Numbered from the stretch's first letter, positions 1-51,328 are shown. The stretch is DNA of 51,328 bases from Thermostichus sp. DRC_bins_24 (GCA_039794845.1 JAUQVK010000024.1:1-51328), one strand, 5' to 3'. Notes: generated by a model from the sequence alone, not told the origin. Numbers and translations: made by a program.

Positions 1-360
1 GGCTTCTTCCACCCAATAGCTGCCGCCCGTATAAAAATGACCGCCGTGAAACTCTGGCTCAGGGTCTGCTTCTTGCCGCAAGCCTTGGGGATCCAACTGC
101 AGTTGCCCTTCTGGATTCAGGCGGATCCCTTGGGTTGACCAATCTAGAAACCCCCGTGGAGCCTGCCAGCGGTGAAATCCGGTGCGATAGGCAGTGGAGT
201 CGGTCTGGGTTTCGGCTTGCATCGACAGGGCTTGCATCGACAAAATTAGGGGAACAGACTGTGCTGGCGTGGGCAATCCGGGCAAGAGCAGTAAAAACCC
301 GCTGAACAGCCATGGGATCCCCCGCCAATGGCCCTTACCTCTGGTGAGCATTGTCCTCAT
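1..360 (-). CDS. N-terminal part (runs off the window edge) of a probable secreted protein, possibly peptidase C39-like
   Basis: Hand translation from ATG at 360: MRTMLTRGKGHWRGIPWLFSGFLLLLPGLPTPAQS...FHGGHFYTGGSYWVEEA, open to base 1 with a signal-peptide-like start. Not in the ORF track. Family guess is from recalled similarity only. Confidence 0.55.
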   Translation of the reverse strand, partial: MRTMLTRGKGHWRGIPWLFSGFLLLLPGLPTPAQSVPLILSMQALSMQAETQTDSTAYRTGFHRWQAPRGFLDWSTQGIRLNPEGQLQLDPQGLRQEADPEPEFHGGHFYTGGSYWVEEA

Positions 361-368
361 CCCCCCCA

Positions 369-992
369 CTAATAGCGCGATACCGCAGGATGTCCACCAA
401 TGTACCAGCGCCACGGGATCTCAGCTCCTTGCGTGATGCCGATGCGGGTGGTTTGAACGATGGGTGCCTGGGATTGTGTGGGATCCAGGGGGGATCCTTC
501 TAACCAAAATCCCTCTTGATGGGGGGCCACCTCCTCCAAAGGCCAGCCATTGTGAGACCGATCAATTCGCAAGGCTTGACACAATAACCCCGGCCCCGCC
601 CCCACCCGTTCGGGCTTGCCCCGTTTCTTGGCAGGGATCCACTCGGGCACTTGATCCAGTTGCACCGCCCGAATCAAGACCGCGGCAGGGATCCCTTCCG
701 CTTCGGTGACGATGTTCAGGCAATGGTAAATGCCGTAAATGAGGTAAACGTACAGATGTCCCGGCGGGCCGAACATGACCCGGTTGCGTTCGGTTTGACG
801 GCGGTAGGCATGACAGGCGGGATCCCCAGGCGCATAAGCTTCTGTTTCCACGATCTGGGCCCGCAGCTGCCGCCCGTCGGCAAATTGGCGCACAAGTACC
901 ATGCCCAAGAGGGCCGGCGCCACCAAGGGGGCCGGTTGGCTCAGCCAATCCACAGCAAGGCAGCCCTCAACCCCCAGCAATCGCCGGGACAA
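369..992 (-). CDS. mpg: DNA-3-methyladenine glycosylase (MPG/AAG family)
   Basis: Motifs [40 protein letters not shown]. True start is probably downstream of the TTG at 992. Confidence 0.93.
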
Positions 993-1242
993 TGCTCACC
1001 TCATCCCCATCCTGTAGAGGGGTGTTGGATCCCTCCAGGAAGCGAATGTCTTCGCTGTTCACGTAGAAGTTGACAAAGCGGCGCAGTTCCCCACTCTCAT
1101 CACACAGGCGCGCCTTTATCCCCGGGCAGTGATGTTCCAAAGAATCCAGCAATTCCCGAATCGTGGATCCCTCACAGTTCACCACCGCTTGATCTCGGGT
1201 GAGCTTCTGTAGAGGAGTGGGGATCAAAACTTTTACCGCCAT
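967..1242 (-). CDS. MoaD/ThiS/CysO family ubiquitin-like sulfur carrier protein
   Basis: [11 protein letters not shown]...[16 protein letters not shown]...IVPAIAGG with a C-terminal Gly-Gly. Confidence 0.93.
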
Positions 1243-1280
1243 AGCCAAATGCTCTCGTCCATCCTAAAAACGTCAAAAAA

Positions 1281-1793
1281 TCAGGGCAGCAACACCCCGT
1301 CAATGCCGTGAATTACACCGTTGGCCACAGGGATATCCCCCACATTCACATTGGCCCCATTCACGGTAATGCTGCCATCGGATCCCACCTGCACCTGTAC
1401 GGGTAAACCCGCCAGAGTGGTGAGGGTTGCCGATTGGCCCGGCTGCAAATCAAACGAAGTGATCCGCCCCGGCACCACATGATAGGTGAGAATGCGGGTC
1501 AATTGGTCTCGGTTAGCCGGCTGTAACAAGCTCTCCACCGTACCCGCAGGCAGCTGCCCAAAGGCGACATCAGAAGGGGCAAAGACAGTGAAAGGCCCCG
1601 GGCCCGCCAACGCCGTGTTCAGCCCCGCTGCCTGCAAAGCCGCCGCAAGAGTGGAGTAGCTGCTGGGCAAGGTTTCCAACTCAACGGGAATCGTGTTGAG
1701 CCCCTGGGGTTGAGCAACGGGGGCGAAAGCAAAGGAGGCAACTACTGCCGCTGCTACCGGGATCCAGCGCTGAATAGGGTTAAAAACAGACAT
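1281..1793 (-). CDS. Secreted fasciclin (FAS1) domain protein
   Basis: Signal peptide, GPFTVFAPSD, ILTYHVV, NGVIHGIDGVLLP. Confidence 0.93.
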   Translation of the reverse strand: MSVFNPIQRWIPVAAAVVASFAFAPVAQPQGLNTIPVELETLPSSYSTLAAALQAAGLNTALAGPGPFTVFAPSDVAFGQLPAGTVESLLQPANRDQLTRILTYHVVPGRITSFDLQPGQSATLTTLAGLPVQVQVGSDGSITVNGANVNVGDIPVANGVIHGIDGVLLP

Positions 1794-1847
1794 TGTGCAA
1801 GGCTCCTGTGGGAGTTGAGCATTATCCGAATATTTTAATATTTCTTC

Positions 1848-1866
1848 GTTAAGAATTTTTTAAGAA
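1848..1866. promoter_or_regulatory. Direct repeat GTTAAGAA/TTTAAGAA in the AT-rich promoter of the fasciclin gene (OmpR/RpaB-like box)
   Basis: Two near-identical octamers 11 bp apart in an AT-rich intergenic region. Confidence 0.35.
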
Positions 1867-1888
1867 GCGGCCAAGGAGCCCAGAGCTC

Positions 1889-3205
1889 TTAAACCGATAC
1901 CTCTTGCCAGTCCAGTCGCTCCAGGGTGCGGGCCCGCTCCAGGGCCTGTTCAAAACTTTCGATCTTGGGTGAGATCAACAAGGGGTGCCCCACATGGGGT
2001 TGAATCGCCTCCTGGGTTTTCAAGCCATTGCCGGTGATGTAAGCAACCGTGACGGCGTCAGGATCGATCTGGCCGGACTCGGCCAGCTGTTTGAGCACGG
2101 CAATGGTGGTGCCACCGGCGGTCTCGGTAAAGATGCCTTCGGTTTCGGCAAGGAGTTTGATGCCCGCCACAATGTCTGCATCAGAGGCGGCTTGAATTTG
2201 CCCACCGGTTTTGCGGGCGATATCCAGAGCATAGATCCCATCGGCGGGGTTGCCGATGGCAATGGACTTGGCAATGGTATTGGGTTTCACCGGGGTGACA
2301 AAATCCCGCCCTTCTCGAAAGGCTTGGGCAATGGGTGAGCACCCCTCTGCCTGTGCGCCGTTGAAGGTAACGGGCTTATCCGCCACCAGGCCCACCTTCA
2401 CGAATTCCTGGAAGCCCTTGTAGATCTTGGTGTACTGGGATCCAGAAGCCAAAGGCACCACCACGTGATCCGGCAGTTGCCAGCCCAGTTGCTCCGCCAC
2501 TTCATAGGCCAAGGTTTTGGATCCCTCGGAGTAGTAGGGGCGCAGGTTAATGTTGACGAAGCCCCAGCCATAGCGATCCGCCACTTCGGAGCAAAGGCGA
2601 TTCACCTGATCGTAGTTGCCCTCCACTGCCATCACCGTCGGGTTGTAGATCAGGGATCCCAACACCTTGCCAGCTTCCAAATCAGCCGGAATAAAAATGG
2701 TGCAATCCAAACCGGCATGGGCCGCAATCGCTGCGGTGGAGTTGGCCAGATTGCCGGTGCTGGCGCAAGAGACCGTGGTAAAGCCCAATTCTTTGGCCCG
2801 CGTCAGGGCCACCGATACCACCCGATCCTTAAAGCTGAGGGTGGGCATATTGACGGCATCGTTTTTAATGTAAAGATTTTTCAACCCCAGCCGCCGACCC
2901 AGTCGTTCTGCCTTCACCAAGGGGGTCATGCCCGTACCCACATCGATGGGCTTCTCAGAAGTGACGGGCAGAAAAGGCCGGTAGCGCCAGATGGAATGGG
3001 GCCCCGCCTGAATGCTTTGACGGGTGACGGTGCGCTTCAACCAGTCGTAGTCGTAAGCCACCTCCAGTGGGCCAAAACACAGCTCACAAACGTGTTTGGC
3101 GACAGGCTCATACTCCGCCCCACATTCCCGACAGCGCAAACTGCTGAAGCCCACTTTTGGAGAGTCGGCCTTGGTGAGAGTGGGGTTGGAAAGGGTTTGA
3201 GTCAT
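1889..3205 (-). CDS. thrC: Threonine synthase family PLP enzyme (clade associated with sulfur carriers)
   Basis: PTLSFKDR PLP-lysine motif, SCASTGN, EGSKT, N-terminal CxxC...CxxC. Confidence 0.88.
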   Translation of the reverse strand: MTQTLSNPTLTKADSPKVGFSSLRCRECGAEYEPVAKHVCELCFGPLEVAYDYDWLKRTVTRQSIQAGPHSIWRYRPFLPVTSEKPIDVGTGMTPLVKAERLGRRLGLKNLYIKNDAVNMPTLSFKDRVVSVALTRAKELGFTTVSCASTGNLANSTAAIAAHAGLDCTIFIPADLEAGKVLGSLIYNPTVMAVEGNYDQVNRLCSEVADRYGWGFVNINLRPYYSEGSKTLAYEVAEQLGWQLPDHVVVPLASGSQYTKIYKGFQEFVKVGLVADKPVTFNGAQAEGCSPIAQAFREGRDFVTPVKPNTIAKSIAIGNPADGIYALDIARKTGGQIQAASDADIVAGIKLLAETEGIFTETAGGTTIAVLKQLAESGQIDPDAVTVAYITGNGLKTQEAIQPHVGHPLLISPKIESFEQALERARTLERLDWQEVSV

Positions 3206-3266
3206 GAGAGGTCTCAGAGGTGGGAATGGGTGAGCGCTAGATCTTGTTTACCCATCATTGAGTCGA

Positions 3267-3295
3267 ATCCTATCACCCGGGATCCCCCCCGTCAA
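3267..3295 (-). promoter_or_regulatory. sigma70-type promoter of the thrC-like gene
   Basis: Minus strand TTGACG-N17-TAGGAT with an extended -10 TG. Confidence 0.7.
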
Positions 3296-3297
3296 CC

Positions 3298-3322
3298 AAT
3301 CCCGATTATTTTAGTCGGGATT
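3298..3322. promoter_or_regulatory. Palindromic operator AATCCCGA-N9-TCGGGATT next to the -35 box
   Basis: Perfect 8-bp arms 2 bp upstream of the -35 box; resembles Rrf2-type sulfur-regulon boxes (inference). Confidence 0.65.
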
Positions 3323-3330
3323 AAGCTTGG

Positions 3331-4047
3331 CTAAAGGGTATCGGGATCCACGCCCAAGTCTCGCAGCCTCTGGGCTAGGGCTTCTGCTCGACGACGGGCC
3401 TCATCCCGTTCTTGTTGAGCCTGGTTCCGTTCTTGCTCTGCCTGCAGGGCTCGTTGCCGCTCCCGTTGCCGTTGGGCCTCCCGCTCGACGGAGTTGAGAT
3501 AGGGATCCCCATCGGCGCGCCAAATGCGCAGGGGTTCGCCGCTCAAATCAAAGCGGATTTGCAAGCGGGGGCTGATCCAGCCATCCAGGGTTTCGATTAC
3601 CCGCAGGCGACCGTCTTTTGAGCGCAGCCAACCACTGAGGTCATTCTTGTGGGGGTCAAACAGGTAGTACTCTTCCACGCCGTACTGGTCATAAAACTCC
3701 AGCTTGTGGGCCATCTCCTTGAGGGTATTGCCCGGCGAAAGCACTTCTACCACCACTTGTGGCGGGATCCCGTCTTCTTCCCACTGTTTGTAGAAGCCTC
3801 GGTACCCCTTGGGCCGCCCAAATACCACCATCAAATCGGGGGCCATGCGGATTTTCGGATCCCCTTCGACCGGGTACCAGAGCAGATCCCCGGCCACGAA
3901 GACATTGGGATTATCGGCCAACAGGATCTCGGTGTTGTCCTTAAAAAAGACAATCCATTCGAATTGCAGTGTATTGTCGGCCATCGGTTGACCATCGCTA
4001 TCGGGGTAAACAATGGCCTGGGGTGGAGTCTGTAAAGGAGTGATCAT
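3331..4047 (-). CDS. Uma2 family (PD-(D/E)xK-like) putative endonuclease
   Basis: [40 protein letters not shown] and a coiled-coil tail ending LRDLGVDP. Confidence 0.92.
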
Positions 4048-4170
4048 CCCAGCCTGGCGGTAGGCACTTTTTGTGGGTCGATCCTAGCCTTTGGCCCATT
4101 GCCCTATCGTTACACTGAAGAAATGGGGACTAAACAGGGATCCCGCCGATTTCATTTGGTTTGCCACTTT

Positions 4171-6102
4171 ATGCTCAGGGTTGGACAAGACACCATTGAT
4201 GTGCTCGATCACTACGATGTGGTGGTGGTGGGAGGGGGGCATTCCGGCTGTGAGGCGGCTTTGGCCTCAGCGCGGCTGGGCTGCTCTACCCTGATGCTGA
4301 CCTTGAATCTGGACAAGATCGCTTGGCAACCCTGTAACCCCGCCGTGGGTGGCCCGGCCAAATCCCAACTGGTACACGAGATTGATGCCCTCGGCGGCGA
4401 GATGGGTAAGGTGACCGACCGCACCTATTTGCAGAAGCGGGTGCTGAACCGCTCACGGGGACCGGCGGTGTGGGCACTGCGGGCCCAAACGGATAAACGG
4501 GAATATGCGCGGGTGATGCGCTCGGTGGTGGAAACCCAACCCAACCTCACCATCCGCGAGGGAACCGTTACCGACCTGGTGTTGGGGCGCAACGATGAGA
4601 TTGTCGGAGTGATGACCCACTTCGGCACGGTTTTTGGCTGTCGGGCGGTGATCTTGACCACGGGGACATTTTTGGGGGGGCGCATCTGGATTGGTCGCCA
4701 TTGGCAGGCCGCCGGACGCGCCGGGGAATTTGCTGTAGAAGGCCTGACGGAAACCCTGCAGCAACTGGGCTTTGAGACGGATCGCCTGAAAACCGGCACC
4801 CCCGCGCGTGTGGATCGGCGCAGTGTGGATTTTTCCGTGATGGAGCGGCAACCCGGGGATCCCGATCTGCGCTGGTTTAGTTTTGACCCGCAGGTGTGGA
4901 TCCCACGGGAGCAGATGGATTGTTACCTGACCCGCACCACCCCAGAAACCCACCGCATTATTCGCGAAAATCTCCACGAAACCCCCGTTTATGGGGGCTG
5001 GGTAGAGGCCAAAGGGCCGCGCTATTGCCCCAGCATTGAAGACAAAATTGTGCGCTTTGCCGACAAAGACAGCCATCAGATCTTCATTGAGCCGGAAGGG
5101 CGGGATCTGCCGGAGCTCTACATTCAGGGTTTCTCCACGGGTATGCCGGAGAAAATCCAGATTCAAATGTTGCGCTCGCTGCCGGGCCTGGAAAAGTGTG
5201 TGATGTTGCGCCCTGCCTACGCGGTGGAATACGACTATTTGCCCGCCACCCAGCTTTACCCCACCCTGATGACCAAGCGGGTGGAGGGGTTGTTTTGTGC
5301 GGGGCAACTGAACGGCACCACCGGCTACGAAGAGGCGGGGGCCCAGGGGTTGATGGCCGGGATCAATGCCGCCCGCCTGGCCCAGGGCAAATCGTTGGTG
5401 ACCTTGCCACGGGAGTCCAGCTACATCGGCACCCTCATCGACGATCTCTGCACCAAAGAGCTGCGGGAACCCTACCGGATGCTCACCAGCCGCTCGGAAT
5501 ATCGCTTGATTTTGCGCTCCGACAATGCCGATCAACGCCTCACCCCTTTGGGCCGAGAATGGGGATTGGTGGATGATCGCCGCTGGGAGCTGTTCCAAGT
5601 CAAGCAAGCCCGCATTGCCGGGGAAATTGAGCGCCTAGAAAGTCAGCGGGTGAAAGCCCAAGATCCGGCTGGGATCCACCTCAGCCAACTGACCGGACAA
5701 GCGATCAAGGGATCCGCCACCCTAGCCGAGATTTTACGTCGCAATCAGGTGCATTACCCCGACCTGCTGGCCTTGGATCTGGGGGATCCGGAGCTGGATT
5801 TGTTCGAGCAAGAGGCAGCGGAAATTGCCGTCAAATACAGTGGCTACATCCAGCGGCAACAAACCCAAATCGAGCAGGTGAGCAAGCAGTACCATCGCCC
5901 CTTGCCCGACAATTTGGACTACCAGGCCATCAGCACCCTCTCGAAAGAATCGCGGGATAAGCTCTCGGCGGTGCGCCCCCTCACCTTGGGTCAAGCAGCC
6001 CGCATTGGCGGGGTGAATCCGGCGGATATCAATGCTCTGCTGATTTATTTGGAGGTGCAAAACCACCAGAACCCCGGGGATCCCGTTGGGTCATCGCTGT
6101 GA
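4171..6102 (+). CDS. mnmG: tRNA uridine 5-carboxymethylaminomethyl modification enzyme MnmG/GidA
   Basis: [47 protein letters not shown]; likely start is the ATG at 4171. Confidence 0.97.
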
Positions 6103-6133
6103 AGGGAGCCACCTCAGCAAATCTGCAGGGTCT

Positions 6134-7228
6134 TTACCGCAGCGGAGTGCTCACATTTGGAGTGGCCTCTACATCCTCCCCAGAACCATACAGAGACGGG
6201 ATCCCTTCCAAGGGCATACGAGAAGCCACCCCCAACCCCAGCGGGGAAACTTCTCCCCGCAGCCAATGGCTAAGCCCGGCTGCCCCGATCATGGCGGCAT
6301 TGTCGGTACACAAAGAAACCGGTGGGATCACCACCCGCAACCCCTTGGCCTTGCCCGCCTCCGTCAGGCGAGATCTCAACTCCCGATTGGCGGCCACCCC
6401 TCCGGTCAACAGGAGTGTGGATAGGCCCAACTGTTCCGCGCAGACCAGCGCTTTTTCGGTGAGCACCCCCGTTAGCCGAGCTTGAAAGCTGGCGGCAATG
6501 TCGGCAATGGGCAGTTCTTGCCCCTCTTGTTGCAGTTGTTGGGTGAGGCGCAACACCGCTGTTTTTAGGCCGCTAAAGCTGCTGTCGTAGGGATGATCCA
6601 CCTTGCCCTCGGGCAGCGAAAAACGCTCTGGATCCCCTTGTTGAGCCCAGCGATCGATCTGGGGCCCCCCTGGATAGCCCAAGCCCAACAGGCGCGCCAC
6701 CTTGTCAAAGGCCTCTCCTGCCGCATCATCGCGGGTCCGACCCACCGTCTGATACTGCCCGTAGTCTTTCATCCAGATCAAGCTGGTGTGGCCTCCAGAA
6801 ACCAACAGGCACAAACAGGGGGGACGCAAGTCGGGTTCTGCCAAAAAGCCGCTGAACAGGTGCCCCTCCAAATGGTGAACCCCGATCAAGGGTTTGTTGT
6901 GCAGTAAGGCCAGGGTTTTCGCCCCCATCACCCCCACCAACAGGGATCCCACCAAACCAGGGGCACAGGTGACGGCAATGGCATCCACCTCGGCCAGGGT
7001 CAAGTCTGCCCGTTGCAGAGCTGCCTCAAGCACAAACGGTAGGGTTTCTACGTGTTGCCGGGAGGCCACTTCGGGCACCACTCCCCCATAGGCGGCGTGA
7101 ATGTCGATTTGGCTGGCCACGACGGAGCTGAGCTGCCGTGGCGCAAACCCGGGCTGGGTTGGATCGTTCTCCACCAGAGCTACAGCAGTTTCGTCACAAC
7201 TGGTTTCGATGGCAAGAATACGGGGCAT
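6134..7228 (-). CDS. tsaD: tRNA t6A37 threonylcarbamoyltransferase TsaD
   Basis: [41 protein letters not shown]; start MPRIL at 7228. Confidence 0.97.
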
Positions 7229-7534
7229 GGGGAAGTTCTGCCGGCAGGGAAACAAAGGGAAAGGGATTTCCTTAAGAATTGTGTGAGCTGAAACCCGCGA
7301 TCCGTTGAGGTGAGGCGCTCGGGAGTATGATACTAACCGTTTAGTGCCCGTTCCCGCTTTGCAAACAGGTTTTGGCGTCGGGGATTGGTGCTCCTGAAGC
7401 CGCCAATCCCTGGTCATGAGAGACGGTCTCCGAAAACCGACTCAGCGGGCGAGCGCTGATTGGCTCTGAACTAGGATTCCAACCCTTTTCAGATCTTAAG
7501 ACCTTAGCTCCCTACCTCAAGGACACATCCTGCT

Positions 7535-8080
7535 ATGCGAACCTTTTTGAGCCTCCTTCTGGCCCTTTGCATCGCGCTTGGCCTTGCCCAATCTGTGCAG
7601 GCAGAGCCCTTGATCGGTCTGAAACCTTGCAGCGAAGTTCCTGCTTTTCAGGCCCGCATGGACGAGCGGCTGAGCAGCCTGGAAGACAAAATTGTCAGCG
7701 CTAGCCCCGAAATGGCCGCGGTTTACGAGCAAAAGCTGGCCCAAACCACCAAGCGCTTTGAACGCTACAGCACCTTGCTCTGCGGCGAAGAAGGCTTGCC
7801 CCACTTGGTCACCGATGGCCGCCTGAACCACGCGGGCGAGTTTCTTATCCCTGGCTTGCTCTTCCTCTACATCGCCGGTTGGCTGGGCTGGGCTGGGCGC
7901 TCCTACCTGATCGCAGTCCGGGAGAGCGATAACCCTGAGATGAAAGAGAGCATCATTGATGTGGCCTTAGCCCTGAAATGTTTCCTCACTGCCTTGGCTT
8001 GGCCTGCCGCCGCCTTCAAGGAAATTGCCAGTGGCGAAATTCAAGTTCCTGAAGCCGCTGTGCCCATCTCTCCCCGCTGA
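7535..8080 (+). CDS. psaF: Photosystem I subunit III PsaF
   Basis: Signal peptide, LKPCSE, LCGEEGLPHL, HAGEFLIPG, GWAGRSYL, PISPR. Confidence 0.97.
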   Translation: MRTFLSLLLALCIALGLAQSVQAEPLIGLKPCSEVPAFQARMDERLSSLEDKIVSASPEMAAVYEQKLAQTTKRFERYSTLLCGEEGLPHLVTDGRLNHAGEFLIPGLLFLYIAGWLGWAGRSYLIAVRESDNPEMKESIIDVALALKCFLTALAWPAAAFKEIASGEIQVPEAAVPISPR

Positions 8081-8300
8081 AGATCCTCCGTTCAGTTACA
8101 GCCCTTCCGCCAGTCACCTACAACTGTAGACCACTGTAGAAGCCCAGAGAAGCCCAGACTTCTCCCTGCTGCTCGGATGGTGCTTCGCACCCCGCGTAGT
8201 GGGAACAGGAAGCGAAAGTCCTGTTAGGGAAAACCCGCACAAGGCTGTAGCTTTGCTTGTCCGATTTTGAAACACTCCATCAAATACTTGAGAGGTATGT

Positions 8301-8420
8301 ATGGCTGATTTCACCAAGTTTCTCACTACGGCTCCGGTGGCGTTTATTCTCTTCTCCTCTTTCATTTTTGGGCTGTTTATTGAGATCAATCGCTTCTTCC
8401 CCGACATCTTGACCTTCTAA
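8301..8420 (+). CDS. psaJ: Photosystem I subunit IX PsaJ (39 aa)
   Basis: Hand translation MADFTKFLTTAPVAFILFSSFIFGLFIEINRFFPDILTF*, with GAGG RBS upstream; not in the ORF track. Confidence 0.96.
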   Translation: MADFTKFLTTAPVAFILFSSFIFGLFIEINRFFPDILTF

Positions 8421-8533
8421 ACCCATTGCATAGGGATCCCCATGGGCAATGATGATCACCCATGCCTTTCCGGGATCCCTGATCTTTTTGAGGTTGTTCT
8501 ATTCCCTTTTGCTCCGGACGTAGAGTTGCTGAC

Positions 8534-9010
8534 ATGGTTGAACCCAATGCCGATAGTGCTCCGCTAAGCGACGGATACATCACCGTCCCTGAGGGAGATC
8601 CGCAGATTGGCGATCTCTGGACACCGATCAACCATGCACCTGCCGTCCGCTTGTTTATAGACTGGCTGCCGATCAATCGACCTGGCCTGAGTGCGATTTG
8701 GCGTGGCTTGGAAATTGGCATGGCCCATGGCTATTGGTTGGTGGGCCCTTTTGCCAAACTAGGCCCTCTACGTCATGAATCGACGGCGCTTCTGAGTGGT
8801 TTTCTGGGAGCCTGTGGCTTGATCTTGATCATGACGGCGGCCCTTTCTCTCTATGGCACCGTTATCTCGCAGCGCAACATGGGCCCAGTGGGGGCATCCC
8901 AAGCCTGGAGCGAATTGGCGGCGGGCTTTTTGATCGGGGGCATCGGGGGGGCGATTGTCGCCTACTTGCTGTTGCTGAATGCGGATGTGTTGCTGCCCAG
9001 CCTGGGGTAA
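8534..9010 (+). CDS. psaL: Photosystem I subunit XI PsaL (divergent)
   Basis: RGLEIGMAHGYWLVGPFAKLGPLR, GFLIGGIGG. Confidence 0.93.
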   Translation: MVEPNADSAPLSDGYITVPEGDPQIGDLWTPINHAPAVRLFIDWLPINRPGLSAIWRGLEIGMAHGYWLVGPFAKLGPLRHESTALLSGFLGACGLILIMTAALSLYGTVISQRNMGPVGASQAWSELAAGFLIGGIGGAIVAYLLLLNADVLLPSLG

Positions 9011-9103
9011 AGTTGCCCCTGCCGGATCCCCCTGCAACTCCTGAGAGTATCGAGATCCCTACAGGAAACATAGCCATTGCCATTGAGGCTGAAACAGCTC
9101 GCT

Positions 9104-9164
9104 CCCTCACCCCCTTTCGCGCAGCGTGGCACCGGTCGCAGCGCCTCTCCCAGAGCAGGAGAGG
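9104..9164. repeat. Cyanobacterial intergenic CCCTCACCCC...CCTCTCC-N7-GGAGAGG hairpin element
   Basis: Inverted repeat at 9144-9164 preceded by CCCTCACCCC, between convergent psaL and csbD-like genes. Confidence 0.5.
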
Positions 9165-9235
9165 GAAGCTAAAGAGTGTATCGTTTGGAGTGACCGTAGG
9201 AACAGGGATCCCCTATTGACGGGGTTGATGTTCCC

Positions 9236-9430
9236 TCAGTCCATCACGTCATCCACAACATCTTTAATCGGTTCTCGGATATCTTGAACCACGTAGCGGG
9301 CCGCCGCTTCCGCCTGTTTGGCCTTGTCTTCCAGCTTTTCCCGCTGATCCCCGGTTAGCTCACCCACAGCTTCTTGGATTTTGCCTTCCAGATTTTTGAC
9401 GGTGGCCTCACCTTGCCGCTCAAGGCTCAT
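9236..9430 (-). CDS. CsbD family stress protein
   Basis: KNLEGKIQEAVGELTGD...KAKQAEA. Confidence 0.85.
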   Translation of the reverse strand: MSLERQGEATVKNLEGKIQEAVGELTGDQREKLEDKAKQAEAAARYVVQDIREPIKDVVDDVMD

Positions 9431-9625
9431 AAAATCGGCCCCTCTACTCCTGTTGCCTGGTTCAATTACATAGCCCTTTTTCTCTATCTAATCCCGTGAT
9501 CTGGATCACCCCCAAGTCGGTCGGGCTGGCAGAACCGAGGAGGCTTGTCCTAGCATGGATGGAACTTTGACCTGAGCCGACGACAGCGGTTCTGGAGGTT
9601 TCCCGGACACTTTTTGTGAGCTGCT

Positions 9626-10057
9626 GTGAACGATCTGCTGTCTGACCCCACTTCAGAAGGGCTTTCCTTAGCCGAGATCCGCCGCCTATCCCCTGCAGCC
9701 TTGGCTTATCTGGGGGATGCCATCTATGAACTGCACGTGCGGCGGCGACAGTTGTTTCCTCCGGAGCAGTTGGAGCGCTATCACCGGCAGGTGGTGGGAC
9801 GGGTGCGCGGCTCTGCGCAGGCCAAATTGCTGCTGGCATTGTTGCCCCATCTCAACCCAGAAGAGCAGGAAATTGTCCGTTGGGGGCGCAACGGTTGCGG
9901 GCGTCCACCCCGACATTTGCCCTTGGCGGATTATCAGAACGCCAGTGGTCTGGAAACCGTCCTCGGCTATCTCTACCTGGTGGATCGGGATCGGCTTCGA
10001 CACATTCTCGCTCTCACCGATGTTTTGGCTGAGACCGTAGCGGGGCCGGAAGGCTAG
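9626..10057 (+). CDS. mrnC: Mini-ribonuclease III
   Basis: ALAYLGDAIYEL, WGRN, YQNASGLETVLGYLYL; upstream of rlmB. Confidence 0.92.
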   Translation: MNDLLSDPTSEGLSLAEIRRLSPAALAYLGDAIYELHVRRRQLFPPEQLERYHRQVVGRVRGSAQAKLLLALLPHLNPEEQEIVRWGRNGCGRPPRHLPLADYQNASGLETVLGYLYLVDRDRLRHILALTDVLAETVAGPEG

Positions 10058-10089
10058 GATAATCTTTTGGTCTTTACCGTTCCCCACTC

Positions 10090-11211
10090 ATGCCCAGATC
10101 CCCTCAGCGAAAACCTTCTTTACGACCGTCTCGCGCAGGCAAACCGCAACGGCGAGGAGCAGGGCAGTCTGGCACCAGCCGCGGGCCCAGGCGCAGAGAT
10201 GGGCAGGACATCCCTTCTCCAGCCCTTGCTGAGGCTCCGGTGAAACCGATTCGCCGCACTTGGGAACGGGAACGGCCCAAGCGGGGGATTCGCGCTCAGC
10301 CCCCCCGTGAACGTCGCCGGGATCCCAGCCTTTTAGTTCATAGGTCAGAAGTTCCGTTGGAGGCACCCGCCAGCTCCTCAGGGCAACCCAAAGTCAACCC
10401 GGAACCCGAAACCGAGCCGGAGCAGGAGATCATCTACGGTCGCCAGGCGTTGCTGGCGGCTCTGAGAGCCCAATCCACCCTAAACCGGGTTTGGATTCTG
10501 CCCCGGTTGCGCTACAGCCCGCAATTTTTGCCCCTGCTGGAAGCAGCCAAAGCGCGGGGTACAGTCATCGACGAGGTTTCTTCCCGGCGGCTCAATTTCC
10601 TCACCGATGGAGCCAACCACCAGGGCATTGCTGCCCAAGCCACCCCCTACCGGTACATGGATTTGGAGAGCTTGGTGGAGCAAAGCCAGCAGGCCGGCCC
10701 CAACCCTGTTTTGGTGGTTCTAGACGGGATCCAGGATCCCCACAACCTGGGGGCGATCGCTCGCAGCGTCGAGGCTTTTGGGATGCAGGGCATGGTGATC
10801 CCCCAACGGCGGGCAGCAGGGGTAACCTCGACGGTGCTGAAGGTGGCAGCAGGCGCCCTCTCCACCCTGCCGGTGGCACGGGTGGTGAACTTGAATCGGG
10901 CCTTAGAATACCTCAAGGAGCACGGTTTTTGGGTTTACGGCACCGCCAGCCAGGGATCCGCTCCCGTCTACAGCGCCGATTTTCAACGACCGATCGCTTT
11001 GGTGGTGGGATCCGAAGGGGAAGGGATCAGCCTGCTTACCCAGCGCCACTGCGACCAACTGTTGTCGGTGCCCTTGGCGGGCAAGACCGAAAGCTTGAAT
11101 GCTTCGGTGGCAGCGGGCATTGCCCTCTACGAGATTCACCGGCAGCGCTCTCCCCAACAACTGAACCGTGCCGAGACCGATACATTCCTCAACAAAGGCA
11201 GTAGAATCTAG
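10090..11211 (+). CDS. rlmB: 23S rRNA Gm2251 2'-O-methyltransferase RlmB with basic N-terminal extension
   Basis: HQGIAA, LDGIQDPHNLGAIARS, GSEGEG, ESLNASVA. Confidence 0.95.
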   Translation: MPRSPQRKPSLRPSRAGKPQRRGAGQSGTSRGPRRRDGQDIPSPALAEAPVKPIRRTWERERPKRGIRAQPPRERRRDPSLLVHRSEVPLEAPASSSGQPKVNPEPETEPEQEIIYGRQALLAALRAQSTLNRVWILPRLRYSPQFLPLLEAAKARGTVIDEVSSRRLNFLTDGANHQGIAAQATPYRYMDLESLVEQSQQAGPNPVLVVLDGIQDPHNLGAIARSVEAFGMQGMVIPQRRAAGVTSTVLKVAAGALSTLPVARVVNLNRALEYLKEHGFWVYGTASQGSAPVYSADFQRPIALVVGSEGEGISLLTQRHCDQLLSVPLAGKTESLNASVAAGIALYEIHRQRSPQQLNRAETDTFLNKGSRI

Positions 11212-11267
11212 GGGATTGCAAAAGATGTCGAACGATCATTAACTCTTGTTAATGGGGGAGGGATCCC

Positions 11268-11507
11268 GTGTTTGCTAACCTGCTCGATAAGATCCGCGGC
11301 CTATCGGTCTGGATTGAGATCACCACCGAGGACTGCACCTACTACTATGGCCCTTTCTCCAGCGAGGCAGAAGCAGAGCAGCTCAAAGGCCAGTACATTG
11401 CCGATTTAAAAGCGGAGGGATCCGCAAAGATCCAGGCCCTGGTGAAAAAAATGCGCCAGCCGGAATCTCTGACGGTGGCCCGTACCCCCTCAGGAGCCCG
11501 TTCTTGA
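11268..11507 (+). CDS. DUF1816 family protein
   Basis: WIEITT..CTYYYGPFSS.AEAE...YIADL..EG. Confidence 0.8.
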   Translation: MFANLLDKIRGLSVWIEITTEDCTYYYGPFSSEAEAEQLKGQYIADLKAEGSAKIQALVKKMRQPESLTVARTPSGARS

Positions 11508-11824
11508 TGGCAGCCAACGCTTATCAGGTAACCGTTCATCATCGGGGTCAGACCTACCGGTTCGCCGCGCCTGCGGACAAGCCGGTTTTGCAGGCAGCCT
11601 CTGACCAGGGGATCGAGCTGCCCTCTTCCTGTCAGGCGGGGGTCTGTACCACCTGTGCGGCGCGGTTGAAGTCGGGATCCGTCACGCAAGTGGATGCGAT
11701 GGGGATCGGGCCGGAGCTGAAGGAACAAGGCTTTGTGCTGCTGTGCGTAGCTTATGCTACTTCTGATCTGGAGGTGGAGACGGATCAGGAGGATGAAGTT
11801 TACCGTTTGCAATTTGGTTCCTAG
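11507..11824 (+). CDS. Plant-type 2Fe-2S ferredoxin (minor ferredoxin)
   Basis: LPSSCQAGVCTTCAA and LLCVAY. Confidence 0.93.
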   Translation: MAANAYQVTVHHRGQTYRFAAPADKPVLQAASDQGIELPSSCQAGVCTTCAARLKSGSVTQVDAMGIGPELKEQGFVLLCVAYATSDLEVETDQEDEVYRLQFGS

Positions 11825-11847
11825 GTTTTCTGGTTTTCTGCCTCCCG

Positions 11848-12912
11848 GTGAAGTTGCATCTGTTGCGCCTATCGGTGCCCCTGAGTTTTCCCCTCTCTGC
11901 CCCTCAGTTGGAGCAGTCCCTCTGTCGGCAGCTGGCTCAGGAGTTGGGTCAGCCCGCGCAGCTCCTGCGGTGGAGTCTTACAGCTGTGGAAGAGGCTCGG
12001 GCCTGGGTAGAGGTGGTGGCCACCACAACCTTGCCGGTATACCCTAAGCTCATGTCTGCACCGGAATCCGAACCTGCTCTGGCCGATCTGCATCCCCCTG
12101 TCGCCCTCACCATTGCCGGATCCGACAGTGGTGGTGGGGCGGGCATTCAAGCGGATTTGCGCACCTTTGCCTTTCAGCGGGTGCATGGCACCTCGGCTGT
12201 AACCTGCATCACCGCCCAAAATACCCTTGGGGTGAGCCGTGTGGATGGGTTACCCCCACAAGCCGTGGCTGCCCAAATCGAGGCTGTGGTGCAGGATATC
12301 GGGGTACAGGGGAGCAAAACAGGCATGTTGCTGAATGCCGAGATTGTGCTGGAGGTGGCCCGCCAGGTGGAGCGATTGAGGCTACAGCCCTTGGTGGTGG
12401 ATCCGGTGATGGTGTCGCGCACGGGGGCAACGTTGCTGGCACCAGAAGCGATGCAGGCGATTCGAGAACGGCTGATCCCCTTGGCCCAGGTGCTGACCCC
12501 CAACCGTTACGAGGCGCAAATTTTGTCCGGTCTAGAGCTGCACTCTCTGGAGGACATGAAAGCTGCCGCCGAACGGATTGCATCCCAGGGATCCGCAGCC
12601 GTGCTGGTGAAGGGGGGCGGTATGCCAGGGGATCTGCAGGGGGTAGATGTGTGGTTTGACGGGCAACGGCTGGAGGTGCTGAAAACGGAGCGGATCCCGA
12701 CGCGCCATACCCACGGCACCGGCTGCACCCTCTCGGCGGCGATCGCAGCACAACTGGCTTGGGGGAAGGATCCTTTTGCGGCAACGGTTGCGGCCAAAGC
12801 CTATGTCACAGAAGCCTTGCGCCATCCCCTCGCCATTGGATCTGGGCAGGGGCCTGTGGGCCATTTTTACCCGCTTTTGACCGGTGGGAAGAAAAACTCA
12901 CCGGCGGGCTAG
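11848..12912 (+). CDS. thiD: Hydroxymethylpyrimidine/phosphomethylpyrimidine kinase ThiD with an N-terminal extra domain
   Basis: ALTIAGSDSGGGAGIQADL, TAQNT, KTGML, DPVMVS, TPN, HGTGCTLS. Confidence 0.93.
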   Translation: MKLHLLRLSVPLSFPLSAPQLEQSLCRQLAQELGQPAQLLRWSLTAVEEARAWVEVVATTTLPVYPKLMSAPESEPALADLHPPVALTIAGSDSGGGAGIQADLRTFAFQRVHGTSAVTCITAQNTLGVSRVDGLPPQAVAAQIEAVVQDIGVQGSKTGMLLNAEIVLEVARQVERLRLQPLVVDPVMVSRTGATLLAPEAMQAIRERLIPLAQVLTPNRYEAQILSGLELHSLEDMKAAAERIASQGSAAVLVKGGGMPGDLQGVDVWFDGQRLEVLKTERIPTRHTHGTGCTLSAAIAAQLAWGKDPFAATVAAKAYVTEALRHPLAIGSGQGPVGHFYPLLTGGKKNSPAG

Positions 12913-14352
12913 GGCCGCCTCGTAAACCCGTTGATTGGCCTGCAGGGATCCGGCCAAATCCACCACTGGGCGGGGGTAGTTCACCCCCAGTTGCACCCCA
13001 AACTGTTTCTGCTCAGCAGCATTGAGACGATAGGGCTCGTGAATTTTATCCCCAGGGATCCCGGCCAATTCCGGCAACCAGTGGCGCAAGTAGTCTCCTT
13101 TGGGGTCGTAGTCACGGGATTGCTTGGGAATGTTGAAGTAGCGAAAACCACGGGCATCATTGCCCACCCCGGCACTGTAGTTCCAGTTGCCGTAGTTGCT
13201 GGCCACGTCGTAGTCGATCAGCAGCGATTCAAACCATTCTGCCCCCATGCGCCAGTCGATGCCCAGGTTCTTGGTTAAAAAGCTGGCCACATTCTGCCGC
13301 CCGCGATTGGACATAAAGCCTGTTGCCGCCAACTCCCGCATATTGGCATCCACCAAAGGGTAGCCCGTCTCCCCCCGACACCAAGCCTGAAAGCGCGGCC
13401 AATCCTGCTGCCAAGGAATGGGGATCCCTTGCAAACCAGAAGGGCGAAACAGCCTGCGACCGTGCTTGGCCAGGATGAAGCGGAAATAATCCCGCCAGAG
13501 CAGCTCAAACACCAACCAGTAGGTAGACTCGTTGCGCACCCGTTCTTGTTCGTAGCGGCCCACCTCAGCATAAATACTGCGGGGAGAAATACAGCCCAAC
13601 GCCAACCAAGCAGAGAGCCGCGACCCATCTTCAGGATTCAACATGCCGTTGCGGGTTTCCTTGTACAGTCGCAGCCGGTCTTGATCCCAGAAATAGCTTT
13701 GGATGCGGGCCTGGGCAGCCCCACTTCCACCCCTATAGGTGAAGCGCGCTCGTGGATCTGTGGGGGGCAACGACAACCCCAACTCCGGCAGCGTCGGCAA
13801 CGGGCCCGGCTCCAGCCCCGGTGGCAGCGGGGGAAGGTTGGGGAGGGGCAAGGGATCCCGTACGGAGCTCTCGGCCTCTACCTGTTGGCGAAAGCGGGTG
13901 AACAGCTCCGGCACTTTGGCAATGGGGAAGGGGAGATCCTGCGGATGGTAGAGGGTATGGCCCCAAAAGGTGTGCAGAGGAATGCCTTGCAGGGCGGCCT
14001 TAAGGGCTTGGGTGACGGTTTCCTCTTCAGTGCCGACTTCTTCATGGGCGTAAACGGCGCTTACTCCCCAAGCTTGGGCCAAGGCCGGGATCACCTCTTC
14101 CGGCCGGCCCTGTCGAATCACCAGATCAGACCCGTGAGCTTGCAGCGCCTGTCGCAGATCCGCCAAACTCTCCAACAAAAACTGAGCCCGAAAGGCCCCG
14201 GTTTTGGCAAATCCGAACGCAGTTTGCCCAAAGTGTCGCGGATCCAGGCAATACAGCGGAATGAGCGGGGATCCCTGGCGACAGGCTTCTGTCAAAGGCT
14301 GGTGGTCCAGCAGGCGCAAATCGCTGCGAAACCAGAGCAAAGTGGCTATCAT
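12898..14352 (-). CDS. Cryptochrome DASH
   Basis: WFRSDLR, FAKTGAFRAQFL, YKETRNGM, LLWRDYF, GFMSNRGRQNVASFL, AGVGNDARGFRYFNI. Confidence 0.93.
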   Translation of the reverse strand: MIATLLWFRSDLRLLDHQPLTEACRQGSPLIPLYCLDPRHFGQTAFGFAKTGAFRAQFLLESLADLRQALQAHGSDLVIRQGRPEEVIPALAQAWGVSAVYAHEEVGTEEETVTQALKAALQGIPLHTFWGHTLYHPQDLPFPIAKVPELFTRFRQQVEAESSVRDPLPLPNLPPLPPGLEPGPLPTLPELGLSLPPTDPRARFTYRGGSGAAQARIQSYFWDQDRLRLYKETRNGMLNPEDGSRLSAWLALGCISPRSIYAEVGRYEQERVRNESTYWLVFELLWRDYFRFILAKHGRRLFRPSGLQGIPIPWQQDWPRFQAWCRGETGYPLVDANMRELAATGFMSNRGRQNVASFLTKNLGIDWRMGAEWFESLLIDYDVASNYGNWNYSAGVGNDARGFRYFNIPKQSRDYDPKGDYLRHWLPELAGIPGDKIHEPYRLNAAEQKQFGVQLGVNYPRPVVDLAGSLQANQRVYEAALARR

Positions 14353-14361
14353 GCTGCCATC

Positions 14362-14670
14362 TTAAACGGGCTTGGCCTGTCCTGAAGCGGGGGGATCGAC
14401 AGCAGGACGCCCCAGCTCCGGGCTAGGCACAAAATGGGGCACCGCAGCAGCCGGGATCTGAATCGGGGCTTTGGTGCGGGGGTGATAGGTTTGCCGGGCC
14501 GCACGATGTCGCAATGAGAAGGTGCCAAAGCGAGCCAGCCGCACGGATCCCCCTTGGGCCAAACATTGACTGATGCTCTCCAGCATTGCCTCCAGGGCAG
14601 CGGCAGCCATATCCACCGTCAAGCCATCGACTTGTGCAGCCATCTGGCGGGCCAGCAAGCGGCGATTCAA
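14362..14670 (-). CDS. HU/IHF family DNA-bending protein (divergent)
   Basis: VRLARFGTFSLRHRAARQTYHPRTKAPIQIPAAAVPHF; likely TTG start at 14670 (MNRRLLA). Confidence 0.85.
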   Translation of the reverse strand: MNRRLLARQMAAQVDGLTVDMAAAALEAMLESISQCLAQGGSVRLARFGTFSLRHRAARQTYHPRTKAPIQIPAAAVPHFVPSPELGRPAVDPPASGQAKPV

Positions 14671-14846
14671 ATGGGGAGGAGGCAAAACCAAGGGATCACC
14701 ATCTAGACAAAAGCTGTAGGGAGTTCTCAACCTTTTGTTCCCAAAAAACTTTCTTGGGCCTACCCATCTGTACCTGACCTTAAGCCCTTCTGCCAACCCA
14801 GTCCGTTTGCCTAGAATCGAGCAAGAGCCAACTCCAGGAGGAGACT

Positions 14847-15983
14847 ATGGATCAATCCGCCGCCGTCCTGCCGTTACAGGCCCCCAAAGACGTCTCCATC
14901 GAAGATATCGAGCAGGAACTGAACAAGATCTGGTCTTCGAAAGGAGATAGTGTTGCCGCCCGTGCCGCCACCTTTACCCTGGTGGTTTACGAATCTTTAG
15001 ACGATGCGCTGCTGCTGCCTTCTCCCACCGTGGAGGCCATCGCCACCCAAAACCCCTGCCGAGTTATCGATTTGCGTTCCAAACGAGAGGGCTCCGCAGA
15101 CGACACCATCGAAGCGCAAGTGGCGGCCTATTGTCCAGTCACCCGCGAACAGCGCAGCTCTTTGGTGTGCTGCGAATACATCACCCTCAAAGCGCCGGAA
15201 TCTGCCTTTGTGCGGGCCTGTAGTACAGTGGCCTCGCTGTTGATCCCGACCTTGCCGACGTTCTTGTGGTGGCAAGGGGATCTGGATTTGAACAGCCTGC
15301 TTTTTCAAAAGTTGGTTTCTCTCAGCAACCGCGTCATCGTTGATTCCCGAGGCTTTGTTAATCCCGAGGAAGATCTGCGGGAAATGCACCTGCTCACCAC
15401 CGAGGGCCGCCAGTGTGGCGATTTGAATTGGAAACGGCTTAGCTCTTGGCAGGAACTCACCGCCCAAGCCTTCGACCCCCCCGATCGGCGCGAGGCCCTA
15501 CAATCGGTGGATCGCGTGACCCTCGACTACAAAGCCGGCAATCCCTGTCAGGCCTTCCTTTTCTTGGGCTGGTTGGCCAGTCGCCTCGGGTGGACTCCCA
15601 CCGAACGGGTACAAACCCAGGAACACGATTATTTGATCGACCGCATTCGCTTCCAAACCCAGACTGGTGGCGAGGTTGTGGCAGAACTGGCAGCCGTGCC
15701 CTTGGCTTCGGAAATGACCCAGCCGGGAGATCTGATTGGGATGCGCCTGACTTCTTCCGATATTCGTGCAGATGCCTGTACGGTGCTGTGTTCCGAAACC
15801 ACAGGCTGTATGCGGATGGAGGCAATGGGTGGAGCCCAGAGCTGCGTCATTCGCCAGGTAGCCCCAATCGAGCACGACAATCTCGATACGCTCCTTGCCG
15901 CTGAGTTGCAGCGGCTTGGTGCCGATCACCTTTATGAGGAAACGTTGGTAGTGGTGGATCAAATCCTCAAGTTGGCGCTTTGA
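14847..15983 (+). CDS. opcA: Glucose-6-phosphate dehydrogenase assembly protein OpcA
   Basis: LQAPKDVS, RAATFTLVVYE, NPCRVI, VAAYCPV, LVCCEYITL, DLNWKRLSSWQE; strong GGAGG RBS. Confidence 0.93.
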   Translation: MDQSAAVLPLQAPKDVSIEDIEQELNKIWSSKGDSVAARAATFTLVVYESLDDALLLPSPTVEAIATQNPCRVIDLRSKREGSADDTIEAQVAAYCPVTREQRSSLVCCEYITLKAPESAFVRACSTVASLLIPTLPTFLWWQGDLDLNSLLFQKLVSLSNRVIVDSRGFVNPEEDLREMHLLTTEGRQCGDLNWKRLSSWQELTAQAFDPPDRREALQSVDRVTLDYKAGNPCQAFLFLGWLASRLGWTPTERVQTQEHDYLIDRIRFQTQTGGEVVAELAAVPLASEMTQPGDLIGMRLTSSDIRADACTVLCSETTGCMRMEAMGGAQSCVIRQVAPIEHDNLDTLLAAELQRLGADHLYEETLVVVDQILKLAL

Positions 15984-16025
15984 ATGACAATTCTCTGAAC
16001 GGCAACTTTAGGTAGGGACCCCAAA

Positions 16026-16053
16026 AGCCCCCTTCCATCTCTGGAAGGAGGCT
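16026..16053 (-). terminator. Intrinsic terminator hairpin between convergent opcA and HLIP genes
   Basis: Minus strand AGCCTCCTTCCA-GAGA-TGGAAGGGGGCT followed by T residues. Confidence 0.65.
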
Positions 16054-16136
16054 CTCTGCCGAGCTAAGCATTCATCCCAATGCAGCTAGAACGCTGTCGT
16101 CAACACGCAGGTAGCAGCAGGGATCCCAGCGAAGGC

Positions 16137-16445
16137 TTAGCGCAACCCCAGTGCAGCAGCAAATACACTGTGGCCAACAAGAGCCTCCACTGCAATGCTG
16201 ATGACAAACCCGAGCATCGCCAAGCGACCGTTCCAGCGCTCTGCTTTTTCGGTCCAGCCAATTTCCCACTCGGGCGGGGTTTCGCCGTCTTGACCATACT
16301 GCGGCACATACTGTGGGCGACTGGCACCCTCCCAGCCGGCGGGACGCTTGGAGTTGAAGAAGGCCATCGACCCAACTGCAACAGCAGCCACCAGTCCGGC
16401 CACCATCACACCAACATAGAGAAGCAAGGGATTGTCAGTCATCAT
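16137..16445 (-). CDS. Psb35-like domain fused to a high-light-inducible (CAB/HLIP) helix
   Basis: N-part AAVAVGSMAFFNSKRPAGWEGASRP; C-part GWTEKAERWNGRLAMLG (ExxNxR). Confidence 0.8.
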   Translation of the reverse strand: MMTDNPLLLYVGVMVAGLVAAVAVGSMAFFNSKRPAGWEGASRPQYVPQYGQDGETPPEWEIGWTEKAERWNGRLAMLGFVISIAVEALVGHSVFAAALGLR

Positions 16446-16541
16446 CGGCTCAAGAGAGTGAGTGTGGACAGGTTCGGGCTTTCCTAAACAGAGATAAAGC
16501 TCCGTTTAGACTCTATCTGTTTCGACTCTATTTACGAAGGA

Positions 16542-16760
16542 TTATTGCAGGCCCAGCCACTGCGCAAGAGTGCTGGCGAAAACACTGTGGCCCAAAGCCG
16601 CTTCCATACCGACGCTGATCACCAGACCCAGCATGGCCAGGCGGCCGTTCCAGCGTTCCGCTTGCTCAGTCCAGCCCGGAATCCAGTCATTGGTGGTGTC
16701 GTAGTACTGAGCAACGGCGGCAGAGTCCATGCGAGAAGGAATTCGAGGAGATGCTTGCAT
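16542..16760 (-). CDS. High-light-inducible protein (HLIP/SCP)
   Basis: GWTEQAERWNGRLAMLG; GAGG RBS before the ATG at 16760. Confidence 0.93.
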   Translation of the reverse strand: MQASPRIPSRMDSAAVAQYYDTTNDWIPGWTEQAERWNGRLAMLGLVISVGMEAALGHSVFASTLAQWLGLQ

Positions 16761-16780
16761 TGTCAATACCTCTATCGCTT

Positions 16781-16798
16781 TATGTAACTAAACTTAAC
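16781..16798 (-). promoter_or_regulatory. HLR1-like (RpaB) direct repeat upstream of hli
   Basis: Minus strand GTTAAGTT-TA-GTTACATA approximates (G/T)TTACAWW-N2 repeats typical of hli promoters. Confidence 0.7.
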
Positions 16799-16929
16799 AC
16801 AATATTACAATCTGTGACAAGTGCTGGGGATCCCTGGGTGTTGGATCAGGGCAGGCAGAGTTGTTTATGCTCCCGGTGCCGGCTCAGAGCGATGTCATAC
16901 TGAGGGAGATAGGCTTTTTTGCACAGACT

Positions 16930-18207
16930 ATGGCCGTATCCCCCCTTTCTCTTCCTAAGGTTGATCAAGCTGCTGACCTGGCTGCCCAGGTGCGGTCAGA
17001 TTTTCCGATTTTGCAACGCCAAGTCCACGGCCATCCGTTGATCTACTTCGACAACGCCGCCACCTCCCAAAAGCCCCTTGCGGTTTTGCGAGCGATGGAG
17101 CATTACTACCAGTACTCCAATGCCAATGTGCATCGCGGGGTACATACCCTCAGCAACGAAGCCACCGATGCCTATGAGGGGGCACGGGAAAGGATCGCCC
17201 GTTTTATCAACGCTCCTTCACCCCAGCAGATCATCTACACCCGCAATGCCAGCGAAGCCATCAATTTGGTGGCCTATAGCTGGGGCATGAGCAGCCTCAG
17301 CCGTGGGGATGAGATCATCCTCTCGGTGATGGAGCACCACAGCAACTTGATCCCGTGGCAGTTGGTGGCTCAAAAGACCGGCGCTGTGCTCAAGTTTATT
17401 CAGGTTACCCCCGAGGGCGAGTTGGATCTGGAGCATTACCAGTCTTTGCTTGGCGATCGCACCCGGTTGGTGGCAGTGGTGCAGGTCTCGAACATGTTGG
17501 GATCCCTAAGCCCGGTGCAAGAGGTCATCGGGTTGGCGCATCGCTATGGAGCCAAGGTGTTACTGGATGCCTGCCAGAGTGTGCCCCATCTGCCGGTGGA
17601 TGTGCAGGCGTTGAATTGCGATTGGCTGGCCTTCTCCGGCCATAAAATGTGTGGCCCCACCGGTATTGGCGTGCTCTACGGCAAGCGGGATCTGTTGCGG
17701 GCGATGCCACCGTTTTTGGGTGGGGGTGAGATGATCGCCGATGTGTACTTGGATCACGCCACCTATGCCGATATTCCCCACAAGTTTGAGGCCGGTACTC
17801 CGGCAATCGCTCAGGCTGTGGGGTTGGGAGCAGCAGTTGATTATTTAAGCGAAATCGGGCTGGAGCGGGTTCATGCCCACGAGCAACGCTTGATGGCTCG
17901 CCTGCTAGAAGGGATCCAACGCATACCGGGCATCACAATTTACGGTCCTACGAATCCGGCGCGGCGGGCGGGTTTGCTGAGTTTTTCCGCCGAGGCCATT
18001 CACCCCCACGATTTGTCCACCTTGTTGGATGAACACGGCATTGCCATTCGAGCGGGGCACCATTGCACACAGCCCCTGCATCGCCATTTGCGGGTGCAAT
18101 CGACGGCACGAGCCAGTGTTTACCTTTACAACACGCTGGCGGAGGTGGATCGCTTCTTGGAGGTGTTGGCGGAGGCGGTGGAGTTCTTTAGCGTCGCCTT
18201 GAGTTAA
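16930..18207 (+). CDS. sufS: Cysteine desulfurase SufS
   Basis: YFDNAATSQKP, ANVHRG, MEHHSN, SGHKMCGPTG, RAGHHC; likely start is the ATG at 16930. Confidence 0.96.
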   Translation: MAVSPLSLPKVDQAADLAAQVRSDFPILQRQVHGHPLIYFDNAATSQKPLAVLRAMEHYYQYSNANVHRGVHTLSNEATDAYEGARERIARFINAPSPQQIIYTRNASEAINLVAYSWGMSSLSRGDEIILSVMEHHSNLIPWQLVAQKTGAVLKFIQVTPEGELDLEHYQSLLGDRTRLVAVVQVSNMLGSLSPVQEVIGLAHRYGAKVLLDACQSVPHLPVDVQALNCDWLAFSGHKMCGPTGIGVLYGKRDLLRAMPPFLGGGEMIADVYLDHATYADIPHKFEAGTPAIAQAVGLGAAVDYLSEIGLERVHAHEQRLMARLLEGIQRIPGITIYGPTNPARRAGLLSFSAEAIHPHDLSTLLDEHGIAIRAGHHCTQPLHRHLRVQSTARASVYLYNTLAEVDRFLEVLAEAVEFFSVALS

Positions 18208-18311
18208 CTTTGTTGAAGGGGTTGGGGGAACCACAAGTCCTGCGCTGACTCCTGTGAGTTAGCAATGTTGGGCGTTGTGCGTCAGGCCGCGTATCCGTTG
18301 AACTTTAACAG

Positions 18312-18363
18312 TGGATCAAGTTACAGATGTGAGTTGACTGTAGCACCTGCAGATCTTGATCCA
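18312..18363. terminator. Inverted repeat TGGATCAAG...CTTGATCCA downstream of cydB
   Basis: 9-bp perfect arms between convergent sufS and cydB. Confidence 0.4.
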
Positions 18364-18377
18364 AGTTGCCAGCTAGC

Positions 18378-19397
18378 TTATTCACCGTAGGCATCGATGA
18401 CAACTTTGCCGCGGAACACTACGTAATTATAAAGGTTGTAAGCCAGCATAATAGGAATTAGAAACCCGATAAAGGTGAGCATAAAGACGAGAGAACTTGG
18501 GGCGGCAGCAGCTTCGTAAATGGTGACACTGGGGGGAATGATATTCGGGAAAATCAGAAAACCCAGTCCAATGAAGGAAAGGGCGAATAGGAAAAACGTC
18601 CAGACGAGAGGGGTAACTTCCTCCCGTTTTTTTAAGCTCCGCAGCAGCAGCCAAATCAACACTCCCCCCAAAACAGGAATCAACCCAAAAATATAAATCA
18701 TGGGTGTGTTGAATAGAAGCGCACGGGCATGCTCAGACAAAATAGGTGTTGTAACAGTGATAAAAAGAGCACCCGCTAAAGTTGTCCAAGTGGCAATGGT
18801 GGCTGTTTTGTAATGGGTCTCCTGCAGCTCCCCAGAAGTTTTGAGAATGAGATAGGTGGATCCTACCAGAACATAAGCTTGCACCAGGGTCAGGGCTACA
18901 ATCACCGATCGCCAAGTCAACCAATCCCAAATGCTGCCGGCGAAGTGTCCTGAAGCATCCACAGTAATTCCCTCAAACACAGTGCCCAGAGCAAAGCCTT
19001 GACCCAATGCCGCCAGAAAGCTACCAACTCCAAAGGCGAGATTCCAGACCAATTTGTTGTCGGCATTTTCACGAAACTCAAAGGAAACTGACCGTAGAAT
19101 CAACCCCACTACCATGATGACAGCCGGTAAATATAGAGCATTCAGGATGGTGGCATAGGCCAGGGGAAATGCCCCAAACAGGGATCCCCCCATCAGCACC
19201 AGCCAAGTCTCGTTGGCATCCCACACATTGCCCAGGCTGGTCATCAAGATGCTGCGCCGTTTCTCACTAGAGGCAGTCAAAGACAAGATGCCAACACCCA
19301 AGTCAAAGCCGTCTAGAAGCACGTAAAGAAAAAGGAACAATCCCAGAACGAAAAACCAAACTTGGGGCAAAAATTGCTGCAAAGGTTCCAGTTCCAT
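18378..19397 (-). CDS. cydB: Cytochrome bd quinol oxidase subunit II
   Basis: LDGFDLGVGIL, VWDANETWLV, FGAFPLAY, VFRGKV. Confidence 0.96.
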   Translation of the reverse strand: MELEPLQQFLPQVWFFVLGLFLFLYVLLDGFDLGVGILSLTASSEKRRSILMTSLGNVWDANETWLVLMGGSLFGAFPLAYATILNALYLPAVIMVVGLILRSVSFEFRENADNKLVWNLAFGVGSFLAALGQGFALGTVFEGITVDASGHFAGSIWDWLTWRSVIVALTLVQAYVLVGSTYLILKTSGELQETHYKTATIATWTTLAGALFITVTTPILSEHARALLFNTPMIYIFGLIPVLGGVLIWLLLRSLKKREEVTPLVWTFFLFALSFIGLGFLIFPNIIPPSVTIYEAAAAPSSLVFMLTFIGFLIPIMLAYNLYNYVVFRGKVVIDAYGE

Positions 19398-19407
19398 CTC
19401 AACCTCA

Positions 19408-20850
19408 CTACTGCTGCGCTTCAGCGGGACGGCGATCAGGCTCATGCTGTGCCAGTTCAATTCCCAATTTGGGTCTTGCCCCGATCACGGGGGCATCTAG
19501 CTCCAGATTCGGGCCTTTGGCTAGAATGCGACCCCCGAAAAACAGGGCTGCCCCAAGGAATACAACATACATACTGGTCAACCCCAGCAGAGAAAACAAG
19601 ACTTCGCCCGCTGGGAGGTGGGAGACAGAATCTACTGTTCGCATTTCACCATAGACAATCCACGGCTGCCGACCCACACAGCGGACAATCCAGCCTGTTT
19701 CCACCGCCAAGTAGCCCAAGGGTGCCGCCAGAATCCAGTTTCGCATCAGCCATTTCTGTTGAATGATCGCCTCCTCCGACAGCTTACCTCGCAGCCATTG
19801 AATGACAGTGACAAGCATCAAAGCTGCAAAGAAGATGCCGATGCTAGACATGATGCGGAAGGAATAATAAATCAATCCAATCATGTGGGGACGATTGGCA
19901 GGATCCCATTCTTTTAAGCCCTTAACAGGAGTGTCCAGTGTCGGTTTTAGCTCCAGCAGATAACCGAGCGCACCCGGAACCTTAACCTCCCACTCGTTGC
20001 GTTCCGCCTTATCGTTGGGAATCGCTAGCAAACTCCAGTCGGCCCGTTCCCCTGCTGGGATCGTCTCCCACTGGGCTTCCATAGCTGCCAGCTTGGCCGG
20101 TTGGTAATGATAGACCTGCTCTGCGCTCAGGTGCCCCACAAAAACCTGCAGTGGAGCGATCAGTATCAGACCTACCAGGATGACCTTGAATGACTTGGCA
20201 AAGAAGGCGGCATGACGCTGCCTCAACACATACCAAGCACTGATCCCACCGATAACAAAAAGAGAGGTCTCCAACGTAGCTAGAAACATGTGGAGGAAGC
20301 TTTTGACCATAAAGGGGTTAGCAATTGCCCGGAAATAATCTTGCACCACAAACTTTCCATCGACAAAGGCTCCTCCTGCAGGAGTTTGTAGCCAAGAGTT
20401 AGCTGCCAAGATCCAAAAGGTTGAAAGATTCGCTCCAAAAGCTACCAAGATTGTGGAAATAAAATGAATCAAAGGTGGCACTCGCTCCCAACCGAATAGC
20501 ATAATGCCGAGGAAGCTGGCCTCTAACATAAAGGCCATCGTGCCCTCAAACCCCAGGATCGTGCCAAAGAAATCGCCAACAGACTCGGAGAAAGGAGCCC
20601 AGTTTAACCCAAACTGAAAGGCCATGGGCAAGCCAGAAGCAACGCCAATACCGAAATTGAGGACGTACAACTTTGACCAAAAACGAGCGTGGCGATAGTA
20701 ATCTAAATTGCGGGTTCTAAGCCAGAGTGCTTCGATGACAATCAGGTAAATGGCCATCCCTGTCGTGAGGACCGGCCACAACATGTGGAAAATTGCAGTT
20801 AGTGCAAACTGGAGACGAGATAAGGCAACCGTATCGCCAAGAAAGTGCAT
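19408..20850 (-). CDS. cydA: Cytochrome bd quinol oxidase subunit I
   Basis: LSRLQFA..AIFH, ANSWLQTP, QPAKLAAME, GRQPW; start MHFLGD at 20850 with a GGAGG RBS. Confidence 0.96.
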   Translation of the reverse strand: MHFLGDTVALSRLQFALTAIFHMLWPVLTTGMAIYLIVIEALWLRTRNLDYYRHARFWSKLYVLNFGIGVASGLPMAFQFGLNWAPFSESVGDFFGTILGFEGTMAFMLEASFLGIMLFGWERVPPLIHFISTILVAFGANLSTFWILAANSWLQTPAGGAFVDGKFVVQDYFRAIANPFMVKSFLHMFLATLETSLFVIGGISAWYVLRQRHAAFFAKSFKVILVGLILIAPLQVFVGHLSAEQVYHYQPAKLAAMEAQWETIPAGERADWSLLAIPNDKAERNEWEVKVPGALGYLLELKPTLDTPVKGLKEWDPANRPHMIGLIYYSFRIMSSIGIFFAALMLVTVIQWLRGKLSEEAIIQQKWLMRNWILAAPLGYLAVETGWIVRCVGRQPWIVYGEMRTVDSVSHLPAGEVLFSLLGLTSMYVVFLGAALFFGGRILAKGPNLELDAPVIGARPKLGIELAQHEPDRRPAEAQQ

Positions 20851-21278
20851 AAACTTTTTTCCTCCAAAAAAGATTTTTAGAAAACCACTACGGCCCTTTA
20901 CGCCGAGGGCACGCTCATGAGACCGCCAGTCACATACAAAACTTACGTGAGAACTAAAGTTATTTATTTCACTATCTCTCAAGTCAGATGGTACGAATGA
21001 AAGTAAACTTCCTCTGCCATTTTTGAGGATGTCTTAATGTTGCTGAAGGGAAAAATGATTTGTTGCAAGAAATATTACAATGCAACCTGATGATGGATGG
21101 CCTGACCTCAGGCTTGGTGACGGCATTCAGCCACAGCCTGCCTGGGAGAGAAGGGGGGGTAAGGTGTCCTTTAGGCTTAGAAACAGATTAGGGTGCCTCA
21201 ACACCTGCCCCGGCGTTCTGCATTTGCTAAGGTGCGGGGGTGGGTTCCTTCTGCACAAGCGTTCGTGAGGTTCAGTTC

Positions 21279-21455
21279 ATGTCTCCTGTGCTGCTACAAG
21301 CGATTGGTTATGCCTGTGGTATCTCGCTTGGGATCCTGGTGTTGGCCGCCCTCATCAATTTTATCTTGCACCGTTTGGAGCAACAGCCCGCAGCCAAGCC
21401 GACGGACGCACAATCCGTTCCAGAAGGTACACCGGAGGGATCCCAGTCGGCATGA
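21279..21455 (+). CDS. Small single-pass membrane protein, unknown function
   Basis: GAGG RBS, hydrophobic helix AIGYACGISLGILVLAALINFIL, ATGA overlap with acyP. Confidence 0.6.
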   Translation: MSPVLLQAIGYACGISLGILVLAALINFILHRLEQQPAAKPTDAQSVPEGTPEGSQSA

Positions 21456-21736
21456 GTGCTTGTGTTCGAGTTCACGTCTGGGTACGGGGGCAGGTTCAAG
21501 GGGTAGGGTTTCGGGCCTATACCGAGGCAATGGCCCGCAAAGCGGGAGTACAAGGGTGGGTACGCAATTTGCGTGATGGTCGTGTAGAGGCGGTTTTTGA
21601 GGGATCCCCTGCAGCGGTTGAGGCGATGGTGCGTTGGTGTGGGCAGGGTAGCCCTGGCGCTGTTGTGGAGGAGGTAGAGCAGCGCTCCGAGCCGCCAGAA
21701 GGCTTATCCACTTTTCAGATTTGCCCCACCGTTTGA
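21452..21736 (+). CDS. acyP: Acylphosphatase
   Basis: GQVQGVGFR, GWVRNLRDGRVE. Confidence 0.95.
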   Translation: MSACVRVHVWVRGQVQGVGFRAYTEAMARKAGVQGWVRNLRDGRVEAVFEGSPAAVEAMVRWCGQGSPGAVVEEVEQRSEPPEGLSTFQICPTV

Positions 21737-21946
21737 AGGATCCCAGCCCTGTGGATGAGCCACTTGCGCCGGGTATGGTTTGACGCTTTGTGCCCACAGC
21801 AATAGCTTGGGAAGATTTTGCTCCTTGTTGTCCACCGGCGTATCGTCCGAGCGGGGTAGTTCTTCAAGAGTAGTTCCTCATTAGAGAGCAGGTCAGAATT
21901 GTGACATCCTCCTAACGCAATGCCTAGCGGGTAGAGCGCGGGACTT

Positions 21947-22004
21947 ATCGTGCTCCGCACGACCCGGAGGGTCATCGTGCTCCGCACGACCCGGAGGGTC
22001 ATCG
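21947..22004. repeat. Tandem 27-bp double-hairpin repeat (ATCGTGCTCCGCACGACCCGGAGGGTC x2)
   Basis: Exact copies at 21947-21973 and 21974-22000, followed by ATCG. Confidence 0.9.
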
Positions 22005-22222
22005 CTCCCCGTAGCGCAGCGTGCCGCAGGCTTACCCCTCATTAGTTAAGAAGGAGGAGAGCATGAGCCACAGACCCTGGACTGGGCTCAATTTTGGGAG
22101 CTCTCCCCTATTCCCTCTGCTGCAGGGCATTTTTGCTCTTGGCCAGAGGCAACCGTCGGCGTACAGTGAAGGGTACAAATCGAGCGCTGCCTCGACGCAG
22201 AATTTTCTCCTAGAAAGCATCA

Positions 22223-22834
22223 ATGGTTACGATCCACTCAGCTTCAGAACTGCTCGAGTCCTATGCTCAGGGCCATCGGGATTTTAGTGGGGCCACCTTG
22301 CGACTGGCAGAACTGATCGGGGCCAATTTGCAAGGGATCCAACTGGTGCGGGCGGATTTGGTGGGGGCAGAGTTAATTGGAGCCAACCTGAACGAGGCGA
22401 ATCTGACGCGGGCGGAGCTGATCGGGGCGACTTTGATCGGGGCCAACCTGCGGCAGGCGGATCTGACGGATGCTGACTTCAGCGGGGCGGATCTGAGTGG
22501 GGCCATGCTCAATGAAGCCCTGTTGTCAGGGGCCAAGTTGGGGGGGGCTAAGCTGCGCATGATCAAGCTGAACGGAGCCAATTTGGCAGGGGTGATTCTG
22601 GTGGGGGCGGATTTGATCGGAGCCGACATGATCGGGGCCAATCTGGTGGGGGCTAAGTTCGGGGGAGCGGATCTGCGGGGGGCGGATCTGAGCAAGGCCA
22701 ATCTGCGGGGGGCGGATTTTTCCGGGGCCAAGATTACGGGGGCCAAATTGGCACGAGCCAGTTTCGACTCTACGACAGTCTTCGATGCCGATTTCGATCC
22801 GCTGCGGGCGGGGATGTTGCTCGTCAAAGATTAA
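22223..22834 (+). CDS. Pentapeptide repeat protein
   Basis: ELLESYAQGHRDFS followed by many A(D/N/E)LxG repeats. Confidence 0.95.
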   Translation: MVTIHSASELLESYAQGHRDFSGATLRLAELIGANLQGIQLVRADLVGAELIGANLNEANLTRAELIGATLIGANLRQADLTDADFSGADLSGAMLNEALLSGAKLGGAKLRMIKLNGANLAGVILVGADLIGADMIGANLVGAKFGGADLRGADLSKANLRGADFSGAKITGAKLARASFDSTTVFDADFDPLRAGMLLVKD

Positions 22835-22859
22835 CTCACCCATTCTCTAAAACTCTCCC

Positions 22860-24386
22860 GTGAGTGCCTCTTCTCCACCACCAGAGGGATCCGCCTCCCC
22901 CCCTCTCAGTCAGCTGCAGAACCCCCGATGGCTGGGGGATGGGGTGGCAGCCCTAGAGGCTCAAGCCCGGGTTTGGATTGCACAAGGGTTACAAGGGATC
23001 CCCTATGATCCGCCGCCGGGGCCTGCGGCCAGACGAGTCTTGCACTGGATCGAGACAGATTTGCTGCCGCGCCTGCAACAAACCCCTCAGGAGCTACACA
23101 ACCTCTTGCATGGGTTGGAGGGCGGCTATGTGCCCAGCGGGGCTTCCGGTGCCCCAACCCGAGGACGCCTCGAGGTGTTACCCACCGGGCGCAACTTTTA
23201 CTCTGTCGACATTCGCGGCATTCCCACCCCAACCGCTTGGCGGGTCGGATCCCTGGCGGCGGAACGGGTAGTGGAGCGCTACGTGCAGGAGCAAGGGGAC
23301 TATCCCCGGCGGCTGGGGCTTTCCGTGTGGGGGACGGCCACCATGCGTACCGGCGGAGAGGACTGGGCCGAGGCGCTGGCTTTGTTGGGGGTGAAGCCCC
23401 GTTGGGATGGCGGGCGGGTGGTGGATTTTGAGATCTTGCCCGTGGCTGTTTTGGGGCGCCCGCGGGTGGATGTAACATTGCGCATTTCCGGCTTCTTTCG
23501 CGATGCCTTTCCCAACTTGATTGCCCTGTTTGACCGGGCGGTGCGGGCGGTGGCGGAGCTGGATGAGCCGGAGACGGATAATCCGCTGCGGGCGCAGGTG
23601 CTCACCGACAGCCACCATTGGCAACAGCAAGGGATCCCTCTGCCACAGGCCCAGGAGTGGGCTCGCCTGCGCATTTTTGGCTCCAAGCCGGGGGCCTATG
23701 GAGCGGGGTTACAGGGACTGATCGAAGGGCAAAACTGGGAAACCGAGGCGGATCTGGCCCGTGCCTACCTGAACTGGAGCAGTTACGCCTATCGAGGGGA
23801 AGCCGAAGCCGAAGCGGCCCCAGAAGCGCTGCAACGGCAACTGGCGCACCTGCAAATTGTGCTGCACAACCAAGACAACCGCGAACACGACCTCCTGGAT
23901 TCCGACGATTACTACCAGTTTCAAGGGGGGATGGTGGCGGCGGTGCGCACGCTACAGGGCCGGGATCCGCAGGTGTATTTTGGGGATCATGCCCGCCCAC
24001 AAAACCCGCAAATCCGCACTTTGGCGGAAGAGATCGACCGCGTCTACCGCTCCCGTGTCATTAACCCCAAATGGATCGCCGGGGTGATGCGCCATGGCTA
24101 CAAAGGCGCTTTTGAACTGGCGGCCACCTTGGATTATCTGTTTGCCTACGATGCCACCACCCAGGCGGTACCGGATTTTATGTATGCGGGCTTGGCCCAA
24201 GCCTATCTGCTGGATCCTCAGGTGCAGGCTTTTTTGCGGGCCCACAACCCCTGGGCATTGCGAGACATGAGCGAGCGCCTCTTAGAAGCTCACCAACGGG
24301 GCTATTGGCAGATGGGATCCGCCCCCCTGCTGCCTCAACTTGAAGCCTTGATGTTGGCGGCAGAAGCCTGGCTGGAGACCCACTAA
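22860..24386 (+). CDS. cobN: Cobaltochelatase CobN, C-terminal part only (508 aa)
   Basis: SGAPTRGR..VLPTGRNFYSVD, RPRVDVTLRISGFFRDAFP, HNQDNREHDLLDSDDYYQFQGG, NPKWI. Confidence 0.88.
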   Translation: MSASSPPPEGSASPPLSQLQNPRWLGDGVAALEAQARVWIAQGLQGIPYDPPPGPAARRVLHWIETDLLPRLQQTPQELHNLLHGLEGGYVPSGASGAPTRGRLEVLPTGRNFYSVDIRGIPTPTAWRVGSLAAERVVERYVQEQGDYPRRLGLSVWGTATMRTGGEDWAEALALLGVKPRWDGGRVVDFEILPVAVLGRPRVDVTLRISGFFRDAFPNLIALFDRAVRAVAELDEPETDNPLRAQVLTDSHHWQQQGIPLPQAQEWARLRIFGSKPGAYGAGLQGLIEGQNWETEADLARAYLNWSSYAYRGEAEAEAAPEALQRQLAHLQIVLHNQDNREHDLLDSDDYYQFQGGMVAAVRTLQGRDPQVYFGDHARPQNPQIRTLAEEIDRVYRSRVINPKWIAGVMRHGYKGAFELAATLDYLFAYDATTQAVPDFMYAGLAQAYLLDPQVQAFLRAHNPWALRDMSERLLEAHQRGYWQMGSAPLLPQLEALMLAAEAWLETH

Positions 24387-24463
24387 AGGGGATCCCTGGC
24401 GGAGGAAAATTAAGTTCTGCTAAGATTTTCTTATCTAAACCAGCCATCGAGGGATCCTACGCC

Positions 24464-24775
24464 ATGAGCAAAGCCGAGCTGTTGCAAGAGATCCTGGGGC
24501 CATTGCTGGAGGATTACCGCTATTGGTTCGAGCGTTCTCGCCGATTTTTGCAAGAAGAAAAGCTGGATTTTATCAGCCCTGGGGAGCAGCAGTCCATTTT
24601 GGAACGGGTTCTGGCCGCTCAATCGGAGTTGCAAGCGGCGGAAGCTCTCTATCACTTGTCCGATAATGAGGTTGGCATTGACCCTGAGCTGATGGCAAAA
24701 TGGCATCGCCTGCTGATGGAATGTGCCGAACTGGGCCGTCGATTTCGCCAGATTCATCCCTCCTCCGACTCCTGA
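24464..24775 (+). CDS. DUF2605 family protein
   Basis: LLQEILGPLLEDYRYWFERS...WHRLLMEC. Confidence 0.8.
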   Translation: MSKAELLQEILGPLLEDYRYWFERSRRFLQEEKLDFISPGEQQSILERVLAAQSELQAAEALYHLSDNEVGIDPELMAKWHRLLMECAELGRRFRQIHPSSDS

Positions 24776-25038
24776 TGCTCCAGATCCTTTACCTCATCGC
24801 TTTTGCGGCCATCGCATTTTTGGCCCTGCGCAATTTGGTCTCCAACCTCATCACCTTGGGGAGGGAGGAGCGCAAAGCGCCTTCCCGTCGTTCCCGAAGG
24901 CGGGTGCCTCACCCCGAGCTGGTGGACGAAGAGGGCAACCTCACCGATGAGCCGCTGCTGGTGATTCGCTCCACCAGCCTTGACGAAGCTCGCAGCCGCC
25001 TGGAAGATCTCTATTCCGGCTCACCAGACGAGGACTAG
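24775..25038 (+). CDS. DUF2973 family membrane protein
   Basis: MLQILYLIAF...NL...PHPELVDEEG..DEPLLVIRS...ARSRLEDLY; TGATG overlap with the upstream gene. Confidence 0.8.
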   Translation: MLQILYLIAFAAIAFLALRNLVSNLITLGREERKAPSRRSRRRVPHPELVDEEGNLTDEPLLVIRSTSLDEARSRLEDLYSGSPDED

Positions 25039-25119
25039 GCCGGGTTTTCACGTTCCCGCGCCGATGGGCTGTTGGTGATCAAGGTAATCTGGGATCGTCC
25101 AGCGGGTGAGTGAGCCGAG

Positions 25120-25536
25120 ATGGGATCCGAGTTCAACGTGGAAACCGTACTGGAGGCGGTACTAAGTAAGCTACGGGTTTTGGCGGAAACGGGGCAGACC
25201 TTCGGCCAGCCGATCACCGTTGGCGAAACGATCATCGTCCCCTACATGTCTCTGCACTTCGGCCTGGGTGGAGGTGGGGGGAACTTTGGCAAACCTGCCT
25301 CGGGTTTCAAGGGCAATGGCCGGGATCCCGCCAGCCTGTTCGGGGGAGCAGGAGGGGGGGTGCGCATCGAGCCGGTGGGCTTTTTGGTCATCCGCGGGGA
25401 ACGGGTGGAGTTGCTGACTACCGAGCAGAAGCCCAGCCAGTGGAACCAACTGAGTGAGACCCTTATCCCTTTGTTGCAGCAGTGGTTGCACAGCCAAGCC
25501 GGGATCTCGGGGCAGGCGACCGTTGAGCCCGGCTAA
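25120..25536 (+). CDS. YtfJ/GerW family protein
   Basis: FGQPITVGETIIVP...FGLGGGGG...GGAGGGVRIEPVGFLVI. Confidence 0.8.
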   Translation: MGSEFNVETVLEAVLSKLRVLAETGQTFGQPITVGETIIVPYMSLHFGLGGGGGNFGKPASGFKGNGRDPASLFGGAGGGVRIEPVGFLVIRGERVELLTTEQKPSQWNQLSETLIPLLQQWLHSQAGISGQATVEPG

Positions 25537-25596
25537 GCAGCTCAGGGACTCTAGGGGCCTGGCATGTCATCTAAACGGAAGGGTGGAGGATCCCGA

Positions 25597-25628
25597 TCCT
25601 TAAGCCGGTAGCTCCTTAAGCCGGTAGC
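25597..25628. repeat. Perfect 16-bp tandem duplication TCCTTAAGCCGGTAGC x2
   Basis: Read directly, intergenic. Confidence 0.9.
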
Positions 25629-25677
25629 AAAGAAGACTTGGCTATGCTGGAGAAACGGAGGTTCACCCCGAGGGCTC

Positions 25678-28059
25678 ATGACCTGGACGCTGCGATCCGT
25701 TCAGAAGGTGTTTGTTTATCTGTTGGTGGCGATTGCTTTTCTTGCCCTGTGTCTGGGGGATCAGGCATTGTCGCCGCCGGTGATCGGTCTTTGTTTGGCG
25801 GCTGGGGTTTGCAGTTGGTTTTGGGATCCCCCACGGATTGACTTTGCCCGCTATGCCCCCCTGTGGATGCCCCTTACCGTGAGCGTGCTGCTGAGTTTGG
25901 CAGCTTTGGTGTTGTTCGGCATCATGCAGGTTTCGGATGGGGTGCTGGGGTTGGTGCTCTATCTCACCGGGGCCAAGCTGTTTCAGCGGGAACGGGCGGC
26001 AGACCACATTCAGTTGGCGGTGTTGTCGTTGCTGCTGATGGCCATTGCCACCTTGTTCAATGAAGATGTCAGTTTTGGGTTGCTGTTTTTGGTCTATGTG
26101 GGGGTGGGGCTCGTCAACCTCACCCTTTACCATTTGCGCCTACAAACGGAAGTGCATCCCCAGGCCGCCGGCCAAACTCGGCTGATCAACCCTGGCTTTT
26201 TGGGCCTTCTCGGATCCCTGGCGTTGGTGGCAGTCGTGCTTTCGGTGGCTTTGTTTTTCCTGTTTCCGCGGGTCAGCTTGGGGATTTTGGGCCGGCAAGC
26301 CCGTTCCCCCGTCATGACCACCGGGTTTGCGGAAGAGGTAAGCCTGGGGGGGTTTGGCACCCTCAAAACCGATAACACCGTCGTCATGCGGGTGGAGTTT
26401 CCAGAAGGGGTGCCGCCCCTGGTGGATACCCTCTACTGGCGGGGGATCAGCTTCGATCGCTACGACGGGCTGGGCTGGTCACGTACGTTGGAGGGATCCA
26501 CCTCGATTCCCCTCAATGCAGACGGGGTATTTGACCTGTCCACCTCTAGCTTGATCCCGACGGCAGCGGGGCTGAGTTTCTTTCCTCTGGAGCAACTGAT
26601 TTACCAGGAGCCGCTGGCTACCAACACGGTTTTTGGCGTGGCCCCGATCGTGGAGGTGGAATGGCTGGATCGGGGGGGAGTGGCTACGGCTCGCCAACTG
26701 TGGCAACGGCAAAATCGCCGCCTGAACTTGAGTCAAACCGGAGACATCAGCCATTCTCTGCCCCGACAGGTGCCCTATCTTTATCGTGCCCTGAGTCAGA
26801 TTCCGGGGGGGATTGGCCCACGTCTGCAACAGCTGAGCCATGCGGATCTGCTGGCGGCTCTCGATTCGGCCGAGCAGGAAGCCTATCTGCAACTGCCGGC
26901 AGATCTGGATCCGCGCATTCCCGCGCTGGCGGCCCAGGTGACCGCAGGGATCCCGGATGATCTGGGTAAGGTAACCGCTTTGCAGGATTATCTGCTGGAC
27001 AACTACACCTACACGATCGATCTGCCCAACCCGGGCGCCGAACCCCCCTTGGATGCCTTTTTGTTCACCCATCGGCGCGGCCACTGTGAATATTTCGCCA
27101 CGGCTTTAACGGTGCTGGTCCGCAGTGTTGGCATTCCGGCGCGCACGGTGAATGGCTTTTTGGGGGGGAGATGGGTAGCCCAGGAGAACTACCTGGCGGT
27201 GCGCAATGCCGATGCTCATTCCTGGACGGAGATTCCCTTCGGCCCTTACGGCTGGATCACCTTTGATGCCACCCCCCCAGAGGCCAACGTCAGTCTGCGG
27301 GAAACCTGGTGGGATCCAATTCAGGATTTTTACGACAGTCTGCGCTTCCGCTGGTTCAAGTACGTGATTCAGTACGACCTGTTTACCCAACAACAGATCT
27401 GGCAGCAAATTCAAGAGATGACCAGCCGGGTGATCGCCCCAGAAGCCAGAGGGGGCATAGACCTGCGGCAAAACCTGGCGGCGCTGTGGGAGGCTCTGCA
27501 ACGAAACGGCCTGCCGGTGCTGGGGGTGGTGTTGATCACCGGAGCCACGGCCTACTGGGGTTACCGACGCCGTTATCAGGTGCTGCACTGGCGAGATGGG
27601 GGGGGGATCCTGTTGGCTGCTGCGGGCAATGGTGGGTTGATGGGATCCCTGTGGCAACCGCCCCCGGAATGGCCCACCTTGATGGTTGGGATCCTCTTGC
27701 CGGGCATGGCTTTTGCCCTGATGCGTTGGAGCCCGGCGGCCCTGCCCAGAGTGCAACAACGCCGACAGGCAATCTCCCGGCTGTATCTGCAACTGCGGGA
27801 GGCCTGCACCGGGGTGGGGATCCCTGACCATTGGGGGCCGGAGCAACGGGTGGAGTACCTGCGTCACTCCCAACTGCCGCAATCCCAGTTGGCGGTTGCC
27901 TTTTTACAGCGCTACATGGAAATCCGCTTTGGCGGGATCCCGTTGCAACCCGGAGAACTGCGCCGTTGGCAACAGGAGCTGGGAGAACTGCGCCGGCAGT
28001 GGCGGCAATGGGCTCCGCACTCGGGTGCCCCCTCGAAACGGGTTCTGCCAGTTCCGTGA
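25678..28059 (+). CDS. Membrane transglutaminase-like protein (TgpA/DUF3488)
   Basis: Multiple N-terminal TM helices, LYWRG..FD.YDG..W, RGHCEYFATA, AHSWTE, W..FDATP. Confidence 0.9.
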   Translation: MTWTLRSVQKVFVYLLVAIAFLALCLGDQALSPPVIGLCLAAGVCSWFWDPPRIDFARYAPLWMPLTVSVLLSLAALVLFGIMQVSDGVLGLVLYLTGAKLFQRERAADHIQLAVLSLLLMAIATLFNEDVSFGLLFLVYVGVGLVNLTLYHLRLQTEVHPQAAGQTRLINPGFLGLLGSLALVAVVLSVALFFLFPRVSLGILGRQARSPVMTTGFAEEVSLGGFGTLKTDNTVVMRVEFPEGVPPLVDTLYWRGISFDRYDGLGWSRTLEGSTSIPLNADGVFDLSTSSLIPTAAGLSFFPLEQLIYQEPLATNTVFGVAPIVEVEWLDRGGVATARQLWQRQNRRLNLSQTGDISHSLPRQVPYLYRALSQIPGGIGPRLQQLSHADLLAALDSAEQEAYLQLPADLDPRIPALAAQVTAGIPDDLGKVTALQDYLLDNYTYTIDLPNPGAEPPLDAFLFTHRRGHCEYFATALTVLVRSVGIPARTVNGFLGGRWVAQENYLAVRNADAHSWTEIPFGPYGWITFDATPPEANVSLRETWWDPIQDFYDSLRFRWFKYVIQYDLFTQQQIWQQIQEMTSRVIAPEARGGIDLRQNLAALWEALQRNGLPVLGVVLITGATAYWGYRRRYQVLHWRDGGGILLAAAGNGGLMGSLWQPPPEWPTLMVGILLPGMAFALMRWSPAALPRVQQRRQAISRLYLQLREACTGVGIPDHWGPEQRVEYLRHSQLPQSQLAVAFLQRYMEIRFGGIPLQPGELRRWQQELGELRRQWRQWAPHSGAPSKRVLPVP

Positions 28060-28084
28060 ACGCGAAGTAATCTAAGTAATCTTT

Positions 28085-29515
28085 TTACCGGCCGGAACGC
28101 TGTACCGCTTGATAGCGCCGTTTGAACTCCTGCTGCTGCACCTTGTGATCCACCATCGGGTCAGGATAGCGACAGCTTCGCCGTTCCCGTAAAGCCCAGG
28201 ATCCCTTTTTGTCATCGCCCACCCACAGAAGAGCCGGGGTATCCAACCCGGCCAGTTCGGGCACATAGCGACGGATGTACTCCCCGTCGGGATCGTAACG
28301 AGCCGCTTGGGTAGCGGGGTTAAAAATGCGCAGAGGTTTGGGATCCGTACCGACACCGGCGCTCCACTGCCAGCCGCCATTGTTGGCCGCCAGATCCCCA
28401 TCCACCAGCTTTTGCATAAAATACAGCTCCCCCCAGCGCCAGTCGATCAGTAGATCTTTGGTCAAGAAACTGGCCACGATCATGCGGCAGCGGTTGTGCA
28501 TCCAGCCCGTCTCGTTGAGTTGGCGCATGGCCGCATCCACAATCGGATAACCTGTCTGCCCTGCACACCAAGCTTGAAACCAATCCTGCCGATTTTCCCA
28601 CTCCAGATCATCAAAAGCCTTACGGTAGGCGCCGGTTTCTACGTGGGGCCAGTGAGCCAGGACATGCTTGTAAAACTCCCGCCAGCACAACTCCTGCCGC
28701 CACGTTTGCAAACTGCTTTCGGCTTCCTCGCTGCGCACCTCCGCTTCCACCTCAAGGGTGGCCTGCCAAACGCGGCGAATGCCCAGGGTGCCCCAACGCA
28801 AGTGGGGGCTGAGCAGGGAAGTGCCCGGCTCGGCGGGAAAGTTTCGGGCTCGCTCGTAATCCAAAATGCGCAGACCGTCGCAAAAGTCCTCCAGCAGGGC
28901 TTGAGCCGCCTCTTCCCCTGCCGCCGGGAGCTGCTGGTCACAGACAAACCCCAAATCTGCCAGGGTCGGCAAGGGTTGCGGGCTGAGGGAGGGAAGCGGT
29001 TGTAGCCCCTTGGGAATCGGGTAGGGAGCCGGTTTGGGCAAACTTGCCCAATTGCGCCAGAAGGGCGTGAACACTGAGTAGGGCTCCCCCGCTTGTGTCA
29101 GCACTTGCCCTGGCCCGTGCAGCAACAGATCTTGGCAAACAAAAGATTGGATCCCGGCTTCTGCCAAACCGGCCCGCACCCGATCGTCCCGCCGCAGCGC
29201 AAAGGGCTCAACGTCGGCATTCCAAAACACAGCCTTTGCGCCCCACTCTTCTGCTAGCTGCCGTAGCTCCGCCAGAGGATCCCCAATCCGCCACAGGAGC
29301 GGGATCCCCATCTGGCCGTAGCGCTCTTGTAGCCGCTGCAAAGCCTCCAGCAGAAATGCCACCCGCGCCGGGGCTGTATCCTGACGTTCCAAGATCTGCC
29401 GGTCGAAAACAAACACAGGCACCACCCGCGGGCTGTGCAGAGCTGCCTCGTGCAGAGCAGCATTATCTTCCAGTCGCAGATCACGGCGATGCCAAAGCAA
29501 AACAGGAGACGCCAT
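28085..29515 (-). CDS. phrA: Class I CPD photolyase
   Basis: LWHRRDLRLEDN, TSLLSPHL, WREFY, TGWMHNRCRMIVASFL, NNGGWQW, RIFNP; start MASPV at 29515. Confidence 0.95.
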   Translation of the reverse strand: MASPVLLWHRRDLRLEDNAALHEAALHSPRVVPVFVFDRQILERQDTAPARVAFLLEALQRLQERYGQMGIPLLWRIGDPLAELRQLAEEWGAKAVFWNADVEPFALRRDDRVRAGLAEAGIQSFVCQDLLLHGPGQVLTQAGEPYSVFTPFWRNWASLPKPAPYPIPKGLQPLPSLSPQPLPTLADLGFVCDQQLPAAGEEAAQALLEDFCDGLRILDYERARNFPAEPGTSLLSPHLRWGTLGIRRVWQATLEVEAEVRSEEAESSLQTWRQELCWREFYKHVLAHWPHVETGAYRKAFDDLEWENRQDWFQAWCAGQTGYPIVDAAMRQLNETGWMHNRCRMIVASFLTKDLLIDWRWGELYFMQKLVDGDLAANNGGWQWSAGVGTDPKPLRIFNPATQAARYDPDGEYIRRYVPELAGLDTPALLWVGDDKKGSWALRERRSCRYPDPMVDHKVQQQEFKRRYQAVQRSGR

Positions 29516-29643
29516 AGGGTGCCAACCGACGGGATCCCATCTTGCCTGGTTTCTCCAAAGGCTTTCAACTCGACCCCGGATGAAGCCAGAGCAGAACCTC
29601 GGGATCCCGCGGCACTGGAGAGGCCGTTCTGTAAAGAACCTTA

Positions 29644-29859
29644 TTAAAGGTCTAGACTGTCGAAGACTCGGCTGGGACAATAACGGCAGCGGTCGTCTGG
29701 CTTTTGCTGGCCATCGCTATATCCCATCGCGTAAGCTGTATCTCCCAGCATCACCACAAGCTGAGTCAGCTTTAGAGAGATCAACGGATCCAGCGGCTCC
29801 GTTACGTTTAGCATGAACTGCTCAAAGGAGCGCCGTAGCGCCTCTGGCGTATTGATCAT
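29644..29859 (-). CDS. Small hypothetical protein
   Basis: 71-aa ORF filling the intergenic space with a GGAG RBS; AYAMGYSDG and CRYC motifs. Confidence 0.5.
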   Translation of the reverse strand: MINTPEALRRSFEQFMLNVTEPLDPLISLKLTQLVVMLGDTAYAMGYSDGQQKPDDRCRYCPSRVFDSLDL

Positions 29860-30048
29860 CACGACTCCACCCATCCATCGATGGCTTTAGGTATTCATAC
29901 TCAATGCAAGATGGACATTGACCCAGAATAAAGGTGGAAGGAAGAGAGGCTCGTAGCATCTGCTACGGTTCCCATGGCCGGCTTGGCGTGGGCTAAAAGT
30001 AGCAGACCAAAACAAGTTTGCAGATGATGGTAACTCATAGATACAAAA

Positions 30049-30492
30049 ATGGCGACAGGGCGACGGGTAGCGCGGGTGGCAGAGCTGATTAAGCGGGAGG
30101 TCAGCCAAATTCTGCTGTCGGAGATCAAAGATGACCGTGTTGGGGCGGGGATGGTCAGTGTGGTGGAGGTGGAGGTGTCCAACGACCTGCAAAATGCCCG
30201 CATCTTCGTCAGCATCTATGGGGATGAAACTGCCCAGCAGCAAACCATGCAGGGCTTAGAGGCAGCCACCCCCTTTGTGCGGCGGGAAATGGGTCATCGT
30301 CTCAGCCTGCGTCGGGTGCCGGTACTGGCCTTTGTGCAGGATCGCTCCTTGGAGCGGGGATCCCGTGTTTTGTCTTTGCTCAACCAACTGAAACGGGAGG
30401 CTGAGGGCAAACAGGAGGGATCCCCCCTGTCGGCGCTTGGGGCTTTAGCAGAGGGCTTAGAAGGCTCGGAAGAGGAATCTAACGGTCCCTAA
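30049..30492 (+). CDS. rbfA: Ribosome-binding factor A
   Basis: [32 protein letters not shown]. Confidence 0.96.
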
Positions 30493-30742
30493 TGGCAACC
30501 TTTTCGGGAGAGTGCGCTAGGAGGCAGATGGTTTTGCATCAAATGGAAACTCGATAAACAAGCAGAAATGGGTCGGGATCCCCAACTGAATATGCCAGGA
30601 GGATCCTGCTCTCAGGCCACTGCTGAGATCTGAGGGGAGAGGTTTTTCGACTGTTTGGGCAAATCCTTTTTCCGTTTACTGACCTGAAAAATTTAGATTT
30701 GCTAGGATTAAGAAGCTCTAAAGCTTCTATTCGTACCTTTTC

Positions 30743-31222
30743 ATGGATGTCCAAAGTCCATTGCAGCCGGATCCCTCTTCAGCAGACACCTCTCCACTGC
30801 AAGCTCTGCAAGCCCTAAACCAGAGTGTTGCTGAGGCTTTGGTGTCCTGTTTGAAGGGGCAACCGCAGCAAGCTGCTCAGCACCTGTTGCTGGCACTGCC
30901 ACAGCTGATGACTGCCCTGGGAGCTTTGGGGCAAGAATCCCCTCAGGCCCGGGCAACGGGTCGTTCTGCGGAGGGTAATCCCAAGCGCATCATTCACATT
31001 GAGGGCAACCGTGTGGAGGTGTGGGTGGACGATCAAATTCGCAGCAGTTGGAGCATTTGGTCGGTGGGGGATCTTAAGGAAGTCTGTCGGCTGGCGGAGG
31101 AGTTTGACTGTGGGCTTAGCTATTCTTTTCTAGGGGATGACTCCGGGTCGCAGCCGGAAATGTTGCTGTTGGCCCCCAGTCCTGGGGAGCTGCTTTCGAA
31201 CCCCGAAGGCTCGGCTGCTTAG
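30743..31222 (+). CDS. Hypothetical protein
   Basis: 159-aa ORF in line with the following genes; no recognised motif. Confidence 0.6.
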   Translation: MDVQSPLQPDPSSADTSPLQALQALNQSVAEALVSCLKGQPQQAAQHLLLALPQLMTALGALGQESPQARATGRSAEGNPKRIIHIEGNRVEVWVDDQIRSSWSIWSVGDLKEVCRLAEEFDCGLSYSFLGDDSGSQPEMLLLAPSPGELLSNPEGSAA

Positions 31223-31248
31223 CACTTCCACTCTTTAACATTGATCAA

Positions 31249-32016
31249 ATGCCGATGGCAGAACCACAACGGCTACAGAAGCTTTTGGCCCAGCAGGGCT
31301 TGGCCTCGCGGCGCCAGGTGGAAGCCTGGATCGTGGCTGGGCGCATTCGGGTGAATGGGGAAGTGATCACTGAGCTGGGCTACAAAGCCCATCCAGAGCG
31401 GGATCGCGTTGAGGTGGATGGCCAAGTCATCCCTTTGTCTAGGGATCCGGCTCGCCATGTTTTGCTCCTGCACAAGCCGGTGGGGGTGTTGTCCAGTTGT
31501 CGGGATCCCTTTGGGCGCAAGACGGTTCTGGATTTGCTCCCTCAACCTTGGCACCGGCACACTCGCCTCTATCCGGTGGGCCGACTGGATGCAGGCAGCA
31601 GCGGCGCCTTGCTCTTAAGTGACGATGGCGACCTAACCTTGAAGTTGACCCATCCCCGTTATCATCTACCCAAAACCTATCGGGTGCAGGTCCAGGGACA
31701 GCCCAGCCCGACCACCCTGCAACATTGGCGAGACGGAGTAAACTTAGAGGGGTATACCACCCTGCCGGCGGAGGTGGAGTTTTGCTCTGCCCCTCGTTTT
31801 TGGCGAAGGGGAGATCCCGACTGCTCTTGGCTTAGGGTGGTTTTGTTTGAGGGGCGCAACCGACAAATTCGGCGGGTGGCAGAGCTGCTGGGGCATCCAG
31901 TGCTTACGCTCCATCGGGAGGCCATTGGCCCACTGCGTTTGGGGAACCTGAAGGCGGGTCAGTTTCGTCAATTGAGCCCCCATGAGGTTCAAGCTTTGCT
32001 GGCCCCGTTCCCATAG
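31249..32016 (+). CDS. RsuA/RluB family pseudouridine synthase
   Basis: S4 domain RLQKLLA..GLASRR, YPVGRLD, EGRNRQIRR. Confidence 0.95.
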   Translation: MPMAEPQRLQKLLAQQGLASRRQVEAWIVAGRIRVNGEVITELGYKAHPERDRVEVDGQVIPLSRDPARHVLLLHKPVGVLSSCRDPFGRKTVLDLLPQPWHRHTRLYPVGRLDAGSSGALLLSDDGDLTLKLTHPRYHLPKTYRVQVQGQPSPTTLQHWRDGVNLEGYTTLPAEVEFCSAPRFWRRGDPDCSWLRVVLFEGRNRQIRRVAELLGHPVLTLHREAIGPLRLGNLKAGQFRQLSPHEVQALLAPFP

Positions 32017-32063
32017 CGAAACTGCTTGTCCTTCCTGAGAGGTACCTCTTTCTCCAGCTCGTC

Positions 32064-32987
32064 ATGCCTCTGAATATGGTGCACGATCCTCACAAGGGCC
32101 CCTTTCCTTCCACAGGTAGCCGAACGATGGGAGAGCCAGCATACTCTTTGGAAGCCTTGGGATCCCTGTTGCGGCAAACACGGGAGGCACGGGGTCTGAC
32201 GCTAATCGAGGTAGCTAATGATACCTTCATCCGGACACAGTATCTGCAGGCTCTGGAACAAGCGGATTTAAGCCGGCTGCCAGAGCCGGTTTATGTCCAG
32301 GGATTTTTGAAGCGCTACGCCGACTATTTGGGATTGGATGGGGAAACTCTGTCTCGGCGTGCTCTTCCGCTTCTGTCTACCAAGACCCCCCACGCCCCTG
32401 CGCCCCTTGCCACGGCCGGTGATCGGTCCACCTTTGCGCTGCGCCCGCTGCACCTTTGGGCGGCTTACGTGGTGCTGATCGTATTGGCGGTGGGGGGATT
32501 ATCGGCCCTTTTGGAGGGGACGGGCAATCCCTTCGGGCAATGGCTGGTGAGCTTACAAACCGCCAATCGTCAGGGAGCCAGCCGACAGCCCACCGGTGTT
32601 ACGCCTCCTACCCAGGAGTCCCGGCCTACAGCCCGTCAACTGTTCCCTACCCTTGACCAATGGACCCGCATTCAAGGGGTTTTTCCCGAAGTGTTGGAGG
32701 CTTACTCGGGGGATGCAAACCGGAAGCCGGTGCGCCTGGATATTCGGGTGGTGGAGCGACCTTCCTGGTTGCGGGTGATCGCCGATGGACAGACGGTATT
32801 TGAGGCCACGTTGCAGCCGGGGGCAGAACTGAATTGGGAAGCAGATCAATCGATTGTGTTGCGGACGGGCAATGCGGGCGGTGTCCTCGTCACCTTCAAC
32901 GACCGTGATCTGGGGGTAATGGGCCAGTTTGGCGAGGTAAAGGAGCAGGTATTCGAGCCTGGGTTGGAACTTAACTCGTTGCAGTAG
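32064..32987 (+). CDS. rodZ: RodZ-like HTH membrane protein (DUF4115)
   Basis: LGSLLRQTRE, YLQALE, LPEPVYVQGF, a TM helix, SWLRVIADG, GNAGGV; start may be 32127. Confidence 0.85.
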   Translation: MPLNMVHDPHKGPFPSTGSRTMGEPAYSLEALGSLLRQTREARGLTLIEVANDTFIRTQYLQALEQADLSRLPEPVYVQGFLKRYADYLGLDGETLSRRALPLLSTKTPHAPAPLATAGDRSTFALRPLHLWAAYVVLIVLAVGGLSALLEGTGNPFGQWLVSLQTANRQGASRQPTGVTPPTQESRPTARQLFPTLDQWTRIQGVFPEVLEAYSGDANRKPVRLDIRVVERPSWLRVIADGQTVFEATLQPGAELNWEADQSIVLRTGNAGGVLVTFNDRDLGVMGQFGEVKEQVFEPGLELNSLQ

Positions 32988-33675
32988 GGATCCCTGCCGA
33001 ATGGGGGGGCGGGGGCCAAGCAGCGGTGATCTCCCAGCCCTGGGAGCGGATCTGCTGCAGGAGGTGCTGAACCTTGCCCAGATCTTTGTCTCCGGGTTGG
33101 GTTTCTACACCACTGGAGAGATCGATGCCCTGGGGCTGCACCTGCCGAAGGGCCTGCTGGATGTTGTCTGGATTCAGTCCGCCCGCCAGGAGCCAGGGCA
33201 AAGGCAGGGATCTCTGAGCCAGTGCCGGCCAATTGAGGGTTTGCCCGGTTCCGCCCACCTGGTGGGGATGATAGGCATCGAGCAAGAGAGCTTCCACACA
33301 GCCCACGTAGGCAGCCGCTTTGTCCAAATCTTGAAGGTGGCGAAGGCGCAGGGCTTTGATGCGGCGGATCCCGGGCAGCAAGGTCCCCAACCGATGGCAG
33401 TCCTCTGGAGATTCCTGGCCGTGTAACTGGACTGCTGTCAGGCCCACTTCCTCTACCCAGGTGGTGATGGCTGTGGGGGAATGATCCCAAAAGACCCCCA
33501 CTTTTGCCACGGATTTGGGCAGGGATCCCACCCATCGGGCCATTTCGGATCGGGGCAAATAGCGGGGAGTATCGGGTACGGCGATGAACCCAAGGGCGCT
33601 TACCCCCAAAGCCGCGATTGCTTCTGCTTGGTCGGGGCGGGTGATCCCACAGATTTTCACGAACAATTGGCCCAT
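32971..33675 (-). CDS. trpF: Phosphoribosylanthranilate isomerase
   Basis: VKICGIT, VQLHG.E, GGTG, LAGGLNPDN, DLSSGVE. Confidence 0.95.
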   Translation of the reverse strand: MGQLFVKICGITRPDQAEAIAALGVSALGFIAVPDTPRYLPRSEMARWVGSLPKSVAKVGVFWDHSPTAITTWVEEVGLTAVQLHGQESPEDCHRLGTLLPGIRRIKALRLRHLQDLDKAAAYVGCVEALLLDAYHPHQVGGTGQTLNWPALAQRSLPLPWLLAGGLNPDNIQQALRQVQPQGIDLSSGVETQPGDKDLGKVQHLLQQIRSQGWEITAAWPPPPHSAGIPTATS

Positions 33676-33679
33676 CGGG

Positions 33680-34750
33680 TTATTTCTGATCGGGACGCAT
33701 TTGCAGATGACCTGGATCCTGGGGGTGGAGCCGATTGATGCGGCGCACCATTTGCCACAGCCGTCCAAAGTTGCGTTGGTTGAAGTGCATCACCAGCCGC
33801 GGCAGATGGGCAATGTCCTCTTCGGCCTCTTCCGGCAACGCCTGGGTTTGCCGGATCTGACCGGAATCGAGAATGTCGGCGAACTCTTCATTTAGGGTCT
33901 CAAGGGCCTGGGGCGAGAGCTCGCTATTGAGGCGTAAGACCAACAATTCCCGCACATAGCGGTTGCTGTGGAAGATGCGATAGAAGTCGATGATCTGCTG
34001 GCAGGCATCCCCCACATCGTCCGTCAGGGTGTAGAGGAAGAGATCCTCTGGACTGATTAGGCCGCGACTGAGGAGGTGCTCCCGCACGTATTCATCCCAC
34101 TCCTTCCAGTAGCGCCCGCCCGATTTGTCCACCAGCACCAGAGGCATCAGCTTGGTCTTGCCGGTTTGCATCAGGGTCAGGCATTCAAAGGCTTCATCCT
34201 GAGTGCCAAAACCCCCCGGGAAGAGCACCACTGCATCGGTCTCTTTCACGAAGAAGAGTTTGCGGGAGAAGAAATACTTGAAATTGATCACCCGATCGCT
34301 GGCAGCGATGACCGGGTTGGCCATTTGTTCAAATGGGAGCTGAATGTTCAGCCCGAAGGAGTTTTCCAGCCCTGCTCCCCGGTTGCCCGCCTCCATGATG
34401 CCGCCGCCGCCGCCGGTCATCACCATGAACCCCCGCTGGCTAATGCAGTGGGCGAACAGTTGGGCCTGTCGGTATTCCGGGCTTTCGGGGTCTAGCCGTG
34501 CCGAACCAAAGACGGTGATCTTGCGTTGGTGAGCGTAACCTTGGAAAGCCGCAAACCCCTGCTCCAGATCCTCAAGGGTGGCCGCCAGAATCTTGGCGTC
34601 CAAACGGCTCAGCTCCAAGGATCCCATGCGCTGCAGCGACTGCAGAATGCGTAGCCACGCAGTTCGGTTGGGATGATGCTCCAACTGCTTCAGGCAAGAT
34701 TCAGCATTGGTAAAAATCTCTTGCAGGAGGGAGGAGAGGGAATCGGTCAA
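33680..34750 (-). CDS. LOG family protein (long form)
   Basis: ITVFGSAR, TGGGGGIMEAGN, FPGGFGTQDE. Confidence 0.9.
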   Translation of the reverse strand: MTDSLSSLLQEIFTNAESCLKQLEHHPNRTAWLRILQSLQRMGSLELSRLDAKILAATLEDLEQGFAAFQGYAHQRKITVFGSARLDPESPEYRQAQLFAHCISQRGFMVMTGGGGGIMEAGNRGAGLENSFGLNIQLPFEQMANPVIAASDRVINFKYFFSRKLFFVKETDAVVLFPGGFGTQDEAFECLTLMQTGKTKLMPLVLVDKSGGRYWKEWDEYVREHLLSRGLISPEDLFLYTLTDDVGDACQQIIDFYRIFHSNRYVRELLVLRLNSELSPQALETLNEEFADILDSGQIRQTQALPEEAEEDIAHLPRLVMHFNQRNFGRLWQMVRRINRLHPQDPGHLQMRPDQK

Positions 34751-34883
34751 ACGGGGATCCAGAGTTCTCTGTAGTCTACTTTAGTGGCTTTTTGAGACAA
34801 AACTGCACTCGGGCTCGGCAACGGAACCCAAACGTCACACCCGAACCCACCGCCTCCCAAGATCAGGAGATTGGGTTCCAGGA

Positions 34884-35225
34884 CTAGGCCTCAGCAGGGG
34901 TGTCGAAATGTTTTTCCAAGATGGTCGTCAGGGTGGCCTTGGGTACCGCACCCACCACCACATCCACCTTCTCGCCACCCTTGAACAGCATCAGGGTGGG
35001 GATGCTGCGAATACCGTATTGGCTGGCGGTCTGGGGATTTTCGTCGGTGTTGATCTTCACCACCTTGACTTTGCCGACATACTGTTCAGCGATCTCCTGC
35101 ACAACAGGAGCCACCATCCGGCAAGGGCCACACCAAGGGGCCCAAAAATCGACCAGAACCGGAATGTTGCTGCTTAGCACCTCTGTTTCAAAGGTGGCAT
35201 CAGCAATATCTACTGCTGCAGACAT
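34884..35225 (-). CDS. trxA: Thioredoxin (m-type)
   Basis: [23 protein letters not shown]. Confidence 0.96.
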
Positions 35226-35299
35226 GCTCGGAGAACTCCTGAAACGGCACTCGTCATATTTACCTAGCCTATCACAGATCCCCCCCGTCGCCGCTGTCT

Positions 35300-35599
35300 T
35301 TAGCCCACCCGTCGCAGGCTGTTCCTCAGCCGTTCTCCCAGCAGCTGCACACCATAGGCCGCTAGGCCCAACCCCACCATGGCGAACATGAAGGTGATCA
35401 AAGAAACCGAGCCCACCAGCAGGTAGCGCACCAAAATGCTGATCCCACGGGTCAGGGACCCGCTTTCCCAATCGACGGGCGGCAATTTAGCCAACATTGA
35501 GAGCAGCAGTTGAAAGAACCCGTAGCCTAGGCCGGCGGCAAGGGTGGCCCCCAAGAGCGCATTGAGGGGATGGGGGGATCCCTGTGGAGAAGAAGACAT
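35300..35599 (-). CDS. DUF3082 family membrane protein
   Basis: Two TM helices, [21 protein letters not shown]. Confidence 0.7.
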
Positions 35600-35678
35600 G
35601 GGGCAGCACCGGAACATTTACCCTTATTCTAGGCTCCAGGTACAATGTGGAAGACTCTTTCAGGGGAAAACAGAGACT

Positions 35679-36371
35679 ATGGGGAGTGGGTCTGGCGTGG
35701 GATCCCATTATGATGTTCTGGGGGTTTCGGCGCTGGCCACGGCGGCTGAGATCAAGCGTGCCTATCGTCATTTGGTCAAGCACCATCATCCCGACAGTCT
35801 GCTGGCCAAAAAGGACCGGGCCACCTCCGAACGGATTCGCCAAATCAATGCTGCCTATGCAGTGCTCAAGGATCCCCAATCCCGCCGTGAGTACGACCAC
35901 CAACTGCGACCCCGAAGTGCTGCCTCTCGCCCGCAACCGACGGGCTCCCCTCGTGAGACGGTTAGCCAGGAAGCCTCCGCCCGTGAAGCCTGGATTCGGC
36001 AGGTGTATACACCCCTGAACCGAGTTTTGAGCACCTTATTGTCTTCTCTCAAGCCCCAGCTAACGGCTCTGGCGGCGGATCCCTTTGATGCGGAGTTGTT
36101 GGAGGCCTTTGGCCTTTATTTGGAGGAGTGCGGCCAAAAATTGGCCCAAGCCCAGCAGATTTTTCGCCGTATTCCCAACCCCAGCAGCCTAGCGGGGGTG
36201 GCCTCCCGTCTCTACTACGCCCTCAACCACTTGGAAGATGCGCTAGAGGAGCTGAATTTCTTCCCGCTCAACTTTGATGACCGCCATTTGCATACGGGGC
36301 AGGAGCTGTTCCGCCGAGCTAAGGGCCTGCGGGCTGAGGCGATGGAGGCTTTCGCCAGCCGTTCACGTTAA
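35679..36371 (+). CDS. J-domain (DnaJ type III) protein
   Basis: HYDVLGV...EIKRAYR..HHPD...INAAYAVL; C-terminal ADPFD motif. Confidence 0.9.
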   Translation: MGSGSGVGSHYDVLGVSALATAAEIKRAYRHLVKHHHPDSLLAKKDRATSERIRQINAAYAVLKDPQSRREYDHQLRPRSAASRPQPTGSPRETVSQEASAREAWIRQVYTPLNRVLSTLLSSLKPQLTALAADPFDAELLEAFGLYLEECGQKLAQAQQIFRRIPNPSSLAGVASRLYYALNHLEDALEELNFFPLNFDDRHLHTGQELFRRAKGLRAEAMEAFASRSR

Positions 36372-37238
36372 TCCCGACCGGGATCCCCGACCGGGCATTG
36401 TCGGACGCGGGTCGTAGGGGGCGGGAATGTATTGCACCGAAGGACGACCGATCAGGGCCTGGGGATACAAATCCATGAGGGCATAGATCTGGGAGGGAAG
36501 CTGGGTGGAAATGGGCAAACCCAAGCCGGCTGCTTCTTCGGCGGTGATCGGGTAGTCGTGGGTGACGCGCCCGCTGGTGAGCGCCTGGATTAGGGGTTCA
36601 ACCCGCTCGGGGTCGATCTTGCGTTTGGGCACCTCGTCTTTGAGGAGATCCCGCACGAAGTTCTGCACCTGCTGCACTGCTTTGCGGGCCAGGTCCGCCA
36701 GGATCAGGGTTTGGTCATCGATCTCCGCGATTGGTTTGTCTGCTAAGACCTGCAGAATGCTGGCGGCAGCATAGCCTCCCAATTGGGGATCCACCGGCCC
36801 CAGTACCGCGTTGGTATCCATGACGATCTCATCTGCGGCCAAAGCCAGCATCGTTCCCCCTGACATGGCGTAGTGGGGAACAAACACCGTTACTTTCGCC
36901 GGGTGGCGGATGAGGGCACGGGCAATTTGTTCGGTGGCCAGCACCAAACCGCCGGGGGTATGCAAAATCAAATCAATCGGGGTATTGGGGGGGGTAAGGC
37001 GAATTGCCCGCAGGATTTGTTCGGAGTCTTCGATGCTGATGTAGCGGGAAACCGGGATCCCGAAGAAGCTGATCGATTCTTGGCGGTGGATCAACAAAAT
37101 CACCCGGCTGCCCCGTTTTTGCTCCAGCTCGCGGATGGCCATCAGGCGGCGGAACTCTTGGACACGGCGATCCAGCAGGGGTTGCAAAGAGCTGAAGATT
37201 AAAAAAATCCAGAACAGGCTGCCCCAATCGAAATTCAT
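36363..37238 (-). CDS. SDH family Clp-fold serine protease
   Basis: ILHTPGG, PHYAMSGGTMLALAAD, LGPVDPQ, THDYPI. Confidence 0.9.
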   Translation of the reverse strand: MNFDWGSLFWIFLIFSSLQPLLDRRVQEFRRLMAIRELEQKRGSRVILLIHRQESISFFGIPVSRYISIEDSEQILRAIRLTPPNTPIDLILHTPGGLVLATEQIARALIRHPAKVTVFVPHYAMSGGTMLALAADEIVMDTNAVLGPVDPQLGGYAAASILQVLADKPIAEIDDQTLILADLARKAVQQVQNFVRDLLKDEVPKRKIDPERVEPLIQALTSGRVTHDYPITAEEAAGLGLPISTQLPSQIYALMDLYPQALIGRPSVQYIPAPYDPRPTMPGRGSRSGLT

Positions 37239-37310
37239 CGGCTACCTCAGATGGGATCCCTTCGCCTCCAGCATAAAGGGATTGGGGGCAACCTTACCTG
37301 AGTTTTGCGC

Positions 37311-38231
37311 TCAGGAGTTCGTCTCCAGCACTCCAAAAAGCCGATCCAGGGCTGCCAGCAGATCGGGAGTGGGGGTGTGGTCAATCCAGGACTGGATATA
37401 GGCTTGCTGTTCTGCCAAGTTTTCGATGCGGCCCAGTTTCTGCATGGCCAGGTAGCGGGTTTCCGCCTGTCCACGGTTAACCTGCAAATCCAGCCGTTGC
37501 TCAGGAGTTAGGGGATGCTCGGTTTGGGTCAAGAGGTGATCCACCACCATCATGAACAGCAAAGGCCCGGCCAACTCAAGGCCAGACTCTGTTGCCGGTT
37601 GCCCGTCGCTCGGCCCACGGTACGGTGACGGGAAGCAGCCTTCGCCCCCACCGGTCCCACAAGCATCCCCGTCCGCCAAATCCTGCCCCAGTTGCAAGAG
37701 TTCTTCCGGCGAAGCGGTCTGGAGGGCAGCTTCGGTGGCGGCCCGCAGCGGTTCTAGGGCAATGGCATGTTGGCTGGCCAGCTCCGCCAGGGTTGTTTCC
37801 AACTGGGCGCGATTCTGGTAGAAAGCTTCTGATTCTTCCGGGGTCAGTTCCAGGGTTTCCAGCAACAGGCCTAGGGTCACGGAGCCCACCAACGCCGGAG
37901 GAAACCGAAGCAGAGTCGATTCGGATCCCACCTGATCCAGGAAAGCCTCGATGTCAGGGCCGGATCCCTTGTCGACCAAATCCTGTAGGTAGGCCAGCAC
38001 CAGCTCTGGGGGTGTAAGGCGCAACAGCCCATGAACCTGGGTGCGCAATGACTCAGGGATCCCCATCGGTGCCAACTTGGCCTCGGCACGCGCTTGGGCT
38101 TCGGCGATCAGCTCCGGCAAATCGGCAGCGGCCTGTCCTGCTTGCAACAATACCTGGCTGGATTCCTGCAGCAGGCCAGTTGCCTCCGCAAACAGCAGCA
38201 ACTGGGGCACCGGAATCGTCGGGAACACCAT
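37311..38231 (-). CDS. Hypothetical acidic, predicted helical protein co-transcribed with crtR
   Basis: 306-aa ORF starting 2 bp after the crtR stop; no recognised family. Confidence 0.7.
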   Translation of the reverse strand: MVFPTIPVPQLLLFAEATGLLQESSQVLLQAGQAAADLPELIAEAQARAEAKLAPMGIPESLRTQVHGLLRLTPPELVLAYLQDLVDKGSGPDIEAFLDQVGSESTLLRFPPALVGSVTLGLLLETLELTPEESEAFYQNRAQLETTLAELASQHAIALEPLRAATEAALQTASPEELLQLGQDLADGDACGTGGGEGCFPSPYRGPSDGQPATESGLELAGPLLFMMVVDHLLTQTEHPLTPEQRLDLQVNRGQAETRYLAMQKLGRIENLAEQQAYIQSWIDHTPTPDLLAALDRLFGVLETNS

Positions 38232-38233
38232 TG

Positions 38234-39208
38234 TCAGCTCAGTTGGGGATCTGCTGGGGGGGTCGACTCTACAGGTTCAGTGGCATCTGTACCCTTATGG
38301 GCAGGGTGTGACTTAGGTTGATGCCAGTGCAGGCCGATCAAGGCATCGTACAAAAAGCTCCAAAACTCCCCCTTTTGCCAAATGCCCAAAGTTTGCTGGC
38401 AGTTGCGCTCGTCCAAATCCGGCTTGGCAGCCCAGTAGGCAGGCTGATACTTGTACCAGGGCACCGAGGGCCAGAGGTGGTGAATGAGATGATAGTTTTG
38501 CCCCAACAGAAGAATATTCGTCAGCCAGCCAGGGTAGACGCGGGCATTGTGCCAGCGCTCCTGCGACTGAAAAGGCCGGTGGGGCAGGTAGTCAAAAAAC
38601 AGGCCCAGCAGCAACCCCATGATGCAGGCGGGGGGGAGCCAGTAGTTCATGATGTAGTCGGTGTAGCCGAAGTGAATGGCCAGGCCAAAGGTCAAAATCA
38701 CCACCATGCGGCTTAGGCCCCACTCCAACAGATCCCAACGCCCTTTCCGCCACAGTTGCCGCTTGAAGAAAAACACCTCGTGGTAGAAAAAACGCGGCGC
38801 GATCAGCCACAGCGGCCCCCCAGTGGAAACGTAATGATCGGGGTCATCTTCGGGGTGGTTGACATGGGCGTGGTGCTGCATGTGCACCCGCTTAAACACC
38901 GGATAGACAAACCCTTGCAGCAGGGCAGAGCCGTGTCCCAGAGCCTCATTCAAAAAGCGGTTGCGGTGGGCGGAGCCATGGGAGGCATCGTGAATCACCG
39001 TGCCTAGGACGTAGAGGGCAACAAAGTTCAGCCAAAACACCATCCACTTGGGCCAATGCCAAAAGGCATACCCCCCAAAACAGGAGGCGGAGAGCACCAC
39101 CGAGGCCAAAAACATCAATAGGGTGGGGTTCCAAAACTCGGACGGTGGCCCCAGCAGTTCACGGGGTAAGGTAGCAGGCTTGCGGGTAGGTTGAACAGCA
39201 ACGGTCAT
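38234..39208 (-). CDS. crtR: Beta-carotene hydroxylase CrtR
   Basis: His boxes HDASH, RVHMQHH, HLIHH; DPDHYVSTGGPLWLIAPRFFYHE. Confidence 0.95.
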   Translation of the reverse strand: MTVAVQPTRKPATLPRELLGPPSEFWNPTLLMFLASVVLSASCFGGYAFWHWPKWMVFWLNFVALYVLGTVIHDASHGSAHRNRFLNEALGHGSALLQGFVYPVFKRVHMQHHAHVNHPEDDPDHYVSTGGPLWLIAPRFFYHEVFFFKRQLWRKGRWDLLEWGLSRMVVILTFGLAIHFGYTDYIMNYWLPPACIMGLLLGLFFDYLPHRPFQSQERWHNARVYPGWLTNILLLGQNYHLIHHLWPSVPWYKYQPAYWAAKPDLDERNCQQTLGIWQKGEFWSFLYDALIGLHWHQPKSHPAHKGTDATEPVESTPPADPQLS

Positions 39209-39661
39209 GGGCGGCCATCCTCAGGTGCGCACAACGCAGACGGGGAGGATGGTTCAGAGCAGCACGTCCAGGTCATCACACCGAAAAATAGGTAGATTTA
39301 TTAACTTTCGTTAGTATACGGCAGAGATTTGCTTAACCTGGCAGCTTAAGGCCAATTTCTGCTTCTGTTCCGCCGGGTAAGTCAGGCTCCTTCGCAGGGA
39401 TCCCTTCATTCCCTAAGCGGCCCCCCATGCTACAGGAGGGTTGCACCCGTTCCACCGCCACCCAAATGAGCTGCCTTGGAGTGTTACCCGAGCCGGCCGT
39501 ACCGGCAGCACCCGATGGGGATCCCAGGCCGTCCTGACAATGTGAGGTTTTATTGCGAACTCTGTTGCAATTCGTGTGTAGATCTTGAGGGGATCCCGTT
39601 GGGGTTTCGAGAACAGGGGTAATCTAGGTGTCGGTTCAACCCAAGCTGAGGATTCAAACCC

Positions 39662-39907
39662 ATGATGCCCGTTGTTGCGCCGTTGGCTTTGACCGCCCAA
39701 ACCAGCCCTTGGTCACCCCTGAGTGCCGTGGCCATCCTTCTTTGCACAGGTCTTTCTTATTTGATCTTCAAGTCCACCTCGGGATCCACCGCCGAAGCCG
39801 GCCCGGTGTTGGGCATGGATTGGCCTGAGGTGATTGGCGTCGCCAGCTTTGGTCATCTGCTGGGGGTGGGCGTGATTATGGGCCTCTCCAGCATGGGTGT
39901 CCTCTGA
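39662..39907 (+). CDS. psaK: Photosystem I subunit X PsaK
   Basis: WSP, SFGHLLGVGVIMGLSSMGVL. Confidence 0.88.
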   Translation: MMPVVAPLALTAQTSPWSPLSAVAILLCTGLSYLIFKSTSGSTAEAGPVLGMDWPEVIGVASFGHLLGVGVIMGLSSMGVL

Positions 39908-40028
39908 ACCCATTGTCATTTAATATCTCTTAATGTCTGTCGGGATCCCCACCTGGCGATGTTACACTCTATTGCAATTCTGAAAGAAGCGGTTTCTCCG
40001 GCCGCACTTCCCTCTGAGGTTTGTTGTT

Positions 40029-40166
40029 ATGCCAGCGATGATGCTCCTTGCCAGTTTGCCGGAAGGCTACGAATTGTTTGATCCCTTGGTGGATCTGTTG
40101 CCGATTATCCCCGTTTTGTTTTTCCTGCTGGCGTTTGTCTGGCAGGCGGCGGTGGGGTTTAAGTAA
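40029..40166 (+). CDS. psbK: Photosystem II protein K (45 aa)
   Basis: Hand translation [45 protein letters not shown], with GAGG RBS; not in the ORF track. Confidence 0.97.
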
Positions 40167-40272
40167 ATCCTGTTGATGACGGGGCCTTTGCCAAAATCTC
40201 CTCGCCTGAGCGGGGTAGCCTTGAAATTCCTCCCTTTCATGGGATCCTCTGAACGGGGGATCCCTGTTCCAT

Positions 40273-40812
40273 TTAGGGTTCGCGGTCCAGCACACCTGTA
40301 ATCCACAACACTCCTGCCAGACAGACAAAATGGGCAAAGGTAACGTTAATATTGGCAGCCAACAACAAAACCCCCGTCACCTGATTGGCCTGCGTGCGAG
40401 AAAACATGCGCGCCAGCAGCTCTCCCACCTGCGCCTCCATTCCGATCAGAGCCAAAAAGGCGCCGATCAAGCTGACGTAGGTGACCAACTGCAGTTGCTT
40501 GGGCAAGTCCAACTGGCTTAAAGAGTCGGCAGAAGCTTGACGACGATCTGCATGGAGAAGATACCGCCAATTGAAAAACAAACCTGCCGCTAGCGTCAGT
40601 AAGGTAAAGAGCGTGAACCAAAAAGCAAGAATTGCTCCAGCAGAATCATCTCGATAGACCGTATTTTGGCCGATCAAGAAACCAACCCAGAGCAGCAGAG
40701 CCGCGGCCCCCAAGACCGCCTGAAACCAGAACCCGAAGCGACGGGTCAAACGCAAGCGAGACTTCATCCGCTCAACAGCCGCACGTACCGACGGCGACAT
40801 GGGCTCATTCAT
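40273..40812 (-). CDS. DUF3611 (Tic21-like) membrane protein
   Basis: GFWFQAVLG, IGAFLALIG...VG.LL, ANINVTFAHF. Confidence 0.7.
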   Translation of the reverse strand: MNEPMSPSVRAAVERMKSRLRLTRRFGFWFQAVLGAAALLLWVGFLIGQNTVYRDDSAGAILAFWFTLFTLLTLAAGLFFNWRYLLHADRRQASADSLSQLDLPKQLQLVTYVSLIGAFLALIGMEAQVGELLARMFSRTQANQVTGVLLLAANINVTFAHFVCLAGVLWITGVLDREP

Positions 40813-40882
40813 CTCTTTCTCCCGCCTTGCTACTCACCTTTGCTTCCAGCCTATCGTCATCCTCCAGCCTCAGTCACCTCAA

Positions 40883-41314
40883 CTAAGGATCCTCACTTTG
40901 TAAGCGCAGGATTTCGGCCTCGATGCGTTGCTGCAAATCTCGCCCTTCCTCGGAGCGAATCAGCAGTGTAATGCGGTTGTAGTCGGGCACACTCATGCCG
41001 TGGCGGGTGATGATCTCGCTGGCCGTCCGAATGAATTCCCGCCGAATTTGGTCTTTGCTGACCGGGTCATCGGTGGCTTGAGATCGTTGCTGAGCTTCCT
41101 GCCGGTGGGGCTCCATTTCCAAGACAATGCGTGCGTACTTCGTTACCTGCTCATCTGTCAAAACACCAGAGGTTATGGGGGTTTGGGCAACTGCGAGAGG
41201 CACCGTTAACAGCGGAAGCCAAGTGCAGACCCAGATCAAACCCACCAGCCCTTTCTGGGCCACCCTTTGCACTGGGAATGTTGTCCACCGTCTCCTACCT
41301 GCTTTACCCAACAC
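40883..41314 (-). CDS. DUF4168-like secreted protein
   Basis: Signal peptide, EQVTKYARIVLEMEP.R, I...GMSV..YNRIT. Confidence 0.7.
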   Translation of the reverse strand: MLGKAGRRRWTTFPVQRVAQKGLVGLIWVCTWLPLLTVPLAVAQTPITSGVLTDEQVTKYARIVLEMEPHRQEAQQRSQATDDPVSKDQIRREFIRTASEIITRHGMSVPDYNRITLLIRSEEGRDLQQRIEAEILRLQSEDP

Positions 41315-41607
41315 TGCTAACCTCTCCCCACCCGACGATCATCGCCGCTTCAGTTGTGTAGACTCGCCATCTCTGCCCAGATTCAAAAGGCCATTGAACC
41401 TCGTAGGCTTCGATGCTATCTGTTCCTCCCCGCAAAAGGCTAGGGTTGTAGGTTGTATCCCCACCAACAGCCAAGCTTTTTTACTTTGACCCGAAACTGG
41501 CTTCTGGGTTCCTGCTGTAACGATTTAGCCCCCTTCCCCTACCCGAACAACCCAGGGGGGAGTGGCTTCTGGGATAATAAGAGGCAGATTGCTGGTTTGT
41601 TGCCCCT

Positions 41608-42666
41608 ATGAATTCGGAACGTCGCCCGGTTTTTCCGTTTACGGCCATCGTTGGCCAAGAGGAGATGAAATTGGCCTTGCTCCTGAACGTGATCGATCCG
41701 CGGATTGGCGGGGTGCTGATTATGGGAGATCGGGGAACGGGCAAATCCACCACCATTCGGGCCCTGGCGGATCTCCTTCCTAAGATCGAAGTGGTGAAAG
41801 GGGATCCCTTTAACAGCCACCCCCACCAGCGGGATTTGATGAGCGATCAGCTGTGGGAACGCCTTCAGGCGGGCGAGTCGGTGGAGAGCACCTGGATGCA
41901 AGTGCCGATGGTGGATCTACCTTTGGGGGCAACCGAAGATCGGGTATGTGGCACCCTCGACATCGAACGGGCTTTGTCCCAGGGGGTGAAGGCTTTCGAG
42001 CCCGGACTACTGGCCAAAGCCAATCGGGGCATTTTGTACGTGGATGAGGTGAACCTGCTGGACGATCACCTGGTGGATGTGTTGCTGGATTCGGCAGCTT
42101 CGGGGTGGAACACCGTGGAACGGGAGGGGATCTCTATTCGTCACCCGGCTCGGTTTGTTCTGGTGGGCTCCGGCAACCCCGAGGAAGGGGAGTTACGGCC
42201 CCAGCTGTTGGATCGCTTCGGCATGTTTGTGCAGATCGAAACAGTACGAGATGCGGCCTTGCGGGTGCGGATTGTGGAGGAGCGCAGCCAGTTCGATGCC
42301 GATCCGAAAGGGTTTTTGGCCAAATATGCCGACTCCCAGCAACAGCTGCTCGAGCGTATCGAAAAAGCTCAGCATCTCCTGCCCACCGTGTCGGTTGATC
42401 CGGATTTACGCCTTAAAATCTCCGGGGTATGTGCGGCCCTAGAAGTGGATGGGTTGCGGGGGGATATTGTCACCAATCGGGCTGCCAAGGCTTTGGCGGC
42501 TCTAGAGGGGCACAGCGAGGTCACCCTTTCGGATATTCGCCGGGTGATCGGCCTCTGTTTGCGCCACCGTTTGCGGAAGGATCCCCTAGAAACCATTGAC
42601 TCCGGCTACAGAGTGGAGAAAGCCTTCAGCGAAGTGTTCCAGGCTAGCCTGGATAGTGCCGCGTAG
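41608..42666 (+). CDS. chlI: Magnesium chelatase ATPase subunit I
   Basis: [52 protein letters not shown]. Confidence 0.96.
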
Positions 42667-42739
42667 GGCTGACGAAGCTACGCATCAGCCGATGGCATTT
42701 ACCCCCAATGGCGGGATCCCAACTTTAGAGGGGAGCATG

Positions 42740-44848
42740 TCACAGGGGCAGTAGGTCGGTGTGTGCTTCTTCCGTTTGCCTGGAGAGAAGCCGTTGCAGA
42801 CTGTCTTTGGCCTCGGGGAAATTGGGATAGATTTCTAGCGCCAGACGAAATTGTTCGATGGCCTGCTCCAGCTTGCCTCTGCGGGCAAAGACGGATCCCA
42901 GGCGATAGTGGGCCAACCCGTAGCTGCCATTGCCGCGAATGGCCTGTTGATAGCTGACCTCTGCCGAGTTCAAATCCCCCTTGATGCGCAAAATCTCCCC
43001 CATGCCAAAGTGAGCCTCGGGCAAGTTGGGAGCCTGCTTTAGGGCCTGTTCAAACTGCTGCATCGCCTCCAGCACCTGCCGGGGACGAACGAACTTGCGC
43101 CCGGAAGCATCCCGTTGTTTGTGGCCCAGATAGGCTAAGCCGATGGCGGCAACTGCTTCGTGCAAGTGGGGATTCAACTCCAGGGCTCGCCGATAGTTCC
43201 TCACGGCCTCGGTATATTGCTCTTGGGCTGCCAAAACCAGGCCCAGTCCGTAGTAAGCGCAACCATGCTGGCTATTGGACAAGATCACTTGGCTAAACTC
43301 CTGACTGGCTTGGGCCAGATGCCCTGCTTGTACCAGGGCCAACCCCAGATCCACCTGCACATCGGCGGCCAAGGCCGGGCTGAGATCGAGGTTGAGAGCG
43401 GTTCGGAAAGCTGCCATCGCCGCTTTCAACTGGCCTTTACGAAACAGCGCTTGTCCCATTACATAGTGAGCTAGGCCCAGTCGATCGTTTAATTCCAGGG
43501 CTGCCCAACAGGAGTCGATCGCTTCGTCCCATTGCCCCAGCCCAATGCGAACCTGGGCAATGCGGATGTGGGCTTCGCCGGAGTGGGGATCCAACCCCAG
43601 CGCCGTTTGTTGCTGGGCCAAGGCTTGGGCCCAGTCGCGTTTGTCTGCCCAGGCTTGACCGAGCAGGCTAAAGATTTCTGCTTGGGCGGATCCCTTGGTG
43701 AGGGGCAGTGCCTCCGGCAAGTGCGCCAGCACTTCCTCCGGCTGATGTTGAGCCAACCATTGCCGTGCCAGGGCTTTCAGGGTGTCCACCAGGTGGGTGT
43801 CGATGCCATTGAGTTTCGGGTTCAGGCGTTTGGCCCGCTGATAGTGTTTTAACCCCTCTTGTAGCTGGTTGGTTTTGACCAGCAAATGGGCCAGCTCAAA
43901 ATGGGCGTTGGCATCATCCGGCTGCTGCTTCACGGCTTCCTGAAACCGCTCGAGGGCCTCAGGAATTTGATCGGCTTGCAGCAGTGACAGCCCTTCAGCA
44001 AAGAAATGATGGGATCCCTCTCGATGGGAGGAACTGGCGGCCTGGGAGCGCAGGGTTTGCCACCCCAACCAGCCCCCGCCTGCAGCCAAAACCAGCAACG
44101 GGATCCCCAAGCCCAAGGCTCCAGCCCGGGAGCGAGCATCCGTGGCTCCGCGCACCACCAACCCAGCCCCCAGCAGTAGGGATAAGGCCAGCACGCCTCC
44201 CAGAACGGGGCGCAGGGTGGGTTTGTGCAGCAGTTGGTTGAGCGCCTGAAGGTTAGGCTGGGCTTGAGCGGGGGCGGTGGGCCGAGGAGTCGGAGGAGGG
44301 GTGGGGATCCCAGCTTTGGCTTGGGGAGGAGCCGTGGAAATCCCAGCTTTGGCCGGGGTCGGGGCAATGGGCTGACCATCAGGAGGGGGGGCAGGCTCTG
44401 GCCGGCGCTCTTTGTGGGTTTTGGGAACCGGGGCTTCTAGGGTTTTGACCTTGCGGAAATCGGGATTGCTATCGGGATCCACCACCGGTTTTTGGGCTTC
44501 CAATACCTTGATCTCGGAGATCTTGGTGCCCGGCAACACAATCTGCGTGGCATCGGCGCTGCTTTCGCCAGAAGCCAAATAAAACACCTTTTTCCATTTC
44601 GGCTGGGCTTCTCCTTTGAGCCGACCGTACACCACCAGCTGGCTCACCCCATGCACAGGCAAGCCTCCCAGCTGGCTGGCAACCCGATGCAACACCATAG
44701 ACCGAGTAAACAGCACCTCCTCCGGGAACTCCACCATGAAGTAAAGGACATCCTGTTTCAGCACCGAACGGCTTGCCAGAGGGGCAAGAGCTTTTTGTAA
44801 AGCCTTTGTGAGGGCTTCAACGCTGCGAGTGCCAGGTGGGGTAGCCAT
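42740..44848 (-). CDS. Membrane-anchored tetratricopeptide repeat protein
   Basis: N-terminal domain, Pro-rich linker, two TM helices and many TPRs; likely start MATPPG at 44848. Confidence 0.88.
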   Translation of the reverse strand: MATPPGTRSVEALTKALQKALAPLASRSVLKQDVLYFMVEFPEEVLFTRSMVLHRVASQLGGLPVHGVSQLVVYGRLKGEAQPKWKKVFYLASGESSADATQIVLPGTKISEIKVLEAQKPVVDPDSNPDFRKVKTLEAPVPKTHKERRPEPAPPPDGQPIAPTPAKAGISTAPPQAKAGIPTPPPTPRPTAPAQAQPNLQALNQLLHKPTLRPVLGGVLALSLLLGAGLVVRGATDARSRAGALGLGIPLLVLAAGGGWLGWQTLRSQAASSSHREGSHHFFAEGLSLLQADQIPEALERFQEAVKQQPDDANAHFELAHLLVKTNQLQEGLKHYQRAKRLNPKLNGIDTHLVDTLKALARQWLAQHQPEEVLAHLPEALPLTKGSAQAEIFSLLGQAWADKRDWAQALAQQQTALGLDPHSGEAHIRIAQVRIGLGQWDEAIDSCWAALELNDRLGLAHYVMGQALFRKGQLKAAMAAFRTALNLDLSPALAADVQVDLGLALVQAGHLAQASQEFSQVILSNSQHGCAYYGLGLVLAAQEQYTEAVRNYRRALELNPHLHEAVAAIGLAYLGHKQRDASGRKFVRPRQVLEAMQQFEQALKQAPNLPEAHFGMGEILRIKGDLNSAEVSYQQAIRGNGSYGLAHYRLGSVFARRGKLEQAIEQFRLALEIYPNFPEAKDSLQRLLSRQTEEAHTDLLPL

Positions 44849-45013
44849 GGGATTTTCGGTGAAATTTCGGGGAACGAGCCGTATTTCTTCGTAGAGGAAG
44901 TACAGGAAAAACTTCAAGATTGAAAGAGCAAGGCGAGGAACCCTCTCCCTCGGGAATCGATGCCTCATTGTGCTCAATCCCTTTAGAATCCGTCAATATA
45001 CTGAAAAAGGGTG

Positions 45014-45811
45014 TTACAAGTAAGTTTCTGGACGGGTTTTGGGGCGGAAGAGGTGGGCGTGATCCGGGCTGTACAACCGGGAGCGGGCGGATTCGGATCC
45101 CTGTAGGGCAGGGCTGATTAAATAGAGCACCGTGCGTTCTAGGCGCGCTTGTCGGGTGAGGGCGGCCATCTCCGTAAGGGATCCCAGCCAAATCTGTTCT
45201 TCCGGCCAACCCAGGCGATGGCAAACGGCAACCGGGGTATCGGCGGGATAATGCAGCAACAAGTCGGCTTGGGCCTGCTCCACATGGCGGGCGCTCAGGT
45301 ACAAACACAAAGAGGCGCGATGGGCCGCCAGACCGGCCAAGGCCTCGGCTTCTGGCACCTGGGTACGACCCCTGGCTCGGGTGAGGATGATCGTCTGCAC
45401 CCGCTCTGGGATGGTGAGTTCCACTTGCAAACGGGCGGCTGCCAATTGAAACGCGCTCACCCCCGGCACAATTTCAAACGGGATCCCTGCCTTCCTCAAA
45501 CCGAGCAGCAATTCGTGCAAAGCGCCGTAAAGGGCCGGATCCCCATCCTGCAAGCGCACCACCCGCTTCCCAGCCCGTACCCGCGCAATCATCTGGGGCA
45601 ACAGCGTTTCTAGGGTAAGGGAGCGCGTATCGATGGCCTCTACTCCAGGGCGACAGTGGCACAGCAGGCCCTCCGGCACCAAAGAGCCCGCGTAAAACAC
45701 CACATCTGCTTCCGAGAGCAGCCTCTGCCCCCGCAGGGTGATCAGCTCCGGATCCCCAGGGCCGGCCCCAATGATTTGCACCGGAAAATAGGCGGAAGTC
45801 GGTTCGCTCAC
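45014..45811 (-). CDS. cobM: Precorrin-4 C11-methyltransferase
   Basis: IGAGPGDPELITLRG, YAGSLV, GDPALYGA, QTIILTR, SRLYS. Confidence 0.94.
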   Translation of the reverse strand: MSEPTSAYFPVQIIGAGPGDPELITLRGQRLLSEADVVFYAGSLVPEGLLCHCRPGVEAIDTRSLTLETLLPQMIARVRAGKRVVRLQDGDPALYGALHELLLGLRKAGIPFEIVPGVSAFQLAAARLQVELTIPERVQTIILTRARGRTQVPEAEALAGLAAHRASLCLYLSARHVEQAQADLLLHYPADTPVAVCHRLGWPEEQIWLGSLTEMAALTRQARLERTVLYLISPALQGSESARSRLYSPDHAHLFRPKTRPETYL

Positions 45812-45937
45812 CCATCAGCTCTCTGCCACAGCACCGTGCATCCTAACAGCAATGAATCCCACAGCGGGAAAAGCGGTGGGATCCCTGCGGGGAGAAAGTT
45901 TCGAGAGAGTCCGTGAGAGCGTCTGTGGTCTTCACCC

Positions 45938-45967
45938 TTGACCGAATTCATATTACATATGTAGTAT
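45938..45967 (+). promoter_or_regulatory. Promoter of the MATE gene with an overlapping palindromic operator
   Basis: TTGACC-N18-TAGTAT; ATATTACATATGTAGTAT (45950-45967) is palindromic with one mismatched pair. Confidence 0.65.
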
Positions 45968-46015
45968 ATGGTCTGCCTGGGCAGTTTGTTGCGTGGTGCA
46001 GGCAAGTAGGGTGGC

Positions 46016-47431
46016 ATGGGGGTTGTAGCACAACGGCTGGATGCCAAGGGGAGCCCGCGGGTGGATCATCGAGTCGTGGTTGGGTTGGCGATTCCCCTAA
46101 TTCTCAGCGCCAGCATTCAAGCTCTGATGGGGCTAACGGATACCTGGTTTATCGGCCAGATCTCCAGCCAAGCCTTGGCCGGCATGAACGCCGCTTGGTT
46201 GCCCACCCTGGTGGCCTTGGGGCCCTTTATCAACCTGGGGCGGGCCGTTCAAACCCTGGTGGCTCAAACCTATGCCGGCGGGGATCCGAAGAGGGCCTCT
46301 CGCTACGCTTGGTCGGGGGTGTGGATCGGGTTGGGATTGTTCCCTCTTTGTGGGCTGTTGTCGGTTTTGGGGAGCTTTTTGTATGGGGGGCTACCTCTGC
46401 CGCAGGGGGTAGCGGAACAGGCGGGAGCCTACTGGCAGATCCGGGTTTGGGGGGGATCCGCCCTCTTGGGCACCTTCGCCTTGTCGGGGTTTTTTAACGG
46501 CATTGGCCGCACCTGGATCACCCTCTGTGTGAGTGGCTGTAGCGTGCTGCTGAATGGGGTCTTGAATACCCTGTTCATCTTTGGCTTGGGCTGGGGGATC
46601 GCCGGGGCTGCCTGGGGTACGATTCTCGCGGAATATGGGGAGCTTTCTCTGTACGTGTTGGTGTTCCTCTCCGCTTGGGTTCACCGCAACTATGCCACCC
46701 GCCAAACCTGGCGCCTAGGCTGGGCTCCGATTCCGCCGCTGCTGAAGTTGGGCCTGCCGATCTGGATCTATTCTTTGGCGGATATGAGCTCATTTACCCT
46801 GTTTCAGTTGATGCTCGGCCAAGTGGGGGCTGTGGAGGGAGCAACGGCGCACATCTGTCTGATGTTGTCTCGCTTCGCCTATTTGCCGGCCATTGGTTTG
46901 GAACAATCCGCCACGGTACTGGTGGGGCAAGCGATTGGCTCTGGGCAACCCGCTTGGGCGGTGCGTCTGGGCAATGCGGTGATGGGTTGGACTCTCGCCT
47001 ACATGGCCCTGATCGGTAGTGGACTGGCACTTTTTGGGCAACCCCTGATGGGTTTGTTTGTCACGGGGGCCGATGCCCAGGCCGAGAACATCGTGCGCTT
47101 GGGTGGGGTGCTTTTGAAAATTATCGGGGTTTCTTTCCTGTTCGATGGCATCAATTTTGCCGCCCTGGGATCCCTGCGCGGGGCGGGGGATGTGCGGGTG
47201 CCGATGCTGATCATGATCGGGATGAGCTGGCTCTTTTTCTTGCCCCTCGCCCAAATGATGATCTTCCCCCAGAGTTGGATCCCCTTCCTACCGGGGTTCG
47301 GATGGGGAGCCGTTGGGGGCTGGCTGGCGGCGCTGCTGTACGTGGCGGGCTTGGGATCCCTGATGATGATCCGCTGGCGCAGTCGGGTGTGGCAGAAGAT
47401 CGAACTCGGCCCGTTGCCGCAGGTGGGTTGA
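46016..47431 (+). CDS. MATE family efflux transporter
   Basis: About 12 TM helices, DTWFIGQ, GWGIAGAAWGT, LVGQAIG, LRGAGDVRVP. Confidence 0.92.
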   Translation: MGVVAQRLDAKGSPRVDHRVVVGLAIPLILSASIQALMGLTDTWFIGQISSQALAGMNAAWLPTLVALGPFINLGRAVQTLVAQTYAGGDPKRASRYAWSGVWIGLGLFPLCGLLSVLGSFLYGGLPLPQGVAEQAGAYWQIRVWGGSALLGTFALSGFFNGIGRTWITLCVSGCSVLLNGVLNTLFIFGLGWGIAGAAWGTILAEYGELSLYVLVFLSAWVHRNYATRQTWRLGWAPIPPLLKLGLPIWIYSLADMSSFTLFQLMLGQVGAVEGATAHICLMLSRFAYLPAIGLEQSATVLVGQAIGSGQPAWAVRLGNAVMGWTLAYMALIGSGLALFGQPLMGLFVTGADAQAENIVRLGGVLLKIIGVSFLFDGINFAALGSLRGAGDVRVPMLIMIGMSWLFFLPLAQMMIFPQSWIPFLPGFGWGAVGGWLAALLYVAGLGSLMMIRWRSRVWQKIELGPLPQVG

Positions 47432-47484
47432 AGACCCCGTTTTGCGCTGGGGGGATGTTCGGGGAATGGATTGAGCGGTTGAAT

Positions 47485-48192
47485 TCAGTAGGCTTGCTCA
47501 AGGCGCTGCTGCAGAATTTGCGTGGCCAACAGCACATCCAAAGGGGTGGTTAACTTCAGGTTCGCCTCCTCCCCCTCGACAATGTAAACGGGCCAACCCA
47601 GCTTCTCGAACAGGGCTGCATCATCGGTGACTTCCCAGGCGTGGGTCACGGCCTCCTGATGCGCCTGCCACAGCAACGGGAGGCGAAACCCTTGCGGCGT
47701 TTGGGCAGCCCACAGCTTGCTGCGATCGGGTGTGGCTTGCACTTGGATCCCGAAAGCACTGGGCTGCGTCAGTTTGATCGTGTCTTTGACCGGGATCGCC
47801 GCAATCAACCCATCCACCTGCTGCAAAGCCGCACTACAGCGATCGAACAACTCGGGAGTGGCCAAACAGCGGGCCCCATCGTGAATGAGCACCCGTTCCA
47901 CCGTCCCTTGCCCATAGAGATGCTCCACCCCCCTGCAAACCGATTCCTGCCGGGTTTTGCCCCCCTGCAAAAGCTGAACGGGCGTCGTGAGGGCCGCCGC
48001 CGCCAAAATCTCTTGGATGGCGGGCCAATCGGCAGGTTGCGACAAAATGCCGATCCACTCGATGGAGCTGGCCCGATCCGCAGCCTGTAACGTCCAAGCC
48101 AGGATGGATTGACCCAAGAGCGGTAGCAACAGCTTGTTCACCGTTGCCCCCATCCGTTTGCCGCTGCCCGCCGCCGGGATCAGAAGGTGCAT
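47485..48192 (-). CDS. ispD: 2-C-methyl-D-erythritol 4-phosphate cytidylyltransferase
   Basis: MHLLIPAAGSGKRMG, TRQESV, LIHDGAR, AQTPQGF, VTDDA, NLKLTTP. Confidence 0.96.
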   Translation of the reverse strand: MHLLIPAAGSGKRMGATVNKLLLPLLGQSILAWTLQAADRASSIEWIGILSQPADWPAIQEILAAAALTTPVQLLQGGKTRQESVCRGVEHLYGQGTVERVLIHDGARCLATPELFDRCSAALQQVDGLIAAIPVKDTIKLTQPSAFGIQVQATPDRSKLWAAQTPQGFRLPLLWQAHQEAVTHAWEVTDDAALFEKLGWPVYIVEGEEANLKLTTPLDVLLATQILQQRLEQAY

Positions 48193-48247
48193 GAAGCTGA
48201 CGAAATCCAGACGGATCTTAGTGTACTGTGTCGGGATCCCGGCCAGC

Positions 48248-49519
48248 CTAAGGGGTTTTGGCTTCCGCCACCGGGATCGGGTGGGCAAACTGCCGAAAGG
48301 CCAGCCAACTGGCTCCTAGACCCAAGCCTCCCCAACTGAGGAACAACCCACTCAAAGGCGCAATCCCCACCAGGGATCCCATACCGGCACTGCCCAGGGT
48401 CATACCGGAGTCAAATCCCATTAAAAAGAGGCTGTACACTCGCCCCCGCTGTTCTGGCGGCACCGCCAACGACACAATCGCCGACAACACCGGAAACACC
48501 GTACCAAACCCCAAGCTGTAGAGGATCGCCCAACCACTCAGCCAACCTGGCTGCCAAACAATGCCGATCACCGCCAAGCTGGAACAGCAAAAAGCCCCGG
48601 TAGACAACAGCCGATAGGAAACGCGATTGCCCCATTGCCCCAAGGCCCAGCGCACAAACACCGCCCCCAAGGCAAACAAGCTGTAAAAATCCCCGGTTTC
48701 CGCCACCAACAGGGGCAAGTAGGTGGTGAGGCCCCCGTGCAGCAAAGAGCTGATCAAAAATAAAAAGGTTGCCTCTCGTACCGGGAAACACAGCAGCGCC
48801 GACCAGGGGCTAGAGGGTACAGAGCCCTCATCCAGGGCAACTTTGGGCTTTTGGGGCGGGGGTAACCAGGGCAAAACAAAGCCGAGCAGGATCCCTAAGA
48901 TCAGCAACCAGAGCAAGCCCAGAATAAACAGCTTAAATCCACCGGCTCCGTAGAGGCGTGTGCCCAACCACGGCCCGAAGGCAAACCCCAAGGTATTGGC
49001 CATGGCCAGGTAACCCATCATCGCCGCCCGCTTCTCGGGGGGAACCAAGTCGGCCAAGAGGGTTTGGGATCCCGTGGCCACCCCCGCCTGACTGAGACCA
49101 TGGAGAATCCGCACCGGCAGCAACCACTGCGGGCTCGGGGCCAGCAGATACAGCGGCTGAATCAACAGCGCCACCAACAAGCCCAGACAGAGCAAGGGTT
49201 TACGCCCCCACCGATCCAACGCCATGCCGATCAAAGGCCGCAGCATCAAAACCCCGGCGGCCATCGCCCCCACCACCAACCCCACCGGCGCTTCGGATCC
49301 CCAGCGTGCGGTCAGATAAACGGGCAGGATCGGGAAAAAGGCCGTGGCTTGGGCAAAAAAGGCGAACATGCCCCCGCAGAGGCAGAGAATCCACAATCGT
49401 TGCAACCCAGGGGGAGGATCCAGATCCTCCAGGCGGCGCTTCGAGGGGAAAACCGCGGTCAAAGCAAGGGGCAAACTTGAGGTCACAAGGGATCCCAACC
49501 CGTTCAACAAAGGAGCCAA
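48248..49519 (-). CDS. MFS transporter
   Basis: G.ALDRWGRK motif A and about 12 TM helices; start uncertain (possibly GTG at 49486). Confidence 0.9.
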   Translation of the reverse strand: MAPLLNGLGSLVTSSLPLALTAVFPSKRRLEDLDPPPGLQRLWILCLCGGMFAFFAQATAFFPILPVYLTARWGSEAPVGLVVGAMAAGVLMLRPLIGMALDRWGRKPLLCLGLLVALLIQPLYLLAPSPQWLLPVRILHGLSQAGVATGSQTLLADLVPPEKRAAMMGYLAMANTLGFAFGPWLGTRLYGAGGFKLFILGLLWLLILGILLGFVLPWLPPPQKPKVALDEGSVPSSPWSALLCFPVREATFLFLISSLLHGGLTTYLPLLVAETGDFYSLFALGAVFVRWALGQWGNRVSYRLLSTGAFCCSSLAVIGIVWQPGWLSGWAILYSLGFGTVFPVLSAIVSLAVPPEQRGRVYSLFLMGFDSGMTLGSAGMGSLVGIAPLSGLFLSWGGLGLGASWLAFRQFAHPIPVAEAKTP

Positions 49520-49840
49520 GCCAGTTCAGGCTCACCCATGCTGACATTTCAGAGCCTAACCAACAAGATGCTTTCTTCCATGTCCCTACGCCTGCTGATT
49601 GGAAAGCTGTGGCAATCTATGGGTTTCAGGGGTTTGCACCAGCCGGACTTTGCCTACAATCTGAGTCCACATGTGCAGAGTGGTGTAGGTGTCTTGCCAG
49701 GTCTTTAGATCTAGAAGATCTAGACTGGGCCAGGTTTCATAAGATGTGTCTGCCATGATCTGCCCCTGAGAGGAATGTATTGGTTGATCGAGACCAGCAT
49801 GGAAACGCTTAAGCGCGATACCTTGTGGTTGAGATGAACC

Positions 49841-51109
49841 TTAACCAGCGGCAGGATCCAACATCACAAACAGAAACTCCTCCAAGCCCGCCAGGTAGGT
49901 GAGCACTTGATCTTGGGCGGTCTCAGGGGAAAGACGATTGGCCTCGGTTGCCCGTTCAATCAGGGTTTGCACAGGAATTGGCCCCTGCAGGAGGGATCCC
50001 AGCCAGGTCATTTGTTCCGGCAAGAGCTTGAGACGGCCTCGGCTTGCCCCCGGCCAGTTCATGGCAAATTCCACGTTCTTTTCAAAAGCTTTGCCGAAGT
50101 TCTGGCGAAACTCAGCATTGTCTGCCAAAACCGGGTTGAGCTGTACCCTGCCCCCCAGCCAGTCTTCATCGCTCCAGGGGAAGACAATCGAGGAGCCGGG
50201 ATGCTCCGCCCAAAAGTCGATCAGGCGATGGTTGGGATAGATCAACTCGTAGAAGTGGTTTTGTTCGGCAGGGGTGAGTTTGTCCAGCTCTGGCTTCAGC
50301 CACTCGGGGATCTCTTTGAACAACAGGGAGGGATCCCAGTCGGAGTAATCCACCAAGCTGATCAACCCCAATTCCGCCTCCTTGAGCATGCGCATCAGGT
50401 CGGGGATCAAAAACCCTTTGTCACTGGGCAGAAGGTAGTTGGCCCGCATATTGGTGTCGTCTTTGTAGATCTCTGGTTTCCAACGCAGGGCGGCCCGCGC
50501 TTCGTCGGAGTTGAGGTTGGCCATGAATTCCCGTACCCGATTCGAGGCTTCTGGGGTGGGTAAATCGAACAGCCCCAACAGCTGAAACGCCTTTTGCATG
50601 CGGAAGATCACATCCCGTTGATAGGCGTGGTGTAGGTTAGCCCGCAGGATCCCTTCTGGTTTTAAGACCCGCTTCAGAACCTTTAACCCCGCCGCCGGAT
50701 CATCGAGCAAATAGAGCACATCGTTCAGGCTGATGAAATCAAATTGCAGCCCCAGTTGTTCGAGGTCAAACAGGTTGAGGGCATGCAACTCCACATCTAC
50801 AAAGCCGTGGTAGCGCAACCGCCGCTCCGTCACCCGCACCGACTCTGGGGACAGATCACACACCACCAGGCGTGCCCCTGGATTGGCCTCTGCCAAGATC
50901 AGGGTTTCCCATCCGGAGCCGCAACCCGCATTCAAAATCAGGGATCCCTCGCTGGGGAGAATGGCCCGCGTCCGCGCGTATTGGGCTGTGGTCAGACTCA
51001 TCCGATACAGCCCGTCGATGGCGCTGCGACCGGAGGTAGAAATGGGCACGTTCGGGTAGGGCAGTTCTTCGTACAGTTGCCGGAGGGATTCGGTGGAGCT
51101 GCTGGTCAT
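49841..51109 (-). CDS. Class I SAM-dependent methyltransferase (cyanobacterial type)
   Basis: YEELPYP, ILNAGCGSG, FDFI...DVLYLL.DP..GL, LKPEGILRANLH. Confidence 0.88.
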   Translation of the reverse strand: MTSSSTESLRQLYEELPYPNVPISTSGRSAIDGLYRMSLTTAQYARTRAILPSEGSLILNAGCGSGWETLILAEANPGARLVVCDLSPESVRVTERRLRYHGFVDVELHALNLFDLEQLGLQFDFISLNDVLYLLDDPAAGLKVLKRVLKPEGILRANLHHAYQRDVIFRMQKAFQLLGLFDLPTPEASNRVREFMANLNSDEARAALRWKPEIYKDDTNMRANYLLPSDKGFLIPDLMRMLKEAELGLISLVDYSDWDPSLLFKEIPEWLKPELDKLTPAEQNHFYELIYPNHRLIDFWAEHPGSSIVFPWSDEDWLGGRVQLNPVLADNAEFRQNFGKAFEKNVEFAMNWPGASRGRLKLLPEQMTWLGSLLQGPIPVQTLIERATEANRLSPETAQDQVLTYLAGLEEFLFVMLDPAAG

Positions 51110-51213
51110 GGGGATCCACTGCAGGGGAGTTGCCCCTCATATTACTTTCTCAACCGACGAAGCTTCAGGGAAGGATATGCGGCAGCCTTCGGTACAGAAG
51201 CGCGGCCCACTGA

Positions 51214-51237
51214 TTTATGCGCTCTTTTATGCGCTCT
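51214..51237. repeat. 12-bp tandem duplication TTTATGCGCTCT x2
   Basis: Read directly. Confidence 0.85.
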
Positions 51238-51328
51238 GCCGGTACGAAAACTTGGTGCTTTATCCCATCAATCCACGCATCCAACTACCGCAAAGCCTTT
51301 CCACCCTCTCCTGCCAAGTCAGACCCAA

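Follow-up and report, generated by a model that had tools for sequence, protein, structure and literature searches.

A threonine-synthase-like enzyme and a Gly-Gly sulfur carrier as a candidate MetM/MetO-type route to homocysteine in Thermostichus, behind a putative Rrf2-type operator

Introduction

What reaction is catalyzed by a threonine-synthase-family enzyme that is encoded near a ubiquitin-fold sulfur carrier, and how is its gene controlled? The question is raised by a locus on the minus strand of a 51,328-nt stretch of DNA from Thermostichus sp. DRC_bins_24 (GCA_039794845.1 JAUQVK010000024.1:1-51328; the whole stretch is called the window), whose source genome is 3.5 Mb in size and 99.9% complete. 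An earlier note, made from the sequence alone, had proposed that the pair acts as an O-phosphohomoserine sulfhydrylase with its carrier and had pointed to a MetM/MetO precedent in Streptomyces. This precedent is real: Hasebe et al. 2024 (Appl Environ Microbiol 90:e01247-24) is cited for it by PMC12172450 and by the GapMind 2026 preprint. According to both sources, Streptomyces albulus MetM/MetO (with MoeZ and Mec) makes homocysteine from O-phospho-L-homoserine in a thiocarboxylate-dependent manner, and PMC12172450 places S. albulus metM behind a SAM riboswitch. The same text describes a Microcystis orthologue that is 51.6% identical to S. albulus MetM, with a neighbouring carrier 47% identical to MetO.

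Results

Layout of the locus

The enzyme, carrier, promoter and palindrome of the earlier note were all confirmed at the reported positions of the minus strand (Table 1). The carrier gene lies two genes downstream of the enzyme gene, as had been claimed, with a fasciclin gene in between. This gene also stands between enzyme and carrier in both congeners examined (G122 and G143), and it is absent from the neighbouring genus (G165) and from 29 of 29 other cyanobacterial loci. It is a genus-specific insertion that probably lies outside the pathway; within the genus, the enzyme and carrier genes are kept apart by it and by a terminator-like hairpin. The 3-methyladenine DNA glycosylase gene is the same neighbour in both congeners.

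Table 1. Features of the locus, with window coordinates.
Feature	Position	Strand	Basis and remarks
25-bp palindrome, candidate operator (IscR type-1-like / Rrf2-type)	3298..3322	.	inverted repeat; 2 nt upstream of the -35 hexamer
Predicted sigma-70-type promoter TTGACG, 17 nt, TG-n-TAGGAT	3267..3295	-	consensus and conservation
MetM-like homocysteine synthase candidate, 438 aa, 4-Cys N-terminal ribbon, PLP lysine K126	1889..3205	-	profiles, tree, alignment, complex model
Secreted fasciclin-domain protein	1281..1793	-	PF02469, 122.8 bits
Terminator-like hairpin with T-run that follows immediately on the fasciclin stop and precedes the carrier gene	1282..1299	-	7-pair stem followed by ATTTTTTGAC; identified by consensus match
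MetO-like ubiquitin-fold sulfur carrier, 91 aa, free Gly-Gly end	967..1242	-	PF02597, 71.6 bits
3-methyladenine DNA glycosylase (context)	369..992	-	PF02245, 206 bits; overlaps the carrier 3' end by 26 nt

A second ThrC-family enzyme beside the canonical one

In profile searches, the enzyme ORF matched PALP (PF00291, 242 bits) and the thrC model TIGR00260 (336 bits, cut-off 167), and its best sequence matches in the PDB were the threonine synthase structures 2ZSJ, 6CGQ, 1UIM and 2D1F. K126 lies in an SFKDR motif that was aligned with the same motif in three ThrC structures. The N-terminal CxxC..CxxC motif noted earlier is present as C25-x2-C28 and C40-x2-C43; in an alignment of 28 sequences including actinobacterial relatives, C25, C40 and C43 were invariant and C28 was conserved in at least 90%.

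A check for a second, canonical thrC had been advised, and such a gene was found on contig C15 (370 aa, no zinc ribbon; TIGR00260 329 bits), its product being 58-64% identical to the canonical ThrC of five actinobacterial genomes. The enzyme of the locus was 51-57% identical to the riboswitch-linked paralogue in these five genomes, 31-38% identical to their other ThrC-family paralogues, and 49-61% identical to actinobacterial homologues overall. Actinobacterial loci were collected by a contig scan with a Micromonosporaceae homologue, by which 80 loci were fetched with no Streptomyces among them; a SAM-I riboswitch was found immediately upstream in all 16 of the loci tested. In the ThrC-family tree, also proposed beforehand, the enzyme grouped with the actinobacterial homologues that are under SAM-riboswitch control, the two forming a clade with support 99. 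Canonical ThrC was set off from them by a branch with support 100. Membership of the enzyme in the MetM group is suggested by these relatives and by the identity quoted for the Microcystis orthologue. In the phylum sample, the other 40 genomes of the class all keep a canonical ThrC in addition to the enzyme, as the window genome does. The expected mis-annotation as thrC did occur, 'threonine synthase' being every source name among the 120 homologues listed.

Methionine genes in the genome and the class

The window genome was checked for the classical acyltransferase genes named in the earlier note. No metA was found, nor a true metX; the only MetX-like match was a PRK07581-family protein, which scored 101 bits to MetX vs 495 bits to PRK07581. 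ThrB (269 bits) and MetH (1493 bits) are present, and MetE was not found in this genome. One PF01053 (Cys/Met-PLP) enzyme is encoded on contig C33 (413 bits), with cystathionine gamma-synthase PRK07811 as its best model (453 bits, cut-off 513).

The ThrC-like enzyme was present in 59 of 61 cyanobacterial genomes sampled, and the two genomes without it have MetX or MetA together with a Cys/Met-PLP enzyme. A PF01053 enzyme was absent from 40 of the 61 genomes, and all 40 have the ThrC-like enzyme. Among 29 loci, enzyme and carrier alone recurred in all, and no regulator gene recurred beside the operon. A MoaD-like gene was seen upstream of the operon in 10 of these 29 loci.

The sulfur carrier and its charging genes

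The description of the carrier as a MoaD/CysO-type protein ending in AIAGG held good: the ORF (967-1248, 93 aa) matched ThiS PF02597 and the SAMP1 model (56.5 bits), and it closes with AIAGG-stop. Its start is probably the ATG at 1242, because most of the listed homologues are 91 aa long, at a query coverage of 98%. Carriers 65-80% identical and ending in AVAGG or AIAGG lie directly downstream of the enzyme gene in 29 of 29 other cyanobacterial loci, whereas the carrier adjoins the enzyme in only 1 of the 80 actinobacterial loci. In each of the five actinobacterial genomes, the best ThiS-family carrier was 45-49% identical to that of the window. Two of these five end in GGC or GGM, unlike the window carrier, which would need no trimming by Mec because it ends in a free GG.

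A search for MoeB/MoeZ and JAMM partners, suggested by the earlier note, yielded a single rhodanese-bearing E1 and a single JAMM peptidase, both encoded elsewhere in the genome. The E1, the sole ThiF-family gene product (contig C72, 391 aa), scored 763 bits to MoeB PRK07411 and 547 bits to MoeZ PRK07878, under the cut-off of 647 for the latter, and residues 275-383 gave the rhodanese match. The gene of the JAMM peptidase, a JAB protein of 181 aa, adjoins the E1 gene, and a second carrier gene is found with these two.

Active site and model of the enzyme-carrier complex

Clade-specific residues L153, R222, Y225 and ASGSx (253-257) were identified by alignment to T. thermophilus ThrC. The aligned ThrC positions are T88, N157, R160 and G187-N191 (1UIM numbering), which we take to be its phosphate-binding residues; by this alignment, the phosphate-site residues of the enzyme are altered relative to canonical ThrC. 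The model of the enzyme with the carrier passed its controls, with an ipSAE of 0.64 (best control 0.00). Of 157 solved complexes, 116 attained that mark, as did 2 of 215 mismatched pairs; solved carrier/PLP-enzyme complexes may have contributed to the pass. At least 92% of the contacts were common to three runs, and partner pLDDT was at least 86. In the model, carrier residues 85-91 contact enzyme residues 148, 153, 218-219, 222, 254 and 256, while ribbon residues 38-46 of the enzyme contact the carrier body.

Promoter and palindrome

The sigma70 promoter claimed for the operon is recognized as a predicted near-consensus promoter, with TTGACG (3295-3290) and TAGGAT (3272-3267) separated by 17 nt and TG before the -10 box. 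Both boxes are kept in the congeners, and cyanobacterial loci share the conserved pattern TTGACG ... GTGnTAnnAT. The operator palindrome consists of two 11-nt arms (3298-3308 and 3312-3322) that are 91% complementary. The arms are kept in both congeners despite a different upstream gene. Of 33 cyanobacterial regions upstream of metM-like genes, 27 showed the palindrome-plus-promoter layout, and among the 59 genomes having the metM-like gene, 44 carry the palindrome upstream of it. With at most one mismatch, 44 of 58 pattern sites in the 61 genomes fell just upstream of the metM-like gene; the reversed-pattern control gave 26 sites in the same genomes. Only the A/T-spacer version of the pattern was specific, and a loose pattern with a free spacer did no better than the control because of HIP1-like repeats. 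Using a weight matrix derived from 27 cyanobacterial sites, the window palindrome scored 37.6, and the next best sites in the 3.5-Mb genome scored 16.5 and 15.6. The palindrome is beyond chance and is the sole strong site in the window genome. The upstream regions, the 61 genomes and the weight matrix together lend strong comparative support to reading it as an operator, and its centre near -50 is compatible with either a repressor or an activator role.

The 15.6-scoring site, on contig C89, falls inside an ABC-ATPase ORF. A reading of the palindrome as a terminator of the upstream Uma2 gene was rejected: the congeners keep it without Uma2, and no T-run follows it. In window positions 1-6000, no Rfam element including the SAM riboswitch was matched at E up to 1, so the methionine/SAM-linked riboswitch control that is a trait of MetM in S. 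albulus was not found here. In the literature searchable here, we found no description of the palindrome or of a cyanobacterial methionine regulator; PMC2662882 matched only through a primer.

A candidate regulator of the Rrf2 family

The E. coli IscR type-1 operator, 5'-ATASYYGACTRWWWYAGTCRRSTAT-3', is bound by [2Fe-2S]-IscR, which represses the isc operon, according to PMC3899308. The window palindrome fits this E. coli motif at 20 of 25 positions, and the cyanobacterial consensus ATACCCGACTAAATTAGTCGGGTAT fits all 25 of the 25 degenerate positions. This fit, together with the position of the palindrome upstream of the enzyme gene, points to a cluster-less Rrf2 regulator. In contrast to the E. 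coli IscR type-1 site, the palindrome is located upstream of the -35 box and not over the promoter, and the downstream genes would form a homocysteine operon and not one for Fe-S assembly; unlike E. coli IscR, both Rrf2 proteins of the window genome are without Cys ligands for a cluster.

Against the CymR model, the two Rrf2 proteins reached 82 and 108 bits, both below its cut-off, and the weight matrix detected no operator-like site in front of their genes. Rrf2 proteins are present in 60 of the 61 genomes. The three genomes of one family (f18) have neither paralogue B nor the palindrome, which families f12 and f36 lack as well; in four genomes with the palindrome, paralogue A is missing or broken. 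The best candidate for the putative regulator in the window genome is the paralogue at G000:C89:28025-28507; the other paralogue is encoded on contig C37.

Discussion

Given the observed gene content, orthology pattern, synteny and operator conservation, we consider it quite likely that the window pair makes homocysteine by a cyanobacterial form of the MetM/MetO route, with Rrf2-type control of the operon; the chemistry, charging enzyme, regulator and signal are predicted components. The O-phosphohomoserine sulfhydrylase with a carrier that the earlier note had proposed is supported by the paralogy, the gene content, the tree and the carrier adjacency. Points against this reading are the lack of a SAM riboswitch match, the fasciclin gene and hairpin between enzyme and carrier, the single case of carrier adjacency among 80 actinobacterial loci, and the enzyme on C33 as a conceivable further route. 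The route is already described in Streptomyces, and the palindrome is the less expected part.

In the proposed pathway, ThrB would provide O-phosphohomoserine, which the 438-aa enzyme would bind at K126 with elimination of phosphate. The carrier thiocarboxylate at the Gly-Gly end would be the nucleophile at C-gamma, in place of water at C-beta in threonine synthase, and the homocysteine produced would be methylated by MetH. Charging of the carrier would be performed by the single MoeB/MoeZ-type E1 with rhodanese encoded on contig C72. As modelled, the zinc ribbon of the enzyme may dock the carrier body, and the carrier tail may reach the altered phosphate-binding site. The operon would be transcribed from the near-consensus promoter, and the palindrome is most likely bound by a cluster-less Rrf2 regulator that would couple the operon to methionine or sulfur status and stand in for the actinobacterial SAM riboswitch. 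The fuller scheme, in which the main and in many cases sole homocysteine-synthesis operon of cyanobacteria is a one-operon regulon under a cluster-less Rrf2 protein that senses methionine, SAM or sulfur and replaces the SAM riboswitch, and in which the zinc ribbon is the carrier dock, is put forward tentatively, as a possible rather than a probable arrangement.

The enzyme could instead be a specialised threonine synthase with a moonlighting threonine deaminase activity and a functionally unrelated carrier next to it, which we regard as improbable. For the purified Microcystis orthologue, PMC12172450 reports that it acts in vitro both as a threonine synthase and as a threonine deaminase, with Michaelis-Menten kinetics on O-phosphohomoserine and a keto-acid formed from threonine; with sulfide, in an assay without thiocarboxylated carrier, it gave only an unidentified peak, its high expression did not raise methionine, and threonine induced it 10.5-fold. 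The TIGR00260 score of 336 bits, above the cut-off, is also in line with a threonine synthase. However, the Vmax reported there, 0.0176 umol per mg per min from an absorbance assay, is very low, and the induction fits methionine starvation, since threonine induced both the orthologue and its carrier and added methionine reversed the thrC induction. A canonical ThrC is kept beside the enzyme in the window genome and in 40 further class genomes of the phylum sample, the carrier adjoins the enzyme in all 29 loci, the actinobacterial orthologues are under SAM riboswitches and not threonine control, and the positions aligned to the ThrC phosphate-binding residues are replaced. A threonine synthase would also leave 40 of the 61 genomes without a known homocysteine route.

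It seems very improbable that the thiocarboxylate serves to make some other sulfur compound, such as cysteine from O-phosphoserine in the manner of CysM/CysO or a different thio-amino acid. The carrier is of CysO/SAMP type, the palindrome resembles sites of Rrf2 regulators sensing Fe-S or cysteine status, the two Rrf2 proteins give sub-cut-off CymR scores (82 and 108 bits), and a second carrier is encoded with the JAMM peptidase and E1 elsewhere in the genome, all of which would suit such a product. Against it, the enzyme belongs to the ThrC branch and not to CysK/CysM, neither of which is among the 25 NCBIfam matches listed, its closest context-characterised relatives are SAM-controlled, and the gap in the genome is homocysteine rather than cysteine. 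It is equally hard to credit that the cystathionine-gamma-synthase-like enzyme on C33, the one PF01053 protein present (413 bits; PRK07811 453 bits), makes homocysteine from O-phosphohomoserine as in plants, leaving the ThrC-like pair redundant or otherwise employed, because both congeners and the neighbouring genus lack this enzyme and keep the pair, the window genome has no second PF01053 enzyme to act as cystathionine beta-lyase, and 40 of 61 class genomes have no PF01053 enzyme at all.

With the MetM/MetO route as the preferred reading, this route is probably the methionine route of much of the oxygenic-phototroph world, since 40 of 61 genomes are without the classical enzymes, 59 of 61 have the enzyme, and the carrier is next to it in 29 of 29 loci. 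Databases label the carrier as a molybdopterin-synthase subunit and the enzyme as threonine synthase; such mislabelling misleads metabolic models, and it may have led the authors of a 2025 paper on the Microcystis orthologue to interpret it around threonine. The conserved candidate operator offers a direct, testable handle on methionine/sulfur regulation in cyanobacteria. Should the Rrf2 scheme hold, cyanobacteria would have their first assigned methionine regulator, and an Rrf2 protein that was called uncharacterised in a 2020 review would gain a target.

Three known systems can be compared with the window pair. As with S. albulus MetM/MetO, a ThrC-fold PLP enzyme coexists with canonical ThrC, and a Gly-Gly ubiquitin-fold carrier, a rhodanese E1 and a JAMM peptidase are encoded in the window genome; unlike S. 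albulus MetM, there is no SAM riboswitch, and a putative Rrf2/IscR-type palindrome stands beside the promoter instead. In M. tuberculosis, the CysM/CysO/Mec/MoeZ system forms cysteine from O-phosphoserine and a carrier thiocarboxylate. By analogy, both systems would use a fold-type-II PLP enzyme and thiocarboxylate sulfur on a ThiS/MoaD fold to displace phosphate from a phosphorylated hydroxy amino acid; unlike CysM, the window enzyme is of the ThrC branch and carries a zinc ribbon, and its presumed substrate is one carbon longer, which would make the reaction a gamma-replacement with homocysteine as the product. With canonical threonine synthase, the enzyme shares the fold, the SFKDR PLP-lysine motif and the presumed substrate. 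It differs by an identity of about 37%, by the extra 4-Cys ribbon, by replacements at the aligned sites (T88 to L, N157 to R, R160 to Y and GNAGN to ASGSx, 1UIM numbering), and by being always paired with a carrier.

Results

The pair lies on contig C24 of a source genome of 3.5 Mb (99.9% complete), where the palindrome, the promoter, the ThrC-like gene and the GG carrier two genes downstream, all on the minus strand, were found in every detail as the earlier note had described them (see table). Close named homologues of both enzyme and carrier belonged, among the matches listed, to Thermostichus and hot-spring Synechococcus. The N-terminal CxxC..CxxC motif was located at C25-x2-C28 and C40-x2-C43, conserved in a 28-sequence alignment reaching actinobacterial relatives. 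Carrier translation probably starts at the ATG at 1242, and the 3' end of the carrier gene shares 26 nt with a 3-methyladenine glycosylase gene.

Features of the enzyme and carrier locus
Feature	Position	Strand	Basis
25-bp palindrome, operator candidate	3298-3322		inverted-repeat search
Promoter-like site TTGACG, 17 nt, TG-n-TAGGAT	3295-3267	minus	consensus match
Threonine-synthase-family gene, 438 aa	1889-3205	minus	
Fasciclin gene, 170 aa, secreted	1281-1793	minus	
Terminator-like hairpin, 3' of fasciclin gene	1299-1282	minus	
ThiS/MoaD-family carrier gene, AIAGG-stop C-terminus	967-1248	minus	

The fasciclin gene with its own terminator-like hairpin separated enzyme and carrier in both congeners examined, as in the window, and not in the neighbouring genus; this insertion was seen in this genus only. 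The hairpin stands just 58 nt from the carrier start and may limit carrier expression in this genus. Upstream, a Uma2-family putative restriction endonuclease gene (3331-4047) looks like a local insertion, since both congeners lack a counterpart at the same position.

Sequence searches found enzyme homologues throughout cyanobacteria at 75–93% identity, always named threonine synthase among the matches listed; public databases mis-annotate the enzyme, as the earlier note had predicted. Outside cyanobacteria, the nearest full-length relatives among 50%-identity representatives were 49–61% identical, and one of them, from Micromonosporaceae, was used as query for retrieving 80 actinobacterial loci, whose proteins were 49–61% identical to the window protein. 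A SAM-I riboswitch ended just before the gene at 16 of the 16 loci tested with Rfam out of these 80 (56–84 bits; gathering score 44.4), which ties the enzyme lineage to methionine and SAM metabolism. S. albulus metM is described likewise with a SAM riboswitch in excerpts of PMC12172450, matching these loci. Five actinobacterial genomes with the riboswitch-linked gene each also had a canonical ThrC; the window protein was 51–57% identical to their riboswitch-linked paralogue versus 31–38% to their other ThrC-family paralogues.

A quick maximum-likelihood tree (LG+G4, SH-aLRT as the only support) was built from 109 hand-picked rows, fragments below 380 aa being excluded. Besides the window protein, these rows comprised homologues from other cyanobacteria (10) and from actinobacteria (12), representatives of full length (78), canonical ThrC (6) and additional actinobacterial ThrC-family paralogues (2). 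A branch with support 100 set canonical ThrC apart, in agreement with the earlier reading, and the window protein fell in a 73-row clade (support 99) together with the actinobacterial group.

A second canonical thrC was indeed present: TIGR00260 gave two full-scoring genes, the window gene (337 bits) and one on contig C15 (329 bits), the latter encoding 370 aa without the N-terminal ribbon and 58–64% identical to the canonical ThrC of the five actinobacterial genomes. Profile searches of the genome found ThrB (269 bits) and MetH (1493 bits) and no match to MetE or MetA. This gene content fits the prediction of the earlier note; a true MetX is missing as well, and there is one Cys/Met-PLP enzyme, cystathionine-gamma-synthase-like and under every curated cut-off. 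The sole MetX-like match, an alpha/beta hydrolase (G000:C4, locus L012:1477-2493), scored 101 bits to MetX versus 495 bits to PRK07581, an uncharacterised family. Similar weak matches to the MetX model (about 80–150 bits) were seen in roughly half of the cyanobacteria sampled, many of which have no MetY-type enzyme; a role of this protein as homoserine acyltransferase in methionine synthesis is therefore unlikely.

Candidates for the E1 and JAMM partners were found on contig C72 (G000:C72, locus L022:5238-7351, minus), where the single ThiF-family E1 of the genome (391 aa, rhodanese domain) has as neighbours a JAMM peptidase (181 aa) and, between the two, another carrier, of CysO/SAMP type. 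With 93 aa and 43% identity to its window counterpart, this second carrier terminates in AIAGGF and so needs trimming. In the same genome GGATCC occurred in 11,722 copies where base composition predicts about 2,125, and the HIP1 octamer GCGATCGC was under-represented (78 versus about 172 expected).

The distribution was surveyed in 61 same-class genomes, the source included, which are samples rather than censuses and contain kin that are not independent. The enzyme was present in 59, one match being a contig-end fragment; of the two others, G147 (73% complete) had MetX and a PF01053 enzyme, and G163 (1.7 Mb) had MetA adjoining a PF01053 enzyme. MetA-like matches occurred in 4/61, MetX matches of at least 340 bits in 12/61 and PF01053 enzymes in 21/61, leaving 40 genomes without any classical sulfur-incorporating enzyme, all 40 of which had the ThrC-like gene. 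The PF01053 enzyme of the source strain was missing in both congeners. Each of the 40 other same-class genomes in the phylum sample scored at least 715 bits (window gene itself, 990.9), and no genome of other classes exceeded 280 bits.

The carrier directly followed the enzyme in 29/29 cyanobacterial loci (29 genomes), 65–80% identical and terminating in AVAGG or AIAGG, whereas in actinobacteria it adjoined the enzyme in 1/80 loci. Elsewhere in the five actinobacterial genomes, the best-matching ThiS-family protein of each was 45–49% identical to the carrier of the window. Of these five proteins, two terminate in GGC or GGM, unlike the free GG of the window carrier, in agreement with the consulted portion of GapMind 2026, which lists Mec as required for MetO maturation. 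Cysteines C23, C39 and C47 of the carrier (window 967-1242) were invariant in 18 cyanobacterial carriers (alignment A3), which is unusual for ThiS/MoaD proteins. In 10/29 cyanobacterial loci (L025-L053; e.g. L051:860-1186) a different MoaD-like protein with a PPVSGG terminus lay just upstream of the palindrome, and the enzyme there has a ubiquitin-fold carrier on either side.

Residues were compared between 23 cyanobacterial and actinobacterial members and 6 canonical ThrC, numbered via alignment to T. thermophilus ThrC. In the MetM-like clade T88 was replaced by L153, N157 by R222, R160 by Y225 and GNAGN (187-191) by ASGSx (253-257). In ThrC, N154, S155 and R160 presumably bind the substrate and product phosphate, which directs water to C-beta, and the loss of R160 would fit an altered reaction specificity. 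A complex of enzyme and carrier modelled from our own alignments scored 0.64 versus 0.00 for the best control, a mark met by 116/157 solved complexes versus 2/215 mismatched pairs; at least 92% of contacts were common to the runs, with partner pLDDT of at least 86. Carrier residues 85-91 contacted enzyme residues 148, 153, 218-219, 222, 254 and 256, and the carrier body rested on ribbon residues 38-46. The model supports binding of the carrier by the enzyme; since solved structures of carrier/PLP-enzyme complexes exist, the prediction may partly reproduce these, and it is no measurement of binding.

The palindrome was kept in both congeners despite a different upstream gene, and 27/33 cyanobacterial upstream regions had the same arrangement (9+7+9 palindrome, 1-3 nt, TTGACG, 17 nt, GTGnTAnnAT). 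Its arms were conserved in sequence with no covariation, and sister genomes differed in whether the A/T spacer read A7 or T7, which speaks for a DNA site bound by a dimeric protein rather than for an RNA hairpin. The pattern CCCGAY-W7-RTCGGG (at most 1 mismatch) matched 58 sites in 46/61 class genomes, 44 of them, by coordinate comparison, no more than about 260 bp upstream of the ThrC-like gene, while the reversed-pattern control gave 26 sites in the 61 genomes, so the remaining 14 are within background. An identical one-mismatch variant away from the enzyme gene in two unrelated genomes (G135:C8:1004-1022 and G168:C263:28722-28740) may mark an additional target in certain lineages. With a weight matrix the window palindrome scored 37.6 and nothing else in the genome exceeded 16.5. 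The palindrome centre is near -50, a position that does not separate repression from activation. The consensus ATACCCGACTAAATTAGTCGGGTAT satisfied the E. coli IscR type-1 motif, as given in excerpts of PMC3899308, at all 25 degenerate positions, and the window site at 20/25.

Rrf2 genes were present in 60/61 class genomes, the exception being G163, which also lacks the enzyme. The source genome encodes two, A (contig C37) and B (contig C89), both without the Cys cluster. For paralogue A, G124, G146 and G168 lacked a strong orthologue and G125 had a broken copy, and the operator was kept in all four; B was present in 55/61 and missing in all three operator-less genomes of family f18 and in three fragmented assemblies. 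Paralogue B is therefore the better candidate regulator, by co-occurrence only. The Synechocystis IscR homologue Slr0846 is listed as uncharacterised in the consulted part of a 2020 review (PMC7058544).

Discussion

The proposal of a carrier-dependent homocysteine pair is supported, and the window pair most likely belongs to the MetM/MetO type. Against the homocysteine reading counts the Microcystis orthologue, which, in excerpts of PMC12172450, had threonine synthase and deaminase activities; with sulfide and without thiocarboxylated carrier it gave no clear homocysteine. The same excerpts report that threonine induces enzyme and carrier in Microcystis and that methionine addition reverses the thrC induction, which we read as a methionine-starvation response. 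MetM/MetO was published in 2024 by Hasebe et al., with cyanobacterial occurrence already noted, according to the account of that work in PMC12172450. Compared with the literature searched, what is added to this known system is a class-wide candidate operator of IscR type in place of the SAM riboswitch, and a predicted role of the zinc ribbon in carrier docking.
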